Assembly (NCBI GenBank): GCA_963777605.1
Contig: CAVZRV010000051.1
Coordinates: 1-64,000 of the forward strand
DNA: 64,000 bases
Reading direction: 5' to 3'
From: an uncultured Acidobacteriota bacterium
GTDB taxonomy: Bacteria; Acidobacteriota; UBA6911; RPQK01; JAPXNP01
Position numbers and translations under genes: made by a program. The notes under the pieces were generated by a model that saw only the letters and a program-made list of their open reading frames with translations, was not told the origin of the DNA and ran no database searches. Shown here piece by piece: positions 1 to 64,000 of the stretch (position 1 is the first letter of the stretch; the number at the start of each line of letters is the position of its first letter).

Positions 1-408
1 GATGCGCTTCAGCACCGGGTAGAATCGGCGGTAGTAGGCGATGCCGAGGTGAACTCCCGCATCTGCCGCCGCCTCGATCATCCGATCACATTCGCCCAGG
101 GTGAGGGCCATCGGCTTCTCGCATAAGACGTGGCGTCCGGCTTCGGCTGCCGCGACGGTGATCGGCTCGTGGAGATGAACCGGCGTCGCGACATAGACCG
201 CCTCGATGGCCGGATCCGCTAGCATCTCCGTCCAGTCCGGGTAGGATTTTTCCGCGTCGAACTCGGCTGCAAAGTCGGCTGCCAGGTCCGGCTGCTTTCG
301 GCTTACTCCCACAAATCTGACATTGGCAAGGTCGCGGAGTGCCGGTGCAACCCGCTTTTTCGAAATGTCTCCGCACCCCACAAGACCCCATCCCAGTTGC
401 TCAGTCAT
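1..408 (-). CDS. Gfo/Idh/MocA family oxidoreductase (N-terminal part, runs off left edge)
   Basis: Manual translation MTEQLGWGLVGCGDISKKRVAP...AVYVATPVHLH...HVLCEKPMA shows the Rossmann GxGxxS and CEKP motifs; AAGGAG RBS upstream. Confidence 0.9.
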   Translation of the reverse strand, partial: MTEQLGWGLVGCGDISKKRVAPALRDLANVRFVGVSRKQPDLAADFAAEFDAEKSYPDWTEMLADPAIEAVYVATPVHLHEPITVAAAEAGRHVLCEKPMALTLGECDRMIEAAADAGVHLGIAYYRRFYPVLKRI

Positions 409-576
409 CGGTCGCGTTCTCCTTCATTTCATAGTAGGATAACCGCCCTCGGTTGTCACCGCGGGCGGGGCTGCGCACGGACAACGGTCGCGGGTCCCGT
501 TCTAGGTTGGGTGGTCGTCGGGGACGGGGTCCGGAGGCTTCGGTCCCGGTGACAAGCTGGAAGCCTATCCTACTGT

Positions 577-1857
577 ATGGAGCAGAAGAAGAGCTTTTTG
601 AGACAGTTATTGTCCGTCGGGGATCCCACAGAACGGGCGGCGGTGGTGGTGAGGTTGAGCATTCTGTCGTGGCCGGTGGTGTGCCGCCTCGCGGGAATCT
701 ATCGGCGGACCGTGCTTCGCAGGACCTGCGTGGTGGCAGTCGTGGGTTCCTACGGGAAGACCACGACCACTCGGGCGATCCGGTGCGCGCTGGGGATTTC
801 GCCGGACGACCAGTATCCGGGAAACAGTTCCAGCTACCTGGCATTCAACCTGTTCCGGCTTCGCCGGCGTGATCGGTTTCTGGTGATTGAAACCGGAGTC
901 AACCGCCCCGGCCTGATGCGCCAGTATGCCTGGATGCTCCGGCCTGATGTTGCTGTGATCACTGCCATCGGGACCGAGCATCACCTTTCCTTTGGAACGT
1001 TGGAGGCCACTCGCCAAGAAAAGGCGGAGATGGTCAGGGCACTTTCACCGCAAAGGAATGGCCATTCTGAATGCGGATGATCCCAACGTCATGTGGATGG
1101 CCGGTGAGACTTCGGCACGTGTCATCCACCTGCGGGACCTCCGAGAGATCCCAACTCAGAGCCGGACGTTTCGGCCTGGATTGGCCCGACGGTAGTCAAT
1201 TCGAAACCCGGGTTGCGGGGACACGCCCGGAAGGTGCGAAGTCGTCTGATTGGCGAGCACCAGGTTTTTTCAATTCTGTCTGCGATTGCCGTGGCCGAGG
1301 AGGCTGGGATCGAGGTGGAGGAGTACCTCAATCGTCTGTCTGAGCTCGTCTCCCACCAAAGGACGCCTCTCTCGGGTTGAACTGCCCGGTGGTGCGATCG
1401 TGGTGAGAGATGAATACAAGTCATCTTATGAGACGATTCAGACCTCATTTCGGGTCCTCACCCAGATACCGGCCCGACGCAGGATTCTGGTTTTGGGAGA
1501 CGTCTCGGAGTCGCCTGGTCCGCAGGGACCGATTTATCGATCGCTGGGTAGACAGTTTGCCCGTTTTGCCGACAGGGTCTTCCTCTTCTCGCATGGAGCC
1601 GGAAGTATTCTTCCGGAGCGAGTTCCGTCGGCTTCGACTCCAGTCACCTTCACCGGATGAAGTACGACTGGAAGGCTACGGCCGAAGCGCTGCGATCACT
1701 CCTGACGGAAGGCGACGTAGTTCTGGTCAAGGGACGGGACACGGAGAAGATGGACCGGATCGCGCTGGCCCTTCTGGGCAAAGATGTCCGGTGCCGCCGC
1801 AAGTTCTGCAACTTCTCCTGGAGATGTGAACAGTGTTCCCATCTCGAATCGCCATAG
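577..1857 (+). CDS. Mur ligase family protein (MurF-like), frameshifted over several ORFs
   Basis: VVGSYGKTTT P-loop, VIETG, RPDVAVITAIGTEHH, AILNADD, GR..VRDEYKSS, LVLGDV, VLVKGR across ORFs 577-1080, 992-1195, 1250-1660, 1657-1857. Confidence 0.8.
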
Positions 1858-1888
1858 CGCGGACGCATGTCCCAGCTCCGCCCAGAAC

Positions 1889-3747
1889 CTATTTCTCCTC
1901 GTCATGCATTGTGTCAACGTAATCAGGATAGTGTTCCGCCAGGCACTTGGGACACAGCCCATGACTGAACTGCGCTCCGGAATGGCGCGAAACGTAGGCT
2001 TCCATCTGTTCCCAGGCTCCGGCATCGTTGAGGATGCTCTTGCAGTAGGAGCAGATCGGCAGGATTCCCTGAAGGGTCTTGACTTCTTCAAGGGCATGCA
2101 CGAGTTCGTCGTTGACCCGTCGGATCTCACTGAACTGGTCCGGCGAGGACCTCGGTAACACCTTTGAAGTTCTCGATCAGATGCTCGGTCTCGCGGATGT
2201 TGCTGTGAGGCCAGTGCATTTGCTGACCCGAGTCGATCCTGCTTGGGGATGTCCCCAGTAGCCATTCCCAGCAGGCGAAGCGATCGGGAAACCCTGCGGC
2301 TCAGCCACTCCGCCAGTGGCAGGGTCGCCGCCAGGATGGCCAGAGCGATCGCCAGCATTGCCGAGTATTCTCTGAAGAGAGCCGCCTGGAACGGTTCCAC
2401 GCGCTGTTCCAGAATCAGGCTCCACTCGGACATCGGCCCGATGGCGGTTTCGGAGATGTAAACAGAACGTTTCCAGCGGTCGGAGATCGAGATGTTTCTA
2501 CGGCGCCGGAGGGATCCACTCCGTAATTCCGCTCGCCGAAGTCCCGATACGTCACCGTTTTCCCGGGTCAGGTCGTGTCCATGAGCTTGAGGTCGGGCCG
2601 GTTGGTGACGATGACCCTGCCGTTCCGGTCGACCAGCGTGTAGAGCAGACCCTCCAGGGGCTGGCCGAGCGCGTTAAGCGACACGAGGGAGTTGAGTCCC
2701 GTCCAGGCTGAGAACCCCGGCGACGTACCCTGCATACTTGCCATCCTTGACGATCGGGGCCAGGGCCGTGACCATGGGGGCTGGGACACCCGACCCTGCC
2801 CATGACGACCTCCGAGAACATGGGCTGCAAGCGTTCTTTGCAAAATCGGGATGTAGGGACGGTCGGCGTAAGTCTTGCCCAGGTTCGAACTGCCGAGTTC
2901 GTCGACCAGGGGAGAAAATGCCACAGTCCTGGCTTTACCGTCGATCACGCCGATGCGTAGAAAGTCTTCATCCACCAGTCATCGTTTCGTCGATGTCGCT
3001 CTGCACGTCGGGAAGGGGCCGGGTGGCGGCGATTTTGGCCAAGCCGTTCAACTTCGGCGGCCTGGTGATCGAGCCAGTTCTCAAGGTTGGCGGAGACCCG
3101 TTGGGTAGAGAATCCGAGTGACTGCACGAATCGCCCGGTCTGTGTCCGCAAAATCGGACCGGCTCTTGAAGCCCCAGGAGTACGAGGGAAGGGGCAAGAA
3201 CAAAGAGCGCCAGAAGGTTGAAGACAAACTCGCGCATCGTCGGGAGTTGACGTTGGACCCGGGGCCAGGTCGCCAGGAAGAGAAGCCGCGCAATCAACGC
3301 ATTGGATATGCCGTTGAGAGCCTGCTTGAGCATGGTGATGCTGGCGTTGCTCTCCGTGAGGCCCATCACCACGTGATAAAAAAAGAACACCAGCGGCATG
3401 CCCATAACGAGCCAGTAAATTGCGTCTGCCAGGACCAGTTCGATCTTTCTGCCTCGTAGGAGGAGTCCCACAAACAGGACTTCGCAGGTCATGATGAGGA
3501 TGGCGTAAGGATGATTCCATAGAATGTAGGTGACGGAACTGACGAGCGCGGCAACCAGGACTCCCCTGGCCAGACCCAGTGCCTGCAGGGCGAGCAGGGA
3601 GAAGACGCTGCCGAAGAGAAAATCGATGCTGAAGAAGATCGGCAGGCGAAGGAAATTACCGGCGATTCCGGCCAGGGTGAGACCGACACAGAAGCACAGC
3701 GAATGTCCGTGGTTTCGTTCCGAACCCGGTTCGAGAGTCGTATCCAT
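1889..3747 (-). CDS. Membrane sensor: N-terminal multi-TM domain, Cache-like and HAMP-like regions, C-terminal Cys/His zinc-type domain; frameshifted
   Basis: Hydrophobic N-terminus (2968-3747), Cache-like YADRPY and YTLVDRNGRVI, C-terminal ILPICSYCKSI...FSHGLCPKC. Confidence 0.65.
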
Positions 3748-4229
3748 TCTCCTTACAACCTTCGGCTTCCAGCTATTCCGGCTTGACGACCTCGCCCCCC
3801 GTTCGGAAGTCAAACCCGAAACTATCCTAGGATTCGACTTCAAACGTTGCAACTAGAATTCAGGAAATCGGTGTCATGGAGCATCCATGCTTAGAAGTGC
3901 CTTGTCTTGTTTTACTTTGCAACGCTATGAAGAGCGCTGCGGGTACAGGATCGTTTGACGCTTCTTTTCGTAGCCATGAGGATCCTGGGCTCGGACCTGC
4001 ATCTCGGGTCGCTCTGCTCCATTTTCACTGGCTCATATGAGAAAATCACTGGCAGCAAGCCGGAGCAATTCGTTGTTCTCAGCCTTTTTTCATCGGTGTG
4101 CAGGGCCGTGAAAGGAGGCCAAGGCATTGGAGACGGTCCTTGAGCACCGATTCGAATTTCCCGATTTTGCGCCTCCTCGCAGCATCAGCAAGGGTACGGG
4201 ACTGACTCACGAGAGTGGGAGGTTCGTTC

Positions 4230-6023
4230 ATGGAAGAGAGGAGAAGAAGGGCAGAACGGGAAGCGATTCCGGCTTTCTTGTTCTACGGTCTGGCCATCGT
4301 GGTTGGCATTGTCGCCGGTCTGGGTGCGGCGGCCTTTCGTGCCCTGATTGCCTTTTTCCACAACCTGTTGTTCCTGGGGAAGCTCTCCCTGCAGTATGAT
4401 GCAACCGTGCACACCGCGCCAAGTCCCTGGGGCGCGATGGTCATTCTCGTCCCGGTAATCGGCGCAGTCGCTGTCGTCTACCTGGTGAAGAATTTCGCGC
4501 CTGAAGCCAAAGGGCATGGTGTGCCGGAGGTCATGGATGCGATTTACTACAACAAGGGCAAAATCCGGCCGACTGTTGCCCTCATCAAATCGCTGGCGTC
4601 GGCGATATCGATCGGAACCGGAGGGGCCGTCGGCCGTGAGGGCCCGATCATTCAGATCGGCGCATCTTTCGGTTCTACGCTGGGCCAGATTATTTCGATG
4701 CCCGCGTGGCGGCGCATCACCCTTGTCGCCGCTGGTGCCGGAGGCGGAATTGCGGCGACGTTCAACACACCGGTCGGAGGAGTGCTTTTCGCCGCCGAGA
4801 TCGTCCTTCACGAGGTGAGTGCCAGAACCATCGTTCCGGTCGCGATCTCTACGGCAACCGCCACCTACGTCGGTCGCGTGATCTTCGGCTCCAAACCCTC
4901 CTTTGTGATTCCCCAACTGGAGCAGGCTTACTTTCGAGTAACCGACCCTGTGGTTCTTTTTTCGTATGCAGGCCTGGGATTACTGCTTGGGCTGGTCTCC
5001 ACACTGTTTATTAAGTCCATTTATCGATTCGAAGACTTTTTTCAACAGCGAATCAAGGGTGGTTACTACGTGCAACACGCGTCCGGGATGCTGGTGGTGG
5101 GCTGTGTCATCTATTTGCTGATGGTTTCAACCGGCCACTACTACGTCCAGGGAGTTGGATATGCCACCATTCAGGACATATTGAGCGGTGCTTTGACCAG
5201 TCTCCCGCTGCTGCTGCTCCTGTTCGCATTGAAACTCTTCTGCACTTCGGTCACGCTCGGTTCGGGTGCTTCGGGTGGGATCTTCTCACCTGCGCTCTTC
5301 CTTGGGGCAACCCTCGGCGGCGCTTACGGCGTTGTTCTGGGGTTGATTTTCCCGGATTTGTCGGTTAGCCCGCCCGCATTTGCAGTGGCGGGAATGGCAT
5401 CAATCGTCGGAGGCACAACCGGCGCCGCCATGGCGGCGATCGTCATGATTTTCGAAATGACGTTGGACTACAACGTCATTATCCCCATGACTGTTACCGT
5501 TGCACTGGCTTACGGTATTCGAAGGACCCTTTGCAAGGAGAGCATCTATACCTTGAAGCTGGCGCGTCGCGGCCACTCCATCCCGGAAGCGTTCCAGGCG
5601 AATTCTTATCAACTGATTCGGGCTGGCGAGATCATGAAGACGGAAATCGCATTTGTGTCGGCAACCGACAGATTGGAGCAGTTGGTGGGGAACGGGTCGG
5701 AGATCTCGGATGGGACCTGGCTACTGGTCCAGCAGGGCGAAACGGTGGTTGGATTGCTCTCCCGGCAAACAGCCACGGACATGCTGAAGGGAAGGGGGAG
5801 GGAGAAGGAAGTTGGCCAGATAGCTCGGAAAGACTTCGTTACAGTGTATGAGCAGGACACCGCCATAGACGTCATTGCCGAGATGAACGCGGCTGGCGCT
5901 GCGCTGGCGCTGGTCGAAGCTCAGGCAGGATCTACAGCCGATTCCAGAATCAAGGGGGTGATCGAACGGGAAAAACTGGCAGATTTGATTCTGATAGGAC
6001 TCGAATTGTTCTCCAACAAGTGA
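4230..6023 (+). CDS. CLC chloride channel/H+ antiporter with C-terminal CBS-like domains
   Basis: GHGVPE, GREGP, GGIFSP and SIY CLC signature motifs. Confidence 0.95.
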   Translation: MEERRRRAEREAIPAFLFYGLAIVVGIVAGLGAAAFRALIAFFHNLLFLGKLSLQYDATVHTAPSPWGAMVILVPVIGAVAVVYLVKNFAPEAKGHGVPEVMDAIYYNKGKIRPTVALIKSLASAISIGTGGAVGREGPIIQIGASFGSTLGQIISMPAWRRITLVAAGAGGGIAATFNTPVGGVLFAAEIVLHEVSARTIVPVAISTATATYVGRVIFGSKPSFVIPQLEQAYFRVTDPVVLFSYAGLGLLLGLVSTLFIKSIYRFEDFFQQRIKGGYYVQHASGMLVVGCVIYLLMVSTGHYYVQGVGYATIQDILSGALTSLPLLLLLFALKLFCTSVTLGSGASGGIFSPALFLGATLGGAYGVVLGLIFPDLSVSPPAFAVAGMASIVGGTTGAAMAAIVMIFEMTLDYNVIIPMTVTVALAYGIRRTLCKESIYTLKLARRGHSIPEAFQANSYQLIRAGEIMKTEIAFVSATDRLEQLVGNGSEISDGTWLLVQQGETVVGLLSRQTATDMLKGRGREKEVGQIARKDFVTVYEQDTAIDVIAEMNAAGAALALVEAQAGSTADSRIKGVIEREKLADLILIGLELFSNK

Positions 6024-6087
6024 ACGAGTGAATCAGGATTGGGATCGAATCCGTTCGATAGTCCGCAGCGTCATCGCGAGGGGGAGA

Positions 6088-6366
6088 TCACTTGTTATTG
6101 TCCTCGCCGGTCGTCTTTTCCGTTAGGCCTGCAACGATAGAACTGACCAGGATGGTATTGCCACAGTTGTCGCATGTCACCGGAACGACCGGAACAACCG
6201 GAACAACGTGTATGTCACCGATGCCCAAGCCAGTGTCGTCAACCTCTCTCAGTTCACACAACTTATCGGAGACGTCCCAATTGCCTCCAGTACAAAGCGG
6301 GCATCTTCTTCCTTCCCACTTATTTTCGAGATGTTGAATCAGCTTTTCCAAATCAATGTTTGCCAT
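6088..6366 (-). CDS. Small zinc-ribbon-like protein
   Basis: CPLC and CDNC pairs; ATG at 6366. Confidence 0.6.
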   Translation of the reverse strand: MANIDLEKLIQHLENKWEGRRCPLCTGGNWDVSDKLCELREVDDTGLGIGDIHVVPVVPVVPVTCDNCGNTILVSSIVAGLTEKTTGEDNNK

Positions 6367-6407
6367 TCGCCTGTAACCCTTGCCAAATTTGACCCACGCA
6401 GGCCAAA

Positions 6408-6573
6408 ACGGGAGTCCCCCCGGCTCTGCCGGAAGGCAGTCGCAGTCTGACATTTGCGGGAGCCTGATTGAGAACCCCCTTCGTGAGCAGGCCAAAGCCG
6501 CACGGAAGGCAGTTCAATGACGAACACCAGCAGTTTACAGCACACGAAGTGGGAGTGTAAGCATCATCTGGTC
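6408..6573 (+). mobile_element. tnpA: IS200/IS605-family left-end remnant with truncated tnpA
   Basis: 6517-6573 translates MTNTSSLQHTKWECKHHLV, matching the IS200 TnpA N-terminal HTKWxCKYHIV pattern, then similarity stops; upstream imperfect hairpin CCCCCGGCTCTGCCGGAAGG. Confidence 0.75.
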
Positions 6574-6789
6574 GATCTGCTCCTGGGATGTGAGTTCCTT
6601 GTCGTGTGGAAGAGTCCTCTCCTATGTTGCTTCGTGTGCTAACTCCATTCGCCCACGAAGTGCCAGAATCTCAGGGTTTCTGGCTGTCAAAACGGGAGGA
6701 CGAGTTTCGAGACTGCCTTGAATTCCTTAATGGAGCAAAATAGAAAAAGACAGTCGAAAGAAAAACCACCGTAAACTATTGAAAAGAAA

Positions 6790-6864
<75 letters not shown>

Positions 6865-7055
6865 TCTAAATGACTGCCTGCCGATGATCGGATCGTCGAG
6901 AAGGTTCACCAACGGCCGACAAGCCCGAAAGAGGATCATAGCTGTTTACTGGGTGCAGGGTCAAGGTGAACGGAGCTTCACCAGTCCGCGAAAGTCACAG
7001 CTCGTGCCCTCTGAATTGTCCCCGCAGCGCGCTGAGCCGGCGCTGACCCGGAGTT

Positions 7056-7430
7056 TCAGGCCCGCGGGGTGATCACGGCAGCGAAGAGGAGGAACCATCC
7101 CGCAAGGAAGGCGACGCCACCGATCGGTGTGATTGCTCCGAGCCAGTGGGTTCCGGTCAGGGTTAGGACATACAGGGAGCCGGAGAAAATCAGGATCCCT
7201 GCGAGGAAGGACCACCCTGAAAGAGAAAGCCACATAGAGGGCATCCGGTCGTCGAGAATCCCCACGGCGATCAGCGCCAGTGCGTGATACATCTGGTACC
7301 GGGCCGCGGTCTCAAATATCGCCAGGGTTTCAGGATCGAGCCTTGATTTCAAGGCATGGGCCCCAAAAGCTCCAGCGGCGACCGCGATGAACCCGAACAG
7401 CGTTCCACATGACAGGAAAAAGCGAGACAT
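7056..7430 (-). CDS. DUF423 (YgdD/TMEM256) membrane protein
   Basis: GAFGAHAL, YQMYHALAL, FSGSLY and GAITPIGG motifs. Confidence 0.92.
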   Translation of the reverse strand: MSRFFLSCGTLFGFIAVAAGAFGAHALKSRLDPETLAIFETAARYQMYHALALIAVGILDDRMPSMWLSLSGWSFLAGILIFSGSLYVLTLTGTHWLGAITPIGGVAFLAGWFLLFAAVITPRA

Positions 7431-7453
7431 GCCGGTATTCTAACCCGACTTGT

Positions 7454-7981
7454 TCATCGATTCAGGCTGAGATCGACTACCAGGTCGTTGGCAATCATCT
7501 CCAACTCCGCCTTGAGATCTTCAAAGCGGACGCCCGGAGGCAGTTCCAGGGCGGCGCGGGCAGTGAAGATTGGATGACCGGCCATGGGGGCGCTGGTGTA
7601 TTCCGTATCGAGTTCGACGATGTTGATTCCACGCTCCGCGATGGCCTGCGAAATACGGTTGACTATTCCGGGCCGATCGTTTCCGATCACAGAGATCTCG
7701 ACGCTGTCGCCCTCATCTGCCGCTGGGGACGAAGTTGAGGGTTGCACCAGGACCTGGAGGTTCGCGTCGCCGAGGCTCTGCAGCGCGCTGGTCAGTTCCT
7801 GAACAGAACCGGCCGGAACCGTGAGATGGACAATTCCGCCGAAGAATCCGCCGGCGGCGGAAAGATGGCTTTCCAGCCAGTTGCCCCTATGGCGGGCCAC
7901 CAGGGCGGAAATTCGCTCGACGAGTCCGGGCTGATCCGGACCGAGAACTGCGATCACGAGAGAGTTGAGGACGGTCGTCAT
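7454..7981 (-). CDS. Tandem ACT-domain protein, glycine cleavage repressor GcvR-like
   Basis: Two ACT starts GPDQPGLV and GNDRPGIV; GNWLESH. Confidence 0.85.
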   Translation of the reverse strand: MTTVLNSLVIAVLGPDQPGLVERISALVARHRGNWLESHLSAAGGFFGGIVHLTVPAGSVQELTSALQSLGDANLQVLVQPSTSSPAADEGDSVEISVIGNDRPGIVNRISQAIAERGINIVELDTEYTSAPMAGHPIFTARAALELPPGVRFEDLKAELEMIANDLVVDLSLNR

Positions 7982-8082
7982 AGGTGTCTAACGTTGAATT
8001 GATCAACGTTCAAAGTCAAGTCTCCTAGGACGGTATCCCGACCGGGGCGGATCCGGGGAGAGTCGAAAATGGCAGGCAAAGC

Positions 8083-8760
8083 CTGACCTGAAACTTCATT
8101 TGGGATGAGTTGAAGAACCTGGACGAATTGGATGCGTCTGGACGGAGATTGAGGCGATCGGTGGAGAGCCAGGGCCGTGATTATCGGCTGGATCCTGGTT
8201 CCTGGTGAGGTTGCCAGACGTGGTTGAGTGATGATCACAGGATCGGCGCCGGGCGGGCCCCTGAAGGGGGCCTGTTTCCAGCCCAGGCATTTGCCTGGGT
8301 TCACGGTTCCCCCATCAAGAATCCAGCCCTGAAAGGGCGGCACAGCTCTCCGGTCGTGAAGAATCCGCGCGACCTTACAGGCCGCGATCGCCTTGCCGGG
8401 ACCACAGACCCAGGGTAAACCCTGGTCTGAAACCAAGGCCTTCAGCGGCAGGGGCAGTTTCACTCTCTGAATGATCCGGCGCCGCCGGGGGCCCGGCTGA
8501 CTTGAAGCTGCAATCGAGATGAGTTCCTGGTTTCTCGTTTCTGGATGGAGAGTAATCCAGGCAGCCCTGCCTGATATGGCGGCCGGGCAGTTTGCCCGGC
8601 GGAAGGTAATATGCTCAATCCAGGATTCTTGATTTCCGGTTTGCTCTGAAACCGTCCGCCACCCGGACTGAATCGCACTTTCAGTGCTGCATTGCTGTCC
8701 CGGCTCTGATTCCCGGGGCGTTGCCGCCGGGCTGGAAATGACCCTGCGCCGTTGGCGCAC
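8083..8760. repeat. Modular repeat: half-joint, module A, joint, module B (REP-like hairpins)
   Basis: Module A (8099-8455) recurs at 12219-12580; module B (8519-8725) recurs at ~29093-29300; hairpins GCCCTGAAAGGGC and CCAGGGTAAACCCTGG. Confidence 0.85.
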
Positions 8761-8834
8761 TCATCTGGCGATGCTTCACCGGTTTCACTTTGCGGATGAT
8801 CTCCGTTGCTTGGAGAGGCTGGACCGAGTTGAAG

Positions 8835-9440
8835 CTACTTATTCTCTGGGCCCCCGTTGTCGGGAGGCATCTCCTGCGGCGGTTCAGGGGCCCGCGGTGG
8901 ACCGGGAGGCGGGTAGGGGCCCGGCATCGGAGCCGGAGTGTAGGTCCGATTCTTCTTGAACAGCGCAATTCCGATGATCGCCCCGATGGTTGCAAAGATC
9001 ACCGAAACCAAGAGATTTACGAAGACGCCGAAAATCACGAACCCCAGGGTTCCGGCGCCGCCCTGGAGAGCGTTGATCAGAAAGTCGCGGAGGGCCGGAG
9101 GAATATTCGGATCACTGAGGGCTTCGTGAAGTTGGGATAGGTCGCCCAACCCGGTCCCGAGCCGCAGTTTGAGGAACGAAAGCGGAAGATCCACGATCGC
9201 CCAGACGAAACCCCCGATGACCCCTGTCAAGATTCCCAGAACCGCCCCGTCGCCATAGGTGATGTCGGGCAGTTGAGGAGGGTAGTCCCTCAGGTACAGA
9301 AACGACGCCAGGATTCCGCCGCCGATGACCAGGGCGCAACAGGCGCAATTGACCAGGTTCACCAGCGGAAGGGCCGACGTGATACCAAGAGCGACTCCGC
9401 CGATCAAAGCCGGGGTGACGATACTGGGTTTTGTATTCAT
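8835..9440 (-). CDS. Hypothetical membrane protein with Pro-rich tail
   Basis: Four hydrophobic segments, NCACC motif; ATGA overlap with the upstream gene. Confidence 0.75.
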   Translation of the reverse strand: MNTKPSIVTPALIGGVALGITSALPLVNLVNCACCALVIGGGILASFLYLRDYPPQLPDITYGDGAVLGILTGVIGGFVWAIVDLPLSFLKLRLGTGLGDLSQLHEALSDPNIPPALRDFLINALQGGAGTLGFVIFGVFVNLLVSVIFATIGAIIGIALFKKNRTYTPAPMPGPYPPPGPPRAPEPPQEMPPDNGGPENK

Positions 9441-9901
9441 TGCGAACTCCTCGAGAGTTGCGACGCGGCAAGTTGCTCAACCGCAAGATAGACAAACAGG
9501 GCCACCGGGTACGCGGCCACCGCCCCTGTCAAGAGGCGACTCCAGTGCGTGTTCTCCCAAAATAGAAGGTCACAGGCCATCGGTACGGTGAACAGGATCA
9601 TCAGGCGCGGCCGTTCCTCGAGGAGGTTCGACAGCCGGTTGCTGAGAGGTAGCGTCGTTGCCCCGGCCAGGAACCCGAGGTAGAGTCCCAAGCAGCGGGC
9701 ACAGACGCCAACCGGGGATCCCAGCAGTGAAAAGCTGCGCTCCGGAAGCTGGTGGCAGATGCTCCGAAACATTGACCTGACGGCAAACTCGGCATTCGGC
9801 AACCCTGCCTGATGCAGCAAAGGGGGAAGAAACACCATCACGATCCATATTGCAACAGTGCTCAACAGGAGCCAATATGGTCGGCCTCGCCATCGGTTCA
9901 T
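9437..9901 (-). CDS. DUF2085-type membrane protein
   Basis: ICHQLPERSF...VCARCLGLYLG motif. Confidence 0.85.
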   Translation of the reverse strand: MNRWRGRPYWLLLSTVAIWIVMVFLPPLLHQAGLPNAEFAVRSMFRSICHQLPERSFSLLGSPVGVCARCLGLYLGFLAGATTLPLSNRLSNLLEERPRLMILFTVPMACDLLFWENTHWSRLLTGAVAAYPVALFVYLAVEQLAASQLSRSSQ

Positions 9902-10051
9902 TCAGATCCGGATACTAATTGATTGGAGCGGCACGGGCAAGACGATTGTGGAAAACTCGGGAGGCGCACGCGAGGATCATGTGGCATCATGCATGGGACG
10001 TTTCGGTCGCTGATGCGATTGTCGGGATTCCAGAGAGGGAGGTGGATCGGT

Positions 10052-11569
10052 TTGGCTTCATCACTTTTTCGCGTTAAGACACTCGAACAGCTACTCGCCC
10101 AGGCTGAACAGTCGGAGGGGCATCTCAAACGGACGCTGGGTTGGCTCAGCCTGACTGCCCTGGGGATCGGGGCAATCATCGGAACCGGGATTTTCGTGTT
10201 GACCGGTACCGCTGCGGCAGGGGAGGAGGTACTTACACCGTCGCTGCTCAAGGCCCCACTCCTGGACGTCATCCTGCATGGTAGCGACGCCGCCGGGGCC
10301 ATTGGGAGGCCGGGCGCAGGCCCCGCGATTGCGGTTTCCTTTTTCCTTGTGGCCGTCGTCTGCGGGTTCGCCGGTCTTTGCTATGCTGAACTCTCGTCGA
10401 TGATTCCCATTGCCGGGAGCGCCTACACGTTTTCGTACGCAACCTTGGGAGAGTTGATCGCCTGGATCATCGGCTGGGACCTGATTCTGGAATATGCGGT
10501 GTCCAACATGGCGGTGGCGGTCGGCTTCTCGGCCTACATCTCGAGCCTGCTGGAAAGCTTTGGGATCCACCTTCCACCGGAACTTGCCACGCCGGCGTAC
10601 GGCCCGTCACAGGGTTGGGCTTTTCACTTCAATCTCCCTGGCTTCATCATCGTCCTTTTGCTCACCGGCCTGCTCCTGATCGGGATTCGAGAATCGGCCG
10701 GCGCGAACAGCATTTTTGTTGCCGTGAAACTCTTGGCCATTCTGGTCTTCATCGGCTTCGCCTCGAGTTACGTGCAGCCGGAAAACTGGACCCCGTTCAT
10801 GCCCAACGGCTGGCAGGGAGTGCTGACGGGAGGGGCGATCGTTTTCTTCAGCTACATTGGATTCGACTCTGTTTCGACGGCTGCCGAAGAATGTAAGAAC
10901 CCGGAGAGGGACCTTCCTCTCGGAATCCTCCTCTCATTGCTCGTCTGCGCGGTCTTCTACGTCGTGGTGGCCGTTGTCTTAACGGGAATTCAGCCCTACA
11001 CGATCTTCAAGGGGGATGCAGCCCCGGTGGCCACGGCGCTCAAGAACATCGGTCTTGACGGCATTCAACGATGGGTGACGATGGGCGCGCTGATGGGGAT
11101 GATTTCGTCTCTCCTCGTTTTTCAGTTGGGCCAGGCCCGAATCTGGTTCGCGATGTCCCGGGACGGGCTGCTCCCCAAGTCGTTTTCCAAGGTCCATCCC
11201 CGGTTCCGGACTCCTTACGTCGCAACGATCGTTGCCGGAATCGTGGTTGCGATTCCGGCCGGGATCTTCGATATTGGAACTTTGGCCGACCTTTCCAATA
11301 TCGGGACGCTGTTTGCGTTTATGGTGGTTTCTCTGGCGGTCCTGATTCTCCGCCGGACCAAGCCGGAACAGCGACGGGCGTTCCGGGTTCCCTTCGTACC
11401 GGTTCTGCCTATCCTTTCCGTGCTGTCCTGCCTTGTACTCATGGCAAGCCTCACCGTCGAAAACTGGATCAGGTTCTTCGTCTGGCTGGCCATTGGCCTG
11501 GTGATCTATTTCAGCTACAGCCGGAAGCGGAGCGTCCTGTCGCACCTGACCGGAAGCACCGAACCGTGA
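10052..11569 (+). CDS. APC-family amino acid permease
   Basis: GIGAIIGTGIF, CYAELSSMIPIAGSAY, FSYIGFD, AMSRDGLLP; start approximate. Confidence 0.95.
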   Translation: MASSLFRVKTLEQLLAQAEQSEGHLKRTLGWLSLTALGIGAIIGTGIFVLTGTAAAGEEVLTPSLLKAPLLDVILHGSDAAGAIGRPGAGPAIAVSFFLVAVVCGFAGLCYAELSSMIPIAGSAYTFSYATLGELIAWIIGWDLILEYAVSNMAVAVGFSAYISSLLESFGIHLPPELATPAYGPSQGWAFHFNLPGFIIVLLLTGLLLIGIRESAGANSIFVAVKLLAILVFIGFASSYVQPENWTPFMPNGWQGVLTGGAIVFFSYIGFDSVSTAAEECKNPERDLPLGILLSLLVCAVFYVVVAVVLTGIQPYTIFKGDAAPVATALKNIGLDGIQRWVTMGALMGMISSLLVFQLGQARIWFAMSRDGLLPKSFSKVHPRFRTPYVATIVAGIVVAIPAGIFDIGTLADLSNIGTLFAFMVVSLAVLILRRTKPEQRRAFRVPFVPVLPILSVLSCLVLMASLTVENWIRFFVWLAIGLVIYFSYSRKRSVLSHLTGSTEP

Positions 11570-11747
11570 GGTCAATCCTGAAACATAGGGAGGACATGCA
11601 TCCCTTCTTGTCTCGCGGTTGAAGCCACCGAACAGGAGACAGGAGACATCGGTGACAAGAGGACGGCGGGGTTGACTTGAAACGTGGCACGAAGCCGGAC
11701 ACAGAGCCGGGGGTAAGGCGAAGCCGCTCCCCCGGGTTCGCGGACCC

Positions 11748-12636
11748 AGTTTCACTCTCTGAATGGTCCGCGCCGCCGGGGGCGGGGCTGACCTGAAACT
11801 TCAATCTTGGAAATTCCGCTAACTCTTGTATTCTGTGAGAGATGCTGCTGCCGCTGAGAACAGCGAGTGGCGAGAAAAAAGTCGTCTATCGAGCCGTTTG
11901 AGCGTGATGGGGACACCACGCCCAATCTCCGCGAATCCGCATGAGCAGGCTTTTCAAAAGGGGCATGAACGGTGGCCCGGGGTGGCTGTCTGAATGGTCT
12001 ATTCTGACCTTGAGGAGTGCTCCAAGAGCCTCACTAATGAATGATCGCACAGCCCGGGACCAAGCTGACTTTGGGGCAAAAATGCGCCAGTGCCTCGAGG
12101 GTCTTAACTGCCACTGCTCATGCCGCGCAGTGGATTTTAATCGATTGATGCGGCCGCGGCAAGTTTCACTCTCTGAATGGTCCGGCGCCGCCGGGGGCCC
12201 GACTGACTTGAAACTTCATTTGGGATGAGTTGAAGAACCTGGACGAATTGGATGCGTCTGGACGGGGATTGAGGCGATCGGTGGAGAGCCAGGGACGTGA
12301 TTATCGGCTGGATCCTGGTTCCTGGTCCGGTGCCAGACGTGGATGAGTGATGATCACGGGATCGGCGCCGGGCAGCTGGCCCCTGAAGTGGGCCTGTTTC
12401 CAACCCAGGCATTTGCCTGGGTATACGGTTCTCCCATGAGAATCCAGCCCTGAAAGGGCGGCACGGCTCTCCGGACGTGAAGAATCGGCGCGACCTTACA
12501 GGCCGCAATCGCAGCTGCGGGACCACAAACCCAGGGCGAGCCCTGGGCTGAAACTGAGTGCGCCTTCCAGCGCCAGGTCCAGTTTCACTCTCTGAATGGT
12601 CCGGCGCCGCCGGGGCGGGGCTAACCTGAAACTGCA
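11748..12636. repeat. Array of three ~56-bp joints separated by two ~360-bp modules
   Basis: AGTTTCACTCTCTGAATGGTCCGGCGCCGCCGGGG...CTGACCTGAAACTTCA at 11748, 12162 and 12581. Confidence 0.9.
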
Positions 12637-13219
12637 TCCCTGGTGGGTTGGAAGGCCTGGGAAATTGGGTACTGTTTGGATCGATCTTGGGAGAATAGCA
12701 GGAGCTTTGCGTCCGCTGTCTTCGGTGCAAGCGTGGAGACTCTGCATTCAGTATGCGAGAGGCGAGCGCGACGCCGAACGTTCGCGGGTCGCCAGAAGTG
12801 ATGCCGAAGGCCGGAACCGTTCGGATGGAGGCAAGATCTAGAATTGAAAATCGATGAAGATCCGGAGACGCGCTCCCTTTCTGGTGACTTGCCAGCGTCC
12901 AAAGCCGCGCTCGCCGACACTCGCGTTCAGAAATCGGGGTTTCCAGGATTTATCCGAGAGCCACGGCGTCTAAGTTCCCACGATCGCCCTAATCTCGATG
13001 CAGTCACATCCCAGTCGACAAGAATTTCCAGTTGACCACCAGGGAGTTTTGGGTTGAGGAATCGGCATGCCGGGCCGGAATCCAAGATTGGCCGGTCTGG
13101 CATGCCGATGTCTGCCTCAGTTGTAAGGGAAGGTCTTCGGGGGCAGAATCCCGAGGTTTGAATCGAGCGATCTCAGTCCCTCGGAAGGGGACTTTGAGAT
13201 CGCCCATCATCGGCTCGGC

Positions 13220-13794
13220 TTAGTCGTCATCTCCATCGTAGTGGCCATCGTCATCGTTGAGGCCACAGATCTTGCCGGAATAGCGGAAGATGAAATAGGT
13301 ATTGCCGGGGACCGGAGGGTTCGAGTGCAAGCAGGAATTGAAACCAATCCCTTCGAGGACGATAGTTCCCGGTTGCACCTGTGTAGATCGCCGGTGCTCT
13401 GGTCGGGTAAGACCGTAAGGGTCAGGGTGTCCTGGACGTTGAACGTGCCCGGATTGGAGTAACATACTGCGCATACCTTTGGTGGCCAGCGAATCGCCAG
13501 CATCCGTAACGAAGACGTTGACAGTGTCGGCAAGGGATTGTTTCGTTGGGCGCGGGGGATTGGCGGGGAAACAGATGTATAGGCGGTTTCGAGCCCCGTT
13601 CAAGAGTTCCAGTTGTGATTCCGACCACCCGGCCCACCAGGTCGTTGGGAGCCCGAGCGGGTCGATCTGGGTTTCTACCAGTCGCCGCGGACCTTCTTGC
13701 AGTCGGATCTGCGCCTGCCGGCAAACGCTACGGAGACAAGGCGGTGAAGCAAACCAGTAACCAGGATGCTAGCACTTCGAATGCCAGTTTTCAT
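13220..13794 (-). CDS. Hypothetical secreted protein, frameshifted
   Basis: ATG with GGAGA RBS, signal-peptide-like start, reading continues in ORF 13220-13603. Confidence 0.5.
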
Positions 13795-13878
13795 AATGGA
13801 TCTCCCGGCCAGGTCGGCTGGCCTTTCATCTTGTGGACGGGTCAGTAGCAACCGTCCTTGGTTGCACCGGCTGGGTCA

Positions 13879-14655
13879 TTACTTAGCCGGGATGCGCTGA
13901 ATGTTGAAATGCAGGGTGCCCAGGCAATGAGGGCCCCGAGGATTGGACGAAGGCGTGCAGCCTTCGGGGAGCGGATCCGCCGGGTTGGGGTCCGGGAAGG
14001 GGGCATCCGCTTTGAGGTGCACCCGACCAATCGTTCCGTCATCTTCGGTGTAGGAGTAGAGGAACGGCTGGATGTAGCCTCGCATGAAATCGGGGTCGTC
14101 CTTGTCAAAGAAGGTGACGAACCGCGGTCGAATGGATCCGTTGAATTGGTTTCCCGCTTCGTTGGCGGCAAACCAGACAAAGGTCGCCTGGTATTTTTCA
14201 AGTGACTTTCCATCAACCACGACGCGTCCAGCATACTCCCACTTGCCCATAGCGCTGGTGTGGTGGTCGAAGAGTTCTCCGAAATCATCTGCCAGAACCG
14301 TGCCGTCTGCCAGCAGGGTCGGGATCATCGTGACCTGAAGGAGTGGAAATTGATTCGGCGCGCAAGCCTCACCATTGCAGGCCAGGTCGCAAATCGCCTC
14401 ATCCGGCTGGAAATCCTGAACCGGCAGACCGTCTTCACCCAGGGGATACTGGGTCGCACCCGGATCAGGAGGCGTACAGGGCCGGGCGATTCCAAACCAT
14501 GCTCCAATCGGGTTGGGCTGTGCAAACCCGGGAGGGGAGGGGACCTGGCCTTTTTTCGGCTGCCCAAATCCTGCAACGGATAGGGTCAGGGCCAAGGCAA
14601 TCAGGAGCACGGCGTATTGTGAGTTCAATGTGGGGAAGGAATGTCGAAGTCTCAT
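13879..14655 (-). CDS. Hypothetical secreted protein
   Basis: Signal peptide (LLIALALTLSVAGFG), AGGAG RBS, several Cys. Confidence 0.7.
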   Translation of the reverse strand: MRLRHSFPTLNSQYAVLLIALALTLSVAGFGQPKKGQVPSPPGFAQPNPIGAWFGIARPCTPPDPGATQYPLGEDGLPVQDFQPDEAICDLACNGEACAPNQFPLLQVTMIPTLLADGTVLADDFGELFDHHTSAMGKWEYAGRVVVDGKSLEKYQATFVWFAANEAGNQFNGSIRPRFVTFFDKDDPDFMRGYIQPFLYSYTEDDGTIGRVHLKADAPFPDPNPADPLPEGCTPSSNPRGPHCLGTLHFNIQRIPAK

Positions 14656-14875
14656 AATCCACTCCTTACGGGAAACGGATCCCGTCAAGCAAAGGATGGG
14701 AGGGGGCCCGCACCAGCGCGGTTCCCAAAATTGTTAATAAGAGTACTTTAATTAACAGGGAAGCGCAATAGTGATCTGCGGCGGAATGAGGGATATCGTT
14801 CTTGCCTCTCCGTCCTGAATTGGTGAGGTCACGTTGCGAAGGATCGGATCGGGGTAAGTAGTCCGCCCTTCAAAT

Positions 14876-14912
14876 TGGGGGCCGCCTCGACCAGTTTTCC
14901 AGGCGGCCCCCA
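14876..14912. terminator. GC hairpin downstream of the Nif3-like gene
   Basis: TTGGGGGCCGCCT...AGGCGGCCCCCAA inverted repeat. Confidence 0.55.
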
Positions 14913-14926
14913 ATCCGAACGTCGGC

Positions 14927-15844
14927 TCAAACGGCGGTGATCAGCCGGTACATGCAGCGTTCGGGGATGTGGTGGACCGGAACCGGATGAAATCGTTCCG
15001 CCATCAGCCCGGCAAGCAGCTTCATTCCGTGTTCTTCGGCCACCGGGTGATTCACGACCGCGACCGGGAAACCCGCGTCGATCGCGAAGGCGCCGTCTCG
15101 CCAGTAAGTGAAATCATCATCGACACAAATCGCCATGTCGGCACCAAGCTTCTCGATGAAATGGAACATCGGAGTGATGGCGCCGGTGCCGAGGACAACC
15201 CGCTTTACCGGCGTGTCATCCGGACCGATCATCTGGACTCCGGGCTGGCCTATCCCGGCGGTCCGCTCGGCGATCTGCCGCGCGATCGCTCCCGACGACC
15301 TGCCGGCCCCGTCGTAGACGTAGTAATAACCCGATCCTTCGATCGGCTCTCCGAGCCCGAGCAGTTTTCCCCAGCCGGTGGGTATCCCAATTTCGGGATA
15401 CTGGTCCCAGACGTCGTGACATCGAATGATGGCGAGCCCGCTTTGCTCGATGAACTCTCTCTTGGCGCGTGCTGCGGGAAACCTGAAGATCTCCGGATCG
15501 TTGTCCCGATGGTTGAAGTAGGTCGGCTCGTGGGTAACAAAGACGTTGCAGCCGAGCTCGAGAGCCGTTTTCAGAGCGTGGGTATACGACATCCAGGCGA
15601 CCGCAATTCCCGTGACTTCGGTTCCCGGCGATCCGGCCTTGAACGTGTCCACGGTCTTGCTCCAATCGACCCATCCTCCGTCCAGGGATTTCAGGTAGTC
15701 GTGGACGTCGCCGGCAGTCAACGCTTCCTGGACGGAACTGTGCGTCGCTGCGGGTGCAGCGGCGGCGAGAGCAACTCCCGCAGCCGGAACCCCTGAGATG
15801 AAACGACGACGGCTGATTACGCTCGCGGACTCTGCTTTGTTCAT
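14927..15844 (-). CDS. Nif3-like dinuclear metal-centre protein with Tat signal
   Basis: ISRRRFI twin-arginine motif; DTFKAG, VTHEPTY, RCHD, NHPVAE. Confidence 0.8.
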   Translation of the reverse strand: MNKAESASVISRRRFISGVPAAGVALAAAAPAATHSSVQEALTAGDVHDYLKSLDGGWVDWSKTVDTFKAGSPGTEVTGIAVAWMSYTHALKTALELGCNVFVTHEPTYFNHRDNDPEIFRFPAARAKREFIEQSGLAIIRCHDVWDQYPEIGIPTGWGKLLGLGEPIEGSGYYYVYDGAGRSSGAIARQIAERTAGIGQPGVQMIGPDDTPVKRVVLGTGAITPMFHFIEKLGADMAICVDDDFTYWRDGAFAIDAGFPVAVVNHPVAEEHGMKLLAGLMAERFHPVPVHHIPERCMYRLITAV

Positions 15845-16114
15845 GATCAGGCTCCTTGCGAGGAAGACCACCGGTTCGGCTCCTGCCCGTGCCCTTCCGG
15901 GATGGCCGGCTGGGTTATGGGAATCGACAAGTCGGGTCTCCGTTGGCCTCAGATTGTGACCGCCGGGGCCCGCTCGGTCAATGGGAAACCGGGCAAGTGA
16001 AGGGTATTGGCTCCAAACCAGTGGCAATTTGGCTTTCGTGCTGGCAGACTGGCGTTGCCGACAGAGGCAGCGCAGGTTCTTCTGCTCGTTTCTGGACCGG
16101 AAAGGAGAGGCACA

Positions 16115-16829
16115 ATGAAGGGAAGGCTCCTCGTTTCTGTTGTCTTTATCGTGTTGGGAGTGGTCTCGTGTGGTGGGACCAAATCCGAACAGCCTTCCTC
16201 GGCGGGCGCTCCGGAGGAGGTTGCCCCGCTGATTATGGGAAAGACGCCCGCGGTTTCCAACCGAAATCTCTCAGCGGTCAGCGAAGCCGATCGCAGCGGC
16301 GTGCGCTTTGACGAGGCCGAGGGAGATGGCTTGGCCTATCTGCCCGATGTGGAATTCTCCAATGGCACGATCGAGTTCGATGTGCGGGGGCGCAATGTTG
16401 CTCAGCGCAGCTTTGTCGGGATAGCCTTTCATGGAGCCGATTCGGAGACCTTTGACGCGAGTCTACTTTCGTCCGTTCAATTTCCACGCTGAGGAACCGG
16501 AGCGAAGGGGCCACTCGGTGCAGTACATTTCTCAGCCGGAGTACACCTGGAGCAAGTTGCGGGAGGAGCACCCGGGTGTTTACGAGAGTTCGCTGTCCGA
16601 CCCGCCGGATCCGGACGGTTGGTTTCACGTACGTGTTTTGGTTGACTCTCCCCGCGTCAGTGTCTTTCTGGGTGATGCGACTGAACCGGTTTTGTTAGTC
16701 GACCAGTTGAGCAATCGAGGTCGTGGCTGGGTCGGCTTCTGGGTCGGCAACGGGTCCAACGGAGACTTTGCCAACCTCAAGTTAAGTCCAGATGACTCGA
16801 GCAACCTGAAACTTCATCCGGAGGATTAG
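16115..16829 (+). CDS. DUF1080-like (ConA/lectin-fold) lipoprotein, frameshift near 16460
   Basis: Lipobox VVSC; FSNGTIEFDV, FVGIAFH, YFRPFNF, WFHVRV, GDFANL. Confidence 0.7.
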
Positions 16830-16930
16830 ACGCGTTTGGGTCGGGATTGCCGTGCTCGGTTCGAACTTCATCAGGTTCACTCTTTGAACGATCCGGCGCG
16901 GCCGGGGGGCTCCTACTGACTTGAGCTTGC
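16803..16930. repeat. Degenerate half-joint plus joint of the modular repeat
   Basis: ACCTGAAACTTCA at 16804; GGTTCACTCTTTGAACGATCCGGCGCGGCCGGGGGG...CTGACTTGAGCT at 16874. Confidence 0.7.
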
Positions 16931-16945
16931 GACTGGAGGAATTGA

Positions 16946-19366
16946 ATGGGCTGGAAACGAGTGGCTTTGATTGCTTTTGCCTCCCTTCTCGGCTACCCAC
17001 TGGCTGGAGGCAAAGCTGAGGAAACACTGCCCTATCGGGATGCAGCCCGACCTGTCGAAGAGAGAGTGCATGATCTCCTGTCCCGGATGACCCTGGAAGA
17101 AAAGGTCGCTCAGCTTCACGAACAGCCCAAGAACGAGCTGAAAATCGAGGCGGGTCGGGTGACGGAGGCTTCTCTGGAGCAGGTTTTCGGTGGACTCAGC
17201 TACGGGACCATTTCGGGACCTTTCGGGGCCCCGGCCGAAACGATTGCGCTGATCAACCGAGACGCCCAGAGCTATGCCCGCAGCAGCACCCGGTTGGGGA
17301 TACCGTTTCTGACCGTCAATGAGACGCTGCACGGCGGTCTTTCCATCGGCACTACCATTTATCCCCAGACCATTGCCCAGGGCGCCACCTGGAATCCAAA
17401 CCTGGTCCGGGAGATGGCGGCGGCGATAGCTGCTGAGGTTCGGGCCTACGGTGTCGTTCAGGCCCTGGCCCCGATGCTCGACCTGGCCCGGGACCCGCGG
17501 TGGGGAAGGGTCGAGGAGTGCTTCGGGGAGTGTCCCTACCTGGTCTCCCGCTTCACGGTCGCCTACATCCAGGGGATGCAGGGGGCCGAGTTCGGCGACC
17601 GGTTAGGTTTCGACAAACTGCTCTGCATGTCCAAAGTGATGGCCGGCTACTGCGTGCCACGGTCGGGCCTGAACATCGCCTCGGCGTCCCTCGGTGAACG
17701 TGAACTGCGGTCCATCTTCCTGGTTCCCCACGAAGCCGCTGTCAAAGAGGCCCATGTCGCGGCGGTGATGCCCTCTTACAACGCCATCGACGGGATGCCG
17801 GCCCACGCCAACCGCTGGCTCCTGACCGATCTGCTTCGCGGAGAGTGGGGTTTTGATGGGTATATCTACTCGGATTGGGGTGGCGTCGAATTCAACTCCA
17901 CACTCCATGGCGTTGCAGCGAACCTCGAGGATGCCGCCCGGATCGCCCTGCTTGCGGGCGTGGACCTGGAGGCCCCGGGACCGGAGTGTTACCGGTACCT
18001 CCCGGAGTTGGTCAAGTCCGGGCAGATTGACGTGAAGGTGATCGACCAGGCCGTCAGCCGAGTCCTCCGGGCGAAGTTCAGGGCCGGACTCTTCGACCGG
18101 ACCGGGGGGCAACCGGCGGTCGAGGAACTGGCTCAGCACCTTCACACTCCGTCCATGGTCTCGCTGGCCCGCCGGGTCGCGGAAGAGTCGGTGATTCTGC
18201 TCAAGAATGAAGGCGACCTGCTTCCGGTGGATCCAGCCATACTGAAATCGGTTGCCGTCATCGGGCCCAACGCCGACCAGGTCCAGTTCGGGGATTACTC
18301 CGCGACCAAGGACAACTCGAAGGGAGTCACGGTTCTCGAGGCGGTTCGGGAATGGTCGCAGGAGGCCGGGTTCCAGGTGCGGTTTTCGCGAGGATGTGAC
18401 TGGGTCGGTTCCGATCAGACCGGGTTCGGTGAGGCGGTGGCCCAAGCTAAAGCCAGCGACCTGGCGATTGTGGTGGTCGGGGACACGAGCATGAATATCG
18501 GCGGAGGCATGCCCGGAGGAAACACCGACCGCTCCATCGGCAGGCTGGCAACCGTCGGCGAGGGGTACGATCGAACCAAGCTGACGTTGCCGGGGGTCCA
18601 GGAAGAACTGGTGAAGGCCGTCCAGGCCGCCGGCAAACCGACGGTTGTCATCCTGGTCCATGGTCGTCCCTTTGCCGTTGGCTGGATTAAGGAGCACATT
18701 CCAGCCATTCTCGATGCCTACTACCCCGGAGAGGAGGGCGGCCATGCCATTGCCGACATCCTCTTCGGCCGCGTCAACCCCTCGGGGCGGTTGCCGGTTT
18801 CGGTGCCGCAGAGCGCCGGGCACATTCCCACAACCTATGATTACGAACCTGCCGACCGGGGCTACTACCACGTTCGTGGAACTCCGGAAAAGCCCGGCAG
18901 GGACTACGTCTTCTCCTCGCCGGATCCTCTGTGGGCGTTCGGACACGGGCTCTCCTACACCCGTTTCGTCTATTCCGATCTGGAGGTCGAGACTCCCGTT
19001 GTCGCACCCGATGGCGAGGTTCGGTTGAGCTTCACGGTCTCCAACGCTGGGGACCGGGAGGGAAAAGAGGTTGCCCAGGTCTACTTCCGTGACGTGTTCA
19101 GTTCGGTTATTACGCCCAACCGGCGCCTGATCCGGTTTCTCAAGGTTCAGTTGGCCCCCGGCGAGCGCCGCCGGCTTTCTTTCAGCATACCGGCACGGGA
19201 GTTCGCGCTTTGGAATCGAGAGATGGTCCGGGTCGTGGAACCGGGCCGATTCAACCTGCTCATCGGCGCCTCCGCGGAAGACATCAAGATGGAGGGTTCG
19301 TTTCAGGTTGCCGAGCCGGTGAGCGTGGCCGGGACAGAGTCGAAACGTCCGGTCCGAAGACGGTGA
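16946..19366 (+). CDS. GH3 beta-glucosidase/xylosidase (BglX-like)
   Basis: ARDPRWGRVEE, GYIYSDW nucleophile motif, VAVIGPNAD, FGHGLSYT, C-terminal FN3-like domain. Confidence 0.95.
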   Translation: MGWKRVALIAFASLLGYPLAGGKAEETLPYRDAARPVEERVHDLLSRMTLEEKVAQLHEQPKNELKIEAGRVTEASLEQVFGGLSYGTISGPFGAPAETIALINRDAQSYARSSTRLGIPFLTVNETLHGGLSIGTTIYPQTIAQGATWNPNLVREMAAAIAAEVRAYGVVQALAPMLDLARDPRWGRVEECFGECPYLVSRFTVAYIQGMQGAEFGDRLGFDKLLCMSKVMAGYCVPRSGLNIASASLGERELRSIFLVPHEAAVKEAHVAAVMPSYNAIDGMPAHANRWLLTDLLRGEWGFDGYIYSDWGGVEFNSTLHGVAANLEDAARIALLAGVDLEAPGPECYRYLPELVKSGQIDVKVIDQAVSRVLRAKFRAGLFDRTGGQPAVEELAQHLHTPSMVSLARRVAEESVILLKNEGDLLPVDPAILKSVAVIGPNADQVQFGDYSATKDNSKGVTVLEAVREWSQEAGFQVRFSRGCDWVGSDQTGFGEAVAQAKASDLAIVVVGDTSMNIGGGMPGGNTDRSIGRLATVGEGYDRTKLTLPGVQEELVKAVQAAGKPTVVILVHGRPFAVGWIKEHIPAILDAYYPGEEGGHAIADILFGRVNPSGRLPVSVPQSAGHIPTTYDYEPADRGYYHVRGTPEKPGRDYVFSSPDPLWAFGHGLSYTRFVYSDLEVETPVVAPDGEVRLSFTVSNAGDREGKEVAQVYFRDVFSSVITPNRRLIRFLKVQLAPGERRRLSFSIPAREFALWNREMVRVVEPGRFNLLIGASAEDIKMEGSFQVAEPVSVAGTESKRPVRRR

Positions 19367-19524
19367 GGTACGTCCTGCCCTCGCGCCTATAGGGGCGCGG
19401 CTTCGCCTTACTCCCGGCTCTGGGTGGAGCGCCGTCCGTTTGAGTTCACCCCTCCCCCGGGACTGGGCGGAACGCCCGAACCCGGTTCATCCAGATCCTC
19501 CAATTCATCCAGATCCCCAACCGG

Positions 19525-22092
19525 TCAAGTTTCCAGAAGCTCCGCGCTCTTCCCGTTGACCTTTACGGTCTCGATGTCGATCGTGCCCCTCTTGACTTCA
19601 ACGAAGGGCCGGCCTTTTCGGAGTCCGACGATGCCGAAACCGCCGTCCACGGCAAGAAAAGCTCGGAAATCGTCACCGATCCTCGAATCGATCAATAGCG
19701 TCCGGGACACGGCGTCGTAGCGGATCCCCGTCAAGCCTTGGATCAGCCCGTAGCTGGCCTGCGCCCGGGCGTACCAGTGGCCGCACTCGTACTCGTTGAA
19801 CGGGTTGCGGATGGTCCCGTCGTAACGACTGCGGCAGGTCCTGACGATCTCGAGCCCCTCCTCGACGTGCCCTTCCAGCATCAGGTGTGAGGCGACCTGG
19901 TATTCGATCCCGGTCCAGACCTCGTTGCTGTAGACGAAGGGCAGGGAAAGGGCTCCTCCCTTGGGCCAGGTGCAGAGCAGCAGTCCGCCTTCGTGCCCGA
20001 GAGCATAGGACGGGCGTTGAGGGTTGACGTGTTCGCTCAGGTTGCTTTTCAGGTTATAGCGATGGATCGACCGCAGAGTCGATTTGACCTTGTCGGCGTC
20101 GATCAGTTCATCGAGGCCGCACATGCGGGCGATCCAGAAGCCGAGCACGGCATCGGAGAGGCAGCCGTTCCCATACTGGTACTTGGGGCCCTCCCGGTTG
20201 AGCAGGTCCACCGCTTCCGGCGAGTAGTCCGAAGACCAGCTTCCTTGCGACGCCATAACCGGATCCTGGGCCTGGAGGTCCTTCCAGCGAATCTCCTGGT
20301 GGAAGTACTCACCGTTGAAAAGGTGGTCCTCCATGTACCGGCGGCCCCGCTCGAGGAGGCCCTGAAATCGGGAAACGTCCTCTCCGAGCGCCGAACCCAT
20401 CGCGACGGCGGCGGCCAGGGCGCCCAGGTAGAAGCTGGTACACATGCCGTCGGGCCCCCAGAACTCGATGTCGTATGTGTTGTGGTGCGGTTCTTCAAGA
20501 ACGCCTTTTCCAGTGGGGTCCCAGGTCAGGATGCAGTAGTCGAGGCTTTGCCGGGTCTGAGGCCAGATCTTCCGGAGCCACTCCAGGTCACCCGAGATGC
20601 GCCACTCCCGGTGGACCTTCATGATGCCACCCAGTTGACCGTCCGCCGCGGCGTGGAAATCGTGCTTGACCTGGCGAATCGGCAGAGCCGACCGGAAAGT
20701 CTGGTGCCCCTGTTCGTTTTGACTTTCATGAAACTCGGTCTCCCGAAGACTGCGTTCGAGGTCGGGGAAGAGGTGGGGAATCGCCTGGGCATAATTCCAG
20801 ACGTGAGTGCACGATCCGTGGCAGCACCCCCAGGTGTCCCCGCAGCCCTCGAAGCACCAGAGACGACCGTCGCATTGGCGCCGGACCGTGGGCGACTTCA
20901 GGATGGTCAGGTTGGCGGCAACCGCCTCCACCACTTCCTCCGGCAGGGTGGTGTCATAAAAGGTGTCTCGGAATGTCACGCTCTCCCTTCGGAGTCCGTC
21001 GTAGTGGTCTCTCCAGTAGCCGGCGAGTTCCTCCACGCTCGCAAAGCGTCCCGCGTACCAGGGCACGTGAAACTCCCGGTCCGGGCAGCAGGCGTCGCCG
21101 TCGCACTGGCCGGGAGCAGGTGTTCCGTCGGGGTCCTCCCCGTAGCGGAGGTTGGTCTTGGGAACATACCAGGCAAACAGGAGTCGAACCACGCGTCGGG
21201 AGCCGGGTTCGAGGTCGAGCGGCACGGCGAGGGTCGCACCGGGTGCGGGGCCTTCGACCGGAGGGCGGGCGACAACGCTGTTTTCGTCGATATTCTTCCA
21301 GGCCATCGTCAGGGAATCCCACCAGCCTCCCCGAAACCAGCAGTGATCCACCACCGCCTCTTCGTCGAGGACAAAGGCCGCGAATTCCCCGTAGCCGGAA
21401 GGCTTTTCTTCGGTCCCTTCCTGTGAGAGTACGAATCCCCTTTCGATCGGGCGGATCGAGTTGCCCTTGTCTCCTGCTGCCATGAAATTGCGGGCGTTGT
21501 AGGAGAAGGTGCCGGCAAGGCGGGCGGAGGACGAGTTGCGGATTTCGTACTCGATCCCGCAGACGGGCAGGCTCGAATTGTCGGAGTCACCGGGGACGAA
21601 CGGACTCCAGGCTGAAACTCTCACCTCAACGGGCAGTTCGTTGTCCTTGAGGGTCAGATGCGCAAATGGAAACCGCGCCTCGAACTCAACCGCTTCAAAA
21701 CGGGGAAACCCGTAACTGGTTCCCCCAGCCCCGTTTCCGGTCCCCTGGAGTCCGAAGACTTTCCAGTTGGGAACGGGGCCCTCGAGAACTCGCGTGCCCC
21801 GTTTTGCGCCGTCCAGGTGAAGCGCTGCAAAGGTGCAGGGCTCGTTGAAGATTTCCGGCTGATTGCGTAGGGAAAAGTGGGAAAAGGCGCCCGTGCCTTC
21901 GATGCAGATCATGCCGGCCCCAATCCCTCCCAACGGAAATGCAACCCGGCTCAAGTGAAAGCCTTGATAGGGTGCATTGAATTCTCGTTTGGGTAAATCT
22001 TTTGGATTCTGGGCGCCGGCGTTGGCCATCGATGCCGCCCCGGCCATGCCGATTCCGGATATCTTGAGAAAGTTCCTGCGCTCGACCCTCAT
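19525..22092 (-). CDS. GH116 glycoside hydrolase with Tat signal
   Basis: ERRNFLK; PLGGIGAG; HNTYD; EVWTGIEY; NPFNEYECGHWYAR. Confidence 0.9.
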   Translation of the reverse strand: MRVERRNFLKISGIGMAGAASMANAGAQNPKDLPKREFNAPYQGFHLSRVAFPLGGIGAGMICIEGTGAFSHFSLRNQPEIFNEPCTFAALHLDGAKRGTRVLEGPVPNWKVFGLQGTGNGAGGTSYGFPRFEAVEFEARFPFAHLTLKDNELPVEVRVSAWSPFVPGDSDNSSLPVCGIEYEIRNSSSARLAGTFSYNARNFMAAGDKGNSIRPIERGFVLSQEGTEEKPSGYGEFAAFVLDEEAVVDHCWFRGGWWDSLTMAWKNIDENSVVARPPVEGPAPGATLAVPLDLEPGSRRVVRLLFAWYVPKTNLRYGEDPDGTPAPGQCDGDACCPDREFHVPWYAGRFASVEELAGYWRDHYDGLRRESVTFRDTFYDTTLPEEVVEAVAANLTILKSPTVRRQCDGRLWCFEGCGDTWGCCHGSCTHVWNYAQAIPHLFPDLERSLRETEFHESQNEQGHQTFRSALPIRQVKHDFHAAADGQLGGIMKVHREWRISGDLEWLRKIWPQTRQSLDYCILTWDPTGKGVLEEPHHNTYDIEFWGPDGMCTSFYLGALAAAVAMGSALGEDVSRFQGLLERGRRYMEDHLFNGEYFHQEIRWKDLQAQDPVMASQGSWSSDYSPEAVDLLNREGPKYQYGNGCLSDAVLGFWIARMCGLDELIDADKVKSTLRSIHRYNLKSNLSEHVNPQRPSYALGHEGGLLLCTWPKGGALSLPFVYSNEVWTGIEYQVASHLMLEGHVEEGLEIVRTCRSRYDGTIRNPFNEYECGHWYARAQASYGLIQGLTGIRYDAVSRTLLIDSRIGDDFRAFLAVDGGFGIVGLRKGRPFVEVKRGTIDIETVKVNGKSAELLET

Positions 22093-22437
22093 CGCGGACC
22101 TCCTGTTTTCCATGACTCTGCCACGGGCCGGGTTTGGACTCAACCCCCGCAAGGTAGTACAGGCAGCCCTGCCTGTTTTGTCCGCCGGGCAGCCCTGTCC
22201 GGCGCAAGCCGGGAACAAGGTCACTCCCGACCAGACGATCATGTCGTCCGCCTCAGCGGACTCAGGTTTGATGGGGTACCGAACATCCCAGGACTGTGCG
22301 TCCTGGGCTACTCCATGCCGCCCTCCGGGCTAGCGCGAGTTTGCGGGGTATTCCGCTCGGAAAACCCCGTAGACCTGGGTTAGACTCTTTGCCGGGGGCG
22401 GAGTTATGCCCTCAGATGCGGAAACCAGGAGGAGATA

Positions 22438-24564
22438 ATGTCGATCAGCTTGCGCCTTCTCAACATCGTTTTTCTTGTTCTTCCCGTCGTCTGTCTCGCC
22501 TGCGAATCAGGAAGGCCTGCGCTCCACCTCAGCTATCCTGAGGCCCAGCGGGGCGACCAGGTGGATGACTACTTCGGGACAAAGGTACCGGATCCCTACC
22601 GATGGATGGAATATATCGATACTCCTGCCGTCGAGAGGTGGGTTGACGCGGAGAACGCGATTTCGGCTCCTTTTCTGGAAGAGCTCGCAGGTCGCGAGCC
22701 GGCCAAGAAGAGACTCACCGAACTCTGGAACTACGAGCGCTTCGGAGTTCCTTTTAAGGAAGGGAATGCCTACTTTTTCTCGCGCAATGACGGACTTCAG
22801 AACCAGGACGTAATTTACGTCGCCGACAGCCTCAACGATGAACCGCGAGTCCTGATCGACCCCAATGCGTTCAGCGAAACTGCGACCGTCGCCCTGTCGG
22901 GCTTAAGCATCAGCCCTGACGGGCGGTACGCGGCATACGCGACTTCCGATGGCGGAACCGATTGGGATACCTGGCACATTCGTTCAGTGGCGACCGGCGA
23001 CGACCTTCCCGAGGCGATCGGCTTCACGAAGTTCACCTCGGCCTCCTGGCTTCCCGACGGTTCGGCCTTCTACTACTCCCGCTACCCGGCGGGACCGGAC
23101 GGCCGTGGGGACGACCAGGCGGCGGTCATGATCTACCTTCACCTTGTTGACACCCCCCAGGAGCAGGACGAACTGGTCTATGCCGTGGAGGATTCCAAGA
23201 CCTGGAACCCGTATGGCGCCGTCACCGAGGACGGCCGCTATCTCATCATCGAGGTGTCCGAGGGGTACAACGAGAACGCCGTCTATTACAAGGAACTCGG
23301 CCGTTCCACCGGCAAAGTCGTTCACCTGCTGGATGAGTGGGATGCACTCTACACGTTCATCGGAAACGACGGGCCCATCTTCTTCTTCCATACCAATAAC
23401 GAAGCGCCCCGAAATCGCGTCGTGGCGATCGACATTCGAAAGCCGGCCCGCGGCAACTGGCTGGAACTCATCCCGCAGGCTGAGGAGACCCTGGAGTCGG
23501 CCTCGTTTGTCGGGGGACATTTCATCGGCCAGTACCTGAAGGATGCCCACGCGCTGGTTCGGGTATTTGACCGGAACGGAAAACCGGTGCGGGATGTCGA
23601 GTTGCCGGGGATTGGTTCGGCCTCCGGCTTTTCGGGAAAGGCCGATGACCCTGAGACGTTCTACCGGTTTGAGAGCTATACGGTTGCTCCGACGGTTTAT
23701 CGGTACGACGTCTCGAATGGTGAATCAACGATTTTTCGCACTGCCCAGGTCGATTTCAAGTCCGAGGATTACGAGACGATCCAGGTGTTCTGCACCAGCC
23801 GGGACGGGACGCGAGTGCCCATGTTCCTGACTTATCGCAAGGGCCTGCAGAAGAACGGACTCAATCCGACTCTTCTGTATGGCTATGGCGGATTCAACAT
23901 TTCCGAGACCCCTTACTTTTCCGTTTCCAGGCTGGTCTGGCTCGAGAGAGGCGGAGTCTTCGCGCACGCCAACCTCCGCGGAGGGGGAGAGTATGGGCAG
24001 GAGTGGCATCTGGCCGGAACCAAGACCCGCAAGCAGAATGTCTTTGACGACTTCATTGCCGCCGCCGAGTACCTCATCCAGGAGAAATACACGTCCACTC
24101 CGAAGCTGGGCATCCAGGGAGGAAGCAACGGAGGATTGCTGATCGGAGCGGTGATCACCCAGCGTCCCGAACTGTTCGGGGCGGCGCTTCCGGCCGTGGG
24201 CGTTCTGGACATGCTGCGCTACCATACCGCCAGCCTGAACGCCCGCCAATGGTCGTCCGATTTCGGTCTCAGCGAGAACCAAGAGGAGTTCAAGGCGCTC
24301 TACAAGTACTCCCCGTACCACAACGTGAAGCAGGGCACCTGCTATCCGCCGACCCTGATTACGACGGCGGACCACGACGACCGGGTGGTGCCCTGGCACA
24401 GTTTTAAGTTCGGCGCGGCCCTCCAGTGGGCCCAGGGCTGCGACAACCCGATCCTGGTTCGCATCGAGACCCGGGCAGGTCACGGCGCCGGCAAGCCCAC
24501 CTGGATGCGCATCGAGGAGGTCTCCGACCAGATCGCCTTTCTCGAGTGGTCCCTGAATCGGTGA
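22438..24564 (+). CDS. Prolyl oligopeptidase (S9A)
   Basis: DPYRWME, YGYGGF, GGSNGGL, DDRV, AGHG. Confidence 0.97.
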   Translation: MSISLRLLNIVFLVLPVVCLACESGRPALHLSYPEAQRGDQVDDYFGTKVPDPYRWMEYIDTPAVERWVDAENAISAPFLEELAGREPAKKRLTELWNYERFGVPFKEGNAYFFSRNDGLQNQDVIYVADSLNDEPRVLIDPNAFSETATVALSGLSISPDGRYAAYATSDGGTDWDTWHIRSVATGDDLPEAIGFTKFTSASWLPDGSAFYYSRYPAGPDGRGDDQAAVMIYLHLVDTPQEQDELVYAVEDSKTWNPYGAVTEDGRYLIIEVSEGYNENAVYYKELGRSTGKVVHLLDEWDALYTFIGNDGPIFFFHTNNEAPRNRVVAIDIRKPARGNWLELIPQAEETLESASFVGGHFIGQYLKDAHALVRVFDRNGKPVRDVELPGIGSASGFSGKADDPETFYRFESYTVAPTVYRYDVSNGESTIFRTAQVDFKSEDYETIQVFCTSRDGTRVPMFLTYRKGLQKNGLNPTLLYGYGGFNISETPYFSVSRLVWLERGGVFAHANLRGGGEYGQEWHLAGTKTRKQNVFDDFIAAAEYLIQEKYTSTPKLGIQGGSNGGLLIGAVITQRPELFGAALPAVGVLDMLRYHTASLNARQWSSDFGLSENQEEFKALYKYSPYHNVKQGTCYPPTLITTADHDDRVVPWHSFKFGAALQWAQGCDNPILVRIETRAGHGAGKPTWMRIEEVSDQIAFLEWSLNR

Positions 24565-24596
24565 CACGCTCCGGGCCGGCTCGAGACTTCAATTCA

Positions 24597-26544
24597 TCAG
24601 TCGATAATCGCTTCCGCAATTTCGCCGAAGTGGTGATCGTTGATGACGACGTCAGCCGTAATGATTCTGCGTTTGCCGAGATTGTCAATCCGCCTTAACC
24701 GAAACGGAAGGGCGACGGCCACCTTCGGCGGGATTGTAACCGTACGTGTGGCTGTTTCGGCCGTCACATCCTCAGGCAGTTGTAAAACCACCTCCGCGCG
24801 GGCCTCTCTGGAGAGGTGATTGCGGATCACCACTTCGATTTCGAACTCGGAGTCATCGGTTGGAAAGGAACGGTAGGGGTACAGGTGACACCACCGGTAG
24901 TCCATCCCAAAGTTGGGATCGGGCTGATCGATAAAATTGGTCATCGTGTCCCGGACTCTCATGCCCCATGCGAGAAACTCCTCCAGGTCTTCACGGGTCG
25001 GCGAGTACTCCTCCGTGTGAGCGGGGCAGACGATATCTGGTTGGTAATCCAGCATTTTCTGGGCACAGGTAATGAATCCTCCGTCGAGGAAGTACTCGTT
25101 CTGGGGGACCAGCGGACCGTTCCGGACCCGGGCGGGATCGATCTTCTTCCAGGTGTTGTCTCCGGTGAAGAGCACCCGCTGCCCGTCGATGATGGCGAAG
25201 AGACCCTGGTGAAACTCGGTTTGTCCGGGCAGGTGAAAGAATTGCAGTTCGTACTCCTGCCAGCGGATTCTCTCTCCATCGTGCAGTACCCGATCCGCCC
25301 TGATCGGGAACGGGACCAGGCAGGGAAGACGATATCGGGTCGGATTCTCAATAACGTCGAGCATCTTCTCGAACACCCAGAACTTCGTATTGCCGTCACG
25401 AAGAAGTTCCTGGGAGCGAATCAGGTGGTCATCATGGTAGTGACTGAATGTGACCACGTCGATTTCCGTGACCCCAAACTGATTCTTGAAAGCTTCGAGA
25501 TCGTTCAGATCCACGTAGCCGTAGTCGTAAAGAAGTGCCTTTCCGCTGTCGGACAGGATCGCGTATGTGGTGAGGTCACCCTTCGACCGCCCCTCGGTCG
25601 TCCCGAGGTGGACCAGGTGTGGCGTAATGCTGCGCGATCGGTCCGATGGTCCGATGCAGTTCGTTCGGAGGGAGCAGGTCACGGAGGGTTTCATGGACCC
25701 TTCGGTTTGCGCCAATTGCCGTATCCGGATCGCGAATTGGATTCCCATGCGAAGGAAGCAGCCAATCCGGATCAGTCTTCAGCACGGTATCAAAGGATGC
25801 TTCGCTGGCGTCGATACCCTGGGTGAAGCCGTAATAGTCCCAGTGGAGGTCGAACCAGTCGATGACCTTTCCCTCGCCCGCGATCAAATCCCCCGTGAAA
25901 ACGACTCGGTGACCATCGATCACCGCGCCGTACGAAACCGAGTGCTCGGTGTGTGCGGGTGTTTCCAGGACGTTGAATTGAATGGCCCCCCAGTTGAACC
26001 GGTCTCCGTCGTTTACCTTCCTGTCTACGCGAATGCTGCGGCGCACCGTGTTGAAGTGGGAGCGGAGGTCATAGTTCAGATAGAGTGGCGCATTCGCCCA
26101 GAACTGCCCGGCCCGGTCGAGGTAAGCGGACTCCTTCTCGGGAGCAACCACCTGGAAGCTCGGTTCCTTCGCTACCTCGACGAGGCCCTGAACCTGATCG
26201 CGGTGGTGATGGGTGATGAGGATCTGGCTGACTCGTTCTGCGCCGATTTCTCCAAGAATTCCAAGTGCCGCTCCTGATCCGAAATCGACGAGGAGAGCAT
26301 CGGACCCCTGTTTGATGATGTAGACGTTGCAGGTGTCCCGAAAGAGGTAGAGGTTTTCACTGAGTTGACTCCAGTTTCCGGTCGGCTCAAAGTCGTGGTC
26401 GTGCTGCCGGGTCGGGTCGGATGCCAAGTCGCCGACGAAGCGAATCCCAGGTGGGGACTCCATCTGCTGACAGCCGGCCGTCAGAAGGAGAGCCGTCAGG
26501 CAGGCACCAAGTGCTATTCGCATGCAACCGGACCGAGTATTCAT
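24597..26544 (-). CDS. Tandem MBL-fold metallo-hydrolase lipoprotein, frameshift near 25620
   Basis: Lipobox LTAGC; THHHRDQ, PAHT, FTGD in domain 1; SHYHDDH, FTGD, PAH in domain 2. Confidence 0.8.
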
Positions 26545-26788
26545 TCAGTACCTCAGCTGTTGTCACCGGACTTTCTGGAAGATGATCGGCTTTCGAATGG
26601 TAACCAGTTTTCCCTCCGGAAAGAAAGGAGCCTTGAATTCCTGAAAGCCCACCTCCGTCGGTGACCCATGCGGATTACGTCTAAATTCCGGGTGACCTCG
26701 TAAGAGTTATGATTTTTTGTGACAGGGCAACGGCCCGATCTCCGTCTAACTCCTGAATTTTCAAGGCCCCGCACGAACTCGTGGAATG

Positions 26789-26804
26789 TGGAACGAAAAC
26801 TGCT
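26789..26804 (+). promoter_or_regulatory. Possible sigma-54 (-24/-12) promoter
   Basis: TGGAACGAAAACTGCT versus consensus TGGCACG-N4-TTGCW, with correct GG-N10-GC spacing, ~50 bp upstream of ATG 26856. Confidence 0.4.
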
Positions 26805-26855
26805 TTATGAGGAGTTCAAATCCACAATCCTCTTCAGTATTTGAAAGGGCTTATC

Positions 26856-27536
26856 ATGAAACGCCTTCTTTCTCTTGTCTTGGTGGTTGTCTGCCTGGGG
26901 GAAACCGGGTTGCCGATCGAAGCCGCGACCGAATCCTTAATTGCAAAGAACCGGGTGACATTCAGTGCCCTTCCTCAGCGATCGGTTGCCGAAAGGAACA
27001 ACTCCTTTGGCGATTCTCTGCTTCAATTTTCGGAAGTCATTCGGGGCCGAAATGTCTCCGCAATCGGCCGATGGTTTCATCGCCAGGTTCGCTTTTCAGA
27101 CTGGCCGCAACTGGACGTGCAGAATGCTTCTGGTGACCTCGTCGTTCACTCCCGCGGGTTCGGATCGAACGAGCGAACCCTCAATGCTAGTCGTGCAACG
27201 GTTCTAAAGAGCTGGGAGTCATTCTTGAGCCAATTTCGGCGAATTGAAGCGGTTCGTTTTGCGGTGATTGAACCCGTTTTCGTGGGCGAGAATCCGGTTT
27301 GCGTCGAAGCCGCCGAACTCCGGTTCGTACTGGTTGGAACCGATCAGAAGGGTTGTCGCTTCTGGTTGTCGGGAGCCGGACGTGTCGATGCTGATTTGAC
27401 CCCGGATGCCGGCTGGCGATTCAGCGGATTCCAGGTCGATCGGGTGGATGAGTACCGTTGTCCCCCCGACCTGCTGGCCGAGAAGAGTGAAAATGCTGAC
27501 GCCGGTCGTGTCCACGCTCTGTCACTATCCTCATAA
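26856..27536 (+). CDS. Hypothetical secreted protein
   Basis: Signal peptide MKRLLSLVLVVVCL; no recognised motif. Confidence 0.55.
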   Translation: MKRLLSLVLVVVCLGETGLPIEAATESLIAKNRVTFSALPQRSVAERNNSFGDSLLQFSEVIRGRNVSAIGRWFHRQVRFSDWPQLDVQNASGDLVVHSRGFGSNERTLNASRATVLKSWESFLSQFRRIEAVRFAVIEPVFVGENPVCVEAAELRFVLVGTDQKGCRFWLSGAGRVDADLTPDAGWRFSGFQVDRVDEYRCPPDLLAEKSENADAGRVHALSLSS

Positions 27537-27668
27537 CGAGTCGGTTTCCTTCTCATCCATCCTTCCGGAATCTCCTTGAAGGCTGGATTTTCGGGGACGG
27601 CTGATGGTTAGATGCACATCAGGGAATGGAGCGAGTCTTCCGGCCAGGCGGTACTTGGGGGTAAGGGG

Positions 27669-29075
27669 ATGAACTTCGTGTTGGGAAGGAAACGCTCGAT
27701 CTGGTTGGTCGTCGGCTTCATTGCAGCGACCCTGGTTGTTCCGATTCTCCAGGCTCAGGAGAGAGGCCCGAACATCATTCTCCTGGTCGCGGACGATCAG
27801 CGCTGGGACACCCTGGGGATCACTGGCAATCCGGTAATCCAGACTCCCCAACTCGACCGGTTGGGACGCGAGGGCGTGGTTTTCGACCACATGTTCGTCA
27901 CTACCTCTATCTGCGCGACGAGCCGGGCTTCGATCTTCACGGGCCAGTACGCCCGTCGACATGGCGTTTGGGACTTCAGCACGGAACTCTCGGTCAGCCA
28001 GTTGAACGAGACTTACCTGGGCGTTCTCAAGCAGGCGGGATATCGGATCGGTTTTGTTGGGAAATGGGGCGTTGGCAATCCTCCTGCGGGAATTCTCGAC
28101 TTCGACCGGGCATTCCCGGGCCAGGGGAACTACTGGTTCCAGGACGGTCCCCGGCGGCGCCACCTGACCGAGTGGATGGGCGACCAGGCGGTGCAGTTTC
28201 TGGTCGGTGCGTCGGAGGATTCGCGGCCCTTTTGCCTTTCGGTCAGCTTCAAGGCCCCCCACGTCCAGGACTCGTATGACCTCAGCCAGAACCCGTTTCC
28301 CTACGGGCCTGAAACGGCTGCACTCTATCGGGACGACAGCATCGAGGCGCCGCGGACCGCCGCTCCCGATTTCTTTGAGCGACTTCCGACGATCATCCAG
28401 GATTCTGAGAACCGGATGCGCTGGGCGGTGCGCTTTTGGGGGCCAAGCCGATACCAGGAATCGGTGAAAGGCTACTACCGGCTGATCAGCGGGATTGACA
28501 ACGTTGTCGGGCGGATTCGGGAGTCGTTGCAGCAGTTGGATCTGGACCGGAACACCGTGATTCTGTTCACGGGGGACAATGGCTTCTTCCTCGGAGAGTC
28601 CGGGCTGGCCGGAAAGTGGCTTCCGCATGAGCCCTCGATTCGAGTGCCCCTGTTGGTCTATGACCCGCGTGCGGGTACTGGTGCATCCGGGCGTCGGATC
28701 GACGAACTCGTGTTGAATATCGATCTTGCTCCAACCATCGTCCAACTGGCGGGACAGGCCATTCCGAAGAGGATGCAGGGCAAGAGCCTTCTTGCCCTGA
28801 TTCAGGGCGAAGCTGGGGGCTGGAGGAACGAGTTCTTTTACGAACACCTCTTCGAGCACCCGAGGATCCCGCGCAGCGAGGGGGTAAGGACCCAACGCTG
28901 GAAATACTTCCGCTACATCGATACCGATCCCCTCATCGAGGAGCTTTACGATCTCAAAACAGATCCTTTCGAAGAGCACAACCTCGCTGGAGACCCCGAT
29001 TTCGCCGATGACCTCCACGAAATGCGGGCAGCCTGGAAGCGGCTCAGGTCAACGGTAATGGAACCCGCTGATTGA
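27669..29075 (+). CDS. Formylglycine-dependent sulfatase
   Basis: PNIILLVADDQR, CATSRASIFTG, GKW, GDNG, ELYDLKTDP. Confidence 0.95.
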   Translation: MNFVLGRKRSIWLVVGFIAATLVVPILQAQERGPNIILLVADDQRWDTLGITGNPVIQTPQLDRLGREGVVFDHMFVTTSICATSRASIFTGQYARRHGVWDFSTELSVSQLNETYLGVLKQAGYRIGFVGKWGVGNPPAGILDFDRAFPGQGNYWFQDGPRRRHLTEWMGDQAVQFLVGASEDSRPFCLSVSFKAPHVQDSYDLSQNPFPYGPETAALYRDDSIEAPRTAAPDFFERLPTIIQDSENRMRWAVRFWGPSRYQESVKGYYRLISGIDNVVGRIRESLQQLDLDRNTVILFTGDNGFFLGESGLAGKWLPHEPSIRVPLLVYDPRAGTGASGRRIDELVLNIDLAPTIVQLAGQAIPKRMQGKSLLALIQGEAGGWRNEFFYEHLFEHPRIPRSEGVRTQRWKYFRYIDTDPLIEELYDLKTDPFEEHNLAGDPDFADDLHEMRAAWKRLRSTVMEPAD

Positions 29076-29305
29076 CCTGAAACTTCATTTGGGATGAGTT
29101 CCTGGTTTCTCGTTCCTCGAGGGAGAGTAATCCAGGCAGCCCTGCCTGGGATGGCGGCCGGGCAGCCTGCCCGGCGGAAGTGAGCATTCTCAATCCAGGA
29201 TTCTTGATTTCCGGTTTGTTCTGAAACAGCCCGCCACCGGGACTGAATCGCACTTTCAGTGCTGCATTGCCGTCCCGGCTCCCATTCCCGGGACGTTGCC
29301 GCGAC
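29072..29305. repeat. Half-joint plus module B of the modular repeat
   Basis: TGACCTGAAACTTCA overlaps the sulfatase stop; following sequence is near-identical to 8519-8725. Confidence 0.85.
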
Positions 29306-29619
29306 TCGCAAAGTTCGTACACTCCTGTGAGAAATTGGGTTACCGGACGCGATCGCCCCTGGCGCCTGCGCTTGTGACGATGTCCGCTTTGGGCGCGATC
29401 ATCAATCGACCGGTTGCCCGATCATACATCGGGCGCCAAAATCCCACCAGCATCGCTCGTTCTCGTCAGGCGTAGAACGTAACGCATGCTGGCCGCGGGA
29501 TTCGTGATTGGTGTCGGATTGTTATTGACAAAAGTGCCTATAGGGAGTCTCCTGTTACCAACTATTGCCAACCTGATCCGCTCCCAGTGGATCCAAAGCA
29601 CAGGTAAAGGAGATGACAA

Positions 29620-30787
29620 ATGTTCTCCAGGAGATGGCTTTTTGCCGGAGTTCTCGCAGTGTCGTGTGCAGCCGCCCCGTTACTTGCTCAATCATTCGGA
29701 CTTCCCCAGGTCGTCGCCGGAAGGTTCGACAAAGACACTCTGAGCACGACGGTGACGATCAGTAACAATGCTCAGGTCGCCTGCGGATTCCTGATGCAAT
29801 ACCTGCTGGGGCCCGCAAAGGATCCCACCACGACGTTGCTTACAAACGGGGTGTCTGAAGGCAACAACTTCGTGGATACGGTCCCGCCGGGAGGGACGCG
29901 GGCATTTACGGTCACAGTGCCGGAATCCGCGGATCCATTCCTGGGAGGAGCGGCGATCTCACCCTTTGCGGTCGGTTGTCGCAGCTCACTTCAGGTTGAC
30001 GTTTCCTATCAGATCCAGGGGGAGAGCGGAGACGTGTCCGAAGTCTTTTCCTACGCCTCCCCGGACGTGGTGCCCTTCGGCCAGTGTGCCGAGGCTCCCA
30101 TCAACTATGTTCCCGGACAGGAAGAGCCTGGAGTGGCGATGCTGGCCGTGTCGGTTCCCGCAGGGGCATCCACCGAAATGAGCCTGCTCGATTCGGACGG
30201 GAACCCGGTGGAACAGCGCGGAGCGGAGGCTTGGGACGGTGGGCACAATGCCAAACTCCTGACGGAGTTCTTCGATCTCCCCGATGCCTTCTCGGGAAAG
30301 TGGAGGGTCTGCTTCAATGAGAGCCCACAGGAGCGGCCAACTCCTCTTCGGAGACGAAGCGAGCGCGCTTGTTTATCGACGTCTTTCACGTCAGGGTCAT
30401 CCGCAGCTCTCGACCCGGACGAGTCAGGTGGTCAATCCCGGCTGCCAGGACAACGGAACCGCGCTCTGCCTCAACGACAACCGGTTCAGAGTGTCTGTGA
30501 ACTGGAAGGAAGGGCAGTCCTCGAATCCTGCGACGCCGGACCGAAACGACGCGGATTCGGGCTACTTCTGGTTTCAGGTGCCGGGCGATTTTGACGTGAT
30601 GGCCCAGGTCCTGGATTCCTGCTCGGTCAATGACCACTACTGGGTCTTCGCCGGATCGACCACGAATGTCGAATACACTCTCGAGGTCACCGATACCGAG
30701 ACGGGCCAGAGCAGGGAATACACTCATCCTGCAGGGTCGGCGGCAACTCCGATCTTCGACACCGAAGCGTTCGCGACCTGCCCGTGA
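29620..30787 (+). CDS. Secreted protein with conserved C-terminal domain, frameshift near 30350-30420
   Basis: Signal peptide; C-terminal LCLNDNRFRV...SGYFWF...VLDSC..N.HYWVFAG.TTNVEYTL.VTDT, a pattern I associate with Acidobacteriota secreted proteins. Confidence 0.7.
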
Positions 30788-30796
30788 GCGGGGAAG

Positions 30797-31895
30797 TCAA
30801 TAGTCCCATTTCTTTTGACCGACCGTTTCGAGCAACAGTTGGCGCCCTTCGAGGACATCCTGACCGAGGGCCCAGATCATGACGCCCCGGAGGCGGTTGA
30901 CCCGCGCAAAGTCGCACTTGATCCCGATCGACTGAGGCGTGTCGAAGGTGATGACCTGACCGGGTTGCACACGAGTCAGGAAGGGAACCAGTGCCGAGCC
31001 GTCCCAGTGGTACTCCCAGCCGCCGGCCGCCCAGTTCATCACGATCTCGCTGTAGTTGATGTAGTGGCCCCCGCGCGAGGGTCCCTTGACCTGTTCAGCG
31101 TCGAGGACGAAACCGTAGAAGGGAAGGCCGAGGAGCAGCTTCTCGGGCGGAATCCCCATTTGGCGCATCATGAAGTCGACGGCAGTTGCTGCACCCTCGG
31201 GGATCCCCTTGGATCCCGGGATGTCTGAGTACACGGGGGAATTGAAGCCGGCCACACGGCTCCAGAGTCCGTGGAAGTCGTAGGTCATGATGTTGAACCA
31301 GTCGAGTTGGTCCTTGAGAATCGAGTGATCGAACGTTTCGTCCGAACGAAGCCGGCCGGATGCGGCCATCGTGATGAGGAGCGGTTTCCCCATCCGGTCG
31401 ATGGCCGATCTCAACTCGGTGACCAGGATCGCATGGTTGGCGCGCTCTTCCGGGCCGCGCGGGTATTCCCAGTCAAAGTCGATGCCGTCGTACCCGTTTT
31501 CGTCACAAAAGCGGATCAGGTTGGCAATGAAATGAGCTCGCAGTTCGGGATCGGCGGCGACCGGGGGAAACCCCTCGACGGCTTTTCCTCCCCCTCCTCC
31601 GCCGACGGAAACCAGGATCTTCGCGGCCCGCTGCGTGGGCTGCCTGCACGAGTTCCGGATAAAGGAAACGATCGCTGTAATCGAGAGTCCCGTCCGTTTT
31701 CGGGCGGATAAACGCGTGGCAGAGGTGGGTAAGCGTTTTGAAGTCGACCTGCTCCGCGGGAAGTCGGTCCCTCATCCCGGCGGGATAGTAGCCGAGCACG
31801 AAAGACTCGGCCGCTTTTCCGACCGGCGACAAGAACATGAAGAGCAGCACCGCAATCGGTCCATGCTTCAATGAAATCTTCCAGAGCATCTCCAA
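30797..31895 (-). CDS. GH18 chitinase-like hydrolase, frameshifted
   Basis: DGIDFDWEYP read manually at ~31460-31490; THLCHAF, IMTYDFHG, LGLPFYG, GVMIW. Confidence 0.9.
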
Positions 31896-31972
31896 ACCTC
31901 CCGGAATTTTCGTGTTGATTTCTCATTTGAGAATGCTTGGACAGCCTGAAAAAGGCAAGATGAGATCGCAGC

Positions 31973-32443
31973 ATGATGCCGGGGGGACGAGGGTTGTTTA
32001 ACACGGGCGGCCGGTCCCGATGGGAACTGAATTTCGTTGAAATCACCTCCGAGGAAGCGGAGAACTTTCGCAACTACCTGAACCGGGGAGGGTTTGCCGT
32101 CTTCGACGATTTCGACGGTCCTCGTGACTGGACCGTGTTCGAGTCGGCGATGAGCGTGGTCTTTCCCGGACGCCGGATGACACGACTCGAGGTGGACGAT
32201 CCCATCTTCCACTGTTTCTTCGACATCGAAACGCTGGACATGCTGCCCCCCTATAACGTCCGAGGCGTCCCGGAGTTCTGGGCGTTGCGGGACGACTCGG
32301 GACGGATCCAGGCGGTGGCCAATTTCAACAACGATATCGGTGACTACTGGGAGTGGTCCGACGAATCCTTCTACCCGATCGATCTCTCCAACGAAGCCTA
32401 CAAACTCGGCGTCAACTACGCCGTATACGCCCTCTCACACTAG
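31973..32443 (+). CDS. DUF4159 domain protein (possibly N-truncated)
   Basis: YLNRGGF..FDDF, DPIFHCFF, NNDIGDYWEW, AYKLGVNYAVYALSH. Confidence 0.8.
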   Translation: MMPGGRGLFNTGGRSRWELNFVEITSEEAENFRNYLNRGGFAVFDDFDGPRDWTVFESAMSVVFPGRRMTRLEVDDPIFHCFFDIETLDMLPPYNVRGVPEFWALRDDSGRIQAVANFNNDIGDYWEWSDESFYPIDLSNEAYKLGVNYAVYALSH

Positions 32444-32937
32444 AGTGGGACATGCGTCCCCGCTTGTCTTCGTGGTCGCAGCCTCCTCGCCTAGTCAGTT
32501 GGGGACGCCACTGTGAATCTGCAGTTGAACTTCTTCCCGGGCAGGCGGACTCTCAGCTTGTCCCGGCGGCGTTCCGGAGCCAGGTTCGAGCGGTAGCCCA
32601 GAACGTATTCGTCTCAGGTCGCTCCCAGATTGTGTACCAGTCGCAGACAGCCGCATTGAAGCGATCCAACCAAGGCTGTGGGTGATATGAGGGTTGGGGA
32701 AATCGGTGCCAGACTTGGGCAGGAAGTCTTTGCCTATGGGAGGTTGCGAGGGCAATAGGTGCGTGTCACCGAATTGCGTCCTACGTTGTTGACCATCGTG
32801 TGAAGCTTTTTCGTTGCTCGAAATGACAATCTGGGTTAGGGTTTGGGCGGCAAGTTGAGCGTTGAAGCGACGCCTGTTCCGCGGCCTCAGTTGGGCGGTC
32901 GGCAGGCGGGTTCCTGTTGAAGTTGGAGGCAGTTACG

Positions 32938-35900
32938 ATGCGTCGATCTGGGGTCGTCCGGTTTCTTGCCCTCGTCCTGGTGGTTGGTTTTTCAACTCTT
33001 CTTTCATCCCAAGCTCTGGGTCAGACCTGCTCCGCGTTCAGCGAGACCTTCGGGTCCCCGGCCACCCACGACTGGGGTGGCGCCCACGGTTCGTGGAGTT
33101 TCTCGAACGGCAGGCTCACCGTAAGCAATATCGAGACCGGCTCCTTGGCTTATGCCACGACCTCCTTCTCCGCTTCCGACTCCTTCCGGATGGACGTGGA
33201 TGTCGACTTGAACGCTCCCTCCGGAAATGGAGCCGTCGGCATCTATCCATTCACCAGCTGGAGACCTGTTACTCGGAGTTGGGGACTGGACCCTGGATGG
33301 AGTGGCCGCCACGGCTTTTGCCAGTGGCAATGCCTATCTCCTCGGCTGGGATCCAAACAAAGGAGACTGGTTCCAAAGCGATCCGTTCAAAGTCTCCGGG
33401 ACGGTAAGTTCCATCGGGCTTCGATACTCGTCCAACGAAATTGTCCTCCGCATCAATGGTGCGGACACTCCGCTCAAGGTGACGGGCCAGTTCGACCTGG
33501 TGCCGTCCCTGCTCGACACCCTCTGGCTGACGGCCCAGGGGGCATCGACGACGACCGCCTCGTTCGACAACGTCTGCGTGGGACCGGTCGAGCAGTCGAA
33601 CCCGGCTCCGACCGGGGACTTCTCCTCCCGGTTCATCTTCCCCTACTACCAGGCACTGGGCGGAAGCTTTACCGGGTTCGCCATCTCCAATTACTCGAAG
33701 CAATTCAGCGCAGCTGAACTTCCGGGCCTATGATTCGTCCGGAAACCTCTTGCCGTTCCCGGGAAACCCGCGCAACTTGACCCTGGATGCCGGTAAGCAG
33801 GCGGCCCTGCTGGGGAACGAGATCTTCCAGGTACAGGGTTCCACGGTCCAGCAGGGATGGGTCGAACTGACCAGTGATGCCCGGGAATTGGGCAGCTTCT
33901 TCCAGGTTGGAGAGTCGGAGCGGTTGGACGGGTCCGTCTCGCTGACGGAACTTTCCCGGCAACTCTATTTCACCCGGATCTACGAAGGAACCGGGGCCTT
34001 CCGAGGGCAGAACGCCGCGACCTTTATCAGTCTGGTTAATCCCAACAGCATTTCGGCAACCGTGCAACTGGGGTTGAAGGGTACGGGAGTCGATCGGACG
34101 ATCACTCGAACCCTGGCGGCAAACGGATGTTTGTATGGAACGTTGAGCCAGATTTTCGGGACTTCGCTGACCATCAAACAGGGGTTTCCTCGCGGTGAAC
34201 GTGACCAGCGGGGGCGGCCTGGCGGGGTATGGACTGCTGCAGGTGCCCCAGGCCCGGACCTGGATCGGGCTCAACGCCGCGCGCGCCCAACTCTACAAGC
34301 CAGCTTTACTCTGCGCAGTTGGCCTCAGTTCCCGGTCTCTTTACGAGCGTCAAGCTGGTCAACACGGGCAGCGAGTCCCGGCAGGTGACTCTCAATGCCG
34401 TCAGTGAAACAGGAACCAACCTGGCCTCCCCGGTTTCGATCACCCTGGCGGCGGGACAGGCTTACGAGCGGGACGCCGCCCAGATCTTTGGGTGGTCGGC
34501 CGGCGTGTCAAAGATCGGTTCGCTGAAGGTTGAGGCGGACGGACCTGATGTGGTGGGGGATGTCATTTTCGGTGATTCGGCCGGCCTGAGCCTGGCGGCG
34601 GCATTGCCGCTGCAGACCCGGCTGTTCACGGAGGGGATCTTCAGCCAGGTCGCCAATGCCCTGGGACTGTACACGGGGTTGGCTTTCTACAACCCTGGAG
34701 ACTCGTCGGCCCAGATTACGATCGAGGTCTTTCGAGAAGACGGCGTCCGATCCGGAATCAAGACGATCAGTCTCGCCGCCGGCCGGCGCATCTCTCAACT
34801 CCTGACCGAATACCTTCCCGCCACGACCGGGCAGATCAAGGGCTATGTCAAGGTGCAGTCATCCCAGCCCCTGGTTGCCCAGCAGCTTTTCGGTGCAGCC
34901 AACCTGCTGTCCGCGGTTCCTCCGACCATGGTGTTGCCGACCCTCTCGGGACCGGGAGGTATCTTCGTCCAGATCGCCGATCAAAGTGACCAGCGGGACG
35001 CACCAGTCAGCCTCCAGGCCGACTCGATGAGCAACGTGACGGAATCGGGTGAGGTGGCGGTCTCGGGGGCTGTCCGGATCTCGGTCGGTAACCTGGAACC
35101 CCTCCAGGGGGCAGGCTTTTTCAAGATCTCCATTCCGATCACGGCCACCGGCTTCGACCCGGCCCAGCTGACCGGAAAAGTGCGCCTGTCAACCGGCGTG
35201 GTCCTGCCCGTTTCGGGAACCTACAATGCGGCTCGTAAATCCTACGAGATACAGGTGCCGTCCCTGGTTGACGGGTGGGTCGTTGGAGTCGTCGAAAGCA
35301 GCTCAATCGCGCTGGTTCCCGTCGATGGTGGTGGGATTTCTCCCATGGGGTCGGTGACTCCGGAAGGCTGGCTGACCCCGGTGGACTGGGAAACCTGCCA
35401 GTTCCACCCCATTCGCCACACCAATGCCGTGACCGACGCCAGCGATCCGGTCCGACTATCTTCCGACCATGGAGCAGGCGTGTTCAAAGCTTTCCTGGGC
35501 CGGCTTTCGTTCCCCGAAGCTCTGGATCGCGTCGGGTTGGAACGACGAGGAACCTCGATCCGCCCGGCCGAATTGTCCACTATCACCGAGGGAACGCGGT
35601 CGCTTTTTCAAGGGAATTGGGATGAGGAGGAGGCCGACTTTCACGGAGGTGGATCGAACCGAAGAGGAGATGATCGCCCTGGGCCAGATGTACATGGACA
35701 TCGACCCAGCTGGCTTCCCTGAAACAGAGCTACGGGATCGAGTTCGGAAACATCTTCGCCCACGAACTCTTTCACGCGGTCCAGTTCGGTTACGACTTCC
35801 GGAGGGGGGCTGTGAAGTCTGGAGACAAGTGGCAGACTTCCTACAAGGGATACACCGAGGGAACGGCTGCAGCGTTGGGGCAGACGTTCCAGCAGGGGAA

Positions 35901-37060
35901 CGGATCGATCACTGGGCCGGGTATCTGGGTCCGCGAACTCGGCGACGGTGAATCCACCCCTCTCGACGAGCCGATCGACAACAATCTTGCCAACTACTAC
36001 CGCAAGCAGGACTTCTGGGTCTGGGTCGCCAAACGCTATGGCAACAGCAGTTGGGCCTACACCAACCAGTTGTTCGAACAGATGGGCATGGCCACTTACG
36101 GCCAGTTCAACAAAACGTTGAACCAGTACCTGTCGATGTACCGACAGGGAGCCGACAAGACCTTCAAGAGCCAGTTCGGAAAGGGATTCTCCGAAATCTA
36201 CAGCGAGTTCGCTCTGGATCGGGCCTATGAGCACTCGTCATTCTTCATTGCTCCGGCAGAGCGAGACGAATACCTGGAAGAAGAACAAGCTGGCGACGAG
36301 TCTGTTCCGGGCCTCGGGTCTGAAGACGATCCATCCGACCAGCGACAAGGCGGAGGAACGCCAGGCGGTCTTTCCCAAAGTCCAGGCGCTTTCGACTTAC
36401 GCGGCCCGCGTTGAAGTCCCCCAGACGGATCGTGATGCCGGTGCGACCGTACTGAACTTTGTCGTCTCAGGAGGCGAGGTCAAGACCGGAGGGCTTGAGA
36501 TCTACCTGTTTGGAGAGGATGCCGACTCGGTCATGCAGCCCTCCGGAAGGCACCGGGTCACGAAGGTGGACGAACCGGTCGAAGTTCCGGTAAACGACGA
36601 CACGCGGTTCATCACGGTCCTGATCGTGAATACGGATCTCCAGACCCGGTCGGCCTCGGTGACGGTCGGCAATTCCAAGAAATACGAGTTGAGGTTTTAC
36701 CAGAGCGACGCCGAAGACAGCTACGAGAACTACGGAGATACATTCGAGGCGACCGCGGCTCCCTGCATCAATGCCCACTTCACGGTCTACGATGCCGACA
36801 AGGACATGCCTGAGGAGGCGTACATTTTGTTCAGGTATCCGAGCGGGGAACTCATGCTCGAACACGATTACGAGTATCCATTCCTGACGGAAGACGGCAA
36901 CTTCCTGGACGGCGGGAAGACCTGGGAACTCTTCTATGGAATCTGCTACGGATTCTCGGAGACCGGGTCCTGGGTCGACCAACCGAGAGGCACCTACACG
37001 GTCGACGTAGAGGATCAGAATCACGGTTTGCTTATCTCCGGGAAGTTCCTGGTCTATTAG
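32938..37060 (+). CDS. Large secreted multi-domain protein with HExxH metallopeptidase domain; multiple frameshifts
   Basis: Signal peptide; repeated beta-sandwich units; HELFHAVQ at 35761 followed by YTEGTA. Confidence 0.65.
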
Positions 37061-37435
37061 GCGGCCGAGTTTGGAGTGCGCGAACCGAAAGGTTCCGCTT
37101 TGAAACCTGGCAGGTCGCAGGGAAGCGAAAGCTTCCGCCGTTGTGGACGACGGAAACGCCGTCACTGAAGCCGCCTGGGTTTGGCAGCATGCCCCGCGTC
37201 CGGGAAGCTGATTTCCGAGTGTGAATTCGAATCGCGGGGTCCAAGGCCGAAACCGAAGGTCGATTCCCGAATTAATGACGCACTTCGCACTTCGCACTTT
37301 GAAGAGTCCGCCCGCCCGCAGCAACACCGCGCGAAACGGATTCTGTGCTATAAACATCCCAAGATCGTCGAGACCCCGTCTTTCAACACTGATCGCTCGG
37401 GAATCCGTCTGTTCCGACATCTATGAGGAGTTTCC

Positions 37436-38436
37436 ATGGAGTTGATGTTTCCCAATGAGGAGAACCGTGTCGAAGTTGAGCTGACCGCCAAGGCGAAAGT
37501 TCTGGAGACCCTTGAACCTCTGGTCGAGGAGTTGATGGGGCAGCACCTCGAAAAGCGGAACCTCTGGTATTCGAGCGACTTCCTGCCGGCCGACGAACGG
37601 GAGAGTGATGAAACCGTCCGTGCCCTTACCCGGCTTCGCGACGGTGCCAGGGGGTTGCCGGATGCGGTTCGAGTGGCGGTTGCACTCAATTTGCTGACCG
37701 AAGAAGGGCTCCCTCACTTTCACCGGATTCTCTCAACCTATTTGGGCAGTAATAATGCCTGGAGCAAGTGGAACTTCCTGTGGACAGCCGAAGAAGATCG
37801 ACACGGAGCGGCATTGCGGGATCATGCCCGGGATGCCCGCCTGTTCCGCTTCCGTGAAATCGAAATGCTTCAGCACGCTTACAATGCCGAAGGCTTCACT
37901 CCGGACTGGGACAAGGATCCCTATCGAGTCTTTGTTTACACGACGCTTGCAAGAACGGGCGACTCAGTTCTCTCATCGCAATACCGGCCGGTTGGCGGGA
38001 GAATACGAGCCGGTCCTGAAGGCGATGCTCGAGCGGGTCGCGTCGGATGAAGCCAGGCACTTCAACTTCTACCGGCGAATCTTCAAGGGCATCCTCGAGA
38101 TCGATCCGAACCGTGCCCTCGAATCCCTCCTTTCGGTCGTTCCAAAGTTGCAGATGCCCGGCGTGACGATTCCTCACTTCAAGGAGATGGCGGACGTCGT
38201 CCGACGATCCGGGATCTATGGCCCCTGGGACTACAAGGAGATTGTCGAGCGTGCTCTCGAGTTCTGGAAGATTGGTGTTCTCACCGGCTTGAGTGAGAAG
38301 GGACGTCAGCGCCCAGGAACAGATCATGCGGATTCCAGAACGCCTCCAGAAGTTCGCAGAATTGATCGAGAGGAGGAGTACGACCAAGTCCTTCTCATTC
38401 GGGTTCCTTTACGATCGCATCTTCAGCATGGAGTAA
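37436..38436 (+). CDS. Acyl-ACP desaturase (soluble diiron), frameshifted
   Basis: WYSSDFLP, LLTEEGLP, WTAEEDRHG, QERAT, DEARH, MPG. Confidence 0.9.
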
Positions 38437-38872
38437 GGAAGAACGTCCCCACTCATGTCTTGACCGAAGCCACCGACCCGGGGGGCACCAAAAATGCGGC
38501 GATTGGCGAAGTATCGACGCCCGCCGCGGAGCCCGGGCTTCTGAAGGTGCCTCCTGTGGCCACCTGTCACCACGCTTAGTATCTGGAGCGGCGGGCGGAA
38601 CCGAGCTCACTTCCACTGGGGGGCCGGCGGTGCGCACTTCCTCAGCCCGAAAGGCTGCTGCTTTCGCGTCATCACTCTCCAAGAGTCTTTTGCCGGCGAG
38701 TGGACACTGTTGGTACTTCAGTCGAATATAGACAAATAGTGCCAGACCTCGCAGAAAGACTTTATCAGGAAGGGGTTTGCAGCCAGATTTGGGGCGTGTC
38801 ACCGATTTTCCTGGGCGATTGAGGACGTCGCGAGGGGGCCCTATAATCGTCGGAGAACTAGTCAGGAGAAAA

Positions 38873-40378
38873 ATGCCCATGTCCAAGTTGTTGACTCGAA
38901 CTGAATATCAGCAGATTGCCGATGGCCTCGATCTTCCTTCTCATGCCTATATCGCAGGTCAGTTTGTCCCGTCTTGCTCGGGCGAGACCATTGGGACGCA
39001 CAACCCTGCCACAGGCGAGCTGCTTAACCGGGTTGCTTCATGTGACCGCACCGATGTGGATCGAGCTGTCGGTGAAGCCCAGAAGACCTTTGACGGTGGA
39101 GTCTGGTCCCGTATGCATCCCGGCGACCGCAAGCGGATTCTAAAGCAGTGGGTGTCGCTCATCGGAGCGCACTGGGATGAACTGGCGGTGATGGAGAGCC
39201 TGGACAGCGGCAAGCCGATCCGGGATTGCGTCACGATTGACGTGCCCGAGACGATGCATTGCCTGACCTGGTATGCCGAAGCTATCGACAAGCTTTATGG
39301 CTCAGTGTCGCCATCCGGTGATCAGGCGATGGGAGTGATTTCCCGGGAACCGATGGGTGTGGTCGCCTGTGTTCTGCCCTGGAACTTTCCGCTCATGATG
39401 CTGGCCTGGAAGGCCGGCCCTGCCCTGGCAGCCGGCAATTCTCTAATCGTGAAACCCGCCGAACAGACCAGCATGACCGCACTCCGGGTCGCAGAACTGG
39501 CCGTCGAGGCCGGCATACCCCCCGGCGTTCTCAACGTGATTCCGGGCCTTGGGGAAAAGGCGGGTCAGGCGATCGGCCTCCACCCTCGGATTCAGGCGGT
39601 CTCCTTCACCGGTTCGACCGAGGTCGGCCGACTTTTTCTGGAGTACTCGGCCCGCAGCAACCTCAAGAAGATTGTGCTCGAGTGCGGCGGCAAGAGTCCT
39701 GCCGTCGTTCTGGAAGACGCCGAAAACCTCGATGCGGTGGCGCAGCACGTGGCCTTTGCCGTTCTCTGGAGCATGGGAGAGAATTGCACTGCGAATGGCA
39801 GACTGATTGTTCATCGCGCTCTCAAGGAAGATCTCTTGAGTCGGGTTCTGGAGCAGATGAGGCAGTGGAAGACCGGAGACCCACTGGAACCCGAGAACAG
39901 CCTGGGCGCCATCATCTCTCGGGAGCAGTTCGACAAGATTATGGGTTACATCGAAGAAGGAAAACGCGCCGGAGCCAAACTTCTTCTGGGAGGTCATTCG
40001 TTGGAAATGGGTGGCGGCCTTTTTGTTGCCCCGACCGTTTTCGATGAGGTTACGCCCGACATGGTGATCGCGCGGGAGGAAATTTTCGGTCCGGTGCTCT
40101 CCGTGCTGACAGTGGAGAGCGACGAACAGGCCATCGAATGGGCCAACGATACGGAGTATGGCCTGCAGGCGTCACTGTTCGCCGGGAACGTCAAGAAGGC
40201 AGTTCGCAATGCCCGCCGGTTGCAGGCGGGCACCGTCACTGTGAACTGCTACGGAGAGGGAGACATTACGACCCCCTTCGGAGGATTCAAACTGTCCGGG
40301 TTCGGCGGGCGAGACAACTCGCTCCAGGCCTTCGATCAATACATGGAAACAAAGACAATCTGGTTTGACCTGAGTTAG
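38873..40378 (+). CDS. Aldehyde dehydrogenase (PuuC-like)
   Basis: PWNFP, KPAE, FTGSTEVG, LECGGKSP, catalytic Cys in GENCTA, EEIFGPV, PFGGFKLSG. Confidence 0.95.
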   Translation: MPMSKLLTRTEYQQIADGLDLPSHAYIAGQFVPSCSGETIGTHNPATGELLNRVASCDRTDVDRAVGEAQKTFDGGVWSRMHPGDRKRILKQWVSLIGAHWDELAVMESLDSGKPIRDCVTIDVPETMHCLTWYAEAIDKLYGSVSPSGDQAMGVISREPMGVVACVLPWNFPLMMLAWKAGPALAAGNSLIVKPAEQTSMTALRVAELAVEAGIPPGVLNVIPGLGEKAGQAIGLHPRIQAVSFTGSTEVGRLFLEYSARSNLKKIVLECGGKSPAVVLEDAENLDAVAQHVAFAVLWSMGENCTANGRLIVHRALKEDLLSRVLEQMRQWKTGDPLEPENSLGAIISREQFDKIMGYIEEGKRAGAKLLLGGHSLEMGGGLFVAPTVFDEVTPDMVIAREEIFGPVLSVLTVESDEQAIEWANDTEYGLQASLFAGNVKKAVRNARRLQAGTVTVNCYGEGDITTPFGGFKLSGFGGRDNSLQAFDQYMETKTIWFDLS

Positions 40379-40384
40379 TGCAGG

Positions 40385-40404
40385 CTTAAGTCCGCTCGCC
40401 AGCT
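40385..40404 (+). other. Putative prophage att junction (tRNA-Thr-like 3' fragment)
   Basis: AAGT CCGCT CGCCAGC T resembles T-loop end, T-stem 3' strand, acceptor 3' strand and discriminator of GCTGGCG-type tRNA-Thr; lies at the host/phage boundary; TGTTGCGG repeats follow. Confidence 0.6.
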
Positions 40405-41609
40405 AGTCCTTTCTTTACAGCAGTTTGCGAATGATTCCTAGCCTTATTTGCGCCGACGTTCGACGCCGCTTGTTGCGGGTTTGTTGCGGAATTCACCTTT
40501 TCTTCACCTTTTTCTGTTGCGGATTTGTCGAGCCGTCGGACCCGTGGGTCGGCGTCTTCCGAGGGGATCCAGCGGGAATAGACGCTGAGGGTCGTGTTTG
40601 GGGTCGAGTGCCCTAGCTGGCGGCTCACGTACAGGATCGGCTCTCCCATCGAGAGCAGGATGGATGCAAACGTGTGCCGCAAGTTGTGGAGATTCCGGTA
40701 TCGGAGTTCCGCCTTGGCGAGCATCTTCTCCCATACGCGCTGGAAGTTCGGTGGGGAAAGCAGGTGACCGCCCCGCGTTGAAAAGATCCAGCCGCTTTTC
40801 CTGCGCTTTTCCTCGAGACGGGCAACGAGCTCAGGCGAGAGGTCGACGTTTCTGGTTGAGGATTCTGTTTTCGGCTGCTTCACACGCAGCGTTCCGATCT
40901 GCCGGCTCCGTGACACCCGCACCTGCCGCCGCTCCCAGTCGATGTCCTCCCACCGGAGGGCTGTGGCCTCGCCCCATCTCATGCCGGTGCGGGCCAGGAC
41001 CATCACGAGCAGCGCCCACCGTGAGAAGTGGGCCGTGGCAACAGCCTCAAGATGGTGCAGTTCTTGGAGCGTAAAGGGAACCATCTCCTTCTCTTCCCGG
41101 CGCGTCTTGCCGCCGTAGTGGCGGCTTAACGTGCGCGTCTGCACCGGGTTCGCCGGGATAATGTCCTCGTTGACGGCCTCGGAAAGCATGGCCGAGAGCG
41201 TGGCGAAGATGGTCCGTATACTGTCTTTCCGCAGACCTGACTTTGACTTGGCGATTGCCAGCCGCTTCATGTCGGCGTAGCGCAGCTCGTCGAGGGGGAT
41301 GGGCCCGAGAATGGGAAGAATGTGCAGTCGGAGCGTGGCCGCGTAGGAGACATACGTCTTTTCGGCCAAGTGGGGCTTGCGCTCCTCCAGCCACCGGGCG
41401 GCAAACTCTCTGAGCGACGGCGTGGTTTCCGCTTCAGCGGCTAGCTTGGCGAGTGTGCCGTCTTTTTCCAAGAGCATCAATGCCGTCATCTGCTCCGCGT
41501 AGTGATGGGCTTCGGCTTGTGTCGAAAAGGCTTTGCTGCGCCGCTGGCCCTTCCAGTTGATGTTCACGTACCACTTTCCCGGAAACCTCTCCTTGATTAC
41601 GATGCCCAC
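40386..41609 (-). CDS. int: Phage tyrosine integrase
   Basis: TGMRWGE, PKT, HNLRHTFAS, LGHS, VYS catalytic residues; GTG start with AGGAGG RBS. Confidence 0.96.
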   Translation of the reverse strand: MGIVIKERFPGKWYVNINWKGQRRSKAFSTQAEAHHYAEQMTALMLLEKDGTLAKLAAEAETTPSLREFAARWLEERKPHLAEKTYVSYAATLRLHILPILGPIPLDELRYADMKRLAIAKSKSGLRKDSIRTIFATLSAMLSEAVNEDIIPANPVQTRTLSRHYGGKTRREEKEMVPFTLQELHHLEAVATAHFSRWALLVMVLARTGMRWGEATALRWEDIDWERRQVRVSRSRQIGTLRVKQPKTESSTRNVDLSPELVARLEEKRRKSGWIFSTRGGHLLSPPNFQRVWEKMLAKAELRYRNLHNLRHTFASILLSMGEPILYVSRQLGHSTPNTTLSVYSRWIPSEDADPRVRRLDKSATEKGEEKVNSATNPQQAASNVGANKARNHSQTAVKKGLAGERT

Positions 41610-41770
41610 GCCTTGCCTCCTGCTTTGTTCCCCTGACCCGGATCGCATGAAATGACCGGGGATCATCAAGGTCCGAGCCGACGACCCACTCGGTGCCGTC
41701 AATGACGGTGCGCTCGTAGAGCCACCGGCTCGTCCCGTTGATCCGTTTCTTCAGCCGCTCGATGCGTACG

Positions 41771-42271
41771 CTAGAACGGGATGTCATCGTCGGTGATCCC
41801 GCCCGGCGTGTACGGGCCGCCGTCACCGTAGTCGAAGCTTTCGGTTGCGCCTTTCTGCTGGCGGCCGTTTGGCGGACGGTTGCCGCCGCTGCCGTTTTGC
41901 TGGCGGCCGTTTTGGTGACGGGCCGCCTGCTGCTGTGGGCGGTTGCCGCCCCCGTTGGCGTTTGCGCCACCCATCATGCGCAGTTGTTCGGCTACGATCT
42001 CGAACGCCTTACGGGGATTGCCGTCCCGGTCCTCGTATTCGCGGACCTGGATGCGTCCTTCGACGTAGACCAGCTGCCCTCGCTTGACGTAGTCCGCACA
42101 GATCTCGGCCAGCTTCGCCCAGGCCACGACGTTGTGCCACGTGGTCTCTTCGTTGCCGTTGTACTTTCGCGTCGTCGCCAGGGAGAAGGTCGAAACGGAG
42201 GTTCCGTTGTTCGTGGTCCGGTGCTCCGGGTCTCTGCCGACGTGTCCGATGAGGATTGCCTTGTTGATCAT
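41771..42271 (-). CDS. ssb: Single-stranded DNA-binding protein
   Basis: INKAILIGHVGRDPE, TTWH, VYVEGR, C-terminal DDDIPF. Confidence 0.97.
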   Translation of the reverse strand: MINKAILIGHVGRDPEHRTTNNGTSVSTFSLATTRKYNGNEETTWHNVVAWAKLAEICADYVKRGQLVYVEGRIQVREYEDRDGNPRKAFEIVAEQLRMMGGANANGGGNRPQQQAARHQNGRQQNGSGGNRPPNGRQQKGATESFDYGDGGPYTPGGITDDDIPF

Positions 42272-42540
42272 CGCGATGCCCCTTTCCTGCTGCCGTTCAG
42301 AAGTTCGTTGAAATCCGCCAGTACGGCGGGGCTGACTGTCCGCCCCGCCACGACGACCCGCTGGAATCGCTGGCGTACGAAATCCAGCAGTTCCCGTTGG
42401 ATGACGTAAAAGGGGCCGCGTACCGAGAGCCGGTAAAACGGCAGCCCCTCCGCTCGCAACTGGCGCAGCCGGCGGACCGGGATGCCGTTCAGCTTGGCTG
42501 CGTCCGATAACTTGAGAAGTCGATCCTGTTCGCCGCTCAT
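42268..42540 (-). CDS. Excisionase-like HTH protein
   Basis: LLKLSDAAKLNGIPVRRLRQL...GLPFY...ELLDFV, MerR/Xis-like pattern. Confidence 0.7.
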   Translation of the reverse strand: MSGEQDRLLKLSDAAKLNGIPVRRLRQLRAEGLPFYRLSVRGPFYVIQRELLDFVRQRFQRVVVAGRTVSPAVLADFNELLNGSRKGASR

Positions 42541-42542
42541 GA

Positions 42543-43130
42543 CTACTTAATCCGCAGGTGCTCGCCGACGTTGACGACGATGCCCAGGTCGAAGAACTCG
42601 TATTCGCCGGGTTCGGCGGGAAGCCGGTCGGTGGCCTTCAGGTGCTCCAACGCCTTGTCGGCGTCGAATTCGACCGTGGCCGGGACCAGACGCCGGAACG
42701 CCTCGGGCGGGTCCGTGGTCAGGGACCGGACCGAGGCCCGGCTGTTTTTCACGCGGCTCACCGTATACAGGTTCGTCTGGACTTTCTTCTCCTTGAGGCG
42801 GCGGAACTGGTCGAGCAGGTAGAGCTTCAGATTCGCCACGCCCTTTTCGCGGGGCTTGACGATCTCGTCCTGGATTCGTGCGATCTCCTTTTTGGCCAGG
42901 TCCACCATCTGCTCCATGCGCCGGACGACGTGGCAGGTCTGCTCGACCTTCTCCGGCAGCACCATCTCCAGGTGCTCCAGCTGCGCCTCGATCTCCGGCG
43001 TCAGTTCGCCGTAGTTTTCGATCAGGGCCGTTTGCACGTCCAAGAGCCCGTCGACGATTTCATACAGGTGCTCCTGGACCGAAGCCTTGGATTCTCGTTT
43101 CGTTGCCATCTTCACCGCTGTTGCCGTCAT
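42543..43130 (-). CDS. Siphovirus Gp157-like protein
   Basis: LYEI start, coiled coil, LKLYL, C-terminal HLRIK; adjacent to the annealase gene. Confidence 0.8.
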   Translation of the reverse strand: MTATAVKMATKRESKASVQEHLYEIVDGLLDVQTALIENYGELTPEIEAQLEHLEMVLPEKVEQTCHVVRRMEQMVDLAKKEIARIQDEIVKPREKGVANLKLYLLDQFRRLKEKKVQTNLYTVSRVKNSRASVRSLTTDPPEAFRRLVPATVEFDADKALEHLKATDRLPAEPGEYEFFDLGIVVNVGEHLRIK

Positions 43131-43366
43131 GCCACTTCTCCCAATCTCCCGAGGCCCTGCCAGTCGGTCTGGCTGACCCGCGTGGTTTTCGTCAATTTCA
43201 CCGGACGGCACTCGATCGTGACCAGGAGGTACTGCCGTCCGAACTCACCGTTGGTTTCGCACCATCTTCGTAACGCCGTCTTCGCCCGTTCCCTTCGGTC
43301 CCGCTGGATCATCTCCACCGGAGTCAGGTGCGCGTCTTCCACCAGGCAAACCCACTCTCCCAACAT
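43127..43366 (-). CDS. Hypothetical phage protein
   Basis: Translationally coupled to both neighbours. Confidence 0.65.
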   Translation of the reverse strand: MLGEWVCLVEDAHLTPVEMIQRDRRERAKTALRRWCETNGEFGRQYLLVTIECRPVKLTKTTRVSQTDWQGLGRLGEVA

Positions 43367-44065
43367 CTAGGCGGCCCTCCCTCTCTGCTCCCGCTCCAGT
43401 GCGGCCTCGGCGCGCTGGATGATGACCTCGGCGTCCTCCTCGGTCAGGTTCGTAAACGCGGAATGGTTCATGAGAAACGCGGCCATGGTCTGGTCTTCGG
43501 TCTTGGAGGCCAGCGCCCGCATCCGATCCCGCTGAATCGGCGTGGCCTTCGGCTTGCCGTCGGACTTGTTCTTAAGCGGTGGTTCCGCAGCGGGCCGAGT
43601 CCCGGTGCCGGCCGGTGCGTCCAGGTCCTCCAGATCCTCGCCGCAGTAGATCGCCAGGCCAAGGCCGAAGGTGGCGATGTTTTTGGCAAGACAGCGCATG
43701 ATCGAGCGGTTGACGTCGAAGGCGTTCGGTTCCGCGATCACCTTGTTCCGGTTGTCCATGACCGGAAGCCACATCTTGTGGACGCGCACCTGTAGGGTGC
43801 CGTCTTCCATCGTTACCGGCACGTCCACCTTCGTCCATACGAACGTGCCGCCGGGCGTACGCTGGTAGGGGACGAGGGCACCGTCGGCCTCGGTAAACAT
43901 CAGCACGTCATAGGTCGCTGCGGGAGCGTGGCGCATCAACTGGTCCAAGGCGTGCGCCCAGGACAGGTACGTGAGGCTGCCCTTTTGCTCGACGAGCCCG
44001 ACGACGTTGACGTCCCGAAGGACGTGAAATAGATCCAGTGTTTGGTTTTGTGTCTCTTCTGCCAT
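43367..44065 (-). CDS. sak: Sak (DUF1071, Rad52-like) single-strand annealing protein
   Basis: LTYLSWA, LPVMDNRN, FDVNRSIMRCLAKNIATFGLGLAIYCGEDL. Confidence 0.9.
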   Translation of the reverse strand: MAEETQNQTLDLFHVLRDVNVVGLVEQKGSLTYLSWAHALDQLMRHAPAATYDVLMFTEADGALVPYQRTPGGTFVWTKVDVPVTMEDGTLQVRVHKMWLPVMDNRNKVIAEPNAFDVNRSIMRCLAKNIATFGLGLAIYCGEDLEDLDAPAGTGTRPAAEPPLKNKSDGKPKATPIQRDRMRALASKTEDQTMAAFLMNHSAFTNLTEEDAEVIIQRAEAALEREQRGRAA

Positions 44066-44174
44066 GGTCTTGGTTCTCCTTTTCTTGCCGTTGCCATGAT
44101 TGCCCCGCCGCAGGATTCCGCCTGCGGGTTTACGGGCGGGCCACCCGGGCCGTTTGTCTCACCAGAGACTTCGC

Positions 44175-44239
44175 AGCCGGAATCGAACCGGCCTCCCTTC
44201 GCACCAGCCCTCGGCCAGCGAGCCGGAATCGAACCGGCC
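44175..44239 (-). repeat. Two identical 19-bp tRNA T-arm-like hairpins
   Basis: GGCCGGTTCGATTCCGGCT on the minus strand at 44175-44193 and 44221-44239. Confidence 0.85.
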
Positions 44240-44255
44240 CTTCTCCGTGGGCCGC

Positions 44256-44683
44256 TCAGTGGGCCTCGCAGTACCAGAGGTCCACGACCTGCCGCCCCAG
44301 TCCGCACTGATGCTGATACACCGCTCGGGTGCAGCCACACGGGTCCTGGATCTCCTCGATGAACTCCGGGCTACAGACTTCGTTAAAGCCGGTCTGCAGA
44401 CAGCCGGACGCCGCATCACAGATCGCGGGCCAGCCGGGACGAAGGATTTCAAGCGAAACCCGCCGACCCTCCAGTTCCCATTCCCGGCTGCCGCGCCAAT
44501 CGGTGACCGAGAGTTTCCGCTTCGGCTGCCCCTCAAAAGAGGCGAAGTAGGTGTCTCGAGTGCTGCCGAAGCATCCTCGATCACGAGATTGATCGGTTCG
44601 CCCTGGTCGAAGTGGATCCGAACCAGAGATCCGAGCGGTAAGTGACCTGTAAACCTTTTGTGCAGTTGAATTGCCGTTGCCAT
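44256..44683 (-). CDS. First gene of the phage early operon, Cys-rich C-terminus, likely frameshifted
   Basis: AGGAGAGG RBS, MATAIQLHKR; after a shift near 44550 it reads ...DPCGC...HQC...WYCEAH*. Confidence 0.5.
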
Positions 44684-44737
44684 TGCCGTCCTCTCCTTTT
44701 CGCTAAACTTAACGCAAAAGTCTAGCAAGACTGGCCG

Positions 44738-44766
44738 ATAATAGACCGATGCGTTAATTTGGTCAA
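44738..44766 (-). promoter_or_regulatory. Sigma-70 promoter of the early operon with candidate operators
   Basis: TTGACC-17 bp-TATTAT; TTAACGC/GCGTTAA at 44709, 44751 and 44776. Confidence 0.7.
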
Positions 44767-44804
44767 GGCTGACTTTTAACGCTATCGAGAAAAAATCAGG
44801 ACTC

Positions 44805-44834
44805 TGGCTTAATCTGAGGGTTCAGTGGTACAAT
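44805..44834 (+). promoter_or_regulatory. Extended -10 promoter for the repressor
   Basis: TGGTACAAT at 44826-44834, ahead of the GGAGG RBS and ATG 44862. Confidence 0.55.
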
Positions 44835-44861
44835 CCTCGTCCGGAGGGAGTTGGCAAACCG

Positions 44862-45239
44862 ATGAAAAGGACAGAGTTACCGTCGAGCCGGACGCTGGCG
44901 ATCCTGGTCGGCCGGGTGGAGGAAGCGGCCGGGAAGGGGATTGAGAAGCAGGCGATGGCGCGGGCCATTGGGGTTCATCCGGCCGCGTTCTCGGCGCTTC
45001 TGGCCGGGCGGCGGGCCTGGAAGCTCGACTACCTGGACCGGTTGGCCGAGTTTTTGGGGCTGACGGTTGCGGATCTGTTCCACGAAGCGCCCGCCGGTCC
45101 GCTCAAGCTGCGGCGGATGCTCTGCCGGATTTATTCGGAGAGCACGGACACGCAGGCGCAGCGAGCCGTTGCTCTAACGATCGAGACGGCTTACCGGCTG
45201 CTGTTTGGCGCTGAAGAAGCGTCCGAGCAGCCAAAATGA
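44862..45239 (+). CDS. XRE/CI-like HTH repressor
   Basis: KQAMARAIGVHPAAFSALLAGRR...LAEFLGLTVADLF; only convincing plus-strand gene in the prophage. Confidence 0.85.
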   Translation: MKRTELPSSRTLAILVGRVEEAAGKGIEKQAMARAIGVHPAAFSALLAGRRAWKLDYLDRLAEFLGLTVADLFHEAPAGPLKLRRMLCRIYSESTDTQAQRAVALTIETAYRLLFGAEEASEQPK

Positions 45240-45545
45240 CCGACTGACAGACGAACTCGGACAGATCGTCCTCGCCGGAGGACAAGATCTCCCGAATCAC
45301 CTCAAGGCACCAAGACTCCTCACTCGCGTCTTCTGTCACCCTTGCCACCTGCACATGAAAAGAGCCGTGGATCGGATTGTCTTTGCCACGGCCCAAGCCT
45401 GTTCACGATTAATCAGAGTGTCAAGTCAGACGCCCGCTGAGTTGGCACTGAGCGTATAGTATCGAAACCGCTGGCGGGCGTGCAAGGGTCGGTTTTGAGA
45501 GCATTCGGGCGGGCGGCGAAGACCCGGATTGGGCGTGCTTCAGGC

Positions 45546-45956
45546 TTAGGGTCTGAACCAGGAGAGGAGCCAGCCGAGCAGTGTCGCCAGTGCCGCAGAG
45601 ATGGCGACCAGGACCCGCCGTTCGGTCTTTGAGGCCGTGACGTGGTCTTCCAGGGCTTTAAGCCGCTGCTCGAGCTCCGTGTGAAGGAGGGCGCAGCGGT
45701 CGCGCATCTCGCGCTGGCGAAAGTCCTGTTCGTCGAGGCGACTGAGGAAGTGCTTGCCGTTTTCCACCCGGTTACGGATTGCCGCAACGTCTTCTCGGGT
45801 CTCCTTGACCGAACTGAAGAGCGTGACCACGCGTTCTTCGAGCCTCGTGGCCATCTCGGTCGAGCGGTTCACCTGGGCCGTAAAGAGCGACAGGTTGCGG
45901 TTGAGGTTTTCGACTTCGGCCTGAAGCGAGGCCAGTTCCTTAACCGGGTCCGACAT
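45546..45956 (-). CDS. Coiled-coil protein with C-terminal TM (XhlA/holin-like)
   Basis: Heptad pattern, hydrophobic C-terminus, position in the lysis cassette. Confidence 0.6.
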   Translation of the reverse strand: MSDPVKELASLQAEVENLNRNLSLFTAQVNRSTEMATRLEERVVTLFSSVKETREDVAAIRNRVENGKHFLSRLDEQDFRQREMRDRCALLHTELEQRLKALEDHVTASKTERRVLVAISAALATLLGWLLSWFRP

Positions 45957-45958
45957 CG

Positions 45959-46789
45959 TCAAAAGCTCCAGCCGATGCCCAGTGCCGGTCCGAAATGGGC
46001 GGTCTGCGCGGTGAAATCGTACAAGACGGCTACGGGGCAGATCGTGACGCGTGGCATCCACGGGCTTCGGCGTCGCGCCTTCAGGAGCCGGTCTGTGGCC
46101 TCCAGTTGACGGGAGAGGGAGTCGGCGAGGGCCCGTGCCGAAGCCAGTTCCTTCGCGGATAGCTCCGCCTTTTCGGTGGCCAGTGCGGAACCGGCCAGCG
46201 CCGCGTCAAGGCGCTGCTCGGCGTTATCCCGCTCTGCCTTGAGACTGACGACGAGGCCTTCGAGCGAAGCCGACCGGTCGGCGGCTGAGTTTCGCACGCC
46301 AGGCCGCCTCGAAACAGGCCGCAATCGCGCCTCTATCCGCCGTGAAACCGCTTTCGCCGTCGGCTGCGATCGAGACACTCGACCCAGCCGTCGAGAGAAT
46401 CGTGAGCCGTTTCACGGGCCAGCGTCAGGTTGTCTGGCGGTGGCTCGGGCACTGGGACCGCACGGGCCTTGTCGACCGCCCGCTCGGACTGTTTCCGCCT
46501 GGCCGCAAGCTTGCGACTTCTCCTCCGTCAGCCGCTGGACCTGGTCGTTGAGCCGGTTAATCTCGACGGCCATCTCTTGCCGGCGGGCGTCAAACGTGTG
46601 TCTCAGGCGCAGGTCGTCTGCCTTGGCCTGTTCCACCGCCTGTTTTGCGTCCTTTCTGGCCTCGTCCAGCGCGGATTCCTGCTGTGCGGTGCGTCCCTTG
46701 CAGTACGCGGCCCCGTAGAGAAGGGCCAATGCGAGAAACCCGTAGGCCGCAAGCCGCAGCATGGGCTTTACTTCCTCGATCCGGTTCAT
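45959..46789 (-). CDS. Spanin-like membrane-anchored coiled-coil protein, frameshifted
   Basis: N-terminal TM, long Ala/Glu coiled coil, C-terminal beta-like FGPALGIGWSF. Confidence 0.5.
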
Positions 46790-47133
46790 TTGCGAACCTC
46801 CCCGAAGCTGCCGACGGCAAGCTTCGTCAGTTTTTCGGCAAGAAACGGCGCGATCAGCTCAGACAGCGCCCCGAGAGTAAACAGCACGGACGGATGCGTG
46901 GGAATTGCGGCCTGCGGGCTTTCGCCAAACGCAAACTCGCCTGCAACCCAACTGCCAAGCATCCACACGCAGCCGATGGTCGTGGCCCAGGACAGGGCGT
47001 TTTCCGCCGTGGGGCAGAACAGCCAGTCCCACAGAAACGGCTTGAAGGGCAACTGCGACTTCGCGTTCAAGTAGGCGTCCCGCCCGAACTTGAGGACGAG
47101 GGCAAGGATCGCCCCGGTGAAATAGGCTCCCAT
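46786..47133 (-). CDS. Holin-like membrane protein
   Basis: About three TM segments, immediately after the endolysin. Confidence 0.55.
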   Translation of the reverse strand: MGAYFTGAILALVLKFGRDAYLNAKSQLPFKPFLWDWLFCPTAENALSWATTIGCVWMLGSWVAGEFAFGESPQAAIPTHPSVLFTLGALSELIAPFLAEKLTKLAVGSFGEVRK

Positions 47134-47135
47134 CA

Positions 47136-47593
47136 CTAGACCTCCCGCAAGAAGACGTGTTTGCCGACTACGAGCGTTTGGACCATCTGTGCCGCCCACG
47201 CCGGGGGCGTCTTCGTGACGGCGGGTGCGAAGTAGTGCGTCGCCCCGGCGGTCGGATCTCGTGTGGCCCCGAGCATGGCGAGATCTGCCGCCTCAAGACA
47301 ACGCCGCCAGACATCGACCGGCTTTGGCCCCAGGATGGCCGCGCGGTTCCGGTCGTCGCGATTCCAGCAGGAGAACTGAAACGGCTTCAGGCACACCGTT
47401 GTCCAGTCCTTCCCCCACCACGAGGGACGGCGGACGCGGTTGGCGATGACAAAGGCTACGGCGAGCTTTCCCAGATCGGACTCCCCGCGGGCCTCCCCGT
47501 AGACGGTCGCTGCGACCACCAGCCTCGGCTTCCAAGTCTCGGGCGGCACATTCGGATCCGGGAGTTCAAATCCGGAAAGCGAAGTGAAGTCAT
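47136..47593 (-). CDS. Endolysin, SleB/Hydrolase_2 cell wall hydrolase (start uncertain)
   Basis: YGEARGE...AVAFVIANRV, VC..PFQFSCWN, DPTAGATHYF, P.WA, VGKHVF. Confidence 0.92.
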
Positions 47594-47637
47594 CGCCGTT
47601 AGTGGTACCGGCGGAGAGCGGTTTTCCGCTCGACGCA

Positions 47638-47976
47638 GTATTTACTAATTGTTCTTGTTCCTGTTCCTGTTCCTGTTCTTGGCTTCGAGGGGCCTTCGAA
47701 GGGGGATCGAAGGGCCTTCGAAGGACCTTCCAAAAGCCGCTTGTCATGCGGGTCTCCATTTTTGGTGTTTTGGGGCCTTACTGAAGGGGTCATGAAAAGA
47801 GCCGAAAATCGTGAAATTGGTGAAAAATGCCTTCACATACCCTCTACGGGGCCTTCAGGTGGCCTTCCGAGGGGCATCGAAGGGGCTTCCAAGGGCCTTC
47901 TGAAATCTGCGTGGTTTCTGGATTTATCCCCCTTCGAAGGGGCATCGAAGGGCCTTTGAAGGCGCATCGAAGGAGG
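47638..47976. repeat. Iteron-like 11-mer arrays plus (TGTTCY)5 and AT-rich patch; putative phage replication origin
   Basis: About 14 phased 11-mers, consensus WTCGAAGGGSC, in clusters 47684-47738, 47843-47897 and 47933-47976; hexamers at 47650-47679. Confidence 0.8.
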
Positions 47977-48003
47977 TGAGCCGAGAGGTGCGCCTCAGAT
48001 CGC

Positions 48004-48373
48004 CTATTTTCGGAACCGGATGATCACGGCACTGGCCCGATTCGAGTTCAACATCAGGACGTTTGAAGGGTCGCTTTCTCCGGCCCAGTTTGAAGCCGTC
48101 ACGTAGAACCAGTGCTTTCCGGAATCGATCAGGATTCCGGTCTGGTGGCTCAGTTGGGTCACCGGAATCTCGGCAACCGCCGTAAAGGAGCCGGTGGCTG
48201 GGGTCGCTACCGGTACTGGATTCGTAAAGCGTGAAATGGTCGACGCCGTCCTCTGCCGCCCCGGGTGCGTCCCATTCGAGCGTAATCGGCTTAGTCGACG
48301 GCTGGGCTGCCAGATGCGCAACGAGCAAGGCAAGGAGAAGGGAAGCGAGTGCAACGAGTGGTTTCGGTTTCAT
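48004..48373 (-). CDS. Small secreted fibronectin-III-like protein, frameshifted
   Basis: Signal peptide, ITLEWDAP, FTLY, then WFYVTASNWAGESDPSN. Confidence 0.7.
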
Positions 48374-48469
48374 GGGGTTCCTTTCCGAAGGATCGGCCGG
48401 AGATCATGCCTGGTTCCGGCACGTAGTAATGAGCGCGGCAATTGGATTGCTTCCGGCCGCTGTCTCCAT

Positions 48470-48499
48470 AAAAAAAGCCGGGGCCTTGCGGCTCCCGGC
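48470..48499 (-). terminator. Rho-independent terminator
   Basis: GCCGGG...CCCGGC stem followed by T7 on the minus strand. Confidence 0.8.
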
Positions 48500-48526
48500 C
48501 GGGGTTCCAAACTTTCGGAGATGGGT

Positions 48527-48942
48527 CTAGCTTACGGGTGTCGGCTTGTCGTCGGTGCCCACGCCCTCGATAAACAGACGGTAGAGGCGAACGGCCCCTC
48601 TCGGAAACTTCTTTTCCTGGACCTTATCGCGCAAACACTTCGAAATCAGGTCCACCTCCTTGGAGTCAAACGAGAAGGGCCGCATCGTCTGCGGCAACAG
48701 GCCCGGTTCAAAGTCCACACCGCCGTTCGGCCAGACGATCACCGCGCCCGTCTTCATGAACTCTTCCCGTTCCTCGCGCCCGATCCGGATCCGCGTGGAA
48801 ATGTCCTCGGCAATGACGGCCTCGATCCAGTCGCCTTGCGCAGGGAGCAGGTTTTCAAGCACGATCCGGTCGCGGGCGTTCAGGGTGAAAAGCGGCCCGT
48901 GGTAGGCTCCGTCTTGGTTTCTGGAATGGCGTTTTTCTGCAT
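48527..48942 (-). CDS. Hypothetical phage protein (tail-fibre associated)
   Basis: GAGGA RBS; LNARDRIVLENLLPAQG; start approximate, probable indel. Confidence 0.55.
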
Positions 48943-49043
48943 AGGGTCCTCTCGGGTTGGCTTCGGTCGGGCGCACCTCTAGCGGCAGGCCCATCATACT
49001 TGCGTGATCTGATAATTGTGAAGTGGAAAAATGCACGCAGACA

Positions 49044-49340
49044 TTAAGGGTTGAGCGCCAGGTTTCGCGTCTGCGCCCAGTATTCGACGGCCTTTTCGGC
49101 CAGTGCGGCGATCTGTGTCGTGATGACTGCGGGCAACTGATCGCCGTCCAGGACCATGGCGTCTCGCAGTTCGGATTCCTGAAATTCGCCGCCGGCGACG
49201 GTTCCGGCCACGATGTCGAACCGAAGCTGGTGCACCGTGAAGTCCGTTGTTACCGGGTCGAATTCGAGGGCGACTCGGATGCCCCGGCAGGCAACGGAAT
49301 CGACAGTGGTTCGCACGATCGGGTTTTGAAGCGTTTTCAT
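49044..49340 (-). CDS. Hypothetical phage protein after tail fibre
   Basis: AAGGA RBS, clean ORF. Confidence 0.65.
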   Translation of the reverse strand: MKTLQNPIVRTTVDSVACRGIRVALEFDPVTTDFTVHQLRFDIVAGTVAGGEFQESELRDAMVLDGDQLPAVITTQIAALAEKAVEYWAQTRNLALNP

Positions 49341-49355
49341 CGGGTTTTCCTTTGG

Positions 49356-52300
49356 TTAAGCGGCCAGTGCCAGCACTTGGTCTTCGTTGAGGCCGAAGCG
49401 GCAGGCGAGGCCATTGATGATCCGAAACAGGGCTTGGATCGACAGCGCGTTGTACGAGGTGGCGTTAATTGGGCTGAAGGACTTTCCGCCCGCGTAGTGG
49501 TCGTCGGGGTCCATCATCAGGTGCGGGGCTTCTTCGGCCAGCGCCCACAAGAACCGCGTGTGGTTAAAGGCGCCGTCCGCGTACCGCCCCCAGTGGTACT
49601 GCGTGTCGAGGACCGTCTTCAGGACCTCGGCGCGGTTCGGATTCTCGGGTTCCAGCAGCTTGTTCAGGCTGCCGTCCTTGCGGTACAGGAACGAGGTTTG
49701 CGTGCCGACTACGACCCCGGAAGAAACACTGCTGCCGGGGTCGCTCGTCTAGATGCGCAGTTGGTCGGAATTGTCGGCCCAGACGTAGTTTGTGGCCCCG
49801 TCAGCGGATACGAAGCACAGGGTTCCAGCCATCGTCGAAGAGGTCGATTTTCGCTGAAGCGTGAGGCCGCCGCGGTAGCCGCTCGGGTTTCCGAGGATCA
49901 GGCCCGCCGAATAGGTCGTGCTGTTGTTGGCGTACACCTGCACGGCCTCTTCCGTCCCCATGACCTTGATGACGAACGAACTGTCGGCGTGGTAGAAGTC
50001 CGTCCCGTTGTCCATGTAGAAGTTTTGGTACGTTTTCACGCCGGTCGCGTCGATGTCGAACGCGAGAGTTCCGGGCGTCCCCGTCGCTGAAAGGTAAAAC
50101 GAGAACCGGCTCCACGTCGCGAGGAGGGTATCGCCTCCGTAAACTGCCTTGATGTAGTTGTTCACGTCTCCGATGTACAGGTAGGCCGTTTCGTTGTTCG
50201 CGTCGAATCCGCTCGGCCCCTGGACCAGCGCATCGCCCCAAACCTGAAGCCCGTAGCAGTTGAAGCCGAAGCCGCTGGTGCAGGTCAGCCCGTCGAGCGT
50301 ATAGACAAGGCGACCGGCGTAGGTTCCGTGAATGAACTCGATATAGGGGCCGGAAGATCCCGTGGTCCCGACGTGAAGCCTGTCCGAATACTGCTGAAAG
50401 AACAGATCCCGAAGTTCGTCGCCGGTCGAGTAGTAAATGTCGTTGAAGAAGCCCACGTCGAACGGGTTCATGTCGGTCCCGAGGTTGATCGTCCCGGTGG
50501 CCGGTAGAATGTCCCTTGAAACGTAAATCCCGGCCTGCCGCCATCGCATGATCTCGGTCAAGCTGTTCGTCCCGCTTCCGTTTCCGACCTGAAGGGCGAC
50601 CGAGTAGCCGGTAGAAGCGTCCCATCCGAAAGCCCACGTATCGCCGCTACCCGCCCCGCGCCCTCCGATCCCGTCGAGGGAGGCGGAGGAACCGCCGTCG
50701 GAGATATGCCCGACTGCGATCATTGAGGCGGTCGAATCCGGGTCTACCGTCCCTGTCCAAACGACATCAAGGTGGCCGCTCAGTTTCTCGTTCCCGGATA
50801 CGGTCAGTGCGTATCCGCTAGCAGGTGTTGTCCCAATCCCCACGTCGCCCGAGAAATGCCCACCGCCGTTCACGTCCAGCAGGTAGCCGGGGCTGTTCGT
50901 CCCGATGCCCACGCGGCCCGTGGACCCGTCAATGCGCATCCGTTCATAGGCCAGCGTGTTGCCGCCAGCGACAAACACCATCTTCCCGTCTCATTTGTGC
51001 TGTGCCAGCACCAGATAATCGGTATAGGTGTCCGTGTGCAAGAGATGGCAGCGTTTAGCAGCGTCGTCGTGTACGCCCCGGTAAACGTCGCCGCATCGGT
51101 TCCAGTGACTTGGAGGCGCACCCACGGCTCGCCATGCGCCCCGGCCTGATTCCCGACAACGACATAGGCGATCTTCGTCGTGAGCTGAGATCGCACACGG
51201 AGAAATGGAACGTTATCGGTCGATTGAATGTCTAACCCGCACGCCCCGCTCGGGGCTTTCAGCATCATGTTCCCAAATACTTCGAGCGGATACGAGCCGG
51301 TCGGAGTTCCGCCAATGCCCACGTTTCCGAGCGCGTCAATTTCGATGTCGCCGGTGGCTTCCCAGTCTGACCCGTTGTGGCGCAGCGTCTGGTTCGCTGT
51401 CCCAGTGGGCAGGCTGCCGCCTGAAACCGTGGTCCACGAAAGCCCTCCCGCGCCGTCGGTTGTGAGTACCGTACCGGCTGCGGCTGCGGTCGCGGGCCAC
51501 GTGTAGGTCTTGCCGTTGAAGGTGGTGTTCGTGGCGTCAAGCGTCGTGCAGTAAACGCCTGCCCAGCGGGTCAACGTCTGCCAATATCCAGTGCCGCCCC
51601 TGCGGGAAGGAAATCCACAAAGGATAGCGTCAGCGCGGACTGCGTAAGGCTCAGGTAAGTGGTCGGAAGCACCGTCCCGAAGGTGAACGAGAAGCCGCTT
51701 GGCGCAACGTCCAAATAGGCGTCCCCGCTCCGCAGGTACGAGTGAGCGGTCGACCAGATGCGGATCGTGTTCCACTTGCGTTCCGGGCTGGTGGAAGCTG
51801 TTCCAATTTCAAGGTAGCCCGTGCCGTCGGTAATCGGCAGGAAGTACATTCCCGGGTTCGTGGCCCGGCTGAAGATCTCCGAGTACGGCGTCCAGTCCAC
51901 GCCCACGGCTCCGGTGCCGAACACGATGGCCGAATAATCGGAATCGTGTGAGTGCATATGGATGTCGGCCCCGGCGTTGAGGTGCAGGTAGCTGTTCGTC
52001 TCGATCTCTGCGGCGCTGACCTTGCCGAGAATGGCGTTGAGCGCGGCCAGGTCCTTCGTGATGACCTGCTCGGCAATGATGATGTCCTTGCCTTCGGCCG
52101 TGAACGCCTTGAAGCGGATGAAGCCGGTGGCGTCGTTGGGAACCCGGATCACGCCCACGCAGACCTTCGTATTCCCGCGCGCGTCGCTCGTGTTCGTGCT
52201 GGCGTACAGGTTGACGTTGCCGACGTTCTTGTAGACCCAATACGTTGCGCCGTGCGTCAGGTCGGTGAAGGTCTTTTGATTGAAGCTCTCCGAGGAGTTG

Positions 52301-54412
52301 TCCCGGTACTCCACCGTGCCCGCGCCGAGCGTGATGTCGTTGTCCGTCACGGCACTCGGCTCCAGCCCGGTGACGACCGCACCTGATCGCCCTTTTCGAG
52401 ATTTACGGCACTCAGCAGGTCCACATCGGCGACTTCACGGCCTTCGGGCTAAACGAGCCAGGCTGAATCAGGCCGGGAGTGAACAGCACGGCAGCGGATG
52501 TGAGAGAGTTCCCGCTCACGGTCCCGTCGTAGTGGATCCAAGGCCCATATCCCCACGCATCGCCGGGCCGGGCCGAGGCGTACACGGGCGTCCCGTGGAG
52601 ATCAGGTCTTCGATGACGCGCCACCGGAAGGCCCGAAGCCGATGTGCGGGAACTGGAACACTTGGAACCCGTCATTGCGAATTTGGCCCAACTGCGGAAG
52701 ATGAAGTACCGGCGGTTGAGTGTGGTGGAGGCGTCGTTTTCGGCGTACGGGAAGCGGTTGAACTTGGCCCCTGTCTCCATCTGCACCGAATGCTGCGAAA
52801 CCGCCTTGATCGCGTTCGCCATCGGGAAATTGATCTTCCCGTCCGCCGGCCCCGTCGGGCATCGAGATGTAGACGTACAGCACGTCACCGGCCTGTACGC
52901 CTGCCGCCAAGAAGTCAGTGGCCGCGTCCGTTAGCGTGTCCGATCCCACGTCCACGGTGATGGCCCGGTCCGTGACCAGTACGGTGCTCCCGCGCACGCC
53001 GCAGGCTTCATAGAGCGTCGGGGTCAGAACCTTGTTCTTGTCCGATGTGACGCGAACGTGCCAGCCCCACATCGTGTCGCGATCTGGCCGACTTCCCCGT
53101 GGCACAGGATGGCCTGCCCGAGCAGGTTGGGCGGGTTGAAGCACGTGAAACGGTACAGGAAGCTGAACGATTTAGACAGTGGGCTGGTCGTGGCCGTGCG
53201 CTCGTCTGGCGTAGACCAGTCGGACCACTGGTTCGCCGGGTCCGCGTTCGGGTTATGGATGCGAGCGGCAAACTTATAGGCCACGTATCCGTCGGATTCC
53301 GGCACCGTGACCGTCTGGATGAAAGCCGGTCGCTGGTCCAGAACGGCGTTGTACGGGGCCGTGTCGGGGTCGAACCCGGCGGACGGACCCCATGCGATCT
53401 CGGTCTTGGTGATGGAGCCTTTCGAGGTTTCCGCCGCGTTCCAGTCCACGCCCACCGTGAACATCAGTTCGGCCTGCGTCTTCCCGATGAAACCGGCCAG
53501 CACCTGCGGGGCCAGTGGCTTCAGGCCAGACGGCAGCGACGGGTCTTTGTACGCCTGCGCGTTCGCCTCGTTCGAGAGCGCCGAGTAGACGCCGGAAGTG
53601 TCCAGCGCGGCTACTCGCGCATACCAGACTGTCTCCGGATCGGCGGCAAGCAGGCGGAACGGCTCGGAAGACAGCTTTTCCTCGAGCATCCCCTCGGGCC
53701 GGTTCGGGTCTTCCGGGTCATTCGGGTCGAAGTCGGGGATGGCGGCCGTGTGCCGGAACATCACGAAGGCGTCCAGGCGCTTGAACTCCTCGGCGTCAAG
53801 GTTCGAGACCCACGTGTACTGGATGGCTTCGTGGATGCCGGTGGCTACAAGGTCGGACGGGGCGGAAAGGCCCGTGGTCACGCCCTCCAACGTCTTCAGC
53901 CCCATCTCGACCGAGCAGCGGATCCACTGGAGCGTTTTCCCGGCCACGTGCGCGGCCTTGGCCGTGTCGTGCAGCCCCCGCACCACCGTCAACCGCTGGT
54001 GGTTGATGTCGGGCGTGTTGTCCTGTATCCCGGTGATGCGGACAATCTCGTTCTCAAGCTGCGCATACTCGCCCTCTTGAAAGTAGCCCGCCGCAGGCTT
54101 GTTGATGTCGATGGTCTGCGTCGTGTCGTCGATCCCGGCCGAAAGCGTGGCTTTCGTCGTGAGGTTCAACCACCGGATGGCCTCGACGCTTCCGTCCTCG
54201 TACTCGGGCTGCAGGAGCAGGTTCACGGCTTCGCTGGCGGGAAGGTGCGGGATGCCCAAGATCCGGCCCGTGTTCTGCACTCCGGGCAGAACTCCGTCCG
54301 TGTCGTTTACGTAGTCGCACTCCGCCTCGCCGTGCTTGCGCCGCTTACTGAGCGACTCGGTTTCGTACTTCCAGAACTCGTGCCGTTTAACGACCTTCAA
54401 GCGAATCGCCAT
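49356..54412 (-). CDS. Tail fibre / receptor-binding region (FN3-like N-terminal part, VGIGT repeats, C-terminal S74-like chaperone); one or two genes broken by frameshifts
   Basis: WYARVAALDTSGVYSALSNE and WSDWS FN3 motifs; ERMRIDGSTGRVGIGTNSP repeats; C-terminal ALAEEAPHL...LSIQAL. Confidence 0.75.
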
Positions 54413-54414
54413 TG

Positions 54415-57327
54415 TCACCTCGGCAATGTCACGACGTAATCCAGTATCTCCACGATTGCGCCGTCGTTCGTCTGTTGAACGCTTTCCGTGATCGACTCCA
54501 GTTTGAACCGCGTGGGACGCCCGTCCGAATCCACGATCTCTCCGAAATCCCGCTCGGGATGCAGGTCCGCCGCATCCTCGGAATGGTCCGTGTGGCTGTA
54601 GACCGAGAAGGTGACGATGGCCGTGGCCTTGTTTCGGCTCTCCTCGATCTTTTCCACGCGCCCGTACTGGACCCACGACGGGAACCCGTCCAAGTCAATC
54701 GGGTACACGTGTTCAATCGGGATCATCGTCATGGTCAGGTGGGCGGGCATCTCCACCTGAAACTCCACGTTCGGCTTCCCATCCGATCGCACGCCCTCGG
54801 TGCGGAACTTCACCTGCGCGAGGCGCGCCACCTGCTCGACGCTCACCAGCAAGGGCAGGAACACGCCTGACTTCTTGGTGTCCTTCGTGTTCTCGTTGAA
54901 CCGGGTCTTCGGGTCCAGTTGTGCGCTGCGGTCGCGGATCACCAGCGTGTCGATTTCGTAGTCGCGCTGGATATTGGGGAAGCGGAACCGCATCTCGTTC
55001 GGGCCACGGACCATTTTCGTGATCTTGGCGCTGCTGACGCCGTTATTGACCAGCACGTTCCTGCCGTCGCCCTTGTCCGTGATCGTCATGCGGGCATTGA
55101 CCACGGCAAGGTCCTCCTGCTTGCGGATCGCGCAGTAGATCTTCCCGAGGTACTCAAACGCCTCGCCGTTGCAGCAGCCAAGGATCTCGTCGATGGCCTC
55201 GCCGAACTTCTTCTCCTCGACGTTCAGTACGCCACCGGCCATGTAGCGCGGTTCGGTGGACGTGACGGTTCGGATGACCTCGTACTGCGCGTTCTTGGCC
55301 GGGACATAGCCGGTCTGCCACGTCTGGTCCACGAACAGGTAAGCACCGGTCGTCACGTACTCGCCGCCCGTGTTATCGCTCGACTCGCCGCCCCCGATGG
55401 ATGGGTCAAGGTCCGTGGAGTCCCCGCTCTTCTCGCGGACTGCCAGCGTGTCCACGATCTTGCGGGTCAGCCACGTGCCTCCGGCGAAGACACGCAGGGT
55501 TCCGCCGACGTACTGTGCCGGCGTGTTGCTTGTGGTGACGAAGACCCACGACAGGCCGTTGGCGCGGGACGGAGCCGGGCCGTCCAGTGGCCCGAAGGCA
55601 ATCGTGCCGGAGAGGGCCGTAAACGTCGTCTGCCGCAGCGTCTGTTCGTAGGCGCAGTAGTTGGACGCGGCGGCCCACGAATCGGCGTCCATGCGGGCTG
55701 GGTCTGTGCCCTTGCCCCAGCCCTTTCGGACGAAGGCGTTGTACGCCACTTCCACCACGTTCGGCCCGGGCGTCCAGCCCGCCATGCCGACCCGCTCCAT
55801 CATGGTCCCCACGCCCCGAACGGTCAGCCGGGCCTGCTCCGGGTCAAGGTCCTTCGTCTGAATGCGGATGCGCACGATAGACCGCCGCGCCCACGAGATG
55901 CCGTTGCCAAGGCTGTCGTTAAAGACCAGCGGATTGTGCTGGTACGTGTCCAGCGCCTCGTTCCACGACCACGCCAAGGACTCCCTCGCGCCGACGCAGG
56001 CTTTCTGCTGCTCCTCGGTCAATTCGCCCGACGTGACGGCGGCAGAGTCGTTCCCCTTGGCTCCGTTAAAGGCATAGAGGTTCTCGAAGCCGTAGAGGAT
56101 CAACGGGTCATCCACGGCGCCGATGGGGGCGTGCGGGTCGTAGTTGTCCATGGGGCGTCCCGAGACTCGAAGGGAACTTGTGGCGTGAAGCTGCGAGCAG
56201 CGCCCCTCTCCGATCGGGAAGATGAAGTGGTAGAACTGGCCGTTGTCATTGTCATCCCGACCGGCCCGAAGCCACGCGATCGGTTCTACTTCCCTGAGCA
56301 GAAACTCGCCGACGGGAATCGGAATGGGCTTTCCGATCACAGACAGGTTCGGGGTCGGAAACGAGGTTTCATCGCCCCGTTTGAACGTGCCGACCAGTCG
56401 GCTTCGGATGCGCTCTTTGACCTCCCCGCGCGGGCGGGCCCAGCCTGAGAAGAACCGGCGCTGCACCGTGTTGAACGTGTTCGCATCCGCGAACAATCCC
56501 CGAACCGAGCAGCCGTTGACCGTGTAGTCGCAGTCCGAGAAGTTCGGGCCTGCCTCGTAGACCCAGCCAGCACCCGGCGTCCCATTCCGCCAGGAATCCA
56601 CGGTCAGCGAGCCGACGTTCAACGACTGGATAATTCCGGCTGTGTACGTCGCCCCCGACTTGGCGATCACGGTGTGGCCTGCTAGAAGGCCCGCTGAGGC
56701 AAAGTCGTATCCGGTCCGCAGGAGGTGAGTCGCGTCGCCGCCGGTTGCGGTTCCGCTATCCACCGTGTTGAGGCTCCCGGTGCCGTTTAGCGGGTCGTAG
56801 GGACAGCCGAAGCCGTCTGCGAAGGTTTCCCCGCAGTTCGGCTCCCAAACGCATCCGAAACGGCTTTCCAGATCGACCCAGCCGTATTGCAGATCGACCG
56901 TGACCCAGTCCCGCGTGTAGCTGCTGACGGTCTTGATCCGGGCGTGCCAGTACGGGGCTTCCCAGGTGCCCACGGCCTGGACCGCTGGAGCGAGGTCCGG
57001 AAAAATCCGAACGACACTGACCTTGCCGTTTTCCAGTGTCACGCCGCTTTCGTAAAGGGCCTTCACGAGCCCGTCGTGGTTGGCAATGCTCATCGAAACC
57101 TTGGCGTTGGTCTTGCCGCGTGGCAGCTTCTCCAGGGAGTTGCGACTGATGCGGGCTTCATAGTTCTGGCCGTCGAAGGTGACGGTTGAGGGAACCTTCT
57201 TATCCGACCAGTAGTAGACATACGGCACGCCGGAGAACGTGCCGAGGTCCACCTTGAACAACTCAATGTAGCGGAGCCGCTTCTTGGCGATCTCGGCTTC
57301 AATCTGCGCGGTCAATGTGATGGGCAT
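54415..57327 (-). CDS. Tail tip/baseplate hub protein
   Basis: 970 aa after the distal tail gene; Cys cluster C...C...CDYTVNGC; D.DSW.AASNYC; NEMRFRF. Confidence 0.8.
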   Translation of the reverse strand: MPITLTAQIEAEIAKKRLRYIELFKVDLGTFSGVPYVYYWSDKKVPSTVTFDGQNYEARISRNSLEKLPRGKTNAKVSMSIANHDGLVKALYESGVTLENGKVSVVRIFPDLAPAVQAVGTWEAPYWHARIKTVSSYTRDWVTVDLQYGWVDLESRFGCVWEPNCGETFADGFGCPYDPLNGTGSLNTVDSGTATGGDATHLLRTGYDFASAGLLAGHTVIAKSGATYTAGIIQSLNVGSLTVDSWRNGTPGAGWVYEAGPNFSDCDYTVNGCSVRGLFADANTFNTVQRRFFSGWARPRGEVKERIRSRLVGTFKRGDETSFPTPNLSVIGKPIPIPVGEFLLREVEPIAWLRAGRDDNDNGQFYHFIFPIGEGRCSQLHATSSLRVSGRPMDNYDPHAPIGAVDDPLILYGFENLYAFNGAKGNDSAAVTSGELTEEQQKACVGARESLAWSWNEALDTYQHNPLVFNDSLGNGISWARRSIVRIRIQTKDLDPEQARLTVRGVGTMMERVGMAGWTPGPNVVEVAYNAFVRKGWGKGTDPARMDADSWAAASNYCAYEQTLRQTTFTALSGTIAFGPLDGPAPSRANGLSWVFVTTSNTPAQYVGGTLRVFAGGTWLTRKIVDTLAVREKSGDSTDLDPSIGGGESSDNTGGEYVTTGAYLFVDQTWQTGYVPAKNAQYEVIRTVTSTEPRYMAGGVLNVEEKKFGEAIDEILGCCNGEAFEYLGKIYCAIRKQEDLAVVNARMTITDKGDGRNVLVNNGVSSAKITKMVRGPNEMRFRFPNIQRDYEIDTLVIRDRSAQLDPKTRFNENTKDTKKSGVFLPLLVSVEQVARLAQVKFRTEGVRSDGKPNVEFQVEMPAHLTMTMIPIEHVYPIDLDGFPSWVQYGRVEKIEESRNKATAIVTFSVYSHTDHSEDAADLHPERDFGEIVDSDGRPTRFKLESITESVQQTNDGAIVEILDYVVTLPR

Positions 57328-57336
57328 GGCGGCTCC

Positions 57337-57768
57337 TTACGCAAAGAACTCGTAGAAGGTCAGGCTGAACCGTGCGGTCCGCTTGTACAGGACCGAGTAC
57401 GGGATCTTCCCCTTGAAGACCACGAGATAGCGGCCCGGGATGCTGGTGCCGTTCCAGTTGGCCGTGTTCGGCTCCTCGTGCGCGTTGTAGAAGTAGAAGG
57501 CTTCGTTTGCCGCCTTCCGCGCCTGAAGGAACCGCAGGATGCTGATGAACTGCTGGTCCCCGGCATAGTTCGCCCGGTTCACTTTCGGCTTGAACACGAA
57601 CCGGCCCACGCGGGCCGTCACCTGCCCGGTCCCGTCCGCGAGCGTATGCGCCACGTCGCGGGACACTACGATCTCATGACCCGGCCCGAGGTCCAGTTCG
57701 GTTTCCTCGAACTCCTGCTCCACGTCGAGCGGATAGTCGTATTCCCAAGTCCATACAGGCGTTGCCAT
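57337..57768 (-). CDS. Distal tail/minor tail protein
   Basis: Directly after tape measure; FLQARK...AFYFY. Confidence 0.65.
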   Translation of the reverse strand: MATPVWTWEYDYPLDVEQEFEETELDLGPGHEIVVSRDVAHTLADGTGQVTARVGRFVFKPKVNRANYAGDQQFISILRFLQARKAANEAFYFYNAHEEPNTANWNGTSIPGRYLVVFKGKIPYSVLYKRTARFSLTFYEFFA

Positions 57769-57772
57769 TGGC

Positions 57773-59968
57773 TTACCTCACTCTCGGGTCGTCAAAGATG
57801 TGGTCGGAAAGCCGCCCAATTTCCCCGCCGTTCTCCATGAGCGGCACAATCCCGCCATGTTCCTCCACTCCCAGCACCACCACGTTCCCCGGAGAGGTGG
57901 CTGAGAGGCGCGAGAAATGTCCGTTCAACTGCGTCACCGCCTCCACCAGTGCGCCGTCGGACTGGTACGGGGACGCCTGCGTGGTGATGGGCCGCTGGCC
58001 GGTGACATCCATCGTGTACTCTCCCGGCCTGCTGAGAGGCGATTCCTGCGTGTAGATGGGATTGTAGGCACTCCCCGGTGCGCCACCAGCGCCCACTGCG
58101 CCAGCGACCGCACCGACGCCGCTGCCCGCGGCTCCGGCCACGGCTCCCACGGTCGTCAACACGCCCCCGGTCGCAATCAGCTTCGTGCCGTGCGTGATCA
58201 GGTCGGCACGCGGGCCGAAAGGCGGTGGAGCCATTCCAAGCGCAACCTCCGCCGTTCCTTGTCCGATCAAGTGACCGCCGATCTTCGTAAGGATCTGCGC
58301 CGCCACCTGCGCCATGGCCGCAGCTGCAGCCGCGCCGCCGGAGCGGATTCCGTTGGCAATCAAGGTGAAGGAACTGGAGAAGAGGCTGCCCATCTCCTGC
58401 ACCGTGGAAGCGGTGCGCTGGATCTCGGCAACCATCACGTTGGAGACGTTCGCCATTTCCCACTCCACCTCTTCGGGCGTGGGGATGCCGAGCCAGTCAC
58501 GCCAGATCGGGCCGGTTTCTGTCACAAGGTCATGTTTTGCCGTCAGCGCCATGTCGCGGATCAGAGAACCGGCGTCCGAGGCAACCACATCGAAGGCGTC
58601 AATGGCCGCTTGCGTTCCCTGCTCGATCTCGTCTGGCGTGGGAATGCCCATCCAGTCACGCCAGATGTCTCCTTGCCCCGACAACTTCTCTTGGATGACG
58701 CCGGAGAGGTCAGGGAACTGAAGGCCCTCGAAGTATTCGTAGATGGGAATGGCTTTCATGGCGGCTTCAAAGCCTTCGTTAAACGCCTCGCCGCCCTGCT
58801 GCACCCGCCTTGCGCCCACCTTCTGCAGCGGCAGGAGCCAGTTTCCCGGCCTGAAAATCCGCGAAGGTCTTCTCGAAGTTCTCGGCGGATTTGCCAAGGG
58901 CCTCAGCCAGCGTATCCAAGCCCTTGGAGGCCTCCACCGCCATTTCCCCGGTCTGCTTGAGAACGTCCGAGTGGGTGAAGACGCCTTGAAGCTCCGCGTA
59001 CAGCCCCGCGTAGTAGAGCAGCCCGGAGCCGAACTTGCCGACGGCCCAGCCCGCCGTAGACAGCGCCTGTGCCGAGAGGATCGCCAGGCCGACCCCGGCG
59101 TGGACCGCATCGTTGAACTGCTTTTGCGCGTCTTCGGAGCCGGTGAACTCCGTGACCAGTGAATCCAGGACCGGAATCAACTGGTTCCCGAGTTGGAACT
59201 TGGCCCCTTCCACGGCGTGGTTCAGGATGGTCAACTGGTCGTTGAAGTGCTCCGCCTTGGCCGCAGTATCGGCGTCGAACACGATGCCCAAGGCGTGGGC
59301 CTTGTCCGCCATCTCCTGCAGCCCGTCCCGGCCACTGTTCAGGAGCGGGATCAGTTCCGCCCCGGAGCGGCCAAAGATGTCCATGGCGAGGGCAGTCTTC
59401 TTGCCGCCGTTCTCCATTGCGGCGAACCGTTCAGCCACTTCGTACAGGAGCGTCTTCTGGTCCTTGACCTCCCCGCTGGCGTCCCGACGGAGACACCGAG
59501 TTCGCGGAAGGCGTCCTTTGCGGTCCCCGTGCCGCGGCTGCCTCCTGGGCGTTTCGGGCCAGTATCCGCAGCCCGGTCCCCACGCCGTCAATCGACGTGC
59601 CGGAAAGTTCGGCGGACAGGCGCAGTTCACTGAGAAGCTGCGTGGGCACGCCCAAGGAGCGGGACAGCTTGGCGATCTCGTCCTGCGTCTTGGCGGTGCC
59701 GAAGATGGACTCCTCGACGAAGTCCTTGAAAGCCCACGGCAAGGCGCTTCACGCCGTCGATCAGGACGCTGATGCCCCGCATGAGCAGGTCGGCGGCGAT
59801 CATGCCCTTGAACATATCCCCGGCCATGCCGCCGAACGTGCCGCTGCTGTTCTGCTTGAGGTGCTTCACCTCGCTGTTGACCTGCTCGAAGCTCTCATCG
59901 AGGTTCTGGACCCCGCGTACAGCGCCCTTCTCGTCAAGGTCAACCTCAATCCTTACTTTCGCGGACAT
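57773..59968 (-). CDS. Tail tape measure protein, frameshifted
   Basis: KTALAMDIFGRSGAELIPLLN motif, Ala/Gly-rich helices, WRDWxGIPTP repeat; ORFs 59627-59968, 59431-59742, 58779-59630, 57773-59110. Confidence 0.88.
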
Positions 59969-59969
59969 C

Positions 59970-60715
59970 GCTGTTCTCCTGACTTCTCATGAAGGCGGCT
60001 CGTTCTCGCCGGAGCAGCAGCACTCCGGCTTTCTCCAGCCTGCGACAGGTGCCGGTACTGGACGCCAAATGCCGTGATCTCTTCATCCAACCGAAAGATG
60101 TGGTTCACGAACTCGTACAGGGCCGGGGTCATGTGGATCCCGGCGTGTTTCTCAAGGTCGTTGAACGCCTGCCGGAGACTGAACGGGCAGTCCGGGCAGG
60201 TTCCGTAGTAGAGGCGCGGCTCCTTGCAGCGCGTGCAGGTCTCGCTCGGCTTCTTGCGTCCGGTGCTTGGCGTCGTGCCGGATGATTACTCGGAAGACGA
60301 CGCCGACACGGGCAAAGGGCCGGTGATTGCCGCCACCTTCGGCCCGATCTCGTTGATGGCGCTCTGAATCGCCAGCACCGCATGATTCCGAAAGACGGCG
60401 TTCTCGAGGAAGGCGGTCTTCTGCGCCTCCGTCAACGTGCTGCTCAGGGTCATAGCCGTCGTAGCCGACCAGCCGCACCTTGACCTCCGGGCTGCGCCAG
60501 AGCTTGAGCAGGGCCGCGTCGTTCTGCACGAACTTGCCCTCGGCGTTGACCGTGATGGAGTTGCCCCGGAATTCCTCGATGGCGTCCGTCAGCCCGTCCA
60601 CGGACCCGAAATCGAAGTGGTGCTGCAACTTGACCCGCTGCACCTTGCCGTTCTCGTTCGACGGAACGACCAGTATGGACACGCACTCGGTGACTGCATT
60701 TTCTGGCTTGAACAT
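59970..60715 (-). CDS. Tail assembly chaperone region (G/GT-like), frames disrupted
   Basis: Lies between tail tube and tape measure; ORF 60152-60715 plus a downstream frame containing CPDCP. Confidence 0.5.
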
Positions 60716-60783
60716 GGAGCCTCACTGTTCACGATTTCCGGCTGTGTCACTCCGCGTGAACGCAGCCTTCCGGTGAACGCTCG

Positions 60784-60814
60784 AAAAAGGCCCGCCCCGG
60801 CAAAGGAGCGGGCC
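60784..60814 (-). terminator. Rho-independent terminator after tail tube gene
   Basis: GGCCCGC...GCGGGCC followed by TTTTT on the minus strand. Confidence 0.75.
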
Positions 60815-60826
60815 AATCGTTTCGGA

Positions 60827-61850
60827 TTACGCCGTCTGCAAGTAGGCAGCAGCGATGTCGTTGAGGACCGTGATGATGTACGCCGAGGCGTCGGCGCTCA
60901 CGTAGTGGAACCGCAGGGGCAGCGTCAGTACCGGCACGATGCCGTTCTCGATGGACACCAGATCCCCGGAGTCCTTCGGGATCTCCACGCTGTTCGCCTG
61001 AATCTGAAGGGACCGGCTGGCCGAGAGCGCAGCCGTGAAGTCGAGTTTCAGCGCGGTCCGGTTCTTCCAGTAGTTCCAGACCGTGTCGCCCTTCCGCCCC
61101 TCGAGTACCAGCGAGCACTCCACCTTCGGCGCGTCTGCGCCGTAGAAGATGGTCCCGACCTTCGTTCCCCGCGAAGCCCGCGGCTCTTCCTGAATGTCGG
61201 CGCTGAACTTGAGCGAGAACTTGCGGAACACGCCCGACAGGTCCTCGGTGCCGAGCGGCCCGAGCTTGCACGTGACGTGCTCGAACCGGAGCCGGTCGCC
61301 CTTGAGCGAGGTGCCGATGGCCGGTGGCACTTCCGCAGGAACTCGCCGTTTCCGAGCCGTCCCCGAGCAGGTCAAGGTTCATCATGAACTTGCCGCCCTG
61401 CTCCACCGTCAACTCCATCGACGTGACCGTGACGCCGTCGTACTTGAAGAACGAGGACGACTGCGCCCGGTCCTGTCCCTCGACGACCGAGAAGGACCAC
61501 GGGCGGGCCTCGTCGTAGGTGGGCTGCTTGAAGACGTGCGAGTACGGGTCCTCGGCTCCCGAGAAGCTGTCATTTGCCAGAATGGACGCCAGCGCGTGGC
61601 CGATCATCTGCAGGTTCCCGGCGATGGAGACCTTGCCCGTGGCCTTTTCCCGGGTCACGTCGGCTCCACCGGCGCTGATGCCCATGTAGCCCTTGATCTC
61701 CTGCTCGTCGGTTTCCTCTTCGCCGCCGCTCTGCATCAGAATCGGGTTGTCGATCCGGTACCACTTGTCCATCCCCGTGGTTCCCGCGCCGTAGGTCAGT
61801 TCCCGAAGGCCGTGGCCGATCTTCCACCAGTAGGCTTGCTTCTTTGCCAT
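60827..61850 (-). CDS. Major tail tube protein, frameshift near 61340
   Basis: YSHVF...SFSV...YDGVTVTSMEL pattern; position; downstream terminator. Confidence 0.8.
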
Positions 61851-61883
61851 TCCCGCTGCTCCTTCTCTGCCGCTCCAGCGGCA

Positions 61884-62081
61884 TTAAACTGCGTCTTCTG
61901 CCGGTTCTTTGCCGGCTGGTTCAACAGAAAAGCCGAGAGATGCCGCTCGAACGGCAAGTTTCTCGGGAACCTCCCGCCACTCGGTTTCCTTGGGCTTCAT
62001 CCGCAGGACGTCATCGCCCATGGAAATGACGACCAGCGTCTTGGGACTCGATTTCACTCTCCGAACGGTGAAGTGCGTCAT
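61884..62081 (-). CDS. Small hypothetical phage protein
   Basis: AGGAG RBS; coupled to the upstream gene. Confidence 0.55.
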   Translation of the reverse strand: MTHFTVRRVKSSPKTLVVISMGDDVLRMKPKETEWREVPEKLAVRAASLGFSVEPAGKEPAEDAV

Positions 62082-62564
62082 TGCTGGATCTCCTGAATTT
62101 CGGTGTCCTCGCGGTACGTGTAGACGACCGTGATGGTGGCAAGGGCCAGCCCGTGCTGCCCGTCCACCTGAGTGCCACCGCTCGGAACCCGGTCGATTTC
62201 AAAGTCGTCGATCAGCTTCTCGCCGGTCACACTGTTCGTGCCGGAGCCGGCCAGTACGTATTGCTGTAAGGCGTAGGTGCGGGCGATGATGGCCTGCCGC
62301 ACCAGTTCCAAAAGGGCCGTGACCCCGGCGGCGTCCGCCACCTTGCCGATGACCTGAATTTGCGTCTGCGCCGGTAGCTGCAGCTGTTCCGTGCTGCTCG
62401 ATCTCGTGAGAGGAGTCGGGGAGCAGGTTGACCCATGCGCTCGGCAGCTTCAGGTTCTCCGTCAGTACGGCGGGTCCGGTGAAGACGTTCTGGATCTGCC
62501 CGTCGCGGATCAGCCCCTGAAGGATCAGCACCAGCCCTTCGGTCAACAGTTCACTTGCTGTCAT
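62078..62564 (-). CDS. Tail terminator/completion-like protein, frameshifted
   Basis: Position before the tube gene; LPSAWV; C-terminal ITVVY. Confidence 0.6.
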
Positions 62565-62565
62565 G

Positions 62566-63024
62566 TCACTTCCCTCGGATCACGCGGGTAAAGACCGCCT
62601 CGGTTGCGCTGGCGACGTTTCGCTCCATGTAGGCCACGGCGTCAGGCATCTTCGTGTCGATCGCGGGCATGATGAAGGGCCGGGGCTTCAGTTCCGGTAT
62701 CTCGTGGCCCTTGGAGAACGCGAACTCGTTGCGCCCGACCTTGAAGCGCAGGGCCTTGGCGTTTACTGGCCGCACGAACCACGCGGGTCTGCCGGTGAAC
62801 TCGAAGACCTCAGCGTACACGTCCGCCGGGTCATGGACCCCGACGATGATGGCGACGCCGTTCATGTTCGGGTTGACCTCCACGAAGATGCAGTTGGCGA
62901 GGGTCCCCGTACGCCTGCGGAGAACGCGGTTCGACACGTTCGCCACGGCCTCGGCATGGAACAGTTGTGCGGCGTACCGTGCGCCCCGAAGGACGGCCGA
63001 TCGGATCACCTCGTCGGGCTTCAT
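62566..63024 (-). CDS. HK97 gp10-like neck protein
   Basis: RRTGTLAN, YAEVFEF, KALRF, KPRPFIMPA. Confidence 0.8.
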   Translation of the reverse strand: MKPDEVIRSAVLRGARYAAQLFHAEAVANVSNRVLRRRTGTLANCIFVEVNPNMNGVAIIVGVHDPADVYAEVFEFTGRPAWFVRPVNAKALRFKVGRNEFAFSKGHEIPELKPRPFIMPAIDTKMPDAVAYMERNVASATEAVFTRVIRGK

Positions 63025-63492
63025 ACGCGGGTCAGTCTCGTGGCCGGGGAACCGCTCCGAGATGCTGGATCAGGAGCAGGATCTCCAGCGTGAAAGGCCA
63101 GTTCGAACTCGGGGCGGGTGGTGGTTCGCCCTGTACGCCGCCCGCATCCGACTGCCCGCCCATCTGCGGGCTGAGCAGCCGTTCGGCCAGTTCACAGGTG
63201 GCTTCCTTGAGTTCCGCCGGGATGGTCGTCTCATCGACCCACGCGCCGCGGCGGTCCACGCAGCCCGTACGCGGCCATTGGAGTGCCTGTGTCGACGTCG
63301 TACGGCTGCCCTTTGTCCACATCAGCAGGCGGTCCAAGAGTTGCGTGGCCCGCATCGAGGGCCTGCTCCTTCTTCGTGCCGTCCGACGACAGCCAGACCT
63401 GCGGAGGGATGCAGCATGGCGAAGTAGACGTCGGCGTCTGCGACGGTCACGTACGAGTTAGCCGAGGCTCCGCCCACGGTGGCATCGAGCAT
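63021..63492 (-). CDS. Head-tail adaptor (DnaT_2-like family), frameshifted
   Basis: ANSYVTVADADVYF...RATQLLD...QALQWPR...IPAELKEATCELA. Confidence 0.8.
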
Positions 63493-63495
63493 CAC

Positions 63496-63674
63496 TTACC
63501 GCTTTCGGTTCGACTTCGGCTTTTCGGGGCCGGTGAGCCTCAGACTCAGCCGAGCGCGACTTCCGGCTCGAGTGGCTCCGGGAACAGCCGGTGCTTCTTC
63601 GGGTCGAAGGCGGAGGCGTTCTGATAAATAGCTGCCTCGTTGTACGGGTCGAGGAGGCGGACGGTCGGAATCAT
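63496..63674 (-). CDS. Small phage protein following the capsid gene
   Basis: MIPTVRL...FDPKKH; end uncertain because of a probable indel. Confidence 0.45.
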
Positions 63675-63690
63675 GGTATCTTCCAACGGC

Positions 63691-63765
63691 TGGGGGCGGG
63701 AGAGGGACTCGAACCCTCGACCACCGGCTTATGAGGCCGGGAAGCTGCCGCTGCTCCATCTCGCC
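63691..63765 (-). tRNA. Prophage-encoded tRNA, anticodon CAT (Met/Ile2-like, atypical identity)
   Basis: GGCGAGA TG GAGC AGCGGCA GCTT C CCGGC CTCATAA GCCGG TGGTC GAGGG TTCGAGT CCCTC TCCCGCC C CCA. Confidence 0.9.
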
Positions 63766-63848
63766 CAAGAGACGAAAGGGCCAGCCGCCGGTCAAAGGCT
63801 GCACTGGCCCACTCGTTAGCGTGACGCTTCAGCCATCAACTGGCGGGC

Positions 63849-64000
63849 TTAGCTACGCAGCCGGACGGCCAGGTTCGGGTCGAGGCACTTAAAGCCGTAG
63901 AGGACATCCAGTGCCACATAGATGGCCGACTGGTTGCCCTCGTAAAAGACCCGGGAGCGAAGCGCGATGTTGGTCTTCGGATCGGGGATCGTCTCGACCT
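63849..64000 (-). CDS. Major capsid protein C-terminus (P22 coat-like)
   Basis: Manual translation ...IALRSRVFY...ALDVLYGFKCLDPNLAVRLRS*. Confidence 0.85.
   Translation of the reverse strand, partial: VETIPDPKTNIALRSRVFYEGNQSAIYVALDVLYGFKCLDPNLAVRLRS

Follow-up and report, generated by a model that had tools for sequence, protein, structure and literature searches.

Genomic context of the repeat cassette

The window, by which we mean the whole 64-kb stretch of DNA analyzed, contains an integrated prophage that carries an integrase and that runs beyond a tRNA gene, the end of the window, and the end of a source contig of only 67,449 bp. A search for att sites found no convincing direct repeat linking the integrase end with the tRNA-Met. 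The host gene flanking the element has its closest named relatives in the Tepidisphaeraceae/PVC group. Since frameshifts affect even host genes in this assembly, reading frames and exact spacings in what follows are soft.

Pfam and PHROG scans placed an array of short repeats between the tail and lysis modules of this prophage, where the original prediction had located it. The array and its adjoining tracts, referred to here as the cassette, fill the 454 bp that separate the gene closing the tail-side block from an endolysin gene, measured to the latter's canonical start. The tail-side gene (48004-48373, minus strand) is split over two frames near 48200 and encodes a small secreted protein; we describe it as FN3-like from our own reading of the sequence, and it has no Pfam or PHROG match. 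The endolysin core (47136-47549, minus strand) is of the SleB/Hydrolase_2 type, matching PF07486 with E=2.3e-19 (70.3 bits versus a curated cutoff of 27) as well as the PHROG endolysin families, and its canonical start is probably the GTG at 47549.

The endolysin ORF as called is 203 aa long due to an in-frame 5' extension (47550-47759, minus strand) that holds the first repeat cluster, a QEQ-encoding tract, and an S/G/T/D-rich stretch. This extension is absent in all 8 of the aligned homologs, and its GC3 is 0.52 versus 0.82 in the endolysin core. A total of 791 endolysin homologs were recovered, and those among the matches listed are 125-190 aa in length and cover about 60-70% of the ORF. 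We found no related prophage with the same tail/lysis junction.

Architecture of the iteron array

Tandem Repeats Finder detected 3 arrays with a period of 11, at 47683-47730 (4.4 copies), 47849-47900 (4.7 copies), and 47934-47973 (3.6 copies). The 11-bp unit, or iteron, consists of the 8-bp palindrome CTTCGAAG and a 3-bp G/C spacer. Units were scored by their mismatches to this 8-bp core and were required to form exact 11-bp chains. By this measure, cluster 1 (47683-47737) has 5 units with 1, 0, 2, 0, and 2 core mismatches, cluster 2 (47853-47907) has 3 firm units at 47864, 47875, and 47886 (47864-47896; 2, 1, and 1 mismatches) flanked by 2 weak ones at 47853 and 47897 with 3 mismatches each, and cluster 3 (47932-47975) has 4 units with 0, 1, 1, and 1 mismatches; no strand is assigned to any of the three. 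The 3 clusters that had been predicted are therefore present, but the predicted count of about 14 units, arranged 5+5+4, is reached only generously, with 12 units being firm (at most 2 mismatches). None of 200 block-shuffled windows contained such an 11-bp chain.

An exact 11-bp register had also been claimed, and this holds inside the clusters but not between them, where successive starts are 170 and 79 bp apart, or 5 and 2 modulo 11. A search of the window for the 11-mer given in the original prediction, allowing 1 mismatch, returned 15 copies, a total that was reached by 5 of 100 shuffles and is unremarkable by itself; what stands out is the clustering, with 11 of the 15 copies inside 47684-47954. 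The motif GAACAGGAACAG, again with at most 1 mismatch, is present in 4 copies across the window versus 0.33 expected, and 3 of these copies are inside the cassette.

The 3 clusters are block copies of one another and share the same spacer polarity. Cluster 2 can be aligned to cluster 1 across all 5 units, cluster 3 was also read by Tandem Repeats Finder as a 22-bp super-repeat with 90% matches, and each cluster has decayed units at its ends. An inverted-repeat search of 47450-48100 for the terminal repeats of an inserted element returned mostly the iteron clusters pairing among themselves.

The last core of cluster 1 abuts a (CAR-GAA)n tract (47649-47681, minus strand), with CTCGAAGC running directly into CAAGAACAG. 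On the minus strand this tract reads CAAGAACAGGAACAGGAACAGGAACAAGAACAA, and in the endolysin reading frame it codes for QEQEQEQEQEQ. It corresponds to a hexamer array of 4.8 copies of TGTTCC with a period of 6 (47650-47678), or GAACAG on the minus strand, and an AT-rich patch, GTATTTACTAATT (47639-47651, no strand), is located at its outer edge, which bears out the earlier description of a (GAACAG)5 tract and an AT-rich patch beside the iterons. The two minus-strand peptides noted at the same time, SPFEGPSKP and PRSQEQEQEQEQ, were likewise recovered, each in a frame of its own.

GC content is about 60% elsewhere but drops to 35-40% over 47620-47679, a dip that includes GTATTTACTAATT, and to 37-45% over 47760-47839. 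Clusters 1 and 2 are separated by a low-GC spacer (47738-47852, no strand), delimited from the sequence and the GC profile. It contains 4 A-tracts, starting at 47796, 47806, 47815, and 47824 and thus 10, 9, and 9 bp apart, as well as ATG codons at 47759 and 47747, the latter of which is preceded by GGAG.

The cassette matches the middle of phage initiator genes

Comparison of the cassette by blastn with 50,697 phage records gave matches in 21 of them. Among the matches listed, all fall under coding sequences named DNA replication protein O, primosomal protein I, DNA-binding protein, or hypothetical protein, with 75-91% identity over the tract and first iterons, i.e., the middle of initiator genes. 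Three of these phage coding sequences, when translated, form one family with a copy on an Ideonella plasmid and a copy in E. coli; we refer to the members of this family as Rep. A plasmid collection produced 234 matching records, of which the Salmonella and Citrobacter matches listed cover the low-complexity hexamer tract only, and just a few records, e.g., those from Ideonella, Klebsiella, and an E. coli O157 record, reach into the iterons.

The junction between iterons and tract, CTTCGAAGC followed immediately by CA(A/G)GA(A/G), has an identical register in the window and in 7 out of 7 Rep genes compared, and a reading frame is common to both, being PSKAPRSQEQEQEQEQEQ in the window and PSKPLRSQEQEQEQEQEQ in Rep. 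An nhmmer DNA profile was built from those 7 Rep genes with the window excluded, and it matched 47703-47650 on the minus strand with E=2.6e-14. Six further matches (E<=3.4e-4) are all inside 47681-47971, and the next one elsewhere has E=0.23; cluster 2 was matched with E=3.3e-6 and cluster 3 with E=1.1e-5. At the protein level, an unbiased PHROG scan matched phrog_25210 to residues 14-43 of the endolysin ORF, and a profile of 33 Rep homologs matched the extension at HMM positions 143-173 (E=2.9e-5). The original prediction had tentatively ascribed such a linker to phage Rep proteins, and the blastn matches, translated coding sequences, junction, and profile matches show that the linker, PSK...RSQEQEQ, is real in them.

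The Rep protein itself is another matter. No initiator ORF had been seen around the cassette, and we can extend this to the absence of any remnant in the 64-kb window, where tblastn with 2 Rep proteins recovered the linker only, as did the 33-homolog profile when compared with all 1,822 six-frame pieces (again HMM positions 143-173). Within Rep HMM positions 1-140, these pieces gave only insignificant matches (E=0.53), due to the iteron-encoded motif EGASKGL at positions 59-73, and the Rep C-domain has no match in any frame of the window. The original description of a cassette detached from any rep gene thus applies to the window only, as the prophage continues past its end. The residues FW near the start of the endolysin ORF were considered as a remnant of the Rep N-terminus, and this was rejected, as they are encoded by a decayed iteron, just as in the Rep-gene locus L089.

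A large initiator family with iterons inside the gene

Rep corresponds to PHROG 1701/12196/25210 and is found in phages and prophages of Gamma-, Beta-, and Alphaproteobacteria, Acidobacteriota, and Planctomycetota, with at least 1,168 clusters at 90% identity. The PVC superphylum is represented by Tepidisphaeraceae (L125), the group to which the closest named relatives of the flanking host gene belong, and this favors the identification of the cassette given below. Members include proteins of Klebsiella phage ST974-OXA48phi18.2 (QBP28610.1), Acinetobacter phage A3926.3 (WNT46721.1), Ideonella (WP_105812220.1), and E. coli EDL933 (WP_001205823.1). They are about 300 aa long, start with MRDY, and consist of a conserved N-domain of about 145 aa, the QEQEQ linker, and interchangeable C-terminal domains. 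PHROG 1701 is annotated as "DnaD-like helicase loader." The family has no Pfam match at all, Phage_rep_O included, and no NCBIfam match, and a PDB sequence search with it returned nothing below E=0.06. In the ESM Atlas a whole homolog retrieved viral "hypothetical" clusters only, the nearest named families being PF09524, PF07261, and PF17948 at 0.94, which serve as leads only.

Iterons in this family are always within rep or just upstream of it. One cluster runs precisely up to the (CAR-GAR)n tract coding for the linker, a second is located about 220-240 bp upstream, inside the part coding for the N-domain and inverted relative to the linker cluster, and one Acinetobacter phage has a third cluster just upstream of the gene. 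The loci examined span roughly 40% to 67% GC, and the iteron sequence and linker junction are kept at the DNA level. Natural Rep loci carry iteron loads of 3+4+3 (Acinetobacter phage A3926.3) and 8+4 (L089), and because these are comparable to the 12-14 units of the window, the cassette holds a whole origin's worth of iterons. All iteron chains in the two phage genomes scanned (3/3 and 2/2) are at the rep locus with no remote site, so that a cluster away from rep is not normal for this system.

The cassette thus resembles the MRDY-type Rep genes in its 11-bp unit, palindromic core, last-iteron/(CAR-GAR)n junction, PSK..RSQEQEQ frame, and number of units, and the occurrence of 3 clusters has a parallel in one phage. 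It differs in lacking any coding sequence for the N-domain or C-domain and in the single polarity of all its clusters. The window has no oppositely oriented cluster 220-240 bp upstream encoding EGASKGL in the rep sense; clusters 2 and 3 instead have their first firm units 137 and 205 bp from the last unit of cluster 1, and EGASKGL is found on the opposite strand only. The overall layout is also shorter, 293 bp versus about 520 bp, and its place is between tail and lysis genes, whereas rep genes follow the immunity region.

Comparison with other replication and partition systems

In phage lambda, the initiator-binding repeats of oriλ are located in the middle of gene O, between the regions for the DNA-binding N-domain and the partner-specific C-domain, next to an easily melted tract. 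The Rep family has the same layout logic, and it is by this likeness to lambda-type initiator genes that we infer its repeats to act as an origin. There is no sequence relation between the two, the iterons here are 11 bp with an 8-bp palindrome versus about 19 bp in lambda, and the cassette is moreover outside any rep gene. Phage_rep_O has no match among the window ORFs scanned (55 in one scan and 34 in another). The earlier comparison with lambdoid-type initiator genes is apt for the layout but not for the initiator family, which does not belong to lambda O as Pfam defines it.

Clusters of initiator-binding repeats that are remote from the initiator gene and act as cis or control sites are known from P4 (ori and crr), P1 (incA), and Vibrio (crtS). 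The cassette is like these in its remoteness, but the initiators and repeats are unrelated, and in each of these systems the initiator gene is known on the same or a partner replicon, whereas none is known for the cassette.

Plasmid R1 parC, where ParR binds 11-bp repeats arranged as two groups of five, provides a different precedent. A plasmid-type partition centromere of this kind would account for the 11-bp period and for two clusters of 5 units each, but it is a highly improbable reading, as no ParM/ParR-like or other partition gene was found in 37.7-64 kb (55 ORFs versus Pfam, 34 versus PHROGs), the element is integrated and has an integrase, and the repeats match those of the Rep family.

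In the literature, we found no print experiments showing these repeats to be an origin in any family member. Searches with the motifs EGASKGL and TTCGAAGGGGC returned nothing relevant, and nothing was found on iterons of non-lambdoid Stx phages. The available part of the Eru paper (PMC8044961) mentions neither iterons nor this Rep protein, and that of PMC8914354 deals with plasmid iterons only.

A probable Rep-less copy of an origin region

With the iterons, junction, and tract all present and the coding sequence for the Rep N- and C-domains gone, we consider it very probable that the cassette is derived from a Rep-type origin region. The explanation that we prefer is that it is a Rep-less, condensed copy of the in-gene origin region, which recombination would have put at the tail/lysis boundary. 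A cognate Rep supplied in trans could still load the array, because the palindromic cores have been kept without coding constraint and the flanking DNA is low in GC and A-tract-phased; the low-GC dips flanking the clusters likewise count for an origin. This Rep might be encoded in the stretch of prophage that lies outside the window, or by a relative that co-resides or infects, and once loaded the cassette would serve in cis, either as an origin or as an auxiliary initiator-binding site. The cassette is probably a stray or borrowed replication origin. The candidate roles offered in the original prediction were an origin served in trans, one that parasitizes the Rep of a helper phage, and a decoy. 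Functional binding by Rep is plausible but somewhat doubtful, and the explanation taken as a whole, of a Rep-less origin-type cassette placed by recombination and possibly loaded in trans, is put forward tentatively, at just under an even chance.

Several observations weigh against this explanation. With no Rep gene or remnant in the window, the sites lack a known protein that could load them, the single polarity and the inter-cluster spacings differ from those of Rep genes with their inverted N-domain cluster, the two phages scanned keep all of their iteron chains at the rep locus, and arrays with a similar core exist in Verrucomicrobia without Rep or a QEQ tract nearby (L006 and L064).

The main rival, and a strong one, although we regard it as rather unlikely, is one that the original prediction did not list, namely that the cassette is a dead recombination scar, in which the repeat-rich middle of a rep gene was left at a module junction, had its blocks locally duplicated, and is now inert. 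The position exactly at the tail/lysis boundary and the lack of Rep in the window are both as expected of a scar, as are the low GC3 of the endolysin extension and its absence from all aligned homologs. Block copies could be obtained by unequal crossing-over without selection, the terminal units of each cluster have decayed, and the searches yielded no relatives that could show conservation. Against a scar, 12 units keep the palindromic core at no more than 2 mismatches even though Rep coding is gone and no coding constraint applies, as many iterons are present as in complete natural loci, and the clusters sit amid low-GC, A-tract-phased DNA as in working origins. None of these three points is decisive.

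A bolder reading is that the cassette would be a working stand-alone origin or initiator trap of this widespread Rep family, through which the prophage, or its late region, would be replicated by the Rep of co-resident or infecting family phages or would soak that Rep up, and this we judge unlikely. Initiator sinks in particular have precedents in iteron control loci outside of origins, e.g., P1 incA, and in lactococcal Per. Plasmids with the lambda iterons ITN3-4 and oop, which block rep-lambda phages according to PMC3349717, provide another. An array binding the Rep of superinfecting or co-resident family phages might protect the lysogen or resident prophage through titration or handcuffing, and the many sites with no initiator gene in the window are consistent with this. 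The prophage is single-copy, though, unlike the multicopy plasmids that produced the lambda and Per effects, and a PADLOC search for defense families among 16 neighboring ORFs gave only weak coiled-coil and HTH matches. An initiator sink seems improbable.

It also seems improbable that the cassette is a generic 11-bp array, unrelated to Rep, that acts on lysis-gene expression as a protein-binding site, an RNA structure, or a slippage-prone, phase-variable tract. In favor of this reading is a genome pattern scan for TCGAAGG at 11-bp spacing, which was permissive and also caught unrelated 11-bp arrays. It returned at least 122 loci in many phyla, most without a link to Rep; the window's own contig is not among them, and 2-kb flanks were available for 80. 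In Verrucomicrobia, the similar-core arrays L006 and L064 are in ordinary chromosomal intergenic DNA upstream of ordinary genes. The fact that 11 bp is not divisible by 3 favors the same reading, as does RNA folding, since the minus-strand RNA of 47540-48010 folds better than shuffled sequences (z=-3.43; 0 of 100 shuffles equally stable), with cluster 3 predicted to pair with cluster 1 around the upstream ATG. Such pairing is, however, an automatic consequence of palindromic units. Rfam gave no match to the cassette, either at the gathering threshold over the window, where only two tRNAs were found elsewhere, or up to E=1 over 47300-48200, and no promoter-like or terminator-like sites were seen in 47000-48600, by a sigma-70 consensus that may not apply to this host.

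Sequence comparison also argues against a generic array. Among the 122 pattern loci, the best blastn matches to all 3 clusters come from 4 of the 5 Rep-gene loci (L125, L089, L092, and L027), with L048 as the one low-ranking exception, and L006, L064, L097, and L117 are absent among the matches listed for the window clusters. Units with CTTCGAAG also occur in L001-L003, L027, L066, L089, L092, L125, L127, and L128. Rather than being a chromosomal TCGAAGG array with neither a QEQ tract nor a link to rep, the array in the window has the exact Rep-type junction with the QEQ tract.

Implications

As a natural copy of the cis elements stripped of all Rep coding, the cassette constitutes a natural experiment, and if it binds Rep it would show which parts of an in-gene origin are needed. 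Binding would also show that Rep-family origins are mobile as free-standing cassettes, which would bear on interference between phages, on the exploitation of helpers, and on how prophage origins are annotated. The 11-bp iteron and its junction are conserved in DNA sequence from Acinetobacter to Acidobacteriota and Planctomycetota, and a stand-alone origin or trap would further be a portable cis element by which phage genomes exploit or block each other's replication in hosts that are very far apart. A mere scar would represent an ordinary mosaic joint, together with a warning for ORF callers in the form of a 203-aa endolysin with a spurious-looking extension.

The Rep family itself is a large and widespread group of initiators without a Pfam, NCBIfam, or solved-structure relative. 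Its conservation of iterons and junction at the DNA level offers a ready prediction of origin and binding site that is testable in laboratory E. coli, a species in which 519 of 5,426 complete genomes contain matches to the family.

Repeat anatomy of the cassette

The cassette at 47638-47976 begins on the plus strand with an AT-rich patch read from the sequence (47639-47651) and a tandem hexamer tract of 4.8 copies of TGTTCC (47650-47678; GAACAG on the minus strand), to the right of which repeat analysis places three arrays of 11-bp period. The repeat unit is best described as an 8-bp palindrome, CTTCGAAG, followed by a 3-bp G/C-rich spacer. Counted as exact 11-bp chains, cluster 1 holds 5 units (47683-47737), cluster 2 holds 3 firm units (47864-47896) flanked by two weaker ones, and cluster 3 holds 4 units (47932-47975). 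The original prediction of about 14 11-mers in three clusters in exact 11-bp register stands as to the clusters, with 12-14 units, and as to the register inside each of them, but the register is not kept between clusters. Chains of this kind were absent from 200 block-shuffled copies of the window, and the cassette is a genuine finding that goes beyond chance repetition.

Aligned with one another, the three clusters have a mean column identity of 74%. Since the alignment of cluster 1 with cluster 2 spans all five units, the decayed end units included, these two look like block duplicates rather than products of simple slippage. Compared with about 60% for the window, GC content falls to 35-40% across the hexamer tract and to 37-45% in the spacer that separates cluster 1 from cluster 2, and this spacer carries four A-tracts at 9-10 bp intervals, as read from the sequence. 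A 21-nt stretch of the cassette spacer (CATGAAAAGAGCCG...ATCG, 47791-47811) recurs 2.4 kb away near the HTH gene (45354-45374) with 18/21 identity, which may be chance.

Match to a family of phage initiators

Blastn of the region against a phage collection matched only the hexamer tract and first iterons, at 75-91% identity, in 21 records from Acinetobacter, Escherichia, Shigella, Klebsiella, and Ralstonia phages. The CDS lying over every match listed is annotated as DNA replication protein O, primosomal protein I, DNA-binding protein, or hypothetical protein. The plasmid collection yielded a copy on an Ideonella megaplasmid, and the Salmonella and Citrobacter rows among the matches listed span the hexamer tract only. 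Among complete E. coli genomes, 519 of 5,426 carry a match to the cassette.

Five of the matched CDS, when translated, form one family of about 300-360 aa, with an MRDY start, an N-domain of about 145 aa that is strongly conserved and includes HETGLGLEGASKGL, then EAPSKPLRSQEQEQEQ, and variable C-terminal parts. This Rep family matches PHROG 1701 ("DnaD-like helicase loader"), 12196, and 25210, and sequence searches of Pfam, NCBIfam, and the PDB gave no match. Its genes sit at the lambda-O position: immunity and cII-type genes precede them and a DnaC-like ATPase follows. With the N-domain as query (E<=1e-5), at least 1,168 protein clusters were recovered, some with PF09524 or PF17948 C-termini.

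The junction at which CTTCGAAGC meets CA(A/G)GA(A/G) has the same register in 7/7 Rep genes and in the window, where CCTCGAAGC is followed directly by CAAGAACAGG. A DNA profile built from the 7 Rep genes, with the window left out, matched the minus strand at 47703-47650 (E=2.6e-14) and gave six more matches at E<=3.4e-4, all within the cassette; elsewhere in the 64 kb, the next match reached only E=0.23. At the protein level, a profile of 33 family members matched the extension of an endolysin ORF at profile positions 143-173 (E=2.9e-5), and phrog_25210 had matched the same residues in a blind scan. Across 1,822 six-frame pieces of the window the 33-member profile found no other significant match, which bears out the claim that no initiator ORF surrounds the cassette: the Rep match is confined to the linker, and no rep gene lies within the 64-kb window. 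In sequence terms, these matches show the cassette to be homologous to the iteron/linker region of Rep genes; the link to phage Rep proteins is borne out, and the core idea of the original prediction is upheld at that level.

Within rep genes, one cluster of the same 11-bp units stops right at the (CAR-GAR)n tract; a second lies about 220-240 bp upstream, inside the N-domain coding part, where it is the DNA coding for EGASKGL. Because a single gene carries the same repeat in two different frames and in both polarities, the constraint appears to act on the DNA and not on the protein. The arrangement points to putative initiator-binding iterons, by analogy with lambda-type origins. In Acinetobacter phage A3926.3 a third cluster (43819-43851) lies just upstream of the rep start codon, beside the two within the gene, which suggests that the rep product regulates its own gene. 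Every iteron chain is at the rep locus, both in the whole genome of this phage (3/3) and over nucleotides 1-50,000 of the 51,967-nt genome of a Klebsiella phage (2/2).

The overlapping endolysin reading frame

A SleB/Hydrolase_2 endolysin ORF of 207 aa (47136-47759, minus strand) passes through cluster 1 and the hexamer tract, where it reads RRPFDPPSKAPRSQEQEQEQEQEQLVN. Most of the best 120 of its 791 homologues are 125-190 aa in length, and they span just the last 60-70% or so of the ORF, the window's own 203-aa call being the exception among them. All 8 aligned homologues begin 5-14 residues ahead of the conserved ARTLYGEARGE motif, a start position corresponding to an in-frame GTG at 47549, and GC3 is 0.52 in the extension versus 0.82 in the endolysin core. 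The canonical endolysin gene therefore probably begins at 47549. The 454-bp stretch at 47550-48003 should preferably be regarded as intergenic; within it lies an in-frame upstream ORF extension whose putative start is ATG 47747 (GGAG ahead) or ATG 47759.

Distribution of similar arrays

Searching 185,579 species genomes for three TCGAAGG cores spaced at 11 bp gave at least 122 loci, of which five are tblastn-confirmed Rep-gene arrays: one in Mycoplana (Alphaproteobacteria), one in a Burkholderiales MAG, two in Acidobacteriota MAGs, and one in a Tepidisphaeraceae (Planctomycetota) MAG. From these five loci, neither the Rep family nor its iterons are confined to Proteobacteria; both extend well past them, into the PVC group. 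Unit counts at natural Rep loci are 8+4 in L089, one of these five, and 3+4+3 in the Acinetobacter phage, and the window's 12-14 units are thus a normal number for an origin and not an excess. The remaining loci are mostly 11-bp arrays built from other units and unrelated to these.

Four Verrucomicrobia loci (L006, 1988-2042; L064, 1757-1800; L097; L117) have a CTTCGAAG-type core without a QEQ tract and without Rep, and the two with 2-kb flanks, L006 and L064, lie between ordinary chromosomal genes. For clusters 2 and 3, these arrays are a real caveat. A comparison of the window with the 122 loci gave Rep-gene loci as the best matches to every one of the three clusters, apart from one low-ranking case; none of the four Verrucomicrobia arrays was among the matches listed. 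The L006 array sits between an OmpA-family gene and an agmatine-deiminase-type gene, and the L064 array near a GH116 gene.

Separate from these is a widespread repeat family of TGTCGAAGGGY runs at 11-bp period with GTCACCCTGAGC ahead, found in Chitinophagaceae, Candidatus Cybelea, and other MAGs, often several per genome (L007, L010, L029, L030, L039, L078, L081, L082, L090, L100, L104, and others). Bacteroidales MAG AS06rmzACSIP_563 has 16 loci (e.g., L019, L020, L024, L111) and Paraflavisolibacter caeni has 8 (e.g., L015, L018, L114), in which an array of (ATCTCGAAGGC)n or (GTCGAAGGATR)n sits in a conserved flanking frame. These multi-copy elements resemble dispersed repeats and have no relation to the Rep family.

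Origin and possible role of the detached cassette

The three cassette clusters share one spacer polarity, whereas in rep genes the N-domain cluster is inverted relative to the linker cluster. The cassette is also tighter, at 293 bp versus about 520 bp in the Acinetobacter phage, and differs from rep-borne origins in its 22-bp super-repeat, produced by alternation of an ATCGAAG variant with CTTCGAAG. Neither tblastn nor a six-frame profile search found a trace of N-domain coding sequence between the clusters. Given these differences in polarity, spacing, and super-repeat and the absence of N-domain coding DNA, simple truncation of a rep gene does not explain the cassette, which looks like a set of bare cis elements, namely upstream-type clusters, a linker-side cluster, and the tract. 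Every other context seen places it at a rep-type CDS (21/21 phage records, 40/40 E. coli rows sampled across the ranking, and 5/5 Rep-bearing genome loci, with family membership verified for only some of the CDS), and the detached state in the window is unusual by comparison. A related prophage sharing the window's junction was not among these contexts.

The cassette very probably derives from a Rep-type origin region. The Rep N-domain would bind the family repeats, which would form the origin, and recombination would have moved a copy of the iteron/linker region to the tail/lysis boundary. A cognate Rep produced elsewhere could still load onto such a copy, which would then serve as a cis-acting origin or auxiliary binding site; we consider this putative retention of function tentatively, as a possibility falling somewhat short of an even chance. 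The main rival, that the copy is a dead recombination scar, is somewhat less likely. A smaller share goes to an initiator sink interfering with related phages, for which the lambda "inhibition phenotype" of iteron-plus-oop plasmids, as described in PMC3349717, is a precedent. Small shares are left for a Rep-unrelated array acting on lysis-gene expression and for a parC-like centromere. The predicted fold of a transcript of the region pairs cluster 3 with cluster 1 (z=-3.43), which is weak evidence for an RNA role because palindromic units pair in any case.

Prophage setting

Chromosomal genes fill the window up to about 40.4 kb, where the prophage begins; a flanking aldehyde dehydrogenase has its closest named relatives in Lentisphaeria, Kiritimatiellia, and Sumerlaeota MAGs (67-69% identity), and judged by this gene the host is PVC-like. 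Pfam and PHROG scans place an integrase at 40386-41699 (minus strand), followed on the same strand by an SSB, an HTH_17 protein, a Gp157-like protein, and a Sak annealing protein, then a divergent Cro/CI-type HTH gene (44862-45236, plus strand) and, between it and the endolysin ORF, membrane or coiled-coil lysis-type ORFs on the minus strand. Beyond the cassette lies a small, frameshifted secreted gene ending at 48004 (minus strand), which had no family match and which we read as FN3-like. Tail genes, a tape measure, a tail tube, and neck genes then extend up to 63.5 kb, with head-tail adaptor ORFs at 63032-63495, and the cassette thus occupies the tail/lysis boundary.

A capsid-like ORF (63849-63998) runs off the end of the window, so the prophage extends further, and its right end is outside the window. 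As the source contig is 67,449 bp, the head, terminase, and any further early genes cannot all be on it. A tRNA-Met (63691-63765, minus strand) lies between the head-tail adaptor ORFs and the capsid-like ORF; being inside the prophage, it is phage-borne or a junction mark and not the prophage boundary.

Reading frames in the window call for caution. Both host and prophage have genes that fall into two frames (577-1657, 37436-38576, 47924-48373, 57773-59627, and 63032-63495). In the host, the halves of a fatty acid (FA) desaturase match HMM positions 2-160 and 156-288, and the M and C domains of a Mur ligase are in separate ORFs; in the prophage, the split genes are those for the FN3-like protein, head-tail adaptor, and tape measure. 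Because host genes are affected as well, the assembly appears indel-rich, and prophage decay alone does not account for the splits.

The integrase stop is 7 bp from the convergent aldehyde dehydrogenase stop (40376-40388), so the left attachment site must overlap a gene end. Between the Sak and HTH genes are two perfect 19-bp direct repeats (AGCCGGAATCGAACCGGCC; 44175-44193 and 44221-44239), 46 bp apart. On the minus strand they resemble tRNA T-arm/3' halves, ARAGORN called no tRNA at 44175-44239, and they may be remnants of old att sites.
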